Assembly: GCF_051097895.1 (NCBI RefSeq)
Contig: NZ_CP142525.1
Location: 1,620,001-1,652,000 of the forward strand
Direction: 5' to 3'
Source: Psychrobacter sp. HD31
GTDB taxonomy: Bacteria > Pseudomonadota > Gammaproteobacteria > Pseudomonadales > Moraxellaceae
DNA: 32,000 nt
Shown here: piece by piece, positions 1-32,000 of the stretch
How positions within the stretch are numbered: the first letter of the stretch is position 1
Layout: the number at the start of each line of letters is the position of its first letter
Translations under genes and position numbers: made by a program
Notes under the pieces: generated by a model
Database searches by the model: none
Told to the model about the DNA's origin: nothing
What the model saw: the letters and a program-made list of their open reading frames with translations, nothing else

Positions 1-63
1 ACGTTAAAAGGAAGGTCAAGTTTTTTATCATAGTTGTGATGTCTGTAAAACTGTCCGTTTTAA

Positions 64-1074
64 TCAATGTGCATTTGCCCAATGATACGCTGCTAACCGT
101 TTCATTAAATCAGGGTTTTTAACCATGATATTATCGCCGGTGCGACCACCAATGCGGTTATAATGAATCACGTTTAAACGCAGTAGCCAAAAAATAACCG
201 CCGCTTTAGCTAGCATAATTGGCAATGCATTGCGCTCAGTTTCGGTTAATGGTCGCTCGCTTTCATATCCTTTGATAAAGGCATCCATTTTGGTGCTATC
301 AAAATTTACTGACTCGCCATTTTCGGCATCGCCCCAGGTGGTGCTAAAGTCATTAATGGTAATGGCAATGTCCATTAAATAGTTGTCAACACTCACTTCA
401 GTAAAATCTAGTAAACCCGTTAATTTTGCTTCGTTTTTGGTTAAATCCCACAAGGTGTTGTCTGCAAACATATCTAAATGACATAAGCCTTTTGGCATTT
501 TATCATTATGATCAAGAGGTAGGTTTTCATACGCTTGCCAAATATCAAGCATGAGCTGGGCTTCATCGGCTGGCATAAACTTTGTTTCACGGTCACGCAC
601 GGCATGCCAAGGATAAAGAGGCACGCCGTAGTCTTCGGCAGGTTTTAGTGTTTGCAACGTTTTGTGCAAAATGGCTAATGCGATGCCCATGTCTTCGCAC
701 ATTTTAGGGGTGGTGGCAGTGGGGTGCGCGCCCGATAAACAGGGCACTAAAGTAATGGCTTTATCTTCATAATGGATAATGTAATCATCGCTACCATCTT
801 GTTTTTTTCTGGTTTTTGCAAGTGGCGGCGCGACGGGTAAATCATCTTTTAGCTGATTAAGGATAATTGCCATTTTTTCTACGTCTTGTGGTGGTCGTTC
901 TTCAAATAAGGTAAAAACGTAACTGTATTTGCCCTCGGCATCATCGGCTGTTTGAATAAACCAGTTTGAGTTTTTAACGCCTTGAGTGATGGGAATCGCC
1001 TTGGTAAAAGTTACACCAAAAGCATGGCAAAAGGCAGAAAATTGATCTTCGGTAAGGTGGGTATAGACTGACAT
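64..1074 (-). CDS. thrB: homoserine kinase (ThrB type II, aminoglycoside-phosphotransferase fold)
   Basis: ORF 64..1086. MSVYTHLTEDQ N-terminus, NSNWF, HLDMFADN and LLDF motifs as in Pseudomonas-type ThrB. Start trimmed to the MSVYT Met at 1074. Confidence 0.85.
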   Translation of the reverse strand: MSVYTHLTEDQFSAFCHAFGVTFTKAIPITQGVKNSNWFIQTADDAEGKYSYVFTLFEERPPQDVEKMAIILNQLKDDLPVAPPLAKTRKKQDGSDDYIIHYEDKAITLVPCLSGAHPTATTPKMCEDMGIALAILHKTLQTLKPAEDYGVPLYPWHAVRDRETKFMPADEAQLMLDIWQAYENLPLDHNDKMPKGLCHLDMFADNTLWDLTKNEAKLTGLLDFTEVSVDNYLMDIAITINDFSTTWGDAENGESVNFDSTKMDAFIKGYESERPLTETERNALPIMLAKAAVIFWLLRLNVIHYNRIGGRTGDNIMVKNPDLMKRLAAYHWANAH

Positions 1075-1162
1075 AAAACTTCTCAATAACTTTCTAAATA
1101 ATAGGGGCTTTTTCTGTTAAAATGGCAAACATTAATCTTACTATTATAAAGTGAAATTTACC

Positions 1163-1933
1163 ATGTTAGCAAAACGAATTATTCCTTGCCTAGATGTTGA
1201 TAATGGCAGAGTTGTAAAAGGTGTCCAATTTGTTGATATTAAAGATGCTGGAGACCCTGTTGAAGTTGCCAAGCGTTATAATGAGCAAGGGGCGGATGAA
1301 ATCACCTTTTTGGATATTACAGCAACGCATCATGGCAGAGATACAACGTACCATACAGTCGAGCGGATGGCAGAAACCGTTTTTGTACCGCTTACTGTGG
1401 GTGGTGGCGTACGTAAAGTTGAAGATATCCGTAACCTGTTAAATGCCGGTGCAGATAAAGTGGCTATTAATTCAGCAGCGGTATTTACGCCAGAGTTTGT
1501 TGGCGAGGCATCGCAAAGATTTGGCGCGCAATGTATTGTTGTCGCCATTGACGCTAAGCGTGTTGCCGATGTTGACGGCATGCCAAGATGGGAAATTTTT
1601 ACCCACGGCGGGCGCAAACCAACAGGCATTAATGCCGTAGAGTGGGCAAGCAAGATGGCTGGGCTGGGTGCCGGAGAGTTGTTAGTTACCAGTATGGATG
1701 GCGATGGTACCAAAAAAGGTTATGATCTTGAACTGATGAAAGCAATTACCAGCTCGGTGAATGTCCCTGTGATTGCGTCAGGTGGGGTTGGTAATCTTGA
1801 GCATTTGGCAGAAGGCGTGCTGCAAGGGGGCGCAGATGCCGTATTGGCTGCTAGCATATTCCATTTTGGTGAGTATACCGTGCAAGAGGCAAAACAGTAT
1901 ATGGCAAGTCAAGGAATAGAAATGCGCTTGTAG
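1163..1933 (+). CDS. hisF: imidazole glycerol phosphate synthase, cyclase subunit
   Basis: [20 protein letters not shown] and SGGVG motifs of the HisF TIM barrel. Start moved from GTG 1151 to ATG 1163 ([12 protein letters not shown]). Confidence 0.95.
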
Positions 1934-2002
1934 TGCCAAAAAAATGGTATGATATACAAAACAAAAACTTTTTATTATTTTGAAAATTAACAGGAAAAAC
2001 TT

Positions 2003-2512
2003 ATGAGTAATCTACAAGTACAGCTTCAGGCAATCAATGAGATTGAAGGCAACTTACATGAAAACGCAAATGTTAGAGTAGGTATTGTTGTTGGTCGTTT
2101 TAATGGTTATATCGTTGAGTCATTAGTAGATGGTGCGATTGACGCATTGGTGCGCCATGGCGTGCAAGGCGCTAACATTACGGTTGTTCGTGTACCAGGT
2201 GCATTTGAATTGCCACTTACAGCACAACGTATGGCAGAGTCTGACCGTTTTGATGCGATTGTTGCACTGGGTGCGGTTATCCGTGGTAGTACGCCACACT
2301 TTGACTTTGTTGCTAACGAGTCGGCTAAAGGGTTAAGTAGCGTTGCCATGGATTATGATATTCCAGTTATCAATGGAGTGTTAACAACCGATAGTATTGA
2401 GCAAGCAATTGAACGTGCTGGTACAAAAGCAGGTAACAAAGGTGCCGAAGCAGCGCTAACGGCATTAGAAATGGTTGCAGTATTGTCTCAGCTAGATGTT
2501 GAACAAGAATAA
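2003..2512 (+). CDS. ribH: 6,7-dimethyl-8-ribityllumazine synthase
   Basis: [17 protein letters not shown] and [16 protein letters not shown] signatures. Sits directly upstream of nusB, as is usual. Confidence 0.95.
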
Positions 2513-2650
2513 AACGTAATTTACTTTAAATTTTTTAAATATAAATTGATGGCGAGAGCTTTGTCTAGCCTTTACTAACATGATTTTGTTAGGTGGTGGT
2601 CAAAGCCGATGCAACGATTTAAACACATTACCTCGATTTTAGGTATTTGA

Positions 2651-3199
2651 ATGACAGATATGAACAGCACAAATGAACCTGATGATACCTTGGGTACACA
2701 AACAGGGGACATCTCATATAAAACCACCCATACAGCGGTACGTAAGGCACGCCGATTTGCCGTGCAAGGTATTTATGAGTGGTTAATGACTGATCGACGA
2801 TTTGAACAAAATGGACAAAATGAATGGCAAGCTAATTCACCGCATGATATTGCGGCAAGAACACGGGCTAACAATGCCATGCATACCGTACATCTTGGAT
2901 ATTATCATGAAATGATGCGTGATATACCCGAGCAAGTTGAAGAGCTTGATAACCTGATTGCTCAGCATGTTGATAGAGAAATGCATAAAATTGATAAAAT
3001 TGAGCATGCCATTTTGTTAATCGGTGCTTATGAGCTAAAAAACAGCCTGCATATACCATACAAAGTAGTATTAGATGAAGCAATGAAGCTAAATACTCAC
3101 TTTGGGGCAACCGATGCTTTTAAACTGATTAATGCCGTGTTAGATAAATTAGCAAAACAGTTTAGAGTGGCAGAAGTTGAAGCGGATAAACCGCAATAG
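2651..3199 (+). CDS. nusB: transcription antitermination factor NusB
   Basis: [11 protein letters not shown] and [10 protein letters not shown] motifs plus ribH-nusB synteny. Has an N-terminal extension of about 25 aa. Confidence 0.9.
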
Positions 3200-3289
3200 T
3201 CTGCTGTTTTTATAATGATTACCAAGTTATGGTGGTAACTCTGTATTATTTAGCTATTAAATCAGCAATCAAAAATAAACACCACATAG

Positions 3290-3877
3290 ATGACTGAACT
3301 TAATAACAAACCAAACATTAAACAAGCCAATGTGTGCCCACCATTACAAAAAGATGCCAGTGGACTAGATAAACTTGCCTATTGGTTAGGCATTGGTTTG
3401 GGTAGTGGTAAACCTAAAAAAGCACCAGGCACATGGGGCTCATTATTCGGGTTACTGTTTGCTATACCGCTTATGATGCTGGGTTTTGTACCGTTTTTAG
3501 TGATTACCGTGTTGGCAAATGTTGTAGGTATTTGGATTTGCGATAAAACATCTCATCTCATGGGCGTGCACGATGATCCACATATTGTTTGGGATGAATG
3601 GGCAGGCATGTGGATAGCCCTTTTGCCGTATGCTTACTATATGGGCAGCCATGATTTTTATACGCTCGCTAACTTGCCTGTATTATTGATTCTATTGGCA
3701 AATACGTTTGTGTTGTTTCGTATTTTTGATATTTTTAAGCCCTTCCCAATTGGCTACTTGGATAAAAAACTTTCTGGTGGCTTTGGTATCATGCTAGATG
3801 ATATGTTAGCAGGTGCAATAGTGGCAATTATCATGCTGTTTTGTTTGACTTTTGTTGTGGCAGTTGGCTTAAATTAA
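3290..3877 (+). CDS. pgpA: phosphatidylglycerophosphatase A
   Basis: GSGKPKKAPGTWGSL, DDPHIVWDEWAGMW and FRIFDIFKPFPI motifs. Multi-pass membrane profile. Confidence 0.85.
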   Translation: MTELNNKPNIKQANVCPPLQKDASGLDKLAYWLGIGLGSGKPKKAPGTWGSLFGLLFAIPLMMLGFVPFLVITVLANVVGIWICDKTSHLMGVHDDPHIVWDEWAGMWIALLPYAYYMGSHDFYTLANLPVLLILLANTFVLFRIFDIFKPFPIGYLDKKLSGGFGIMLDDMLAGAIVAIIMLFCLTFVVAVGLN

Positions 3878-3917
3878 ACTCACTTTAACATTAAAAATAA
3901 AAATTTTAGGACATGAT

Positions 3918-5306
3918 ATGAATGCGACGGAAACACTTTCGGTAATTATCCTTGCAGCTGGTAAGGGTACACGTATGAAGTCTAACAAACCAAAAGTTTT
4001 GCAAACTTTAGCAAATAAACCGTTGTTAGCACATGTGTTAGATACTTGCGGCACAATGGCTGTAAACAAAACCATTGTGGTGTACGGTTTTGGGGGAGAG
4101 CAAGTGCAGTCTGCCATGGCAAATTATGATATCAGTTGGGTTGAACAAACAGAGCAATTAGGCACAGGCCATGCAGTAAAAGTAACGTTAGACGACTTAC
4201 CAGAAGATGGTAAAAGCTTAATTTTATATGGAGATGTGCCGTTAGTAAGTAGTGAAACCTTAAGCAAGCTTGAAGAAGCAAATGATCAGGGTATCTCTAT
4301 GCTAACGTTAACGGTAGATAATCCGTTTGGGCTTGGGCGTATCAAAAGAGATGCCGAGGGAAAAGTACTTGCGATTGTTGAACAAAAAGATGCAGATGAA
4401 GAAGAAAAGTTAATCAAAGAGATTAACAGTGGTATTTATTGTGTTGACAATGCGTTGCTGCATAAGTACTTGCCAAACTTAAGTAATGACAATGCCCAAC
4501 AAGAATATTATTTAACAGACATTGTTAAAATGGCAGTAGCAGATGACATTGATATTAAAGCCATTGAACCAAAATATGACTTTGAAATTGAAGGCGTAAA
4601 TGACCGCCAGCAATTGGCAATTTTAGAACGCAAATGGCAAGCCAAGTTGGTAAACGACTTACAAGTTGCAGGTGTTCAGTTTGCTGATCCAAGCCGTGTA
4701 GATATCCGTGCCAATGCCAATGGTGACAGTGAGATAACGGTTGGGCAAGACGTATTTGTAGATGCCAATGTAATCTTTGAAGGCAATTGTGTTATTGGCA
4801 ACAATGTGCAGATTGATGCCGGTAGCGTCATCAAGCACAGCCAAATTGGAGACAACACCCACATCAAAGTAAATTGTTTGATTGATAATGCCGTGGTTGG
4901 AAGAAATGCAGCGATTGGACCTTTTGCCCATTTAAGACCAGAGACAGTATTAGCGGATGACACAAAAGTGGGTAATTTTGTTGAGACCAAAAAAGCAAAT
5001 ATTGGTAAAGGCAGTAAGGTCAACCATTTGAGTTATATTGGCGATGCAAAAATTGGTAAAGAGGTAAACATCGGTGCTGGCACGATTACTTGCAACTATG
5101 ATGGCGTGAACAAGTCGTTAACTCAAATTGATGATAATGCATTTATTGGGAGTAATTCAAGCCTAGTTGCCCCTGTTAAAATTGGTAAAATGGCAACGGT
5201 TGGTGCAGGTTCTGTTATCACAAAAGCGTGCCCAGATAACAAACTGTCTTTAACACGTGCCAAACAAGCGACAATTAATAGTTGGAAACGACCAGTTAAA
5301 AAATAG
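3918..5306 (+). CDS. glmU: bifunctional UDP-N-acetylglucosamine pyrophosphorylase / glucosamine-1-phosphate N-acetyltransferase
   Basis: LAAGKGTRMKS nucleotidyltransferase motif at the N-terminus. Hexapeptide-repeat left-handed beta-helix and NYDG motif in the C-terminal half. 462 aa. Confidence 0.95.
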   Translation: MNATETLSVIILAAGKGTRMKSNKPKVLQTLANKPLLAHVLDTCGTMAVNKTIVVYGFGGEQVQSAMANYDISWVEQTEQLGTGHAVKVTLDDLPEDGKSLILYGDVPLVSSETLSKLEEANDQGISMLTLTVDNPFGLGRIKRDAEGKVLAIVEQKDADEEEKLIKEINSGIYCVDNALLHKYLPNLSNDNAQQEYYLTDIVKMAVADDIDIKAIEPKYDFEIEGVNDRQQLAILERKWQAKLVNDLQVAGVQFADPSRVDIRANANGDSEITVGQDVFVDANVIFEGNCVIGNNVQIDAGSVIKHSQIGDNTHIKVNCLIDNAVVGRNAAIGPFAHLRPETVLADDTKVGNFVETKKANIGKGSKVNHLSYIGDAKIGKEVNIGAGTITCNYDGVNKSLTQIDDNAFIGSNSSLVAPVKIGKMATVGAGSVITKACPDNKLSLTRAKQATINSWKRPVKK

Positions 5307-5327
5307 TTAAGTTCGCTGTATGTAAAA

Positions 5328-5358
5328 GCCCTTGTTTGTTGTTAACAAGGGCTTTTTT
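5328..5358 (+). terminator. intrinsic terminator after glmU (A-run on the other side, so possibly bidirectional with ribE)
   Basis: GCCCTTGTT / AACAAGGGC 9-bp stem followed by TTTTTT. Confidence 0.7.
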
Positions 5359-5393
5359 ATCGTAAAGAGGTTTGTTTGATAATTAGGATGTGC

Positions 5394-6053
5394 TTACATA
5401 AAGCCATTTTTTGCTAAAAATTCTTCGGTAATATTACTCTCATTGGCATCATAGTTATTACCAGCGGTTAATAGCCTTTCTAGATAACGGGCAACGACAT
5501 CAATTTCTATATTTACCAAACCATTTAGTAGCCAATGTTTACCAATATTGGTGATGGTGGCGGTATGAGGGATAATATTTAAACAAATAATGTTGTCTTT
5601 AACTAAGTTGGTCGTTAGGCTAATGCCGTCTACCGTTACCGAGCCTTTTGTTGCGGTATAATGTTTAATTTCTTCTGGTATTTCAATTTCTATGTAAATA
5701 GAGCGGGCGTCTGCTTGCATTTTGATGATTTTGCCAACACCGTCAACGTGTCCAGATACAATGTGTCCACCAAAACGTGTTGTTGGAAGCATGGCTTTTT
5801 CAAGATTTAGCGTGTCCCCTTCTTTCCAATTTTTCATTGCTGTTTTTGCTAAAGTTTCACGTGAAACATCAACGGCATACCAGTCTTTTCCTTGTTCAAT
5901 GACAGTTAAACAAATGCCATTACTGGCAATCGAGTCTCCCAGTCCAACGTCTGAAAAATCTAACTGCGTTGAGCTAATCGTTAGGCGGATATCGCCATCA
6001 ACATTTTCTATTTTTTTAAGTGTGCCTACGCTTTCTATAATACCTGTAAACAT
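5394..6053 (-). CDS. ribE: riboflavin synthase (alpha chain; ribC in older E. coli nomenclature)
   Basis: MFTGIIESVG N-terminus and two internally repeated lumazine-binding half-domains. 219 aa. Confidence 0.93.
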   Translation of the reverse strand: MFTGIIESVGTLKKIENVDGDIRLTISSTQLDFSDVGLGDSIASNGICLTVIEQGKDWYAVDVSRETLAKTAMKNWKEGDTLNLEKAMLPTTRFGGHIVSGHVDGVGKIIKMQADARSIYIEIEIPEEIKHYTATKGSVTVDGISLTTNLVKDNIICLNIIPHTATITNIGKHWLLNGLVNIEIDVVARYLERLLTAGNNYDANESNITEEFLAKNGFM

Positions 6054-6245
6054 GTTTGCTTTCTCGCTCTTGTTTGTAAAGTTGTTTCTATTATGGTGTT
6101 AAAAAAACATCAAGTCTATCAAAAATAATGAATTTGTTAATAAAAACGCTAGCGTTTATAGAATGTAATAGGTAATTATCATAATATCGTTATAATGAAG
6201 AGAAAGGAGTTTATGTCTTGGCGAAACATGAAAAGGAGTTAACAA

Positions 6246-7679
6246 ATGAGTGCAAAGGATAATACTGAAAACCAACCACAAATTACAAAGATGACAGCTC
6301 GGTTTAAAGTTATGCATCAGCAAAGCCGTCAACAGGTAACCGTAGATTGGCAAACAAGGCTTAGTAGATTAGAAAAACTAGAAAAAATGGTGGTAGACAA
6401 CCAAGATGCTATTAGTACTGCCATAAGCCAAGACTTTGGTTATCGCTCACCTTCAGAAACCACCATGTTAGAAATCTTCCCGACTTTAGAAGGCATTCGT
6501 TATAGTAAAAAACATGGCAAAGAGTGGATGAAGCCGACAAAGGTCACAACGGGTAAGTGGTTTTTGCCTGCAACCAGTTATATACAAAAGCAACCTTTAG
6601 GGGTGGTTGGTATTATCTCTCCATGGAACTATCCTTTATATTTAGCGGCAGGACCACTAACAGCTGCTTTTGTGGCAGGCAATAGAGCCATGTTAAAAAC
6701 CTCTGAGTTTACACCAAATTTTAATCAATGGTTGGCAAAAACGTTGCCAAAGTATTTTTCGGCAGATGAGCTGTGCTTAATCGAGGGTGGGGTTGAAGTT
6801 GCGCAAGCATTTAGTGCCTTGCCGTTTGATCACCTACTATTTACAGGGTCTACGTCAGTTGGTCGGCATATCATGCGAGCAGCTGCATCAAATTTAACGC
6901 CGGTTACGCTTGAGCTTGGTGGTAAGTCGCCTGCGGTTATTACGGATGTTGCCAGTTTAGAGAAAGCGGTTAATCGCATCTGGACAGGCAAACTTATGAA
7001 TGCCGGGCAAACTTGTATTTCGCCAGATTATTTGCTGCTACCAACAGGGCTTGAACAAAAGTTTTTAGAACTATCTTGTCAGTGGGTAAGCAAGCATTAT
7101 CCTAACATCGCTAATAACCCTGACTTTAGTTATCTGATCAACCAACGCCAATTTGATAGAGTGCTCGGTTACCTTAAGCAAGCAGAACAAACAGGTGCGA
7201 ATATAGAAATATTGGGTGAAGCAGAAGCAAATGCAGAAACAGGCTTTATGCCACCTATGGTGGTGACAAACTTAGCAGATGATACGCAATTGCTAACGGA
7301 TGAAATTTTTGCCCCCATCTTGCCCGTTGTGACTTATCAGAACCTAGAAGACGCCATTGACTATATCAATGCACGCCCACGCCCATTAGCTTTGTATGTG
7401 TTTGGGGATGATGATAAAACCAATGATAAGGTTGTGGCGAATACGGTAAGTGGTGGCGTATCAATCAACGATACTATCTTCCATATCGCGCAACATGGTT
7501 TGCCGTTTGGTGGCGTTGGAGACTCGGGCATGGGCAATTATCATGGTAAATATGGTTTTGATACGTTTACGCATGAAAAAGGGGTGTTTAAACAATCTAA
7601 AATTAATTTTGTAGATATGTTACAACCGCCGTATGGTAAAACTTTTAATAAGTTAATGAAGGTGGCAAAAAAACTGTAA
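6246..7679 (+). CDS. NAD(P)-dependent aldehyde dehydrogenase (ALDH3 / coniferyl-aldehyde dehydrogenase-like)
   Basis: ELGGKSP and GQTCISPDY (catalytic Cys) motifs. 477 aa. Confidence 0.85.
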   Translation: MSAKDNTENQPQITKMTARFKVMHQQSRQQVTVDWQTRLSRLEKLEKMVVDNQDAISTAISQDFGYRSPSETTMLEIFPTLEGIRYSKKHGKEWMKPTKVTTGKWFLPATSYIQKQPLGVVGIISPWNYPLYLAAGPLTAAFVAGNRAMLKTSEFTPNFNQWLAKTLPKYFSADELCLIEGGVEVAQAFSALPFDHLLFTGSTSVGRHIMRAAASNLTPVTLELGGKSPAVITDVASLEKAVNRIWTGKLMNAGQTCISPDYLLLPTGLEQKFLELSCQWVSKHYPNIANNPDFSYLINQRQFDRVLGYLKQAEQTGANIEILGEAEANAETGFMPPMVVTNLADDTQLLTDEIFAPILPVVTYQNLEDAIDYINARPRPLALYVFGDDDKTNDKVVANTVSGGVSINDTIFHIAQHGLPFGGVGDSGMGNYHGKYGFDTFTHEKGVFKQSKINFVDMLQPPYGKTFNKLMKVAKKL

Positions 7680-7720
7680 AATTGATGATAGATAGTCCTT
7701 TTAAGCGACTCTAATACCAG

Positions 7721-7749
7721 CCCACCTAATATAATAAGGTGGGTTTTTT
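7721..7749 (+). terminator. intrinsic terminator after the aldehyde dehydrogenase gene
   Basis: CCCACCT / AGGTGGG stem followed by TTTTTT. Confidence 0.7.
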
Positions 7750-7810
7750 GTTTGATAATTAGGCAAAAATGCTACAATAGGTATAATCTTAGTAAAACGA
7801 TTTTTGACAC

Positions 7811-8464
7811 ATGAAAAAATTTTTGTTTTTAATTTTGCTAATCGCTGTGGGTGTTTTTTTTGGATCCCCTTTTTATAGTTTGTATCAATTAAAGGCGGCT
7901 TATGATAACCAAGATGGGCAGGTGATTGCGGATGCAATTGATTACTCGCAACTAACTGACAACTTAAAAAACCAGTTAAATACCAATTTTCAAAATACGG
8001 TAGATGAGTATCCTATGATTGCCCAATTTGGCGGTGATAAAGTGCTGGCTAAAGGGCAAAAGTTTATTGAGCAAGCGGTAGAAGGCGCAATCACGCCACA
8101 AAATATTGCCGCCACAATTAGCTCTCAAGGTCAACAAGCGAATCAATCTACCAAAGAGCTTGCTGCCATTTGGGCTGTCGTAGGCGGTAAAATCAATATG
8201 GGGGAGCTTGTACAAGGTATTTTGCTACGAGGCGGTAACATAGAAAAAGCCTTAACTAAGCAAATGACAAAACTTGTTGAAGCGCAATCTCAAGAAGTAG
8301 CGATGCAAGCACAAACCGGCAATGACAGCGATTTGCCGTCATTTAGTTATTGTGGCATCAATTGTTTTAATGTCTCTGGTGATGTAAAGGGTTATCCTTT
8401 GACGGTACAAATGCAACGCCAAGGACTAATTGATTGGAAGATTATCGACATTAAACTGCCTTAG
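7811..8464 (+). CDS. DUF2939-like exported/anchored protein of unknown function
   Basis: N-terminal hydrophobic signal/anchor. The SPFYSLYQLKAAYDNQD...IDYSQL pattern is one I recognise as DUF2939-type. Confidence 0.6.
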   Translation: MKKFLFLILLIAVGVFFGSPFYSLYQLKAAYDNQDGQVIADAIDYSQLTDNLKNQLNTNFQNTVDEYPMIAQFGGDKVLAKGQKFIEQAVEGAITPQNIAATISSQGQQANQSTKELAAIWAVVGGKINMGELVQGILLRGGNIEKALTKQMTKLVEAQSQEVAMQAQTGNDSDLPSFSYCGINCFNVSGDVKGYPLTVQMQRQGLIDWKIIDIKLP

Positions 8465-8474
8465 CTTGTTTAGG

Positions 8475-9179
8475 TTAAAAACTGGCAACTTCTTCGGCGG
8501 TTAAAAAACGGCATTCGCCTACTTCTAGCCCTTCTAACGTTAGCTCGGCAATGTTAGAGCGATGCAACTCTGTCACTTTATTACCAAAGTATGCCATCAT
8601 GCGTTTAACTTGGTGGTACTTGCCTTCGGTAAGGGTTAGTTGGGCGTGAGTTGGGTCAATAAAAGTTAATTCAGCCGGTTTTGTTTTGTTTTCTTCTCCC
8701 TCCAGCAGTATGCCATTTGCAATTTGAGCAATTGCATTGGTTTGTTCTGCTTCGTCCATTGGGTCTGCAAGTGTTAGTTGATAAACTTTTGCTTTATGGT
8801 GTTTGGGGCTAGTAACACGGTGCAGCCAACCGCCATCATCGCTTAGTAATAATGCGCCAGTGGTATCGACATCTAACCTACCTGCGATACGCAAGCTTGC
8901 CACTTCGGGTACCGCAATCAGCTCGGTAACAATAGGGTACTCTTTAGGCTTTAGTGTGCACTCAAACCCTGCTGGCTTATATAATAAAATATAGCGATTG
9001 CCTGTAGCTACAGATAAAGGTTCGCCAGCCCACATCACCTCATCATTAAGTTCATCTATCTGAAAGCTTGAGTCTTTTACAACGGCATCATTTACGGTTA
9101 CTTCGCTGGCATGTAGTATTTTTTTTGCATCTTTGCGAGACAGTTCGGTCGCTTTGCTAATAAATTTATCTAAACGCAT
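8475..9179 (-). CDS. rsuA: 16S rRNA pseudouridine synthase, RsuA family
   Basis: N-terminal S4 domain (MRLDKFISK...). GRLDVDTTGALLLSDDG catalytic-Asp motif. 234 aa, as for RsuA. Confidence 0.75.
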   Translation of the reverse strand: MRLDKFISKATELSRKDAKKILHASEVTVNDAVVKDSSFQIDELNDEVMWAGEPLSVATGNRYILLYKPAGFECTLKPKEYPIVTELIAVPEVASLRIAGRLDVDTTGALLLSDDGGWLHRVTSPKHHKAKVYQLTLADPMDEAEQTNAIAQIANGILLEGEENKTKPAELTFIDPTHAQLTLTEGKYHQVKRMMAYFGNKVTELHRSNIAELTLEGLEVGECRFLTAEEVASF

Positions 9180-9516
9180 TTTGTTATCCCAAGTTATTTA
9201 ATATGATTATTGTGACACAGTTTAACACAGCCGTTAAATTAATGAGGCTTATCCTACTTTAATAGATCCCAGAAAATTTCTACTAAAGAGGCTAATATTA
9301 ACGTGCCGATTTGTTTTTTTAGGTATCAAAAGTCAGTTTAAGAAAATTGTATATTTTATAACTAAATAGCTGGTATGTGACCATATATACGATTACTGCT
9401 TTAAGTCAAAAACTTTTTAATTTAAGATTCACCCATCTAAATAATAGTCTGTATAAATATGTAGCCACCCGCCGAAAATGGGAAACTCAACCATTTAAAA
9501 TGAGCATAATATAATA

Positions 9517-9550
9517 CCGCTTAAACATTCCCATTTTAAGCGGTTTTTTT
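9517..9550. terminator. hairpin terminator at the prophage end (overlaps the stop of the last phage ORF)
   Basis: CCGCTTAAA / TTTAAGCGG 9-bp stem. T7 run on the plus side, TATTATATT on the minus side. Confidence 0.5.
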
Positions 9551-10003
9551 ATTAAATTCATCTTTAACAAGAATAACCAAATCATTGGGACTAAAACGCC
9601 AACCTTGGTCGCTGTTAAAAATAAGGTTATAGCACCATTCGCTGCAAAATGACTTAGATTTGTCTTCATTAGCCATCACCACCACGCCCAACGCTCCAAG
9701 CCAATCATACTTGTGGTGTTTTGTAAGATTGAAAAACACCCACACGTCAGCTTCTGCCAAGCCACCGATAGGTTTTAAATCCCATCTTTCGCTTGGCAAC
9801 GTCATTACCTTATGCCTAACGCCACCATCTCTTAATGACGAACTGTAACAGTCATATTTGCCATCATCTCGTTTGATTGCTATCTCGCAATGACTATACT
9901 TACCTCGTGTTAAAAAGCGTATTAAAGCATCTTGGAAGCTGTGTAAAATAGCCTTTAAAGACCGTTTATTACGCTTACCTTTATAGGAGGCTAAATAAAT
10001 CAT
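9536..10003 (-). CDS. putative permuted-papain-fold hydrolase (YiiX/C92, NlpC-P60 superfamily-like)
   Basis: YSHCEIAI (His) precedes FCSEWCY (Cys), which is the permuted order seen in YiiX/YaeF-type enzymes. ATGA overlap with the upstream gene. Confidence 0.35.
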   Translation of the reverse strand: MIYLASYKGKRNKRSLKAILHSFQDALIRFLTRGKYSHCEIAIKRDDGKYDCYSSSLRDGGVRHKVMTLPSERWDLKPIGGLAEADVWVFFNLTKHHKYDWLGALGVVVMANEDKSKSFCSEWCYNLIFNSDQGWRFSPNDLVILVKDEFNKKTA

Positions 10004-10614
10004 AACGAACTCGCTACTGCTTGTATCTGTGCTAACACATTTGCTTGGTGAGCTTCTACATCATCAATTTCTGTCATTGTATCGACTGCTAGCTTTTTCA
10101 TGCGTAGCTCACCAAACTTATCTAATGCTGTGTTAAGCTTATTGGCTGCTGCAAGTATGCTATCAGTTGCTTGTTGGGGGGTCATGCCCGTTGGGTCTAC
10201 TACTGCTTGAATTTGATGCGGTACCTCGCCTTCATATTTTGCTGCTTTAAATTCAAGTGCTTGTTGCTCACGTACAGCATATTCGGCTTCAAAACGATTG
10301 AATTTTTGGTAAATAGCACTCACAGCATCATCAATACTAGCTTTAGCAAGTTGCTTTGCCGCTTCTAAAGCTTTTTGTTGAGCTTGTTCGTCGACAACCC
10401 AGCCGTCCGCTGTCAACTGCGCAAATTTATTCGGTGGTGCAATGTTAGTGATGATTTTTCCGTCAGTCCAAGCGTCAGCATTGCTATACTGTGCGTGTAT
10501 ATCTTTACCCACGCTAAAGTAAGCTGTACCGTCATCCTCGGCGTAAACGCCGACTGTCGGGTCTAAGTAGCCAAGCACTTTGTGTGTTGTAGGGTTGTAG
10601 TGTACTAAGTACAT
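10000..10614 (-). CDS. putative tail-fibre assembly / chaperone-like protein
   Basis: Position after the J-distal genes. Start set at MYLVHYNP (10614), which is preceded by AAGGAGA. Alpha-helical C-terminal half. Function assigned by position only. Confidence 0.35.
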   Translation of the reverse strand: MYLVHYNPTTHKVLGYLDPTVGVYAEDDGTAYFSVGKDIHAQYSNADAWTDGKIITNIAPPNKFAQLTADGWVVDEQAQQKALEAAKQLAKASIDDAVSAIYQKFNRFEAEYAVREQQALEFKAAKYEGEVPHQIQAVVDPTGMTPQQATDSILAAANKLNTALDKFGELRMKKLAVDTMTEIDDVEAHQANVLAQIQAVASSL

Positions 10615-10630
10615 AATTTTCTCCTTGTTT

Positions 10631-11239
10631 TTAGTAAAAACTCGTATCAATAACCAAACACTCGAAATAAAATGTGGATATCAAACGACTAGCATCTCCG
10701 TGATTTGTTTTTTTGCGTGCTAATTTCAGTGTTGTACCTTCCATTAAGCAAGCAACTGTGGACTCTTTTCCGTCTGCTGCAAACCATGGACTTGTGAGCG
10801 GAATAATTGCAACATTACTATGGCCATAATCTTTCGACCAGTAGACCCTTTCACCGTTTTCGTACCGTGCGTTATCTCTGATATCTATTTGCACAACGTC
10901 GAGTATGTTCAAACTTAAAAAAGCACTTGAAAAGGTTAATTTACCATTTTCGTCATATACTTCTATGCCGTATTTAGCATCAGATGGCGATGTCGTATAT
11001 CCGTAATCGAATACATGGATTAGACCTTTGCCATAAAATGAATGTGGGTAATCGCTCCCCCATATTGAATTATCTTCATATATTTTATATGTGCCAGTCG
11101 GCTGAATAGCGCAAACATCAAAAACGCTTAATCTATGTACGCCATCAACCGAAAAAGTATTAGACAGTCTTAAATCTATTGCGTTGTCAACAACTTGTTT
11201 ACGTCCTTCATCATCCATAATTAAAAAATTGGCAGCCAC
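10631..11239 (-). CDS. hypothetical tail-tip-associated protein
   Basis: GTG start overlapping the upstream stop (TAGTG). Lies downstream of J. No family recognised. Confidence 0.55.
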   Translation of the reverse strand: MAANFLIMDDEGRKQVVDNAIDLRLSNTFSVDGVHRLSVFDVCAIQPTGTYKIYEDNSIWGSDYPHSFYGKGLIHVFDYGYTTSPSDAKYGIEVYDENGKLTFSSAFLSLNILDVVQIDIRDNARYENGERVYWSKDYGHSNVAIIPLTSPWFAADGKESTVACLMEGTTLKLARKKTNHGDASRLISTFYFECLVIDTSFY

Positions 11240-11520
11240 TAATATACTCCCACTATTAATTTAATGTTGTTAATAACACCTCGATACCCGCAATAGATGC
11301 TGCATTTATCACCGACAAATGAAATGTTTATTTTGTTTCTACTGGATGCAGTTAAAGAGGGTATAATGATAAAAAAAGGTGTTTCAGTTAAAAACAAATC
11401 GCTAGTAAATTGATGTCTACTCCCGTAAGTAAGCTGTGCATCGCCAATAATTTTTAGTGTTCGTGTTGATGTGTCGAGCGTTTTTTCGCTATTTTCATTC
11501 CAAACCTGTAAGCCTTGCAT
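11239..11520 (-). CDS. hypothetical tail-tip-associated protein
   Basis: AAGGAG 8 nt upstream of the ATG. Lies directly after J. No family recognised. Confidence 0.55.
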   Translation of the reverse strand: MQGLQVWNENSEKTLDTSTRTLKIIGDAQLTYGSRHQFTSDLFLTETPFFIIIPSLTASSRNKINISFVGDKCSIYCGYRGVINNIKLIVGVY

Positions 11521-11532
11521 TTGTGATACTCC

Positions 11533-14500
11533 TTATGACAACTTGCCTAGTCTGACACGCAATCTGCCCGCATCATCATAAACTTCGATTTTTTCATGAG
11601 TGATTTTCAGGCCTTTATTGCCTGTAGCACTTTGGATAGTTGTTTTGCCGTACTTATCAACAATAAAACGGTTATTTATATTAAGCTGACCACCATTAAT
11701 GACAGGTGCGGTTAAGGTTTGGTTGGCTTTAATATGCTTACCTAAAATTGTACCTTCTGCGATTAAGTCTCCATTAACCGCAACTTGGTTATTGACTACG
11801 CTGAACATGGGCTTAACTGTACCGTCACTGGCATTTTTAACCACGCCAAACTTATCCGCCATTACTATTACTTGGCTTTCGACTGTTTTTTTGTTCGCCA
11901 TAGCACCAATAGAGATACCAGCTATAGCTCGCTTACCACCTGCTATTGCTTGAGTTTTAATGGTGTGCATTGATTTCGCTTTGCCAATGCTTGCTGTTAC
12001 AAGCTCAACATTAATCGCATTAATCTTAACTCTGCCTGTTTTGTTAGCATAGTTAGCAATGAACAACGGTGCTATCTTGCGTACTTTACCATCTAACTTG
12101 ATAACATTATCAAGTCCTGATATATCAATGTCATCACCAGCGATGTATATTTCTACATTCTGCCAATTGCCATTATCTGATGTGCTGTATGCGTACCATT
12201 GGGTATAATCTTTGGCTTCACCGTTACTATTATAAAAGTTGTCATCTTTGTCATAGCCAGCAACGCCTAAAGTCAGACTACCTGAACCGCTTTCTTTTTG
12301 CAGCTTGAAAGTTATCTTGTATAATGTCTGCTCCGACATCGCTAGCTTTTGACGTGCATAATACCAGCCATAATCATCTGCATTTGTATTGGCTCCGATA
12401 TAAACGGAACCTGAATTTGTAAAGCTTAGGTTTTTACATGATTTTCTAGCAATCCAATCTTTCTCAAACTCGGTCTTGTTAGCAAATGCATAGGATCCCG
12501 ATGTGACAAGTTTGTTTGCAACTTCTGCTGTTAAGCTTGTTACTTTGTTACTGATAGCTCGGTTGTTATCAGCAACCGTGGTTGTAAGCGTTGTTATCTT
12601 AGCAGTGTTACTGTTAGCTTTACTTTGCACAGTATCAATTCGATTAGATAGGGCATTATCTTTGCTTGCACGTGTCGTAGCTTCTTGAGTTATCTTAGCT
12701 GTGGTAGCACGTGCTAATTTAGTTGATGCTGTTACAAGCTCAACATTAATCGCATTAATCTTAACTCTGCCTGTTTTGTTAGCATAGTTAGCAATGAACA
12801 ACGGTGCTATCTTGCGTACTTTACCATCTAACTTGATAACATTATCAAGTCCTGATATATCAATGTCATCACCAGCGATGTATATTTCTACATTCTGCCA
12901 ATTGCCATTATCTGATGTGCTGTATGCGTACCATTGGGTATAATCTTTGGCTTCACCGTTACTATTATAAAAGTTGTCATCTTTGTCATAGCCAGCAACG
13001 CCTAAAGTCAGACTACCTGAACCGCTTTCTTTTTGCAGCTTGAAAGTTATCTTGTATAATGTCTGCTCCGACATCGCTAGCTTTTGACGTGCATAATACC
13101 AGCCATAATCATCTGCATTTGTATTGGCTCCGATATAAACGGAACCTGAATTTGTAAAGCTTAGGTTTTTACATGATTTTCTAGCAATCCAATCTTTCTC
13201 AAACTCGGTCTTGTTAGCAAATGCATAGGATCCCGATGTGACAAGTTTGTTTGCAACTTCTGCTGTTAAGCTTGTTACTTTGTTACTGATAGCTCGGTTG
13301 TTATCAGCAACCGTGGTTGTAAGCGTTGTTATCTTAGCAGTGTTACTGTTAGCTTTACTTTGCACAGTATCAATTCGATTAGATAGGGCATTATCTTTAC
13401 TTGCACGTGTTGTTGCTTCTTGAGTTATCTTAGCTGTGGTAGATTTATCTGCTCCGATGCGGTCTTTTTTCTCTTTAGATAATGCTGAATTCCAGCTCGA
13501 CTCGGCTTCTTCTAGTCGAACGGTTTGGGCATTGTCTTTGTTAGTGATGGTTGATTTTAGTCCGCTAATTTTTGCTTCAGCAGAAGCAACCGCTTTGGTG
13601 GTTTTCTTATCACCATCAATACGGGCTTTTTTCTCTTTAGATAAAGCCGAGTTCCAGCTCGATTCAGCTTGCTCAATCTGTTCCGTCAGTGTTTCGTTTT
13701 GGTCGGCTTGTGTCTTCTTGACTGCTGTGATATCGGCTGTGATACCACTAATATCACTGATTAAGTCCTCAGGTGTTGGTGACCAATCTGTCGCTAAGCC
13801 GCCATGTTCGAGCTTAAATTCAGATAGCCAAATAGTGCGATTAGTGGTTGATGTGGTAGCGATGATAACTTCATCACTGTCACCCTTGATGAAAGTGAAG
13901 TAACCATGCACCCATTCCTCTTTTTTAACCGTTTTTAGGTTTTTAGTTGCATCGCCATACCGCAACACAAGTGTTACTAGTGAATACGGACGGTAAAACT
14001 TGAACGAAAATGTTAACTCCTTACCTGTTTTTATGCCATCTGGAAGTTTGACAATGAAGTAAGCTTCATCTTTTTTAAGTTTAGTATAAAAGCACTTTTT
14101 ATTTAGTTTTTCGCTCGTGACAAATGTAGTCGCGACGGTATTCGAAAATAATGGATTTGTGACTGAGTAATTAGACGAATCAATAAGCAAGTTACGACCA
14201 CCCAGCTCAATATCACTTACTTTGCTGTTAAGTGTTGCGATTTGTTGAGCCGTGGATTTTTTGCTGTTCACAACCGTTTTGGTGAGTTGTTGTACACTAC
14301 TTTGTGTATCGTCTATTTCAGCGACCAAGGTATCACGTTCTGAAGCCTCCGCATTGTCTGCAAATATTCGAGCTTGTCGTTCTTCTTCTAAGCCCACTGC
14401 TAATCCTTCGTTAGAAGCCATTAACCGTTGAAGACGATTAGCATGTTGTTCGCTAGTAGTGTCTAGATCAGTTATTTGCGTATCAAACTCGCTTGCAAGG

Positions 14501-17091
14501 CTACTTAGACTGTCAGCACGTGCCGTTGCTTCCTCTCTAATAGCGGTAGCGTTATCATCGGCTTTATCTGATACCCTCGCAACCTCATCGGATATATCGC
14601 TTCTAACATCAGCAATCTCTGTTTTTGTCGCTTCTATTTCTGCGTCTAACTCACTTTTAGCACTATCCACACTTGTATCAATATCAGCTTGTAAGCTATC
14701 AATTAAAGATTGAGCGAGTTCAGTTTCTGTTATTTGGCCGCTGATTGACTTAACAATCTCGCTAGCGTCATCGCTACATTGTCCGCTGATAGTCGCCCAA
14801 TCGCCAGCGTTGCCGTGTTCATCAATGATACGCAACCAAAAGTAGTGGGTTTCATTAAGTTTAATGCCATTTTGGGTGAATGTGTCGGTTGGGTATGGCA
14901 GTGTTGCGACTTTTGTTGCAGAACTTCTAAAAGTTGTCTTACTGCGATAAATTTCAATCTTAGCTTTATTGACTATGGTGGTTGGATTTGTCCAGTCAAG
15001 CTTAATAGCAAACAGTTCAGCGGTGGCTTTTAATCCATTGATGTCATAACTGATTGACCACTCTTTAATCACTGGGTCTGTTAGCTGACCGTTTGCCGAT
15101 TTACCACGGATTTCTGCTCTGTAGTCGCCATTTGATAAGCCCTTTAAACGGATTTCTGGCGTGTCTTGGGTGTAGGTCTTATATAGCTTATCGTCTTTAT
15201 ATATCTTAATCAGATATTGACTTGTATTAGTACCATCCCATGCAATTAACAGCTCATCACCATCTTTGGATACGTTGCCGTAGTTTATGTGCGGCAAATG
15301 TTTAGTTGCTAAATTCTCACGCTCAAATGTCACGCCATCATCGACAATCGCTTCTTTGTCTTCATCATGCGTGACGGCAGAGATTGTATAAGTGCCGCCG
15401 CTATTCTCTTTGATTCCAAGTGCTCTAAACAAGCGTGGCTTAACGTCTGTTTTAGTCGCGCTAAAAACACTCAGCTGTTCAATTCCTTCTGGGGTTTCTG
15501 CTAGTGTGATTTGGTCGTCATTAATACTGACTACATCAACAACTCTACTTTGCCCGTTGTTGTAGTAACGTATGCTATCAATGTCTGTAATTGGGCTATC
15601 AACAGTAATAACATTCTCTGACACGGCTAATACACGTCCACCAATTAAGTCACCAGCGTAGTCATTGTCGGCGATTTCGATAATATCAAAAGGTAAATGA
15701 CGGATGCCCTCACGCCCAACCGTAAACGATACCATCTGACCTTCGCGGATTGACGTTTCGATAAGCCACTTACCGAAGCGTGCTGCCTGCCCACGGCTTG
15801 TGCAAGCAAACGCCGTGATTTGCTTAACATTCAGCCCGTAACGTCTGACTGCATCATCATTAGACACATACTCGGTTTGTGTTTTAGCTGTCTGACTGTC
15901 AATATATTTGACATGCACCGCGGTAAAAATGGTTTTTTTAGCTGCGCCCGAATACACAAATCCATCTTTTTCAACATTGCTATTAGTATATGTAGCTACT
16001 GGGTCTTTTTTTGCGTCTTGTAATGCTATTACTTTTTGACCGTCCCACACAGCGATGCCTCGGAACACGCTCGCCAAGTCATCTAATACAGATTTAGCGT
16101 TGCGAGGGCTAGACAAGTATGCGTTACAAGTAAAGCGTGGCTCTGTACCGCCAAAGCCATCTGGTACCATCTGGTCGCAATATTTGGCGATTTGGTACAG
16201 CCACCATTTATCACTGCCAAAGCCTTCCAAGCGTTCACCAAAGCCATAGCGTTTATCTGTCACTATGTCATAAAACACCCAGGCAGGGTTATTTGACCAT
16301 GCGGTTTTAAACTCACCATTCCAAATACCTTCATAGGTGCGATTAATGGGGTTATAGTTAGCTGGTACTTTAAGTTGCGTCCAGCGGTTTTTATAGGTGC
16401 GTGTGGGTATTTTGCCGCCGAATTGGGCAGAATCTATCTCTAAGCCAACCACAACCGAATGCGGAAAGCTAAACTTAGCGTGTATTGACTCAACATAGCT
16501 TACCCAGTGCGTTTTGTTAGACACTTTGTCTGTTGTGCTGTCAGGGGTATTGCGGTGTACGCTAATGTTGAAAGGTGGGTCTGGCAATTCTGTCAACACA
16601 ACATCTTGATGATATGCAGACGTTGTTTTACCGCTGATAGTAACAGGATAACTCTTATCACCACACATGACTGTTAATGACACAGCACCGCCAACACGGT
16701 CGCCGTTGTCTTTCATTGTCACTAATGAACCAAGAGCAAGGGTGACACGTACACTATCAATTAACGGGTCAGTAATCGTACGAGTAATAGGCGTGTCTTG
16801 CTTGACTTCTGCACCGACTGATACGATTTTATCGGTCGTGTCAAAACCTGCCAAGTAGTCTTGATTATGGGTACCTGGTAATGCAGATACTTTGATGCCG
16901 GTGAAGTTATAGCTGCCGTCGTCGTTTTGAATTGGTGTGTTATCAAGATAGATATTTTTAAATGTTACGTCACTGCCAACAACGCCCTCGCACAACAAAT
17001 CAATGATTTTAATTTTTTGTGCTGATTCTAGTGTGTTTGGTGCTTCGTATGGTGTGTGACCACCACCGCCGCCTTTGCCGCCACCGCCCAT
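11533..17091 (-). CDS. host-specificity / tip attachment protein J (central tail fibre), enlarged to 1852 aa
   Basis: MGGGGKGGGGGHTPYEAPNTLES N-terminus. Conserved J core and FN3-like repeats. Then a long coiled-coil region with three beta-sandwich modules and a J-type C-terminal end. Follows I, K, L and M. Confidence 0.92.
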   Translation of the reverse strand: MGGGGKGGGGGHTPYEAPNTLESAQKIKIIDLLCEGVVGSDVTFKNIYLDNTPIQNDDGSYNFTGIKVSALPGTHNQDYLAGFDTTDKIVSVGAEVKQDTPITRTITDPLIDSVRVTLALGSLVTMKDNGDRVGGAVSLTVMCGDKSYPVTISGKTTSAYHQDVVLTELPDPPFNISVHRNTPDSTTDKVSNKTHWVSYVESIHAKFSFPHSVVVGLEIDSAQFGGKIPTRTYKNRWTQLKVPANYNPINRTYEGIWNGEFKTAWSNNPAWVFYDIVTDKRYGFGERLEGFGSDKWWLYQIAKYCDQMVPDGFGGTEPRFTCNAYLSSPRNAKSVLDDLASVFRGIAVWDGQKVIALQDAKKDPVATYTNSNVEKDGFVYSGAAKKTIFTAVHVKYIDSQTAKTQTEYVSNDDAVRRYGLNVKQITAFACTSRGQAARFGKWLIETSIREGQMVSFTVGREGIRHLPFDIIEIADNDYAGDLIGGRVLAVSENVITVDSPITDIDSIRYYNNGQSRVVDVVSINDDQITLAETPEGIEQLSVFSATKTDVKPRLFRALGIKENSGGTYTISAVTHDEDKEAIVDDGVTFERENLATKHLPHINYGNVSKDGDELLIAWDGTNTSQYLIKIYKDDKLYKTYTQDTPEIRLKGLSNGDYRAEIRGKSANGQLTDPVIKEWSISYDINGLKATAELFAIKLDWTNPTTIVNKAKIEIYRSKTTFRSSATKVATLPYPTDTFTQNGIKLNETHYFWLRIIDEHGNAGDWATISGQCSDDASEIVKSISGQITETELAQSLIDSLQADIDTSVDSAKSELDAEIEATKTEIADVRSDISDEVARVSDKADDNATAIREEATARADSLSSLASEFDTQITDLDTTSEQHANRLQRLMASNEGLAVGLEEERQARIFADNAEASERDTLVAEIDDTQSSVQQLTKTVVNSKKSTAQQIATLNSKVSDIELGGRNLLIDSSNYSVTNPLFSNTVATTFVTSEKLNKKCFYTKLKKDEAYFIVKLPDGIKTGKELTFSFKFYRPYSLVTLVLRYGDATKNLKTVKKEEWVHGYFTFIKGDSDEVIIATTSTTNRTIWLSEFKLEHGGLATDWSPTPEDLISDISGITADITAVKKTQADQNETLTEQIEQAESSWNSALSKEKKARIDGDKKTTKAVASAEAKISGLKSTITNKDNAQTVRLEEAESSWNSALSKEKKDRIGADKSTTAKITQEATTRASKDNALSNRIDTVQSKANSNTAKITTLTTTVADNNRAISNKVTSLTAEVANKLVTSGSYAFANKTEFEKDWIARKSCKNLSFTNSGSVYIGANTNADDYGWYYARQKLAMSEQTLYKITFKLQKESGSGSLTLGVAGYDKDDNFYNSNGEAKDYTQWYAYSTSDNGNWQNVEIYIAGDDIDISGLDNVIKLDGKVRKIAPLFIANYANKTGRVKINAINVELVTASTKLARATTAKITQEATTRASKDNALSNRIDTVQSKANSNTAKITTLTTTVADNNRAISNKVTSLTAEVANKLVTSGSYAFANKTEFEKDWIARKSCKNLSFTNSGSVYIGANTNADDYGWYYARQKLAMSEQTLYKITFKLQKESGSGSLTLGVAGYDKDDNFYNSNGEAKDYTQWYAYSTSDNGNWQNVEIYIAGDDIDISGLDNVIKLDGKVRKIAPLFIANYANKTGRVKINAINVELVTASIGKAKSMHTIKTQAIAGGKRAIAGISIGAMANKKTVESQVIVMADKFGVVKNASDGTVKPMFSVVNNQVAVNGDLIAEGTILGKHIKANQTLTAPVINGGQLNINNRFIVDKYGKTTIQSATGNKGLKITHEKIEVYDDAGRLRVRLGKLS
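11992..13442 (-). repeat. tandem duplication, period 735 bp (245 codons), inside J
   Basis: 11992..12663 is identical to 12727..13398 (672 bp, checked line by line). Only 3 mismatches follow (12664/13399, 12676/13411, 12679/13414), all synonymous. 12708..12726 is a unique 19-bp joint. Confidence 0.95.
13464..13671 (-). repeat. diverged 162-bp (54-codon) internal repeat in the J coiled-coil region
   Basis: AESSWNSALSKEKK(A/D)RI motif encoded twice (13464..13509 and 13626..13671), with several nucleotide differences. Confidence 0.8.
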
Positions 17092-17804
17092 TATGCTGTC
17101 CTTACTGTATAATTAACTGCTCTTACGCTGTCATCGTCTGCATCTAAGTTGTAGTTATCGTGTGCCATCGGTGCGTGATAGTCACGTGTCTGTGTGATTT
17201 GTTTTGCGTCTTGTTTTTCTATGTCGCCGCTGACTCTGTAGCTTTCTATTGATTGTGATATGACTTTACTGCCAATCATAATGTCGCCATATGCCACGCC
17301 CACGCATGAGCCTTGTGCTGTGTTATTACCAAGACTGCTAAACGATGATGAGCGTGATTTGGTTGTGTCATCAGTATCACCAAAGCTGGGCTGTTTGGCT
17401 AACATTTGAGCCACACCGCCGAGAGCAAGGCTAAGCCCAGCTGTCAGCGCTACTGTTGAGGTCAACACTCCAAAACCTAAGGCACCTGCTGGTGGAATAA
17501 AAAAGGATGCTGCAATAAGTGCAACCCCAAGTATGATTTGCCCATATTTACCTGCGCCTGCAATTTCTGGGACGATGTGTATAACGTCATTGTCTGTTAA
17601 GTCACGACTTAAATCCTTGTCTATTGTTTTGTCGCTAACATCTTTTTTGGCGACTCGCACAAAATAACCGCCGTCTGCTATGCGTTTTTGCAAACCGTTA
17701 ATTTGGCTAAATAACGCACGCAATGCCTCGCTTGCTGTCGCAACATGCAAGTCAAAACGTGTGCCAAAGTCTTGCAAGTCACCATATAGTCTTACTATTG
17801 CCAT
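17091..17804 (-). CDS. tail assembly protein, lambda gpI family
   Basis: (L/I)YGDLQ-F N-terminus, IHIVP motif, Gly/Ala-rich hydrophobic centre and GGVAQMLA motif as in lambda I. Lies between K and J. Confidence 0.88.
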   Translation of the reverse strand: MAIVRLYGDLQDFGTRFDLHVATASEALRALFSQINGLQKRIADGGYFVRVAKKDVSDKTIDKDLSRDLTDNDVIHIVPEIAGAGKYGQIILGVALIAASFFIPPAGALGFGVLTSTVALTAGLSLALGGVAQMLAKQPSFGDTDDTTKSRSSSFSSLGNNTAQGSCVGVAYGDIMIGSKVISQSIESYRVSGDIEKQDAKQITQTRDYHAPMAHDNYNLDADDDSVRAVNYTVRTA

Positions 17805-17815
17805 TATTAATCCCG

Positions 17816-18526
17816 TTATCCTTGTGCCTGTAAATCGTTGTTAATCGCTGTCATCATTTGTGGTTGCCAATCTTTATGTCGCCAAACTGAATGCATGGTT
17901 TTATGCCAAACTTCGCAAAATCCCTCACGTCTGGATAGTCCCCCATAGGGGTGGTGTAATACTTCCTCATCGCCTAAATAAATACTGGCATGGTTGGCAT
18001 TACCGCGGATGGACGTGAGTATCACGTCTCCTTGTTGTATCTCGTCAAGCGGCACTTGATAAAATCCAGCTTTAGGAAAATTGGCGATAAAAGCATTGTC
18101 TGCAATCTCTTGTGCTTCGCCTTTACGTTCATACTTCATTAGCTGAATACCACACAACATATAGGCATCTTCAACAAGTCCGTAACAATCATGTGTGCCG
18201 TATTCAAATGTGCGACCACGCAATAGCGGTGTGTATCTATACTTGATGATTTCCCAATTATCTTTATCAGCAACTGCCAGCCACCAATCAAGGCGTGATT
18301 TGTGCTGTGCCGACCTGTCCGCACCACTTAAAAACCGTTGACCTTGTGGGTGGCTATGCACAATAACGTCACAAGGTTGCCAGTCGTCTGGGCTAATACG
18401 GAATGTTTCGGTTGGGTCATCTGCAACATTGGCGCATGGGATATATGCACCGTCCAAAATCAAACCGCAACTTTCTTGCGGATGTTCTTGTTTGGCATGG
18501 TTAATGATTTGTTCTGCCAGCGTCAT
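17816..18526 (-). CDS. tail tip assembly protein, lambda gpK family (JAB/MPN plus NlpC/P60 domains)
   Basis: ESCGLIL and HSHPQG (JAMM) motifs, plus HDCYGLV (NlpC/P60 Cys). Confidence 0.9.
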   Translation of the reverse strand: MTLAEQIINHAKQEHPQESCGLILDGAYIPCANVADDPTETFRISPDDWQPCDVIVHSHPQGQRFLSGADRSAQHKSRLDWWLAVADKDNWEIIKYRYTPLLRGRTFEYGTHDCYGLVEDAYMLCGIQLMKYERKGEAQEIADNAFIANFPKAGFYQVPLDEIQQGDVILTSIRGNANHASIYLGDEEVLHHPYGGLSRREGFCEVWHKTMHSVWRHKDWQPQMMTAINNDLQAQG

Positions 18527-19230
18527 AATTTATCTACTCCAACAAATCCGCCAAACGGCAACACTGCTTTTTTGCCAAAGCGAGCACGGCAGCCCTGCAA
18601 GCATTTACTGCATTTGTCTTTTTTGGGGTCATCAGTTGGCTGGTCGTATTCATCTGCCACTGCATGCCCCGTGTATCCACAGCCATCGCCACGGTATGCC
18701 CAGTTGCAAGTGTTTGCCACGATAATCCGTTTGGGTAGTACGGCACCGTCAGTTTCACTTGGTACCGCTAATTCAAAAGTGGCGGATTGATTTGTAAGTG
18801 CTGAGTAGCGTTCAATAACAAAGCGTGATACTAGCTGGGCGTTTGGGTCTGCGTTTGGATTTGTACCATCTGCAAAGTTAACTGAATCTAAGTGCTTGGC
18901 ATACACTTGACGCCGTGTGACTTTAGCACCAATACCGCCCTGATAATTTTCCACCACGCCAGTCACCAAGCCATATATATTAGATAAGGTAATATTGGGG
19001 CGGTTGCTTGCGCCCTCACTTTTTAACTCAAAGCCGTCTGCTTGGATTGGGTACGGCTGATATGGCACACCTTGCCACACTACGGATTGACCGAGTTCGT
19101 TGGTTTGGTTACAAAAATGGTATTCTTCACCGCCAAAGCTCGTCATATCAATGTCAAACAGCTCAAGTAATACATCTTGTTCTAACTTAGTGATTTCTTG
19201 CTGTTGTGAGTCGGTTAATTCTCTACTCAT
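18523..19230 (-). CDS. minor tail protein L
   Basis: Near-colinear with lambda L: TETDGAV, ANTC-W-YRG--CGY-G-AVADEYDQPT and KDKCSKCL-GC. ATGA overlap with M fixes the start at 19230. Confidence 0.93.
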   Translation of the reverse strand: MSRELTDSQQQEITKLEQDVLLELFDIDMTSFGGEEYHFCNQTNELGQSVVWQGVPYQPYPIQADGFELKSEGASNRPNITLSNIYGLVTGVVENYQGGIGAKVTRRQVYAKHLDSVNFADGTNPNADPNAQLVSRFVIERYSALTNQSATFELAVPSETDGAVLPKRIIVANTCNWAYRGDGCGYTGHAVADEYDQPTDDPKKDKCSKCLQGCRARFGKKAVLPFGGFVGVDKL

Positions 19231-19556
19231 GCTAATACCTGCTGCATTGTCCATGTTAGCGACCAGTCACTGCCGCCTTGTGGACTTCGTGTTACGTCTT
19301 TAGCTATGTACTTACGCAATGGCTCGTCACTGGTTACACGCCACCAAAATGCCGTGACTGTATGTGCGTCTAAAAATGCTTTGATTTCGTCAATTTTTGC
19401 TTTTGTGTCAACACGGCTGGCTTGCCAATGTTCAAGCTTGGGGGCAAGTCCTTTTTTTTGGCGTTGGGCGTAGCCGTTACCAAATTGAACGATGTTGACG
19501 TCATCGTCTGTTTTGCCAGTGGCTTTGATACCGATGTCATAAGTAAATGTTTTCAT
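19227..19556 (-). CDS. minor tail protein M
   Basis: 109 aa. FGNGY-QR motif and position upstream of L, as for lambda M. Confidence 0.85.
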   Translation of the reverse strand: MKTFTYDIGIKATGKTDDDVNIVQFGNGYAQRQKKGLAPKLEHWQASRVDTKAKIDEIKAFLDAHTVTAFWWRVTSDEPLRKYIAKDVTRSPQGGSDWSLTWTMQQVLA

Positions 19557-19614
19557 AGTAAAGATGTTATCAATACATAGCTTGTTCTGTAATTAAAGTG
19601 ATTTACTGATTTTT
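19554..19614 (-). promoter_or_regulatory. conserved late-operon leader element, copy C (upstream of gpM)
   Basis: 61 nt colinear with 31641..31702. The 28-nt block matches 25/28, the 12-nt block GTTA(T/G)CAATACA matches 11/12, and both sit at the same 9-nt distance from the ATG. Confidence 0.6.
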
Positions 19615-19621
19615 GAGCACT

Positions 19622-19653
19622 AAAAAAGCCCTTTTAACGATGGTTAAAGGGGC
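19622..19653 (-). terminator. intrinsic terminator after the antirepressor cassette
   Basis: GCCCCTTTAAC / GTTAAAAGGGC stem (one mismatch) followed by U6 on the minus strand. Confidence 0.7.
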
Positions 19654-19680
19654 TTTTAAAACAATTAAAAGGTGTGGTGC

Positions 19681-19872
19681 TTAACGGTTTTTTGACTGGC
19701 TAAGCATTTGTTCAACCTTTTTTAGTTGTTGCAAGGTTCTGTACATCACAATGGCAAAGGCATCAGCGTTGAGTAGTAAGTCTTCTTTATTGTTGCTGGT
19801 TAAGCCGACTATTAGCTCAATGGGGGCGGTTGCTTCTTTTAGGGTGTCTAACTCGCGTGCTAAATTACTCAT
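19681..19872 (-). CDS. hypothetical small helical protein (63 aa), coupled to the antirepressor-like gene
   Basis: ATG lies 1 nt after the upstream stop and a terminator follows. No family recognised. Confidence 0.5.
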   Translation of the reverse strand: MSNLARELDTLKEATAPIELIVGLTSNNKEDLLLNADAFAIVMYRTLQQLKKVEQMLSQSKNR

Positions 19873-19873
19873 A

Positions 19874-20518
19874 TCACACCGCCTTATTTTCTAGGGCTTG
19901 GGCATGCACAAGTGCCAAGGCAAGTTGTTTTGGTTGTGGGTTGTTTGCTACGTTAAAGCCTAATTTTTTCATGGTGCGGATATAGGCGGTTACGGTACTG
20001 CTAGAGCGGTTAATCAACTTACCAATCTCTGTACTGGTTAGTTGCAGTTGTTTGTAGCGGATAATGTCCGCCCATTGGGGGCGTGATTTTAACAGCTCTT
20101 GTTGTAGTGCCTCGTTTTGCTGGGTTAGTTTTAGCACTTGGATAATAGGCTGGGTTTGTTGTTTTTCGCAAGCGATAAAGTAACGGCGTGCTTGCCTGCC
20201 TTTGTCGTTACGTTCTACCATGGACAGTTCTTTTGCCATGTCTAGGGATAGGTGGTATTCAGTCTTAGGACGACCGCCAAATAAGCCTTTAGAGGTTTTC
20301 CCCAAAATTGGGGAAAACTCGACACCCTCAATAAAATCGTAGTCGGCGATACGTTGCTTAATCCAAGTTGCAAAGTCTTTGCCCACGCCTAAAAACTCAT
20401 GTAAATCACGAGCATTGACTAATGGCTGGGGTTGGTTGTTAAGCGTACCTGTAAAGGTAGGGATAAGTTGGGTTGCCTGTGATGGGCGGATGTGTTGCAT
20501 TACGGTTGATTGTGACAT
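19874..20518 (-). CDS. AntA/AntB-type phage antirepressor-like protein with C-terminal HTH
   Basis: NARDLHEFLGVGKDFATWIKQRI...GGRPKTEYHLSLDMAKELSMVERNDKGRQARRYFI matches the AntA N-terminal domain pattern. C-terminal LTSTEIGKLINRSSSTVTAYIRTMKKLGF looks like an HTH. AAGGAG RBS. Confidence 0.8.
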   Translation of the reverse strand: MSQSTVMQHIRPSQATQLIPTFTGTLNNQPQPLVNARDLHEFLGVGKDFATWIKQRIADYDFIEGVEFSPILGKTSKGLFGGRPKTEYHLSLDMAKELSMVERNDKGRQARRYFIACEKQQTQPIIQVLKLTQQNEALQQELLKSRPQWADIIRYKQLQLTSTEIGKLINRSSSTVTAYIRTMKKLGFNVANNPQPKQLALALVHAQALENKAV

Positions 20519-20520
20519 GA

Positions 20521-20648
20521 GTATGTCTCCTTTGTTTACTTTCTAAGGTAAAACCCATAAATGATGGGTGTCGGGAGGTTAGAAAACTGACAAAGGACAG
20601 CCGAAGTTATTTCCCCATATGGGGTCTTGTATTCCTTGCCCTCCCGAC
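20521..20648 (-). promoter_or_regulatory. structured 5' leader RNA of the antirepressor-like gene
   Basis: 9-bp long-range stem (20570..20578 with 20640..20648) encloses a CCCCATATGGGG hairpin (20613..20624). A second hairpin, ACCCAT/ATGGGT (20553..20569), is followed by UUU, then AAGGAG and the ATG. Confidence 0.5.
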
Positions 20649-20654
20649 GCAAAT

Positions 20655-20663
20655 ATTGTACCA
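20655..20663 (-). promoter_or_regulatory. extended -10 promoter candidate (TGgTACAAT)
   Basis: TGGTACAAT read on the minus strand. The predicted +1 (about 20648) coincides with the first base of the leader's outer stem. Confidence 0.4.
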
Positions 20664-20800
20664 AAATACAAGCCATACCGCACGGTTAAGTACGTTAAAA
20701 GCCAAATTTTGGGCACAAAAATACCGCTAAATCTATCGGGAGCGGATATCCGCCTTTGTAGTCAGGTTTCTACGCCTGTGTAGCATTTGCTACGTTTCCC

Positions 20801-20828
20801 ATTTTAAGTGAACATGGCAAAAAGTCAA
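20801..20828 (-). promoter_or_regulatory. sigma70-type promoter candidate TTGACT-N16-TAAAAT
   Basis: Read on the minus strand, directly after the upstream terminator. A 12-bp dyad AACGCATGCGTT (20838..20849) lies just upstream. Confidence 0.45.
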
Positions 20829-20871
20829 GGATTTTTGAACGCATGCGTTATTTTATGGTTGGTGGGGTAAT

Positions 20872-20900
20872 AAAAAAGCCCCTAACATAAGGTTAGGGGC
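20872..20900 (-). terminator. intrinsic terminator ending the two-gene moron
   Basis: GCCCCTAAC / GTTAGGGGC 9-bp stem, 5-nt loop and U6 on the minus strand. Lies 7 nt after the stop at 20908. Confidence 0.8.
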
Positions 20901-20907
20901 TTTGGGG

Positions 20908-21585
20908 TTAAGGGGTTTGTTGTGAGGTTGGCTCAACGTGCATAAGGGATTTTGCCCAAAGTTTGATAATATCCTCTCTGCTGTAGTCTTCTGGTAGTAT
21001 TGAATCCAAACATTCAAGCATATCTTCTTCGGTATGTATCAATAAATTTTCTCCTATTCTTATACCTGCAGACTGATAAAAGATAGCATTAAGTGAATAC
21101 AATTTTGAAGCGTTGGTATCACCTGCTGTGTAAGCTATTTCACTCATCAGCCAGTACGCTTTTTCTACTTCTACAAAATCACGATTTGTGAATTCTTTAA
21201 CCTCAAACCGTGTTTTTTTCTCTTTTAATATTTTATGTATAAATTTGCTACACTCAGCCAATGCCTCGTCATAACGTTCTGCATACATATAGTATTTTGG
21301 AAGTCTTAACCATTTTTGTATTGTGTAGCTAGTGCCAGTTTGGCTCATCAACTCTTGTACTCGGATAAGACAATTAATGGCTTCGTCCCATTCCTTATTT
21401 TTCTTATGCTGGGTTGCTTGTTTGCCCAAACTGCTTATTAACTCTTCAGCAGGGTCGTCATTAACAAAGAAACCTGCACTTAGCCCTGACTCGGTTAGCT
21501 CGTCAGATAGTTTAATTTCTTCAACAATCTTCATATTGCTTTTGGGCTGGTCTTTTTTACCAAATAACCCTTTTAAAAATGTCAT
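20908..21585 (-). CDS. hypothetical cytoplasmic protein with helical-repeat (TPR-like) motifs; moron gene 2
   Basis: AAGGTGG RBS before ATG 21585. EWDEAINCLIRVQEL and RYDEALAECSKFI repeat-like helices. No TM segment. No family recognised. Confidence 0.6.
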   Translation of the reverse strand: MTFLKGLFGKKDQPKSNMKIVEEIKLSDELTESGLSAGFFVNDDPAEELISSLGKQATQHKKNKEWDEAINCLIRVQELMSQTGTSYTIQKWLRLPKYYMYAERYDEALAECSKFIHKILKEKKTRFEVKEFTNRDFVEVEKAYWLMSEIAYTAGDTNASKLYSLNAIFYQSAGIRIGENLLIHTEEDMLECLDSILPEDYSREDIIKLWAKSLMHVEPTSQQTP

Positions 21586-21613
21586 CTTCACCACCTTTAA
21601 TTAAAGTGCCTTA

Positions 21614-22288
21614 TTATCTTTCAAAGATTTCAAATTCACTTGGTATGTCTTTGCCAAATAAACACATGCCAGTGTACTCAGTTTCTACACCAAATGCGTT
21701 GGTAACTTCAAAGTCTGTTTTAACCTGAAATCTTCCAGAATTTTTATTTACCATTGTTACAGTACCAGCAATCTCATGCAATGTGAGCTTAGCAGTTGAG
21801 TCAATTTCTGCCTTAATCAAGTCAAAACATTCTTGTGTTAGCTTAGCTTCATCATATTTAGTTTCACTATTTGCCACAGCAACTGCGTTTTCATCTTTTA
21901 ATTGCTGTTCTGTAAACTCAAACCTACCAGCGTCTTTACAATCTACAAAATAGCGTAAATTATCTATAGTTGAATCTTCGCTTAATTCAGAAGCCCAAAC
22001 CTCAGTACAATCATCATGCATAGCTGCTTTAGTAGCTGCTATCTTGCGGTGCTGTTCCACCTCATCTATCCTTGATCCATACTTAGCTAACAGTTTGGGG
22101 TAAGTTGCCTTATCGTAGGGAGCTAAAACAGCTTCATCAATTTTTTCTTCTACTTTTGCTAATTCTTCAGCTTTTTGTTTTTCTTCAAATGCTTTTTGTT
22201 CTTCAGGTGTTAAATCTGGTGCAAATATAACTGATATAACAATAAGCGCAATAAAACCAAAAAATAGCCATTTTAGAACTTTTTTCAT
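21614..22288 (-). CDS. hypothetical exported or membrane-anchored protein with four Cys; moron gene 1
   Basis: GAGGA RBS. MKKVLKWLFFGFIALIVISVIFA signal/anchor without a lipobox Cys. Charged helical linker followed by a 4-Cys domain. No family recognised. Confidence 0.6.
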   Translation of the reverse strand: MKKVLKWLFFGFIALIVISVIFAPDLTPEEQKAFEEKQKAEELAKVEEKIDEAVLAPYDKATYPKLLAKYGSRIDEVEQHRKIAATKAAMHDDCTEVWASELSEDSTIDNLRYFVDCKDAGRFEFTEQQLKDENAVAVANSETKYDEAKLTQECFDLIKAEIDSTAKLTLHEIAGTVTMVNKNSGRFQVKTDFEVTNAFGVETEYTGMCLFGKDIPSEFEIFER

Positions 22289-22306
22289 ACTTCAATCCTC
22301 AATATT

Positions 22307-22351
22307 GTATGATTAAACTTTAATCATACTCGCAATAATAAACCGTTGCAA
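22307..22351 (-). promoter_or_regulatory. moron promoter TTGCAA-N17-TATGAT overlapped by a perfect 23-bp palindrome (putative operator)
   Basis: -35 at 22346..22351 and -10 at 22323..22328 (minus strand). The palindrome GTATGATTAAA-c-TTTAATCATAC at 22307..22329 covers the -10 and +1 positions. Confidence 0.5.
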
Positions 22352-22355
22352 CGGC

Positions 22356-25300
22356 TTAAGCATGTGCCAACATGCCGCCTGGTCTTGTTTCGTTTTGCAG
22401 GGTTTGCAGCACTACTGCTTTTAGCGAGTCGGCAAGTTGTTTGCTATCTTGGGTAGTGGTTTGCACATCACTACTTGCACCCTCATTATTAACCCTAATA
22501 TCAATCTGCACTTGATTTACCACCCCAGCAGATTGACTGGCTTGTTTGTTACCATATACCTGCACGCCTAATTTTCCATTTGCCCCACGTGTCAGCGGCA
22601 TTACGGCTTCTGGACCAGCTTCACCTAAAACACCCAAACCGCCTGCATGACCAAATGCTGTTGGACGGTCAAATACACCACCATTGGCATAAAACTGCAC
22701 GCCATTAGTCCAACCACCGCCTTTGGATTGAAATACTGTTTGCATGGCAGCGCCAACGTTACCGCCAATTGCTCCGCCTATGGCACTCATGGCTTTAAAT
22801 AAAGCCCATTTAAACATCATCTTGCTAATATCTTGTAGAATTGATACCGTCAAATCTCTAAAATTGCCTTTGCCTGTGGCAACAAAGTTTGCTAAGCCAT
22901 CACTCATTTTATTAAATGCTGACTTGGTGGCGTCTTCCATAGTCTGATTGAGTGTTTTTGCATTATCAATAAGGCTTTGCAGACCAGACTTAATACCGCC
23001 AACCCAGTCATTGGCTTGTAGGGCTTCTTGCTGTTTACGCAATGCTGCCAACTCTTCACGCTGGGCGATAAGTGCCTGCAATGCTTCATCAGATAAATCA
23101 ATGCCTGCCTGTTCTGCTTGATTAAGTAGATTGCGCTCAAAGCGTAGGCGTTGTATTTCATCAGCGGTTTTGCCGATCAATGAGGTTTCAAAGGCATAAT
23201 CAGCTAATGAGGTTTGTTGTTGTGTTTCAAAATTGCTGATTTTTTCATCGGCGGTTAATTGTGCTTTTAGGCGAATAAGCTCACGGTAGCTATCTAGCAC
23301 GCTGTCTTTAATGCCTTTGTATACGCCAGCTTTGCGGTCATAATCAAAACTAGCAAGTGGGCTATCATTACCAAACAAAGCAATCTCTTTGTTAAGGCTT
23401 GACATACCATCCATTACTGATTTTGCAAGTTGTAGTGCCGTTTGGTATGCCTCAGACTTTTTGTTATTTAAACCAATAATTAACCCAGTGCCAACATCAA
23501 GACCAATTGCAATGGTTTTTTTGGCGGGTGAATGACGGTCAAAACCAATATTTAATGCGCTCAATACTGTGTTTGCCATATCTGTTGCAATGTTTTTAAC
23601 TGCTGCAAATTTTGCTTTAATCCCGTTGATAAGACCCTGCACAACATCCTTGCCTATATTAAATAGCTTGGCACCCAGCGTTGCAAAAACCTTAGCGATA
23701 TTGATAACACCCCTGCCAACAATCGCCACTGCATTTTTTAAGCCAGCACCTATGATAGAAACAAAACCTTTTATATCACCACTTGCCAATGCTTTAATGG
23801 CGTTAAAGGTTGTTTTAAAACCGTTTTTAATTAGCTTAAATGTTGTATTAAACACGGTTGCAATAATGGACAAGCCTGCAGTAAATGTGGCTTTAATTAC
23901 TGCAAAATTGGTGCTTACAATGGCTTTAATGGCACCAAACGTTGTTGTGAATATGCTCTTAATAATTGCCCAACGGGCAGTAAACAGGGCTGATACAACT
24001 GTCATTGTTGTTTTTACATAGGGTGCTAAAAAGTCAAATGCGGTGGTTGCCCATTGTTTAAGGGTGCTAAACGTTTGTTTGATGTTGCCAAAAGCTTCCT
24101 GCACTGGGGCAGGTAAACTACTAAATACATCGGTTGCTTTGGCTTTGATAGTGTCCCAATTGCGGTATAAAAGCACGCCAACCGCTACTAAACCGCCAAT
24201 AGCAGCCAGTGTTAGAGTAACAGGGCTAGTTACCAATGCTACCGCCGCACCAAACCCTGCAGTAACCGCTGTTGCTAATGTGCCTACGGCAGACCAAGCA
24301 GCAACGCCTGCTGTAAACAACCCAAATGCACCTGCAGCTGCTGCAACGCCACTAGCTAAAGGTATTATTATGTCTTGATGTGCTATAAAAAACTCAGTCA
24401 CATTACCCATTGTTTCTGCAGAAGCAGCAGCAAAACTTTGCAGGTGGTTAAAAGCATTAGCAACCTCATCTATAACACTTTTAATTTTTTGGGCGTTAGC
24501 AGGTTCTTGTAGTGCTGATGTCATGCTAGCAAGCCCATCTGCTACGTTAACAACAATATCCTGAATAACCTCGCCAACACCCCCTCGTACAATGGCAAGC
24601 TTAAAGCTGTTCCAGTTATCACCTAAGTTACTAATTGCACCGTCTAAGGTTTTAGCTCGGTTTGCCATTGCTTCGCCAAACTTAGTTTCGCCAATGGATA
24701 GTAGGTACTGTTTAATATCTTGTGCTTTTTTAGCAACGGTTGTAGTTACGCCCTGAAATGTTAATGAGACTTTATCCCCTTGCTGTGAAGCTTTAATACC
24801 AAACTCTTTTAGACGTTCAAACTCAAATGTTGACGCATCCGCAACCGCCTCAATCATTTGGTTTAAGTCTTTACCCATGGCCGCTGCAAAGTTACCGTAA
24901 CTACGCATACTGCGCATACTAGGGTCTAAGCCTAAGTTTTTTAACTGGGTAAAGCCCATGACTGATTGTTCTAGGGCATAGGGAGTGGTAGAAGCAAACT
25001 TTGTTAAATCATTAAATGCAACAGCAGCTTGGTCTATGCCCCCTGTTGCTGTAATAAGCTGGGAGTTAAGCACATCAAATTGGCGTTGGGTGTCTACCAA
25101 TGAGCCAAGACTTAATGCAGATGTAAGTGTGGCAAATGCCCCACCAAATACGGCTAGTTTGCCTGCAGCTTCACCAATATTACGCCCAAAGTTTATAGAA
25201 CGCCTCGCGGTTTGTTCTAATGAGGTTTTAAACCCTTTTAGGCGTTTATTTGCCCAATCAGAACGCCCACCAAAGTTTTGTATTCGGGTGGTGGTTTGCT

Positions 25301-25463
25301 TGGCACGCTGTTTTAACCTATCAAAGGTTTTGCTAACACCAGCTCCTGCTTTACTTGATGTTTTTTCTACCTTGTCTAGTGCTGCCTCTACCTTGTCTAA
25401 TGTTTTTGTTAGTGCTGTGCCGTCGGCTGTAAGCACTAGCCCAAACTTTAAATTTTTGCTCAT
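22356..25463 (-). CDS. tail tape measure protein
   Basis: About 1035 aa. Alpha-helical, with a long Ala/Gly/Val-rich hydrophobic centre and F--TF-AIK periodic repeats. Lies downstream of G/GT. ATG 25463 preferred over TTG 25475. Confidence 0.9.
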   Translation of the reverse strand: MSKNLKFGLVLTADGTALTKTLDKVEAALDKVEKTSSKAGAGVSKTFDRLKQRAKQTTTRIQNFGGRSDWANKRLKGFKTSLEQTARRSINFGRNIGEAAGKLAVFGGAFATLTSALSLGSLVDTQRQFDVLNSQLITATGGIDQAAVAFNDLTKFASTTPYALEQSVMGFTQLKNLGLDPSMRSMRSYGNFAAAMGKDLNQMIEAVADASTFEFERLKEFGIKASQQGDKVSLTFQGVTTTVAKKAQDIKQYLLSIGETKFGEAMANRAKTLDGAISNLGDNWNSFKLAIVRGGVGEVIQDIVVNVADGLASMTSALQEPANAQKIKSVIDEVANAFNHLQSFAAASAETMGNVTEFFIAHQDIIIPLASGVAAAAGAFGLFTAGVAAWSAVGTLATAVTAGFGAAVALVTSPVTLTLAAIGGLVAVGVLLYRNWDTIKAKATDVFSSLPAPVQEAFGNIKQTFSTLKQWATTAFDFLAPYVKTTMTVVSALFTARWAIIKSIFTTTFGAIKAIVSTNFAVIKATFTAGLSIIATVFNTTFKLIKNGFKTTFNAIKALASGDIKGFVSIIGAGLKNAVAIVGRGVINIAKVFATLGAKLFNIGKDVVQGLINGIKAKFAAVKNIATDMANTVLSALNIGFDRHSPAKKTIAIGLDVGTGLIIGLNNKKSEAYQTALQLAKSVMDGMSSLNKEIALFGNDSPLASFDYDRKAGVYKGIKDSVLDSYRELIRLKAQLTADEKISNFETQQQTSLADYAFETSLIGKTADEIQRLRFERNLLNQAEQAGIDLSDEALQALIAQREELAALRKQQEALQANDWVGGIKSGLQSLIDNAKTLNQTMEDATKSAFNKMSDGLANFVATGKGNFRDLTVSILQDISKMMFKWALFKAMSAIGGAIGGNVGAAMQTVFQSKGGGWTNGVQFYANGGVFDRPTAFGHAGGLGVLGEAGPEAVMPLTRGANGKLGVQVYGNKQASQSAGVVNQVQIDIRVNNEGASSDVQTTTQDSKQLADSLKAVVLQTLQNETRPGGMLAHA

Positions 25464-25486
25464 TATCAACACCAAATTTTAAATAT

Positions 25487-25520
25487 AAAAAAAGCCCAGC
25501 GTTTAAGATAAACGCTAGGC
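25487..25520 (-). terminator. canonical intrinsic terminator 24 nt upstream of the tape measure start codon
   Basis: 12-bp stem (GCCTAGCGTTTA / TAAACGCTGGGC, one G-U pair on the minus strand), 3-nt loop, U7. Confidence 0.7.
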
Positions 25521-25527
25521 TTAAGGG

Positions 25528-25549
25528 GCTGTTATTAAAGTCGTTTACT
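25528..25549 (-). promoter_or_regulatory. conserved late-operon motif, copy A (AGTAAACGACTTTAATAACAGC on the minus strand)
   Basis: 22/22 identical to 31674..31695. Overlaps the GT stop codon. Confidence 0.6.
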
Positions 25550-26287
25550 ATTTAGTGGCTTGGTCTATAAACTCATTAACCGTCGCCATGTATGCGTCTA
25601 ATGCGATGCGGAAGTCGTTAAAAACGTTAGGAGTGGTACAAACCCCTGCACGGTTGAATAATATATCTACTGCGTTCCAATCCACTCCCATTAGCCGACC
25701 AGTCAGTTGGTTGCGGTTAAAAACAGCATAAGCAAATAGGGGTAAAATGGGTTCAAACTCACGCCAAACTGTTAAAATATTAAATTGATACTCTGTTTGC
25801 TCAATTTCCTTTTCTACACCAAACTCAGCAAATGCATCTGCGGTTGACTGTTGTTCGGCTAGATATGCATTGTATGCTTGCTCTTCACAAGCAATATGCC
25901 TACCTAGCTCAATTAGTTTTTTTGCTTAATCTTATTGCCTTCAATGCTATCAAAATAGCCGTCCATGACAGCGGTACGAAATTCTGTAATACCAAGCAAA
26001 GCTTGCTTGTTACCTTCATTGACTTCTAAGTCATTGCCTTCTTCATCTTTAACTTGCCCATCTGCCCAACCTGCAAAGACTTTGTTAAAAAAGTTGTTTT
26101 CGGCATCTTGTCTACTATCCGCATCATTAACTGCATCATTAATTTGATTCTGCAAATCAACGCGTTCATCATGTGGTAAACGGTTATAAGTAACTTTTAC
26201 AGGCAACTTTTTATAGCTGCCATTAAATGGCATTTTTACCGTAATAGCCCAATGATAAGTATCTGTTGCATCACTAAGTTTAAACAT
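25548..26287 (-). CDS. tail assembly chaperone, -1 frameshift fusion product (lambda gpGT analogue)
   Basis: In-frame A_AAA_AAC at 25922..25916. The -1 frame then stays open for about 120 codons (KKLIELGRHIACEEQ...NEFIDQATK) to TAG 25550..25548. It has no Met, so it is absent from the ORF track. Confidence 0.75.
25913..26287 (-). CDS. tail assembly chaperone (lambda gpG analogue)
   Basis: 124 aa, acidic. Lies between the major tail and tape measure genes. Ends with the slippery heptamer directly before its stop. Confidence 0.8.
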   Translation of the reverse strand: MFKLSDATDTYHWAITVKMPFNGSYKKLPVKVTYNRLPHDERVDLQNQINDAVNDADSRQDAENNFFNKVFAGWADGQVKDEEGNDLEVNEGNKQALLGITEFRTAVMDGYFDSIEGNKIKQKN

Positions 26288-26318
26288 AGTTTAAATTCCT
26301 ATTTTAAGTGGTTTTAAA

Positions 26319-26344
26319 AAGCGGTTAAAAAAAGTCAACCGCTT
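26319..26344. terminator. hairpin after the major tail gene (possible partial terminator or mRNA stabiliser)
   Basis: AAGCGGTT / AACCGCTT 8-bp stem with U-rich flanks on both strands. Confidence 0.4.
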
Positions 26345-26368
26345 TGGTTTTGTTTTTAACTACAATTG

Positions 26369-27295
26369 TTAGCTAAAAGTAATGGTATAAGGTGGTGCAT
26401 CGGCAGCTTGCATTGCACTGCATTCAATCTCGTACCCCAATGCACCATCAATATCTGTGGCTTTTGGTATATCTAACGCCACAGCAGGGTAAGCCAGCTT
26501 AATTTTTTGCCCTGCCGTTGTGCCGTGTTCTAGCACCAGTGGCATTTCTTCACCATCCCACGATTTTTGGTACAGGTTAATCTCACTAAGTGCAGGCGCA
26601 CCAACGCTGATCGCTAAAACAGGCTTGCGGTCACTAATTCGGGTGGATTGATGGTTTACCAGGTCTGATGATTTAACTTCATTGCCCGTTGTATGGCTAA
26701 ATGTCTTCATCGCATAATCTTTAGCGCCTAGCTTAAACACGGGCGTATTAGCAAAGTTAATAGCTTTTGGTGTTTTGTAGCCTTCGACTAATGTATTTAA
26801 ACCTGTTGGTTTTTCAATTGGTACCGTGCCGCCCACAATACTGATTTCAAATTCCCAATAACCTAACTCACCACTATTGGCAGACAGTTTGATTTCTGCC
26901 TGTGCTTGTTTGCCAAGATGAAATTGACCGTCTAGCAAAAACGCTACCGTACCATGGTTAGATTCGGTGGTTTCTGGCGTATAAGTTACTTTGTCTGCTT
27001 CCACAGTTTCGCTGTGGCCAGCCATTAAAAACAACTCACGATACGCTGGTGCAGTACCAGCAGTACCGCTACTGGCAAATGCTATTTTGCCAGTGATTTT
27101 AACTTTGTCGGTGGTGCGGTGTTTTTTGTTTGCGCCCCATGTTTCGCCGTCTTTTTCTTGCTCTACGGTTTCGCCTTCAAAGCTGATTTCTACGTCTTTG
27201 GTTTCTACTGCAGACAATGCCGTAGGTGCTAAATCGCCCATGCCCCAAAGCAGTAGTTTCTTTTTAAATTTACGGGTTAATGCTATGTTTGGCAT
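26369..27295 (-). CDS. major tail (tube) protein
   Basis: 308 aa, immediately upstream of G/GT. Beta-rich. Assigned by synteny. Confidence 0.65.
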   Translation of the reverse strand: MPNIALTRKFKKKLLLWGMGDLAPTALSAVETKDVEISFEGETVEQEKDGETWGANKKHRTTDKVKITGKIAFASSGTAGTAPAYRELFLMAGHSETVEADKVTYTPETTESNHGTVAFLLDGQFHLGKQAQAEIKLSANSGELGYWEFEISIVGGTVPIEKPTGLNTLVEGYKTPKAINFANTPVFKLGAKDYAMKTFSHTTGNEVKSSDLVNHQSTRISDRKPVLAISVGAPALSEINLYQKSWDGEEMPLVLEHGTTAGQKIKLAYPAVALDIPKATDIDGALGYEIECSAMQAADAPPYTITFS

Positions 27296-27297
27296 AG

Positions 27298-27747
27298 TTA
27301 GTCCTCTTGTTGGTTAATTTTCTGTGTGTATGACAGTTCATATATATCTGCCCAAACGTGCAAGCTGTTTTTAAGGTCTACCAAACCGCCTGTCACAAAC
27401 TTTAGGGGGTCGGTAGTATTGCCTTGGTTATCTGTGCAAACATAACCGCTGATGGCTTTAAATACGGTATGTTGCATATCTTCTGCACGATCACCAACTG
27501 CACTGCCGTAGCTATCACTAAAATTACTGCAGATAGTGATTACCTGGTAACGCTCTGTTACTAATTGGTATATATCACTCGCTGATTTGGCGTTTGTATC
27601 TAGCTTAATTACGTAACAGCCGTTTGCCGTATTGCGGTTTTTAAGCACGTCATCTAATTGCCCGCTGTCTGCTACTTCTACAAACAGCTTGCCGTTTGTT
27701 TGGTCATAGTCATTAATGCGGGTTGCTATTTGCTTTCTTATTTGCAT
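27298..27747 (-). CDS. putative tail terminator / head-tail joining protein
   Basis: 149 aa, in the gpU position directly before the tube gene. Assigned by synteny only. Confidence 0.4.
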   Translation of the reverse strand: MQIRKQIATRINDYDQTNGKLFVEVADSGQLDDVLKNRNTANGCYVIKLDTNAKSASDIYQLVTERYQVITICSNFSDSYGSAVGDRAEDMQHTVFKAISGYVCTDNQGNTTDPLKFVTGGLVDLKNSLHVWADIYELSYTQKINQQED

Positions 27748-27748
27748 G

Positions 27749-28165
27749 TTACGCGCCTTTTAGCACTTGTTTAATGTGCTTAGTAATGATGTTACTGTCT
27801 TGGTTACTTACGCCTAAAAACGGACGTTCTGCTTGCACATATTCGGCATATTCTTCGCTCGAACCAACCACAACTTTGTTAGAAAATGGCGGGCTATACG
27901 TGATTGACTGCAATAAATTGCTTGTATACACCAATATGCCGCCACTTGATTTGCGACTTTTACGCTTTGCGTACTTTTCATCTAACGGCTTCCAAGGCAT
28001 GCCAGCTGGTGTTTGCTTGGTATCAGCTATGCGCTCTTTCGTGCTTTCTGTCAGCGTATTACCTGCAAAATCTAAAACAGGGGTTAAGTCATCTGACTTA
28101 TCACGCAAGCTTGCAAAAAGCTCTCGACATTCATCCATGCCTTTCCAAGTTATTGCTGTACTCAT
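27749..28165 (-). CDS. phage virion morphogenesis protein (Mu gpG / tail-completion family)
   Basis: The ...MPWKPLDEKYAKRK...GILVYTSNLLQSI...VVVGSSEEYAEYVQ...RPFLG pattern is typical of this family. GAGGT RBS. Confidence 0.75.
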   Translation of the reverse strand: MSTAITWKGMDECRELFASLRDKSDDLTPVLDFAGNTLTESTKERIADTKQTPAGMPWKPLDEKYAKRKSRKSSGGILVYTSNLLQSITYSPPFSNKVVVGSSEEYAEYVQAERPFLGVSNQDSNIITKHIKQVLKGA

Positions 28166-28298
28166 ATCAACTTACCTCTAAAACCGTTTTTAAATCGCTT
28201 TAAACCCTTTTTAAATTTGTTTAAAGATTATTTATCGTAGCAATACTGCATTTTTGCCTTTAATGCCCTTAAAACGCATTTAAGGGCGTTTAATAGAT

Positions 28299-28535
28299 TT
28301 AGGTTAATTGGTTTGCCTGTTTAGCCGAAACAACTAACTCATATAATGCTTTTTCAAAATCGTCTCCCACTATTTGAGATAATGTTGCACACACTGCAAC
28401 AAAGAGCCCTTCGGTGTAGCCTTGTTTCGCATCATCTGATGTTAAGGAATTAATGATTGGCAGGGTGTCTTCTTGAAAATTTCTAATCGCCATTTTAGAG
28501 GCAATTATTTGATTTTGGGTCATTTCCATTTGCAA
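28299..28535 (-). CDS. hypothetical protein (78 aa)
   Basis: ORF in the operon orientation between head-completion genes. No family recognised. Confidence 0.5.
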   Translation of the reverse strand: MQMEMTQNQIIASKMAIRNFQEDTLPIINSLTSDDAKQGYTEGLFVAVCATLSQIVGDDFEKALYELVVSAKQANQLT

Positions 28536-28549
28536 GTCCTCATAGTTTG

Positions 28550-29008
28550 TTAAGTTAAATTACCCATTTGCGTACGGGTAAAAAGTCTGTCTTCGCTAAT
28601 AATTTCAGCATGGTCGTTTTGCTGTGTGCCGCTTTCATCGGTATTAACCAATTCATCAGCATGTATGCCTAAACTGGTGTCACCTTTAGCAAAGCGTTCT
28701 AGGTGTTTAATAGCATCGTTATAAAGCTTGTCTGTTGCTTTATCTTCATTGCCTGTATTGCCCAGTTTTACCTTTAGGTAGTACACAGCTAAATCTATGG
28801 TTAATGTTTTAACCAGCCCTGGTACAGTTGCCAATGGCAAGTTAGCCCGTTGTCCAACATAGCTGTCAATAATGCCGGTGGCATCGGCAATGCTTGCCTC
28901 TGCCACTTGCATATTAATGCTATCCGCTCTTTGGTTTGGGTTAGTAAGCTCTATAATTGCTCGCTCACCCAACCGTAGGGTTAAGTCGGTAACGGTTGCA
29001 TAGCTCAT
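28550..29008 (-). CDS. DUF1320 / Mu gp36-like head-tail connector protein
   Basis: MSYATVTDLTLRLGERAIIELTN N-terminus and ...IDSYVGQRANLPL... pattern typical of DUF1320. Start at 29008 forms TAATG with the upstream stop. Confidence 0.75.
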   Translation of the reverse strand: MSYATVTDLTLRLGERAIIELTNPNQRADSINMQVAEASIADATGIIDSYVGQRANLPLATVPGLVKTLTIDLAVYYLKVKLGNTGNEDKATDKLYNDAIKHLERFAKGDTSLGIHADELVNTDESGTQQNDHAEIISEDRLFTRTQMGNLT

Positions 29009-29568
29009 TAGGCATTTGCCTCTGCAACTAAAACGTTCCACGCAGCATCACGGTATTTTGCACTAACTTCTAGCCCTTGCTCTTTAAGAGATTTGACAGT
29101 TGGTTTGACTGCAGATAGGTCTAGGTTTAATGCACGCATGGCTTCTACAATTGCTGTTAAATCGTTAGGTGCAGATGTTTTTTGTTCATTAGAGCCTTTA
29201 TCAGCTGGGCTTTGGTTTTCATCACCCGCATTTTGTTCATCACCTGCAGGTTTAGCAGGGTCTTGGTTACTGTCCAATTTGTTGCTTGGAGCAATTGGTG
29301 TGGTGGATTGACTATTTGCAGGGTTTGTATCGCCATCACCAGCTTGTAAGCTGTCGCCTGTGTTATCGCTCGTATCATCCTGCTTAATGTCATCATCCGC
29401 TCCCTGTGAAATCACTTTTACTTGCAAATAGCTGTCAGCTTCTAACCGCTCAAGCTCGCTTGGTGTGACTTCTACTTGTTTTGGGGTTTTAGAAAATTGT
29501 ATGCCGTTTCTAAAACGAGTAATACAACCTACGGCTGTAACAGCGACTAATGTTTTATAGATACTCAT
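29008..29568 (-). CDS. hypothetical head-module protein with an acidic low-complexity centre
   Basis: Directly downstream of the major capsid gene. Short structured N-terminal domain, D/N/Q/G-rich linker, helical C-terminal end. Confidence 0.55.
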   Translation of the reverse strand: MSIYKTLVAVTAVGCITRFRNGIQFSKTPKQVEVTPSELERLEADSYLQVKVISQGADDDIKQDDTSDNTGDSLQAGDGDTNPANSQSTTPIAPSNKLDSNQDPAKPAGDEQNAGDENQSPADKGSNEQKTSAPNDLTAIVEAMRALNLDLSAVKPTVKSLKEQGLEVSAKYRDAAWNVLVAEANA

Positions 29569-29604
29569 GGTTATGTCCTTTAATCTAATTGAATATTTGG
29601 TTGG

Positions 29605-29636
29605 TCAATACAACCAAGTAATCTTGGCTGTATTGA
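29605..29636 (-). other. strong stem-loop just after the major capsid gene
   Basis: 14-bp stem (13 of 14 paired), TCAATACAACCAAG / CTTGGCTGTATTGA, with a 4-nt loop. No U-run on the minus strand. Confidence 0.6.
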
Positions 29637-29660
29637 TTGTTAAGTGTGTTTTGGTTGCAG

Positions 29661-30578
29661 TTACTGCACAACACGTTGTGTTGACATCACATCAACTACG
29701 TCTTTATTGATGTTTGTCGCACCGTTAGCATCTTTATCAGCTTTTACAAGTTCTCTTGCTTGGGCACGCAATGTCGGCGGCACAACCAATAGCGTTGGGC
29801 TAATATTTAACTCACGCCCACCGTCTGCTGTTTGTGATTGCATTTTTGCAATGGCAGCATTTAGGTTTTCAGCAGTTAATGGTTTGTTTGACTTATAAGC
29901 CATTTGCCAAAATCCATAGCCAGAATTTTGGCGTACTCGAGTACCCCAACGGAATACATCTTTCATAAAGACAGATTCATCATCTAGTTTGGTCATCGCA
30001 GTCAAAACTAGTTTTGTACGCGATTGAAAAATAAATGGTTTTAATGGTTTTTTGGTATCTAATAAATACCAGAATGGTTCGGTGCTATTAGCATCATAGT
30101 CAAAGTTAGAAACAACAGTTACTGCACCAGTGCCATCATGATTTTCGTAAACAGGGTGATCGGTATCAAAAAAGTTTTGCCCGTCATAACATAAGCTAGT
30201 TTCACCTTCTTTCATTGTCTGGAAAACCAGTTTGTCAGGGTGTTGCTGACCTCTAGCTCCCAAGCTTTCTGCTAGTGGTGCTAAGAAGCCACAGTCGTCA
30301 TCTTCAATATCGACTGCATCAACACTAATAGAGCCTTCAAACTTTTTGTTTTTGATTGAATATGAGTGGGTTTTTATATCTTTAATTGTACGTTCACCAA
30401 TCCATTCAACCATATCTGGCATTTCACCCAACCAACCATACGTGTTTGAGCCTTTACTTGATGGGATTGTTGTTGCTAACTTTTGGTATTCTGATTCAAC
30501 AGAATCAATCCCCTTGTTAAAGCTTTTTTTAACTGCCGTATCTAGCAGTTTAAGTGTTTGCGTGTTTACTAAAGCCAT
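29661..30578 (-). CDS. major capsid protein, Mu gpT family
   Basis: ...YGWLGEMPDMVEWIGERTIKDI..HSYSIKNKKFEGSISVDAVDIEDDD... matches the Mu-like gpT pattern. Confidence 0.9.
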   Translation of the reverse strand: MALVNTQTLKLLDTAVKKSFNKGIDSVESEYQKLATTIPSSKGSNTYGWLGEMPDMVEWIGERTIKDIKTHSYSIKNKKFEGSISVDAVDIEDDDCGFLAPLAESLGARGQQHPDKLVFQTMKEGETSLCYDGQNFFDTDHPVYENHDGTGAVTVVSNFDYDANSTEPFWYLLDTKKPLKPFIFQSRTKLVLTAMTKLDDESVFMKDVFRWGTRVRQNSGYGFWQMAYKSNKPLTAENLNAAIAKMQSQTADGGRELNISPTLLVVPPTLRAQARELVKADKDANGATNINKDVVDVMSTQRVVQ

Positions 30579-30644
30579 TGTCTAGTTTCCTTATATAAAT
30601 TTATCGTATAAACGCTTTGGTGCTTATTAGCTAGTTATTACCAA

Positions 30645-31115
30645 CTAAACCACAATACCCATGCTTTCTAACTTTTGAATATCTTGTGCATTCAATTCAG
30701 CATCACCTTCTTTTTTTGGCGGCTTATCTTGCAAGTTACTGTCACCAATGATTGCCGCTTTATTATCAGCAAACTTGGTAAAGTCAGCTAAGCCTTGCTC
30801 GGTCGCACATTGAGCCGTGTAGTAGTCTTTATCGGCTGGCGCAATTTTTTTGTTGTCGATTGCTTGGTTGATAGCAACTTCTACTGCTTCGTTATGCTTA
30901 GCGTCTGCCATTTCTTGCAGTTTTGCGTTGGCAGCATTAAGCTCGGTAACCGTTTGGTCATGGGTTGCTTTGGGTACAAAGCTATTTAGGTCAGGTTGCT
31001 GTTGTTGCATTGCATTTGTTTCTGTCGCTGTTTTTAATACTTGGATAGCATTAAGAGCGGTTGCTTGGTCAGCATCTGGTGGTAGACCGAGTGCTTTTAG
31101 TAAGGCATCTAACAT
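30645..31115 (-). CDS. possible nested scaffold protein (Mu gpZ analogue) from an internal start
   Basis: Internal in-frame ATG 31115, preceded by AAGGA, immediately after the (QT)5 linker. Confidence 0.3.
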   Translation of the reverse strand: MLDALLKALGLPPDADQATALNAIQVLKTATETNAMQQQQPDLNSFVPKATHDQTVTELNAANAKLQEMADAKHNEAVEVAINQAIDNKKIAPADKDYYTAQCATEQGLADFTKFADNKAAIIGDSNLQDKPPKKEGDAELNAQDIQKLESMGIVV

Positions 31116-31643
31116 GGTGTTATCCTTTTGTTTAGTTTGGGTTTGGGTTTGGGTTTGGGTTTGGGGTTCTTGCTGGTTGCCTTGTTTTTTATTTAAGGCA
31201 GGTACATCTAAATTAGGTTTGTTGGTTAAGCCAACGCTAGAAAAGCTATGCACTTGTCCTGTTTTTTTGTTGATATTTAGCGCAGGGCTATAAAACTTAA
31301 AATCTTTTTCATTGATTGCTTTAGCACCGGATTTTGTCGGGTCCACGCGAGCATAAATAAAGCCATCTGTGATTTTCAATTCTTCAAACCAGCCAGACGC
31401 TCTAGTATCATTTGTTAGCTCACTTGCATGGTCTATATCAAGCAAAAAAGGGAGTTGTGTGTTATCAATAACAGCTTGTGCATCATCATTTTGCCAGCTT
31501 CTGCCGTCTTTGCCTTCTACCTTGCCGACAGGTATAAGCGGCCACCACAGGTCATCAACAACCGGTGGTAATTTTGTGCAAAGCGCTGTAACTAATTCAG
31601 TTTTTGTTTGAGCGTTTAAGTCTGTACGTAGTTGTTTTTTCAT
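30645..31643 (-). CDS. prohead protease/scaffold, Mu gpI family
   Basis: DGRSWQNDDA...LLDIDHAS...SGWFEEL...FYSPAL pattern of Mu-like gpI, with a coiled-coil C-terminal half. Start at MKKQL (31643) preferred over 31673 because of the conserved leader element. Confidence 0.85.
   Translation of the reverse strand: MKKQLRTDLNAQTKTELVTALCTKLPPVVDDLWWPLIPVGKVEGKDGRSWQNDDAQAVIDNTQLPFLLDIDHASELTNDTRASGWFEELKITDGFIYARVDPTKSGAKAINEKDFKFYSPALNINKKTGQVHSFSSVGLTNKPNLDVPALNKKQGNQQEPQTQTQTQTQTKQKDNTMLDALLKALGLPPDADQATALNAIQVLKTATETNAMQQQQPDLNSFVPKATHDQTVTELNAANAKLQEMADAKHNEAVEVAINQAIDNKKIAPADKDYYTAQCATEQGLADFTKFADNKAAIIGDSNLQDKPPKKEGDAELNAQDIQKLESMGIVV
31135..31164 (-). repeat. (GTTTGG)5 hexanucleotide microsatellite encoding (QT)5
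   Basis: Five perfect tandem units at the protease/scaffold domain boundary. Confidence 0.95.
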
Positions 31644-31702
31644 ATTGCTTAGGTTAGCAATACAACGTAACATGCTGTTATTAAAGTCGTTTACTGATTT
31701 TT
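31641..31702 (-). promoter_or_regulatory. conserved late-operon leader element, copy B (upstream of the protease gene)
   Basis: Contains the 22-mer 31674..31695, identical to 25528..25549. Colinear with 19554..19614 down to the ATG. Confidence 0.6.
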
Positions 31703-31704
31703 AT

Positions 31705-31733
31705 TTGATTGGAAGGGCAAGCAGGGGTATAAT
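31705..31733 (+). promoter_or_regulatory. sigma70 promoter TTGATT-N17-TATAAT on the plus strand (antisense to the phage operon)
   Basis: Perfect -10 hexamer and 17-bp spacer. Predicted +1 at 31740. Confidence 0.55.
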
Positions 31734-31739
31734 GATATT

Positions 31740-31819
31740 GCGGTGGCGGTTACCAACTGGAAAGGGAGTTGCTTTTTAAAAGGCATCGTGATCCTGTTCG
31801 AATCAGGCGAACCACCGCA
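31740..31819 (+). ncRNA. tRNA-like small RNA candidate (non-canonical cloverleaf)
   Basis: 7-bp closing stem GCGGTGG/CCACCGC. Three internal hairpins, one being a T-arm look-alike CCTG-TTCGAAT-CAGG (GTTCGAATC at 31796..31804). Begins at the predicted +1 of the upstream promoter. Confidence 0.45.
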
Positions 31820-32000
31820 TCAGTTTATTGAACCATAAAGCACTTCATATTTACCTAGACTTGTTAGGTTTGTTATTATTCCTCCTGTGGTTACTATATT
31901 TAGCTTAACCCGCTCTTTTTTGCCATTTACTTTTATTTTTGTCTCATAATCTAATCTAACTAGTACCTTGCCACTTGGTGTGTTGTACACAAAAATCAAA
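31820..32000 (-). CDS. 3' end of an unidentified phage ORF running off the window
   Basis: Hand translation of the minus strand gives an open frame ...LIFVYNTPSGKVLVRLDYETKIKVNGKKERVKLNIVTTGGIITNLTSLGKYEVLYGSIN, ending at TGA 31822..31820. It is too short in-window for the ORF track. Confidence 0.4.
   Translation of the reverse strand, partial: LIFVYNTPSGKVLVRLDYETKIKVNGKKERVKLNIVTTGGIITNLTSLGKYEVLYGSIN

What the first reader, a model, noticed from the sequence alone, without database searches (positions are those of the whole stretch)
20872..22354. Self-contained two-gene moron of unknown function between the tape measure and tail-tip genes (best candidate for an undescribed system)
In lambda-type tails H is followed directly by M. 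Here the TMP stop (22356) is followed by a complete independent unit. It starts with a sigma70-like promoter, TTGCAA-N17-TATGAT. The -10/+1 region is covered by a perfect 11+1+11 palindrome (22307..22329); by a rough estimate a palindrome this long is expected far less than once per window by chance. Next come a GAGGA RBS and a 224-aa protein with a signal/anchor (no lipobox), a charged helical linker and a 4-Cys domain, so it is probably periplasmic. An AAGGTGG RBS and a 225-aa soluble protein with TPR-like helices follow. The unit ends in a strong terminator (9-bp GC stem plus U6) 7 nt after the stop. I recognise no family for either protein. Promoter-operator-gene-terminator cassettes wedged between late genes are the classic moron layout (HK97/HK022). 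They are usually expressed from the lysogen for superinfection exclusion, defence or host interaction. Pairing an envelope protein with a cytoplasmic one would suit an entry-sensing or exclusion pair, but that is speculation.
Basis: partly seen in the sequence, partly recalled or inferred. Interest (0 to 1): 0.7.

Follow-up and report, generated by a model that had tools for sequence, protein, structure and literature searches.

The report
Two unrelated accessory genes beside tape-measure gene
A Psychrobacter prophage carries two add-on genes between its tail tape-measure and tail-tip genes; they are real and laid out like a classic "moron", but comparison with other phages shows they are two independent passenger genes (an envelope-anchored protein that probably blocks rival phages, and a small TPR protein of unknown role), not a two-part system.

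Summary
The described features are all present. These are a promoter-like site, a perfect 23-bp palindrome, two ORFs with good ribosome-binding sites, and a strong terminator. They lie between the lambda-type tail genes H (tape measure protein, TMP) and M, in a prophage of Psychrobacter sp. HD31. GC content drops to 34-37% there, against 42-47% in the flanks.

The moron reading is supported. The "two-gene system" reading is not.

- **No pairing elsewhere.** No p2 homolog lies in 25 p1-family loci, and no p1 homolog lies in 41 p2-family loci. A sister phage has TMP followed by p2 without p1. Another has a different membrane-anchored gene in the same slot.
- **p1.** It belongs to PHROG 29597 (function unknown). 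The family is lipoprotein- or TM-anchored, with an exported domain carrying four conserved cysteines. In more than 20 loci from Pseudomonas and Pasteurella phages and uncultured viral contigs it sits directly next to the TMP gene with its own terminator. This is the slot of the HK97 gp15 superinfection-exclusion moron. I infer, but have not shown, that p1 blocks DNA injection.
- **p2.** It is a small TPR-fold protein (PHROG 38637). Its other homologs lie mostly in Mu-like phages, just before the lysis genes. Its function is unknown.

No known defence family matched. This is an ordinary kind of feature made of uncharacterised proteins.

The parts
22356..25475 (-). Tape measure protein gene (lambda H analogue). 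It forms the upstream border of the accessory island.
   Evidence: Pfam TMP_3 5.4e-11 and Tape_meas_lam_C 1.6e-18. Syntenic with the TMPs of L004 and L031.
22323..22351 (-). Sigma-70-like promoter candidate TTGCAA-N17-TATGAT. The -10 lies within the GTATGATT motif conserved after the TMP stop in related phages.
   Evidence: 9 of 12 matches, no better than chance on its own. GTATGATT is invariant in the window, L004 and L031.
22307..22329 (.). Perfect 11+1+11 palindrome GTATGATTAAA-G-TTTAATCATAC covering the -10/+1 region. It is a candidate operator; the binding factor is unknown.
   Evidence: Expected 0.027-0.08 per 32 kb. Folds at -8.9 kcal/mol as RNA. Not present in this form in L004 or L031.
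21614..22288 (-). p1 (VH441_07250), 224 aa. It has an N-in signal anchor (residues about 4-23), a charged helix, and an exported two-subdomain region with Cys94/117 and Cys154/209. It is a member of PHROG 29597 and a candidate superinfection-exclusion protein. GAGGA ribosome-binding site at 22300-22296.
   Evidence: Homologs sit next to TMP genes with their own terminators.
20908..21585 (-). p2 (VH441_07245), 225 aa. It is a cytoplasmic TPR-fold protein and a member of PHROG 38637, with unknown function. AAGGTGG ribosome-binding site at 21597-21591. There is no terminator between p1 and p2, so they are probably co-transcribed here.
   Evidence: Homologs without p1 in L004 and in Mu-like phages.
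20869..20903 (-). Intrinsic terminator ending the p1-p2 unit.
   Evidence: 12-bp stem, 5-nt loop, T-run. Folding energy -18.9 kcal/mol, z = -4.68, 0 of 200 shuffles as stable. Absent after p2 in L004.
19600..20868 (-). Neighbouring, separate accessory cassette in the same H|M gap. It holds promoter-like TTGACT-N16-TAAAAT (20828-20801), an isrK-like stretch (20717-20796, below threshold), an sRNA-Xcc1 element (20562-20648), an AntA-type antirepressor gene (19874-20518), a 63-aa ORF (19681-19872) and a terminator (19624-19657).
   Evidence: The leader is 87% identical to L004.
19227..19556 (-). Minor tail protein M gene. It forms the downstream border of the accessory island.
   Evidence: Pfam Phage_min_tail 1e-23. 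72-75% identical to M of L031 and L004.

Best explanation
The interval lies in a hot spot for accessory genes at the junction between the tape-measure gene (H) and the tail-tip gene (M) of a lambda-like Psychrobacter prophage. It holds two independent passenger genes. In this phage they happen to lie in one transcription unit, running from a promoter-like site to a terminator.

**p1 (inferred function).** p1 is anchored in the inner membrane by an N-terminal signal anchor. It exposes a disulfide-stabilised, two-subdomain region to the periplasm. I infer that it is made from the prophage and acts as a superinfection-exclusion protein. In this model it interferes, at the outer face of the inner membrane, with the DNA-injection conduit that incoming siphophages build with their tape measure protein. 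That would make it a functional analogue of HK97 gp15 and of Ltp from phage TP-J34.

**p2 (function unknown).** p2 is a cytoplasmic TPR-fold protein-binding module. In other phages it travels alone, mostly at the early/lysis boundary of Mu-like phages. Most likely it binds a host or phage protein as a takeover, anti-defence or defence factor. It does not need p1.

**What is shown and what is inferred.**
- Shown: the anatomy, the accessory status, the lack of pairing, the family memberships, the predicted topology and the TPR fold.
- Inferred: expression in the lysogen, the operator role of the palindrome, and the exclusion mechanism.
For: **Accessory status**
- Syntenic relatives differ exactly between the TMP stop and a conserved terminator upstream of M. 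L004 has TMP followed by p2. L031 has TMP followed by an unrelated 161-aa anchored protein.
- GC content dips over the interval.
- The terminator is strong.
- GTATGATT after the TMP stop is conserved in all three phages.

**Independence of p1 and p2**
- No co-occurrence: 0 of 41 and 0 of 25 loci.
- L004 keeps a remnant of the anchored gene's start (GTGATAAAT) fused to the p2 start.

**p1**
- Full-length match to PHROG 29597 (6.5e-22). All 15 aligned relatives match it.
- Four Cys are conserved family-wide. Most relatives have a lipobox, several with Asp at +2. Others have a TM anchor. The Neisseria homolog has a cytoplasmic domain, then a TM segment, then the same exported domain.
- The homolog lies immediately upstream of a TMP gene in Pm86, VW-6S, L007, L009-L012 and 13 of 15 IMG/VR loci. 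The TMP was verified; the ORF maps are.
- Each of three homologs checked is followed by an intrinsic terminator.
- The closest homolog (L013) lies in an early region, so the gene is mobile.
- HK97 gp15 occupies the same chaperone|TMP slot. It is an inner-membrane protein that blocks injection (PMC3594210). Escape from gp15 and from Ltp maps to TMP or tail genes (PMC10883804).

**p2**
- The AlphaFold model is helical-repeat. Its Foldseek top hits are all TPR domains (probability 1.0).
- 22 of 84 relatives match Pfam TPR_2.
- Full-length homologs lie in front of endolysin/holin genes in Mu-like phages.
Against: - No experiment or expression data exist.
- The promoter is only a 9 of 12 consensus match, and such matches are as common in shuffled sequence.
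- p1 has no sequence or fold similarity to any known exclusion protein. Foldseek against PDB and BFVD gave nothing below E = 1e-3, and the model has only medium confidence at pLDDT 74.5.
- TMPs next to different p1 homologs share no BLASTP-detectable similarity with the window TMP. The link could therefore reflect a permissive insertion site rather than a TMP-directed function.
- In Mu-like phages p2 relatives sit in lytic-cycle operons. This argues that p2, at least, need not be a lysogen-expressed function.
- p1 and p2 are co-transcribed here, so a locally evolved cooperation cannot be excluded.
Confidence: 0.6

Rival explanations
1. p1 and p2 form one dedicated two-component system in which an envelope sensor or effector works with a cytoplasmic TPR partner, for example an entry-sensing or abortive-infection pair.
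For: The two genes are adjacent, on the same strand and 28 nt apart, with no terminator between them. They are bracketed by one promoter-like site and one terminator. TPR modules are frequent sensor or adaptor domains (general knowledge).
Against: No p1 homolog lies within about 6 kb in 41 p2-family loci, and no p2 homolog lies in 25 p1-family loci. The sister phage L004 retains p2 (70% identity) at the same site with p1 deleted. p1 relatives are single-gene cassettes with their own terminators. PADLOC gave no hit.
Confidence: 0.07
2. Both genes are lytic-cycle accessory genes read through from the late tail transcript, not lysogenic-conversion genes. In this reading p1 modifies the envelope late in infection, for example to stop progeny from injecting into lysing cells or debris in the manner of T5 Llp. 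p2 acts as a host-takeover or anti-defence factor.
For: The genes are embedded in the late operon in the same orientation. The promoter evidence is weak. p2 homologs in Mu-like phages lie in early/middle lytic operons just before the lysis genes. The L004 p2 has no terminator of its own.
Against: Terminators follow p1 homologs in the middle of tail operons and follow p2 here. That is the classic design for prophage-state expression. The -10-like motif is conserved at the junction. The palindrome over the -10 suggests dedicated regulation.
Confidence: 0.2
3. p1 and/or p2 are tail-assembly or virion components. For example, p2 could be a TPR chaperone for the tape measure protein.
For: The location is inside the tail module next to TMP. 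The p1 family is strongly linked to TMP genes.
Against: p1 is predicted to be exported and membrane-anchored or lipidated, which is incompatible with cytoplasmic tail assembly. Close relatives of the phage lack p1 (L004, L031) or lack both genes (L031) and still have intact tail modules. p2 relatives in Mu-like phages are far from tail genes. Neither protein matches a tail-assembly family.
Confidence: 0.03
4. The genes are hitch-hiking DNA with no current function.
For: Both protein families are sparse. Only 1-3 close relatives were found among 5.8 billion proteins.
Against: The ORFs are intact and have good ribosome-binding sites. The cysteine pattern and TPR core motifs are conserved across distant relatives. 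The cassettes recur in many phages.
Confidence: 0.05

Closest known systems
HK97 gene 15 moron (gp15, YebO-like inner-membrane superinfection-exclusion protein)
   Same: Both are single accessory genes inserted next to the tape measure gene of a lambda-like siphophage tail operon, with their own transcription signals. Both products are small and membrane-anchored. p1 homologs in Pseudomonas and Pasteurella phages occupy exactly the chaperone|TMP slot of gp15 (PMC3594210).
   Different: There is no sequence relationship (no Pfam or PHROG cross-hit). p1 is larger, with an exported region of about 180 aa carrying four cysteines. In this window it lies downstream, not upstream, of TMP. No exclusion activity has been shown.
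Ltp of Streptococcus phage TP-J34 (surface lipoprotein that blocks DNA injection by targeting the TMP)
   Same: Both are prophage-encoded proteins that are lipid- or membrane-anchored and exposed outside the cytoplasm. Most p1 relatives are lipoproteins. Ltp's target is the TMP (Bebeacua et al. 2013, as cited in PMC3952083 and PMC10883804).
   Different: Ltp comes from a Gram-positive host and sits in the lysogeny module. Its fold is helical HTH-like repeats (my recollection). No sequence match was found to p1. The p1 model is mixed alpha/beta.
Receptor- or entry-blocking lipoproteins Cor (phi80/N15) and Llp (T5)
   Same: Both are small exported or lipidated proteins encoded beside tail or receptor-binding genes, and both protect against superinfection (PMC3594210).
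   Different: Cor and Llp act on the outer-membrane receptor FhuA. p1 is anchored by a TM helix, and several relatives carry an Asp+2 lipobox. This points to the inner membrane. There is no homology.
PHROG 29597 and PHROG 38637 (phage protein families of unknown function)
   Same: p1 matches 29597 over its full length (6.5e-22). p2 matches 38637 (2.7e-5), and its relatives match down to 3e-16.
   Different: Neither family has any annotation, so membership names the proteins but does not explain them.
Tai/Ati tail-assembly-inhibition defence with counter-defence (phi80)
   Same: Both are prophage moron loci holding a pair of adjacent accessory genes that could relate to tails (PMC11364771).
   Different: Tai genes lie upstream of the packaging module and act in the cytoplasm on tail fibre assembly. 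p1 is exported. No pairing of p1 and p2 is seen in other genomes. Sequence similarity could not be tested because no Tai sequences were at hand.

Membership tests
Moron (Juhala/Hendrix sense) | An extra gene or genes present between two genes that are adjacent in related phages. | tested here: met
   H and M are separated by different content in the window, L004 and L031. p1 is absent from both relatives.
Moron (Juhala/Hendrix sense) | Base composition differs from the surrounding genes. | tested here: met
   GC is 0.34-0.37 over 20800-22400, against 0.42-0.48 in the TMP and M-L-K genes.
Moron (Juhala/Hendrix sense) | Its own terminator. | tested here: met
   The hairpin at 20903-20875 plus a T-run folds at -18.9 kcal/mol, z = -4.7. 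p1 homologs elsewhere also have terminators.
Moron (Juhala/Hendrix sense) | Its own promoter, active in the repressed prophage. | tested here: inconclusive
   The 9 of 12 consensus match is no better than chance. However, the -10-like GTATGATT is invariant at the junction in three phages. Activity cannot be tested in silico.
HK97 gp15 / YebO family | Sequence homology to gp15/YebO. | tested here: not met
   No Pfam, NCBIfam or PHROG hit of that kind at E <= 1.
HK97 gp15-like function (superinfection exclusion at DNA entry) | Blocks genome injection of siphophages without blocking adsorption; escape maps to tail or TMP genes. | not testable with these tools
   This needs phage challenge, adsorption and DNA-entry assays.
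Known anti-phage defence systems (PADLOC-DB 2.0) | A significant match of either protein to a defence-system model. | tested here: not met
   The only hit was a 13-bit match at E = 0.014 to a DRT accessory model for p1. p2 had no hit.
TPR repeat proteins (p2) | Sequence match to TPR profiles above the curated cut-off. | tested here: not met
   TPR_2 scored 15.9 bits against a cut-off of 27, and TPR_12 scored 14.7 against 30.1. 22 of 84 relatives do match TPR_2 at E <= 0.001.
TPR repeat proteins (p2) | A TPR-like helical-repeat fold. | tested here: met
   The AlphaFold model is helical. All top Foldseek PDB hits are TPR domains: probability 1.0, target-normalised TM up to 0.79, but E only about 1e-2. 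The model has medium confidence (pLDDT 68).
PHROG 29597 (p1) | Full-length profile match. | tested here: met
   E = 6.5e-22 over residues 1-214, covering profile positions 1-222 of 234. 15 of 15 relatives match.
Conserved two-gene system (p1+p2) | The two gene families co-occur across genomes. | tested here: not met
   0 of 41 and 0 of 25 loci. L004 has p2 only.

The most novel reading that the evidence does not exclude
The p1 family (PHROG 29597) is a previously unrecognised class of injection-blocking exclusion proteins. The class is taxonomically broad, found in prophages of Psychrobacter, Pseudomonas, Pasteurella and Neisseria. It is genetically linked to the tape measure gene because its periplasmic, disulfide-bonded domain recognises the TMP or the TMP-dependent inner-membrane entry route. 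In this lineage the exported domain is swapped as a cassette on a conserved promoter and signal anchor (window versus L031), and this swap sets exclusion specificity.
Probability: 0.3. Interest if true: 0.55.

Novelty: new member of a known kind. Interest (0 to 1): 0.33.

Why it matters
If p1-type proteins do block DNA entry, they would give Gram-negative siphophages a second exclusion family linked to the TMP gene, structurally distinct from HK97 gp15. One homolog lies in an isolated phage with a named host, so it can be tested directly (VW-6S gp37 in Pseudomonas sivasensis W-6). The comparison also marks the H|M junction of this phage lineage as a swap site for accessory cassettes. For genome annotation, the practical lesson is that two adjacent orphan genes sharing a promoter and terminator need not be a system. 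Co-occurrence across genomes settled that here.

Tried and rejected
- **Known defence components.** PADLOC, Pfam and NCBIfam were all negative.
- **Sequence and fold matches for p1.** The sequence profile against PDB gave nothing. Foldseek of the p1 model against PDB and BFVD gave nothing below E = 1e-3, only scattered weak NTF2-, PAS- or BamE-like fragments.
- **Sequence and fold matches for p2.** The profile against PDB gave only weak alpha-SNAP (helical repeat) hits.
- **Close DNA relatives among sequenced phages.** None found.
- **Plasmids.** Only the C-terminal subdomain of p1 appears, as a small stand-alone ORF. p2 has no hit.
- **Word-indexed protein search.** It found almost nothing for p1, even with a profile. 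The 8 hits were mostly the Pseudomonas subfamily.
- **GTDB species-representative genomes.** No p2 relatives were found. Only one syntenic prophage was recovered through the M protein.
- **Further copies of the palindrome or its half-site in the window**, which might have been shared operators. None found. The lysogeny module is outside the window, so no candidate repressor could be examined.
- **Similarity among TMPs next to p1 homologs**, as a hint of a shared target. None found.
- **Tai/Ati-type defence with counter-defence.** Considered and set aside because location and cell compartment differ.
- **p2 as a TMP chaperone.** Considered and rejected because its relatives sit far from tail genes.
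- **Not possible here.** Disulfide geometry and a p1-p2 complex model could not be checked.
Full report
**1. What is there**

The window is part of Psychrobacter sp. HD31. The two proteins are identical to the NCBI hypothetical proteins VH441_07250 and VH441_07245.

The late genes of a lambda-like siphophage run on the minus strand:
- Tape measure protein (TMP), 22356-25475. It matches Pfam TMP_3 and Tape_meas_lam_C.
- M, 19227-19556 (Phage_min_tail).
- L, K, I and a 1852-aa J-like protein.

Host genes start below about 9.2 kb.

- TTGCAA-N17-TATGAT at 22351-22323.
- The perfect 11+1+11 palindrome at 22307-22329.
- GAGGA, 7 nt before the p1 ATG.
- p1 at 21614-22288 (224 aa).
- AAGGTGG, 5 nt before the p2 ATG.
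- p2 at 20908-21585 (225 aa).
- The terminator at 20903-20875, followed by a T-run.

**2. Is it more than chance?**

- The terminator is strong. Its energy is -18.9 kcal/mol, z = -4.7, and none of 200 shuffles is as stable.
- A perfect palindrome with arms of 11 or more is expected 0.027 times per 32 kb. With the local AT-rich composition the figure is 0.08. The palindrome is unique in the window.
- The promoter match is not significant on its own. It is 9 of 12, with 8 such sites found against 8.8 expected in shuffles.
- The -10-like GTATGATT that begins the palindrome is invariant directly after the TMP stop in two related phages. This is better evidence for a functional element there.
- GC content falls to 0.34-0.37 across 20800-22400, against 0.42-0.48 in the flanking tail genes.

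**3. Relatives of the phage show an accessory-gene hot spot**

L004 is a metagenomic contig whose DNA is 69-83% identical. Its order is TMP, a 47-nt spacer, a p2 homolog (70% amino-acid identity), a conserved leader, a Rha/Ant-type gene, a 63-aa ORF, and M. It has no p1.

L031 is a Psychrobacter MAG. Its order is TMP, a different 161-aa membrane-anchored protein with two Cys, a terminator, and M. It has neither p1 nor p2.

The junction alignment shows two further points.
- Window p1 and the L031 protein share the 5' region (GTATGATT ... GAGGATTG ... start codon) and a similar signal anchor and linker. BLASTP gives E = 4e-4 over residues 1-42. Their exported domains are unrelated.
- L004 keeps a remnant (GTGATAAAT) of the anchored gene's first codons, fused to the p2 start. 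This is most simply read as a deletion of the anchored gene.

The H|M gap is therefore a swap site.

In the window it holds three things, not one:
- p1.
- p2.
- A separate cassette at 19600-20870: a promoter, two small-RNA-like elements, an AntA antirepressor gene, a 63-aa ORF and a terminator.

**4. p1**

*Family and database matches*
- No Pfam, NCBIfam or PADLOC family matched.
- PHROG 29597 (function unknown) matched over the full length at 6.5e-22. All 15 aligned relatives match this PHROG.

*Conserved features*
- Four Cys are conserved: C94 and C117 in the first subdomain, C154 and C209 in the second.
- There is an FxAxNxFG motif.
- The N-terminal anchors vary:
  - Most relatives have a lipobox, several with Asp at +2.
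  - The window and Pasteurella proteins have a lysine-flanked hydrophobic anchor without Cys.
  - A Neisseria gonorrhoeae prophage homolog has a cytoplasmic domain of about 105 aa, then a TM helix, then the same exported domain.
- The C-terminal subdomain alone occurs as a small TM-anchored ORF on plasmids.

*Structure*
- The AlphaFold model has pLDDT 74.5. It shows a helical stalk followed by two alpha/beta subdomains.
- It has no significant Foldseek match in PDB or BFVD.

*Genomic position*
- The homolog sits immediately upstream of the TMP gene, after the tail chaperone genes, in these loci:
  - Pasteurella phage Pm86 and Pseudomonas phage VW-6S.
  - Pseudomonas prophages and metagenomic contigs.
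  - 13 of 15 IMG/VR loci.
- TMP identity was confirmed by Pfam in six cases.
- All three homologs examined are followed by an intrinsic terminator before the TMP gene.
- The closest homolog (L013, 33% identity) instead lies in an early/replication region. The gene therefore moves between sites.

This chaperone|TMP position is where the founding moron, HK97 gene 15, lies. HK97 gp15 is an inner-membrane protein that blocks genome injection (PMC3594210). Escape from gp15 and from the Ltp lipoprotein maps to tail or TMP genes (PMC10883804; Bebeacua et al. 2013 is cited there and in PMC3952083).

On this basis I infer that p1 is an exclusion protein acting at the periplasmic face of the inner membrane.

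There is a caveat. TMPs beside different p1 homologs share no BLASTP similarity with the window TMP. The link may therefore reflect a permissive site rather than a shared molecular target.

**5. p2**

- Pfam gives only sub-threshold TPR hits.
- The AlphaFold model has pLDDT 68. It shows a short beta hairpin followed by about eight helices.
- Every top Foldseek PDB hit is a TPR domain, with probability 1.0 but E about 1e-2.
- An exhaustive HMMER search of 1.84 billion representatives found 233 relatives at E <= 1e-3, but only 3 at E <= 1e-30. They share the core at residues 45-120, with the motifs ATxxK...WDxAIxCL...LRLPxY..AxR.
- 22 of 84 relatives match TPR_2. All 11 aligned members match PHROG 38637, function unknown.

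The genomic contexts are informative.
- Full-length homologs (36-46% identity) lie in Mu-like phages as the last gene before endolysin and holin, after MuB, GemA, Mor and DUF3164.
- More distant relatives sit after Mor (L033), or next to the divergent early region upstream of the lysis genes in other Mu-like transposable phages. The latter include L034 and, similarly placed, JBD18 gp20.

p2 is therefore a mobile phage accessory gene, and its usual home is a lytic-cycle operon. Its function is unknown. A TPR scaffold suggests that it binds a peptide or protein partner.

**6. Are p1 and p2 a pair?**

No.
- tblastn with all family members found no p1 homolog in 41 p2-family loci, and no p2 homolog in 25 p1-family loci. 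Each locus extended up to about 6 kb to either side, where the contig allowed.
- L004 shows p2 functioning at the same site without p1.

In this phage the two genes are probably co-transcribed. The gap is 28 nt with no terminator. That is a local arrangement, not a conserved system.

**7. Comparison with known systems**

- As a genetic element it meets the moron criteria that can be tested in silico: presence/absence among relatives, deviant GC content, and its own terminator. The promoter criterion is inconclusive.
- p1 resembles HK97 gp15, Ltp, Cor and Llp in logic but belongs to none of those families.
- p2 is a TPR-fold protein without further assignment.
- Neither protein matches PADLOC models.
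- Tai/Ati (PMC11364771) and SNIPE (PMC13190303) are tail-directed and TMP-directed defences respectively. They are conceptually related but differ in architecture.

**8. Verdict**

- The moron interpretation is supported.
- The "undescribed two-gene system" interpretation is not supported.
- It is a new member of a well-known kind of element, built from two uncharacterised but previously catalogued protein families.
- The most useful lead is the tight link between the p1 family and the TMP gene, together with its envelope topology. These make an injection-blocking role testable, for example with VW-6S gp37.
- Interest is modest.

Noticed in passing
window 20562-20648 (-), and L004 6859-6943: There is an above-threshold Rfam match to sRNA-Xcc1 (RF02221): 65.8 bits in the window and 75.5 bits in L004. 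It lies just upstream of the AntA-type (window) or Rha-type (L004) antirepressor gene. An extended -10 (TGgTACAAT in the window, TGgTATAAT in L004) sits 6-7 nt before its 5' end, and a weak terminator-like hairpin follows it. In APSE phages the same RNA family lies upstream of an ORF6N (Ant-like) gene (bioRxiv 10.1101/2020.03.17.996009). It may be a leader or riboregulator of antirepressor-type genes rather than a free-standing sRNA.
   Followed up: partly
window 20650-20830 (-): The best promoter-like site of the region is TTGACT-N16-TAAAAT at 20828-20801 (10 of 12 matches). It is followed by a non-coding stretch of about 100 nt ending in a T-run. Rfam gives a sub-threshold match there to isrK (20717-20796; 20.3 bits against a gathering score of 50; E = 0.13). 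The whole leader is 87% identical to L004, higher than the DNA identity of the neighbouring p2 (77%) and TMP (about 70%) genes. From memory, not checked here: IsrK in Salmonella Gifsy-1 precedes an antirepressor-like gene.
   Followed up: partly
window 20295-20318: A second perfect palindrome, 11+2+11 (GTTTTCCCCAA-TT-TTGGGGAAAAC), lies inside the antirepressor coding sequence. Two perfect palindromes with 11-nt arms in one 32-kb window compare with an expectation of about 0.03.
   Followed up: no
L031 9393-9878 (Psychrobacter MAG 27_S41): At the same TMP|M junction a related prophage carries a different 161-aa protein. Its 5' UTR, ribosome-binding site and signal anchor resemble those of p1, but its two-Cys exported domain is unrelated, and it has its own terminator. 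This suggests cassette-like exchange of the exported domain on a conserved expression and anchor module.
   Followed up: partly
L035 6530-7504 (Neisseria gonorrhoeae chromosome filed as a plasmid in PLSDB, NZ_CP119142.1): A 2.17-Mb N. gonorrhoeae replicon is labelled as a plasmid in the collection. It carries a prophage gene that fuses a cytoplasmic N-terminal domain of about 105 aa and a TM helix to a p1-like exported domain. The gene lies between early genes and a KilA-N/Bro-like gene followed by terminase genes.
   Followed up: partly
window 22332-22358: The window has about 21 extra bases between the TMP stop and the conserved GTATGATT, relative to L004 and L031. They contain the palindromic CCGTTGCAACGG and supply the TTGCAA -35 element at the ideal 17-nt spacing. 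In the relatives any -35 would have to lie within the TMP 3' end at a poorer spacing.
   Followed up: partly
window 22356-25475 vs L004 2282-5974 and L031 6153-9371: The TMPs of three otherwise syntenic phages are 1039, 1230 and 1072 aa long and 50-58% identical. The length differences lie in the central and C-terminal coiled regions, which implies different tail lengths.
   Followed up: no

What the first reader, a model, noticed from the sequence alone, without database searches (positions are those of the whole stretch)
31705..31822. Opposite-strand tRNA-like small RNA gene with its own near-consensus promoter, between two late genes
On the plus strand, antisense to the phage operon, TTGATT-N17-TATAAT predicts a +1 at 31740. 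That is exactly the first base of a 7-bp closing stem, GCGGTGG (31740..31746) with CCACCGC (31812..31818). The stem encloses three hairpins: CAACU/AGUUG with a GGAAAGGG loop, GCUUU/AAGGC, and CCUG-UUCGAAU-CAGG. The third reproduces the tRNA T-arm and the T-loop consensus GTTCGAATC. The fold is cloverleaf-like but not a canonical tRNA. The linkers are 7, 8 and 4 nt, there is no 7-nt anticodon loop, and the T arm does not abut the acceptor stem. The 3' tail (AUCAGUUUAUU) overlaps the stop codon of the upstream phage ORF (31822..31820). Possible roles are a tRNA mimic or decoy (for example against tRNA-targeting nucleases), a Y-RNA/YrlA-type tRNA-like module, an antisense regulator, or a decayed tRNA gene. 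Phage tRNA mimics with dedicated antisense promoters are not a described feature of this head module as far as I know.
Basis: seen in the sequence. Interest (0 to 1): 0.65.

Follow-up and report, generated by a model that had tools for sequence, protein, structure and literature searches.

The report
Anticodon-less tRNA-shaped RNA gene in Mu-like phages
The finding is real: it is one member of a previously unannotated, highly conserved family of about 80-nt tRNA-shaped RNAs that lack an anticodon loop, each with its own promoter, carried by Mu-like prophages of Pasteurellaceae, Moraxellaceae and Kingella; its function is still unknown.

Summary
A single-sequence fold is not significant, but comparison is decisive. 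More than 120 viral contigs and one deposited phage (Pasteurella phage AFS-2018a, unannotated there) carry the same element at the same place: directly after the stop codon of the Mu F-like head gene, on the opposite strand.

- **Conserved core:** about 45 nt are invariant. They cover a D-arm-like GGUU(U/A)CC(U/A)ACUGGAAAGG and AU-CCUG-UUCGAAU-CAGG-C.
- **Stems:** the closing stem and a second hairpin covary freely (covariation 0.437 against 0.146 in shuffles, 0/500).
- **T stem:** it covaries between subfamilies.
- **Promoter:** TTGATT-N17-TATAGT puts +1 at the first bases of the closing stem in 63 of 68 distinct upstream sequences.
- **Strand:** GNRA and UUCG loops, G·U pairs, tandem arrays and terminators all point to this strand.
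- **Databases:** ARAGORN and Rfam 15 find nothing.
- **Independent check:** a covariance model built without window-type sequences hits 31736-31822 at 65 bits.

The most likely role is a stable trans-acting mimic of the tRNA elbow. This is inferred, not shown. Novelty: a new variant of a known kind.

The parts
31705..31710 (+). -35 hexamer TTGATT of the RNA's own sigma-70-type promoter
   Evidence: scores the promoter 10 of 12. TTGATT is the -35 hexamer in 42 of the 63 distinct upstream sequences of relatives in which a promoter was found (68 examined), and the spacer is 17 nt in 58 of those 63.
31728..31733 (+). -10 hexamer TATAAT; predicted +1 at about 31739-31741
   Evidence: In relatives the -10 hexamer (TATAGT in 51 of 63) ends about 4-7 nt before the closing stem in most distinct upstream sequences, so transcription starts at the first bases of that stem.
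31739..31746 (+). P1, 5' strand (UGCGGUGG): acceptor-like closing stem
   Evidence: It pairs with 31812-31819. The seven core pairs (alignment columns 5-11 with 83-89) each show 4-5 standard pair types with many double changes.
31747..31749 (+). 5' junction CGG (GGG in most relatives, UAG in subfamilies B and C); the last G is conserved in all subfamilies
   Evidence: Alignments A3 and A4.
31750..31767 (+). D-arm homologue UUA-CCAACUGG-AAA-GGGA: a short U/A stem and a loop carrying the GG dinucleotide
   Evidence: Most of this block is invariant in 42 aligned members. The same loop, AACUGGAAA, occurs in D arms of genuine phage tRNAs caught by the same pattern. The helix register is not resolved because nothing varies within the main family.
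31768..31787 (+). P2, the variable hairpin that replaces the anticodon arm: GUUGCUUU-UUAA-AAGGCAUC, 8 bp with one U.U mismatch and one U.G pair, and a 4-nt loop
   Evidence: There are 42 distinct P2 sequences in the family and all fold as hairpins. Loops are often GAAA, GCAA, GUAA or UUCG, and the basal pair covaries (GC 19, AU 14, CG 4, GU 4).
31788..31792 (+). 5-nt linker GUGAU (AUUAU in most relatives), equivalent to the tRNA variable loop
31793..31807 (+). T arm CCUG-UUCGAAU-CAGG
   Evidence: It is invariant in the main family. The stem covaries between subfamilies: CCUG/CAGG, CGGG/CCCG, CAGG/CCUG, UGGG/CCCA, GCUG/CGGC.
31808..31811 (+). 3' junction CGAA (CAAA in most relatives): an insertion between T stem and acceptor strand that a canonical tRNA lacks
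31812..31819 (+). P1, 3' strand (CCACCGCA)
   Evidence: It abuts the stop codon of the Mu F-like gene.
31820..32000 (-). C-terminal end of the Mu F-like head morphogenesis gene (runs off the window); stop codon at 31820-31822
   Evidence: It is 42% identical to the last 65 residues of Pasteurella phage AFS-2018a ORF23, 'head morphogenesis protein'. In almost all of the 127 related loci the element lies within about -8 to +4 nt of this gene's stop codon.
30645..31643 (-). Mu gpI-like protease/scaffold gene, divergent from the RNA promoter (an alternative start at 31673 is possible)
   Evidence: Pfam PF10123, E 1.2e-39. The 332-aa form is the one present in the protein collection.

Best explanation
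Shown, confidence about 0.9. Window 31739-31819 (+) is a gene for a stable, independently transcribed RNA of about 81 nt. It folds as a tRNA-like cloverleaf made of:
- an acceptor-like closing stem;
- a D-arm homologue with a GG loop;
- a short, freely variable hairpin where the anticodon arm should be;
- a 5-nt variable-loop equivalent;
- a T arm with a canonical UUCGAAU T loop;
- a 4-nt insert before the 3' acceptor strand.

It belongs to a family, with diverged subfamilies, in Mu-like (pro)phages of Pasteurellaceae, Moraxellaceae and Kingella. The family is inserted right after the Mu F-like head gene and convergent with it. A strong sigma-70-type promoter drives it, with +1 at the first bases of the closing stem.

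Inferred, confidence about 0.4-0.5. The parts that never change are those that build the tRNA elbow (D loop GG plus T loop) and the junction. The helices that carry identity in a tRNA vary or are replaced. The RNA is therefore most likely read by its shape, in trans, by a protein or ribonucleoprotein that recognises the tRNA elbow or body. Candidates are host tRNA-processing or tRNA-modifying enzymes, or a tRNA-directed toxin or defence nuclease.

It would act as a non-decoding tRNA mimic, either a decoy or a sponge. The promoter needs no phage activator and opposes late transcription, so expression is probably in the lysogen or early in infection. A base-paired 5' triphosphate end and tRNA-like 3' trimming would make the RNA stable.
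For: **Family and placement**
About 70 distinct variants result.
- Almost all of the 127 loci have the element within about -8 to +4 nt of the Mu F-like stop codon on the opposite strand.

**Structure**
- P1 pairs covary heavily. The covariation score is 0.437 against 0.146 in shuffles (0/500) and at most 0.134 for slid controls.
- All 42 distinct P2 sequences fold as hairpins.
- The T stem covaries between subfamilies.

**Strand**
- The given strand has the lower folding energy in 48 of 70 variants, by 1.7 kcal/mol on average.
- P2 loops GAAA, GCAA, GUAA and cUUCGg make sense only on this strand.
- G.U pairs in P1 outnumber A.C mismatches.
- The promoter TTGATT-N17-TATAGT is kept in 63 of 68 distinct upstream sequences at a fixed distance.
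- Tandem arrays of 2-3 different units occur, ending in a canonical terminator.
- L131, L170 and L174 have a long P1 followed by a U tract.

**Autonomy**
- In L165 the promoter plus element sits in a different gene context and orientation.

**tRNA likeness**
- The family model scores genuine tRNAs at 15-22 bits, and genuine tRNAs share the D loop.

**Window membership**
- A model built without window-type sequences gives 65.4 bits, E 8e-16; the next best hit is 8.6 bits.

**Against a purely antisense role**
- About 45 nt are invariant across phages whose flanking genes differ.
Against: - No expression data could be examined. The transcript, its ends and its abundance are predicted, not observed.
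- No partner is identified. The decoy or mimic mechanism rests on which positions are conserved.
- Most members, including the window, lack a recognisable terminator after P1. The primary transcript may therefore run antisense into the F gene, which fits an antisense role.
- The strict abutment to the F stop codon is not explained by a trans-acting decoy.
- The insert between T stem and acceptor strand (4 nt here and in the main family, shorter in subfamilies B and C) may prevent recognition by enzymes that measure the acceptor/T-arm stack.
- The D-arm register and the D-loop/T-loop contact are not proven. The only hint is one lineage (Acinetobacter) where loop GG becomes AG together with T loop UUC becoming UGC.
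Confidence: 0.5

Rival explanations
1. Cis-antisense regulator or transcriptional interference device. The constitutive promoter fires head-on into the late operon. The transcript is complementary to the F-G/I intergenic part of the late mRNA and, where no terminator follows P1, to the 3' end of F. It would silence leaky late expression in the lysogen or trigger RNase III cleavage, like lambda OOP RNA against cII. The tRNA-like fold would serve mainly as a stabilising 5' structure or a processing signal.
For: - The convergent arrangement and the abutment to the F stop codon are conserved in almost all of 127 loci.
- No terminator is detected after P1 in the window or in main-family loci.
- The promoter is placed back-to-back with the next late gene.
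Against: - An antisense function does not need about 45 invariant nucleotides shared by phages with different neighbours.
- Members with P1 plus a U tract, and arrays with a terminator, end before F.
- Tandem units with different stems but the same core look like separately folded products.
- L165 has the element in the same orientation as its neighbouring genes, without F.
Confidence: 0.2
2. The functional molecule is the sense (late mRNA) strand: a structured 3' end, terminator or processing site that closes the portal-F transcription unit and protects it from 3' exonucleases.
For: - The minus-strand fold of the window has the better z-score, -2.42.
- The element sits at the end of F, and Kingella-type members have U-rich runs on both sides of a long P1.
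- In Mu, a late transcription unit boundary lies near G/I (own knowledge).
Against: - The given strand is on average 1.7 kcal/mol more stable, and more stable in 48 of 70 variants.
- GNRA and UUCG tetraloops and the T-loop consensus exist only on the plus strand.
- G.U pairs would become A.C mismatches on the other strand.
- A conserved promoter with fixed spacing to P1 has no role in this model.
- There is no U tract on the sense side in the window or the main family.
Confidence: 0.07
3. A chargeable tRNA-like adaptor. After 3' trimming and CCA addition it would be aminoacylated through acceptor-stem identity elements and would donate an amino acid in a non-ribosomal reaction, or sequester a synthetase or EF-Tu.
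For: - It has an acceptor-like 7-8 bp stem, an elbow and a T arm.
- A few members have a G.U pair at the third position of the closing stem (L125a and L145a, GCGGUGG/CCACUGC).
Against: - P1 is hypervariable, so no synthetase identity set is conserved.
- No CCA is encoded and the base after P1 varies.
- The 2-4 nt insert breaks the acceptor/T-stem continuity.
Confidence: 0.05
4. A DNA-level element, for example the central strong gyrase site of Mu-like genomes or a cruciform, rather than an RNA.
For: Mu's strong gyrase site maps near genes G and I at the genome centre (PMC10052514). The element occupies the equivalent F/G/I junction.
Against: - Compensatory changes keep three helices.
- Stable RNA tetraloops, a dedicated promoter and terminators are features of an RNA gene.
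- Most Mu-like loci retrieved through gpI lack the element: only 3 of the 124 loci gave a convincing match, against about 120 without one.
Confidence: 0.03
5. A decaying phage tRNA gene with no present function.
For: It clearly resembles a tRNA and lacks an anticodon loop.
Against: The core is identical over many phages from three bacterial families. The stems covary, the promoter is conserved, and multiple diverged subfamilies and arrays exist.
Confidence: 0.02

Closest known systems
Canonical and phage-encoded tRNAs (Rfam RF00005)
   Same: Both have a 7-8 bp stem closing the 5' and 3' ends, a D-loop sequence AACUGGAAA found in genuine phage tRNAs, a 5-nt variable-loop equivalent, and a T arm with a UUCGAAU loop. 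Both occur as tandem arrays behind one promoter. The family model scores true tRNAs at 15-22 bits.
   Different: There is no anticodon loop; the arm is a free-varying hairpin with 3-7 nt loops. A 2-4 nt insert separates the T stem from the acceptor strand, and the 5' junction has extra nucleotides. No CCA is encoded. ARAGORN and Rfam do not detect it.
YrlA / bacterial Y-RNA-like RNAs with a tRNA-like module (own knowledge: Chen et al. 2014 RNA; Wang et al. 2018)
   Same: Both are non-decoding RNAs whose conserved part mimics the tRNA acceptor/D/T elbow with a shortened anticodon arm. Both are presumably read by tRNA enzymes.
   Different: YrlA has a conserved Ro (Rsr)-binding helix formed by its ends and is encoded next to rsr. 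Here the closing helix is hypervariable, the neighbours are Mu F and gpG/gpI, and no Rfam family matches the element.
Phage T4 'species 1' and 'species 2' stable RNAs in the tRNA cluster (own knowledge)
   Same: Both are small, stable, phage-encoded RNAs with partial tRNA-like folding, co-located or co-transcribed with tRNA-type units, and of unknown function.
   Different: The T4 RNAs are larger, belong to a lytic myovirus, and sit within a genuine tRNA operon. No sequence relationship was tested or found here.
Lambda OOP RNA, a short phage antisense RNA convergent with the 3' end of cII (own knowledge)
   Same: Both are short RNAs made from a constitutive promoter of a temperate phage, convergent with a phage gene and touching its 3' end.
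   Different: OOP acts through its complementarity and ends at its own terminator inside cII. Here the conserved part lies outside the gene and is a tRNA-like fold with an invariant core.
Eukaryotic and viral tRNA-like non-coding RNAs: mascRNA, MHV68 vtRNAs (own knowledge)
   Same: These are tRNA-shaped RNAs that are not used in decoding and are processed by tRNA enzymes.
   Different: They belong to eukaryotic hosts and depend on Pol III or on RNase P/Z. There is no homology.

Membership tests
tRNA | 7-bp acceptor stem formed by the 5' and 3' ends | tested here: met
   P1 at 31739-31746 pairs with 31812-31819. The seven core pairs show 4-5 pair types each.
tRNA | T arm with a 7-nt T loop, U-U-C-R-A-N-Y | tested here: met
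   CCUG-UUCGAAU-CAGG. The stem is 4 bp here and 4-5 bp in subfamily B, and it covaries between subfamilies.
tRNA | D arm with a conserved GG in the loop that contacts the T loop | tested here: inconclusive
   The sequence homologue is present (UUA-CCAACUGG-AAA) and the loop is shared with real tRNAs. Nothing varies in the main family, so the pairing is unproven. There is one co-change, GG to AG with UUC to UGC, in the Acinetobacter lineage.
tRNA | Anticodon arm: 5-bp stem with a 7-nt loop carrying an anticodon | tested here: not met
   P2 is a hairpin of variable length with 3-7 nt loops: UUAA in the window, and GAAA, GCAA or UUCG elsewhere.
tRNA | T stem directly continuous with the acceptor 3' strand | tested here: not met
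   A 4-nt CGAA or CAAA insert is present, shortened to CG or ACG in subfamilies B and C.
tRNA | Recognised by tRNA detectors or models | tested here: not met
   ARAGORN finds 0 genes in the window and in 25 relatives. Rfam gives no match to any family for the window region at E<=10, and no tRNA or tmRNA match for two relatives.
tmRNA | tRNA-like domain plus tag reading frame and pseudoknots | tested here: not met
   ARAGORN finds no tmRNA and Rfam gives none. At 81 nt the element has no room for a tag ORF.
YrlA / Y-RNA-like | Conserved Ro-binding helix formed by the RNA ends | tested here: not met
   The closing helix is hypervariable in sequence.
YrlA / Y-RNA-like | Encoded next to rsr (Ro60 orthologue) | tested here: not met
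   The neighbours are the Mu F-like gene and gpI, gpG or small accessory genes (morons) in 127 loci.
Cis-antisense RNA (OOP-like) | Function depends on complementarity to the overlapping gene or mRNA | not testable with these tools
   The geometry is compatible. The invariant core and the terminator-bearing members argue against it as the main role.
Mu strong gyrase site | Central genome position near G/I, with strong gyrase binding and cleavage | tested here: inconclusive
   The position is comparable. Gyrase binding is not testable here. The RNA-type features (covariation, tetraloops, promoter) are not expected for such a site.
This new family (working definition) | Variable closing stem, a GGUU(U/A)CC(U/A)ACUGGAAAGG block, a variable hairpin, a 5-nt linker ending in AU, CCUG-UUCGAAU-CAGG, C-R-A-A, then the closing stem; placed after the Mu F stop codon with its own promoter | tested here: met
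   A model built without window-type sequences hits 31736-31822 (+) at 65.4 bits, E 8e-16. The promoter and context match.

The most novel reading that the evidence does not exclude
Mu-like temperate phages of naturally competent Gram-negative bacteria carry a dedicated class of anticodon-less tRNA mimics, sometimes in arrays of different units. These would be expressed from the prophage and bind, through the invariant tRNA elbow, a host or rival-phage factor that targets tRNAs. Candidates include an anticodon or acceptor nuclease, a tRNA-modifying toxin, or RNase P. This would be an RNA-based decoy acting as anti-defence or as a lysogenic-conversion function.
Probability: 0.25. Interest if true: 0.85.

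Novelty: new variant of a known kind. Interest (0 to 1): 0.68.

Why it matters
tRNA mimicry by non-coding RNAs is known, but this family has no Rfam model. It is unannotated in the one deposited phage genome that carries it, and six of the ten permitted full-text searches found no description of it.

The family is abundant: more than 120 viral contigs, in prophages of Haemophilus, Pasteurella, Glaesserella, Mannheimia, Gallibacterium, Kingella, Acinetobacter and Psychrobacter. Its core is extremely conserved and it has a clear transcription unit, which makes it directly testable.

If it binds a tRNA-recognising enzyme or toxin, it would add an RNA decoy to the current picture of phage-host conflict over tRNAs, in which phage tRNAs repair or bypass anticodon nucleases, PARIS and retron effectors. 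If instead it controls late-gene expression, it would be a new kind of structured antisense element in transposable phages.

It is also a clean example of a tRNA gene evolving into a non-decoding RNA while keeping only the elbow.

Tried and rejected
- **tRNA and RNA family detectors.** ARAGORN on the window and 25 related loci finds no tRNA or tmRNA. Rfam 15 finds nothing for the element at gathering or at E<=10, in the window and in two relatives. I also looked by eye for a hammerhead-like CUGAUG...GAAA core on the minus strand; it does not fit the consensus and Rfam agrees.
- **Sequence searches that failed.**
  - BLAST of the window region against deposited phages gave no match.
  - BLAST of the main-form element found only AFS-2018a among phages and nothing in plasmids.
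  - Single-protein locus searches with gpI found no relatives in genomes or viral contigs.
  - Exact-protein look-ups of window proteins were not on record.
  - An exact 26-mer from the window gave no hit in viral contigs.
CAACU/AGUUG is rejected because relatives lack it.
- **D-like region.** A full 5-bp hairpin UUNCC/GGAAA was considered against a 3-bp U/A stem with an open CCNACUGG loop. This is not resolved. The open-loop tRNA-like register is preferred because of spacing in subfamily B and the Acinetobacter variant.
- **Strong gyrase site.** I considered it because of the position. The key paper (PMC438558) is not held and the RNA features argue against it.
- **Literature.** Nothing relevant turned up.
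- **Terminators.** A scan downstream of the element in two relatives found none convincing.
Full report
**1. The observation**

- TTGATT lies at 31705-31710, followed by a 17-nt spacer and TATAAT at 31728-31733.
- GCGGTGG lies at 31740-31746 and CCACCGC at 31812-31818. The stem can be extended by U31739-A31819.
- The T-arm-like CCTG-TTCGAAT-CAGG lies at 31793-31807.
- The TGA stop codon of the upstream minus-strand ORF lies at 31820-31822, directly abutting the stem.

The promoter scan scores the site 10 of 12, the best in the region. Promoter-like sites are no more frequent there than in shuffles, however (7 against 7.2). The fold of the plus strand alone is not significant (z = -0.90; -1.36 for the 81-nt core). 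ARAGORN finds no tRNA or tmRNA in the window. Rfam 15 finds nothing at the locus even at E<=10. From the single sequence, then, the feature could have been chance.

**2. Context**

The window is the late region of a Mu-like siphophage prophage.
- ORF 29661-30578 (-) is the gpT major head protein (PF10124, E 1e-110).
- ORF 30645-31643 (-) is the gpI protease/scaffold (PF10123, E 1e-39).
- Downstream lie Mu gp36-like and lambda-type tape-measure genes.
- The truncated ORF above the element is the C-terminus of the Mu F-like head morphogenesis protein, 42% identical to the end of ORF23 of Pasteurella phage AFS-2018a.

The nearest gpI relatives are only about 57% identical and include Psychrobacter proteins. 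The host is probably a member of the Moraxellaceae; this is inference.

**3. Relatives**

Searches with the single gpI protein found nothing. A 40-protein alignment retrieved 124 loci.

The Psychrobacter locus L002 aligns through the whole intergenic region.
- The closing stem has changed compensatorily: GCGGUGG/CCACCGC becomes GCGAUGG/CCAUCGC.
- The middle hairpin is replaced by a different hairpin.
- GGUUACCAACUGGAAAGGG and AUCCUGUUCGAAUCAGGC are unchanged.
- A promoter-like TTGCTT-N18-TATACT is retained.

A pattern built from the two conserved blocks found 30 viral contigs. About 70 distinct element sequences came out of this. The same pattern also caught a few genuine tRNAs whose D arm reads GCC-AACUGGAAA-GGC.

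One deposited genome has the element: Pasteurella phage AFS-2018a. It lies there, unannotated, between 'head morphogenesis protein' and 'virion morphogenesis protein'.

**4. Structure**

In a 42-sequence alignment (A3) the consensus is: [P1 5' strand] GG-GUUUCC-UACU-GGAAAGG-UU [P2 hairpin] AUUAU CCUG-UUCGAAU-CAGG CAAA [P1 3' strand].

The window belongs to a minor variant, GUUACCAACUGGAAAGGG with a GUGAU linker and CGAA.

Counting pairs gives the following.
- The seven core P1 pairs (alignment columns 5-11 with 83-89) show 4-5 standard pair types each.
- The covariation score is 0.437. Shuffles give 0.146 ± 0.011 (0 of 500 reach it), and versions with the 3' partner slid by 1-3 columns give at most 0.134.
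- 85.5% of cells are paired, against at most 46% for slid versions.
- The basal P2 pair is GC 19, AU 14, CG 4, GU 4.

RNAalifold independently recovers P1 and the T stem. All 42 distinct P2 sequences fold as hairpins, commonly with one internal mismatch. Their loops include GAAA, GCAA, GUAA, UUCG and AUAA.

In the window P2 is GUUGCUUU-UUAA-AAGGCAUC (31768-31787).

The D-like block and the T arm are invariant within the main family. Diverged subfamilies supply the missing variation.
- Subfamily B (Kingella-type): GCAAGGG-UAG-UUUCCAACUGGUAAC-GGUU-P2-AUUAU-GCAGG-UUCGAAU-CCUGC-CG-CCCUUGC.
- Subfamily C (Acinetobacter bouvetii and A. tandoii): T arm GCUG-UGCAAGU-CGGC and D loop CCAAAUAG.
- Across subfamilies the T stem reads CCUG/CAGG, CGGG/CCCG, CAGG/CCUG, UGGG/CCCA and GCUG/CGGC, which are clear compensatory changes.

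Subfamily B keeps the canonical U8-A9 spacing before a G/UUU...AAA/C D stem with an open CCAACUGG loop. This favours a tRNA-like register in which the loop GG is free to meet the T loop. In the Acinetobacter lineage GG becomes AG together with T-loop UUC becoming UGC. That is a single co-change, and only a hint.

**5. Which strand, and is it transcribed?**

Seven lines point to the strand antisense to the late operon.
- (a) Folding energy is lower on this strand in 48 of 70 variants, by 1.7 kcal/mol on average.
- (b) GNRA and cUUCGg tetraloops and the T-loop consensus exist only on this strand.
- (c) G.U pairs in P1 outnumber A.C mismatches.
- (d) A promoter of the form TTGNNN-N16-18-TANNNT is found in 63 of 68 distinct upstream sequences. 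Among those 63:
  - TTGATT is the -35 hexamer in 42;
  - the spacer is 17 nt in 58;
  - TATAGT is the -10 hexamer in 51.

  The -10 ends about 4-7 nt before P1, so +1 falls on the first bases of the stem.
- (e) Several loci have two or three different units in tandem, 8-12 nt apart, behind one promoter. In Kingella-type loci the array ends in a canonical terminator.
- (f) L131, L170 and L174 have a 12-13 bp P1 followed by a U tract. That tract is the reverse complement of the F protein's terminal Lys-Lys codons.
- (g) In L165 the element with a TATAAT box sits in another context, co-oriented with Mor-like, gpI-like and capsid genes. It therefore behaves as an autonomous module.

No expression data were available, so transcription remains a prediction.

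**6. Placement**

In almost all of the 127 loci the 3' strand of P1 lies within about -8 to +4 nt of the stop codon of a Mu F-like gene of roughly 420 aa on the other strand. The next late gene starts about 40 nt beyond the -35 hexamer and reads away from the element. That gene may be gpG-like, a small accessory gene (moron), or gpI as in the window.

Only 3 of the 124 loci retrieved through gpI gave a convincing match (L002, L037, L038). The family is therefore clade-specific.

Exact-protein look-ups of the adjacent F proteins name the hosts (Acinetobacter and Psychrobacter):
- Pasteurella multocida and P. canis;
- Haemophilus influenzae;
- Glaesserella parasuis;
- Necropsobacter, Exercitatus and [Mannheimia] succiniciproducens;
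- Gallibacterium;
- Mannheimia pernigra;
- Kingella oralis;
- Acinetobacter and Psychrobacter.

**7. Membership of the window copy**

A covariance model of the family (R1) hits the window only at 31736-31822 (+), at 79.3 bits. The window was in that seed, so I built a second model (R2) from 25 main-form sequences only. With filters off, R2 hits the same place at 65.4 bits, E 8e-16. The next best hit in 32 kb is 8.6 bits.

**8. What it is not**

- **Not a tRNA or tmRNA.** There is no anticodon loop, there is an insert between T stem and acceptor, and no detector calls it. True tRNAs score only 15-22 bits with R1.
- **Not YrlA-like by membership.** The closing helix is hypervariable and no rsr gene is adjacent.
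- **Not a decayed pseudogene.** The core is identical across three bacterial families.
- **Probably not the Mu strong gyrase site.** The position is similar (PMC10052514), but that reading does not account for helix covariation, RNA tetraloops, the promoter or the terminators.

**9. How it most likely works**

Shown: it is a conserved, structured, strand-specific element with a conserved promoter.

Inferred: it is a stable RNA of about 81 nt whose 5' triphosphate end is buried in P1. The invariant nucleotides are those that build the tRNA elbow and junction. The acceptor-like and anticodon-arm helices vary freely, and in the L045-type cousin the anticodon arm is replaced by a 57-nt hairpin. 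Recognition by shape is therefore the simplest reading. The RNA would be a non-decoding tRNA mimic that engages a tRNA-binding factor in trans. It could be a substrate of tRNA enzymes, a decoy for a tRNA-directed nuclease or toxin, or both.

A promoter that needs no phage activator and faces the late operon suggests expression in the lysogen.

The main rival is a cis-antisense or transcription-interference role. The strict convergence with F and the lack of a terminator in most members favour it. The invariant core, the terminator-bearing members, the arrays and L165 count against it.

I put the identity at about 0.9, the trans-acting mimic mechanism at about 0.45, and the antisense role at about 0.2.

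**10. Novelty and verdict**

tRNA mimicry by non-coding RNAs is a known kind; examples are YrlA, the T4 species 1 and 2 RNAs, mascRNA and gammaherpesvirus vtRNAs (own knowledge). This family fails the membership tests of each.
- It has no Rfam model.
- It is unannotated in the one deposited phage.
- Six literature searches did not find it.

I rate it a new variant of a known kind, with interest 0.68. It is abundant, sharply defined, immediately testable, and potentially relevant to phage-host conflict over tRNAs.

Noticed in passing
window 20562-20648 (-): Rfam sRNA-Xcc1 (RF02221) matches full length at 65.8 bits (gathering score 53, E 6e-10). It lies in the tail region on the late-gene strand, just upstream of an AntA-like antirepressor ORF (19874-20518). 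This is a second structured RNA in the same prophage.
   Followed up: no
L045:2755-2895 (-), also L046-L049: These IMG/VR relatives (gpI about 54% identical) carry a different cloverleaf of about 125 nt at the same F/gpI junction, on the same strand, behind the same TTGCTT-N18-TATACT promoter. It has acceptor UAUGCUG/CAGUAUA, a D-like arm, a 57-nt hairpin in place of the anticodon arm, and T arm GUUGG-UUCAAAU-CCAAC (fold z = -2.35). The family model does not detect it. The locus seems to host interchangeable tRNA-like cassettes.
   Followed up: partly
L260, L263-L265 (arrays); L131:5645-5733 (-), L147:586-671 (+): Kingella-type loci carry arrays of two or three different tRNA-like units. One is subfamily B. 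Another is a third type of about 110 nt with T arm GUGGG-UUCAAGU-CCCAC. The arrays sit behind one promoter (TTGTTT-N18-TAAAAT) and end in a canonical terminator, AAAGCCCGATTAATTCGGGCTTTTT.
   Followed up: partly
L165:3993-4073 (-): Here the element, with a TATAAT box, is not next to a Mu F gene. It is co-oriented with downstream Mor-like, gpI-like and capsid-like genes and preceded by an unrelated ORF. This may be a phage satellite or a rearranged element carrying the RNA module.
   Followed up: partly
L131, L170, L174 (3' flank of the element): The U tract that follows the long closing stem is the reverse complement of the last Lys-Lys codons of the convergent F gene (...WKKP*). The same bases therefore serve as coding sequence on one strand and as a terminator tail on the other.
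   Followed up: no
window 31644-31700; L002, L045-L049 about 2940-3000: A block AAAATCAGTAAAC(G/C)ACTTTAATAAC, followed by an inverted repeat ATTGCT-N6-AGCAAT that ends at the gpI start codon, is conserved upstream of gpI in the window and its nearest relatives. It may be the late (Mor/C-dependent) promoter and leader of the gpI transcription unit. No Shine-Dalgarno sequence is evident before either candidate start.
   Followed up: no
L037/L038:2153-2239 (-); L295:1329-1415 (+): The Acinetobacter variant changes the D-loop GG to AG and the T loop UUCGAAU to UGCAAGU at the same time. This is consistent with a D-loop/T-loop contact (G18-U55 equivalent), but it is a single lineage.
   Followed up: partly
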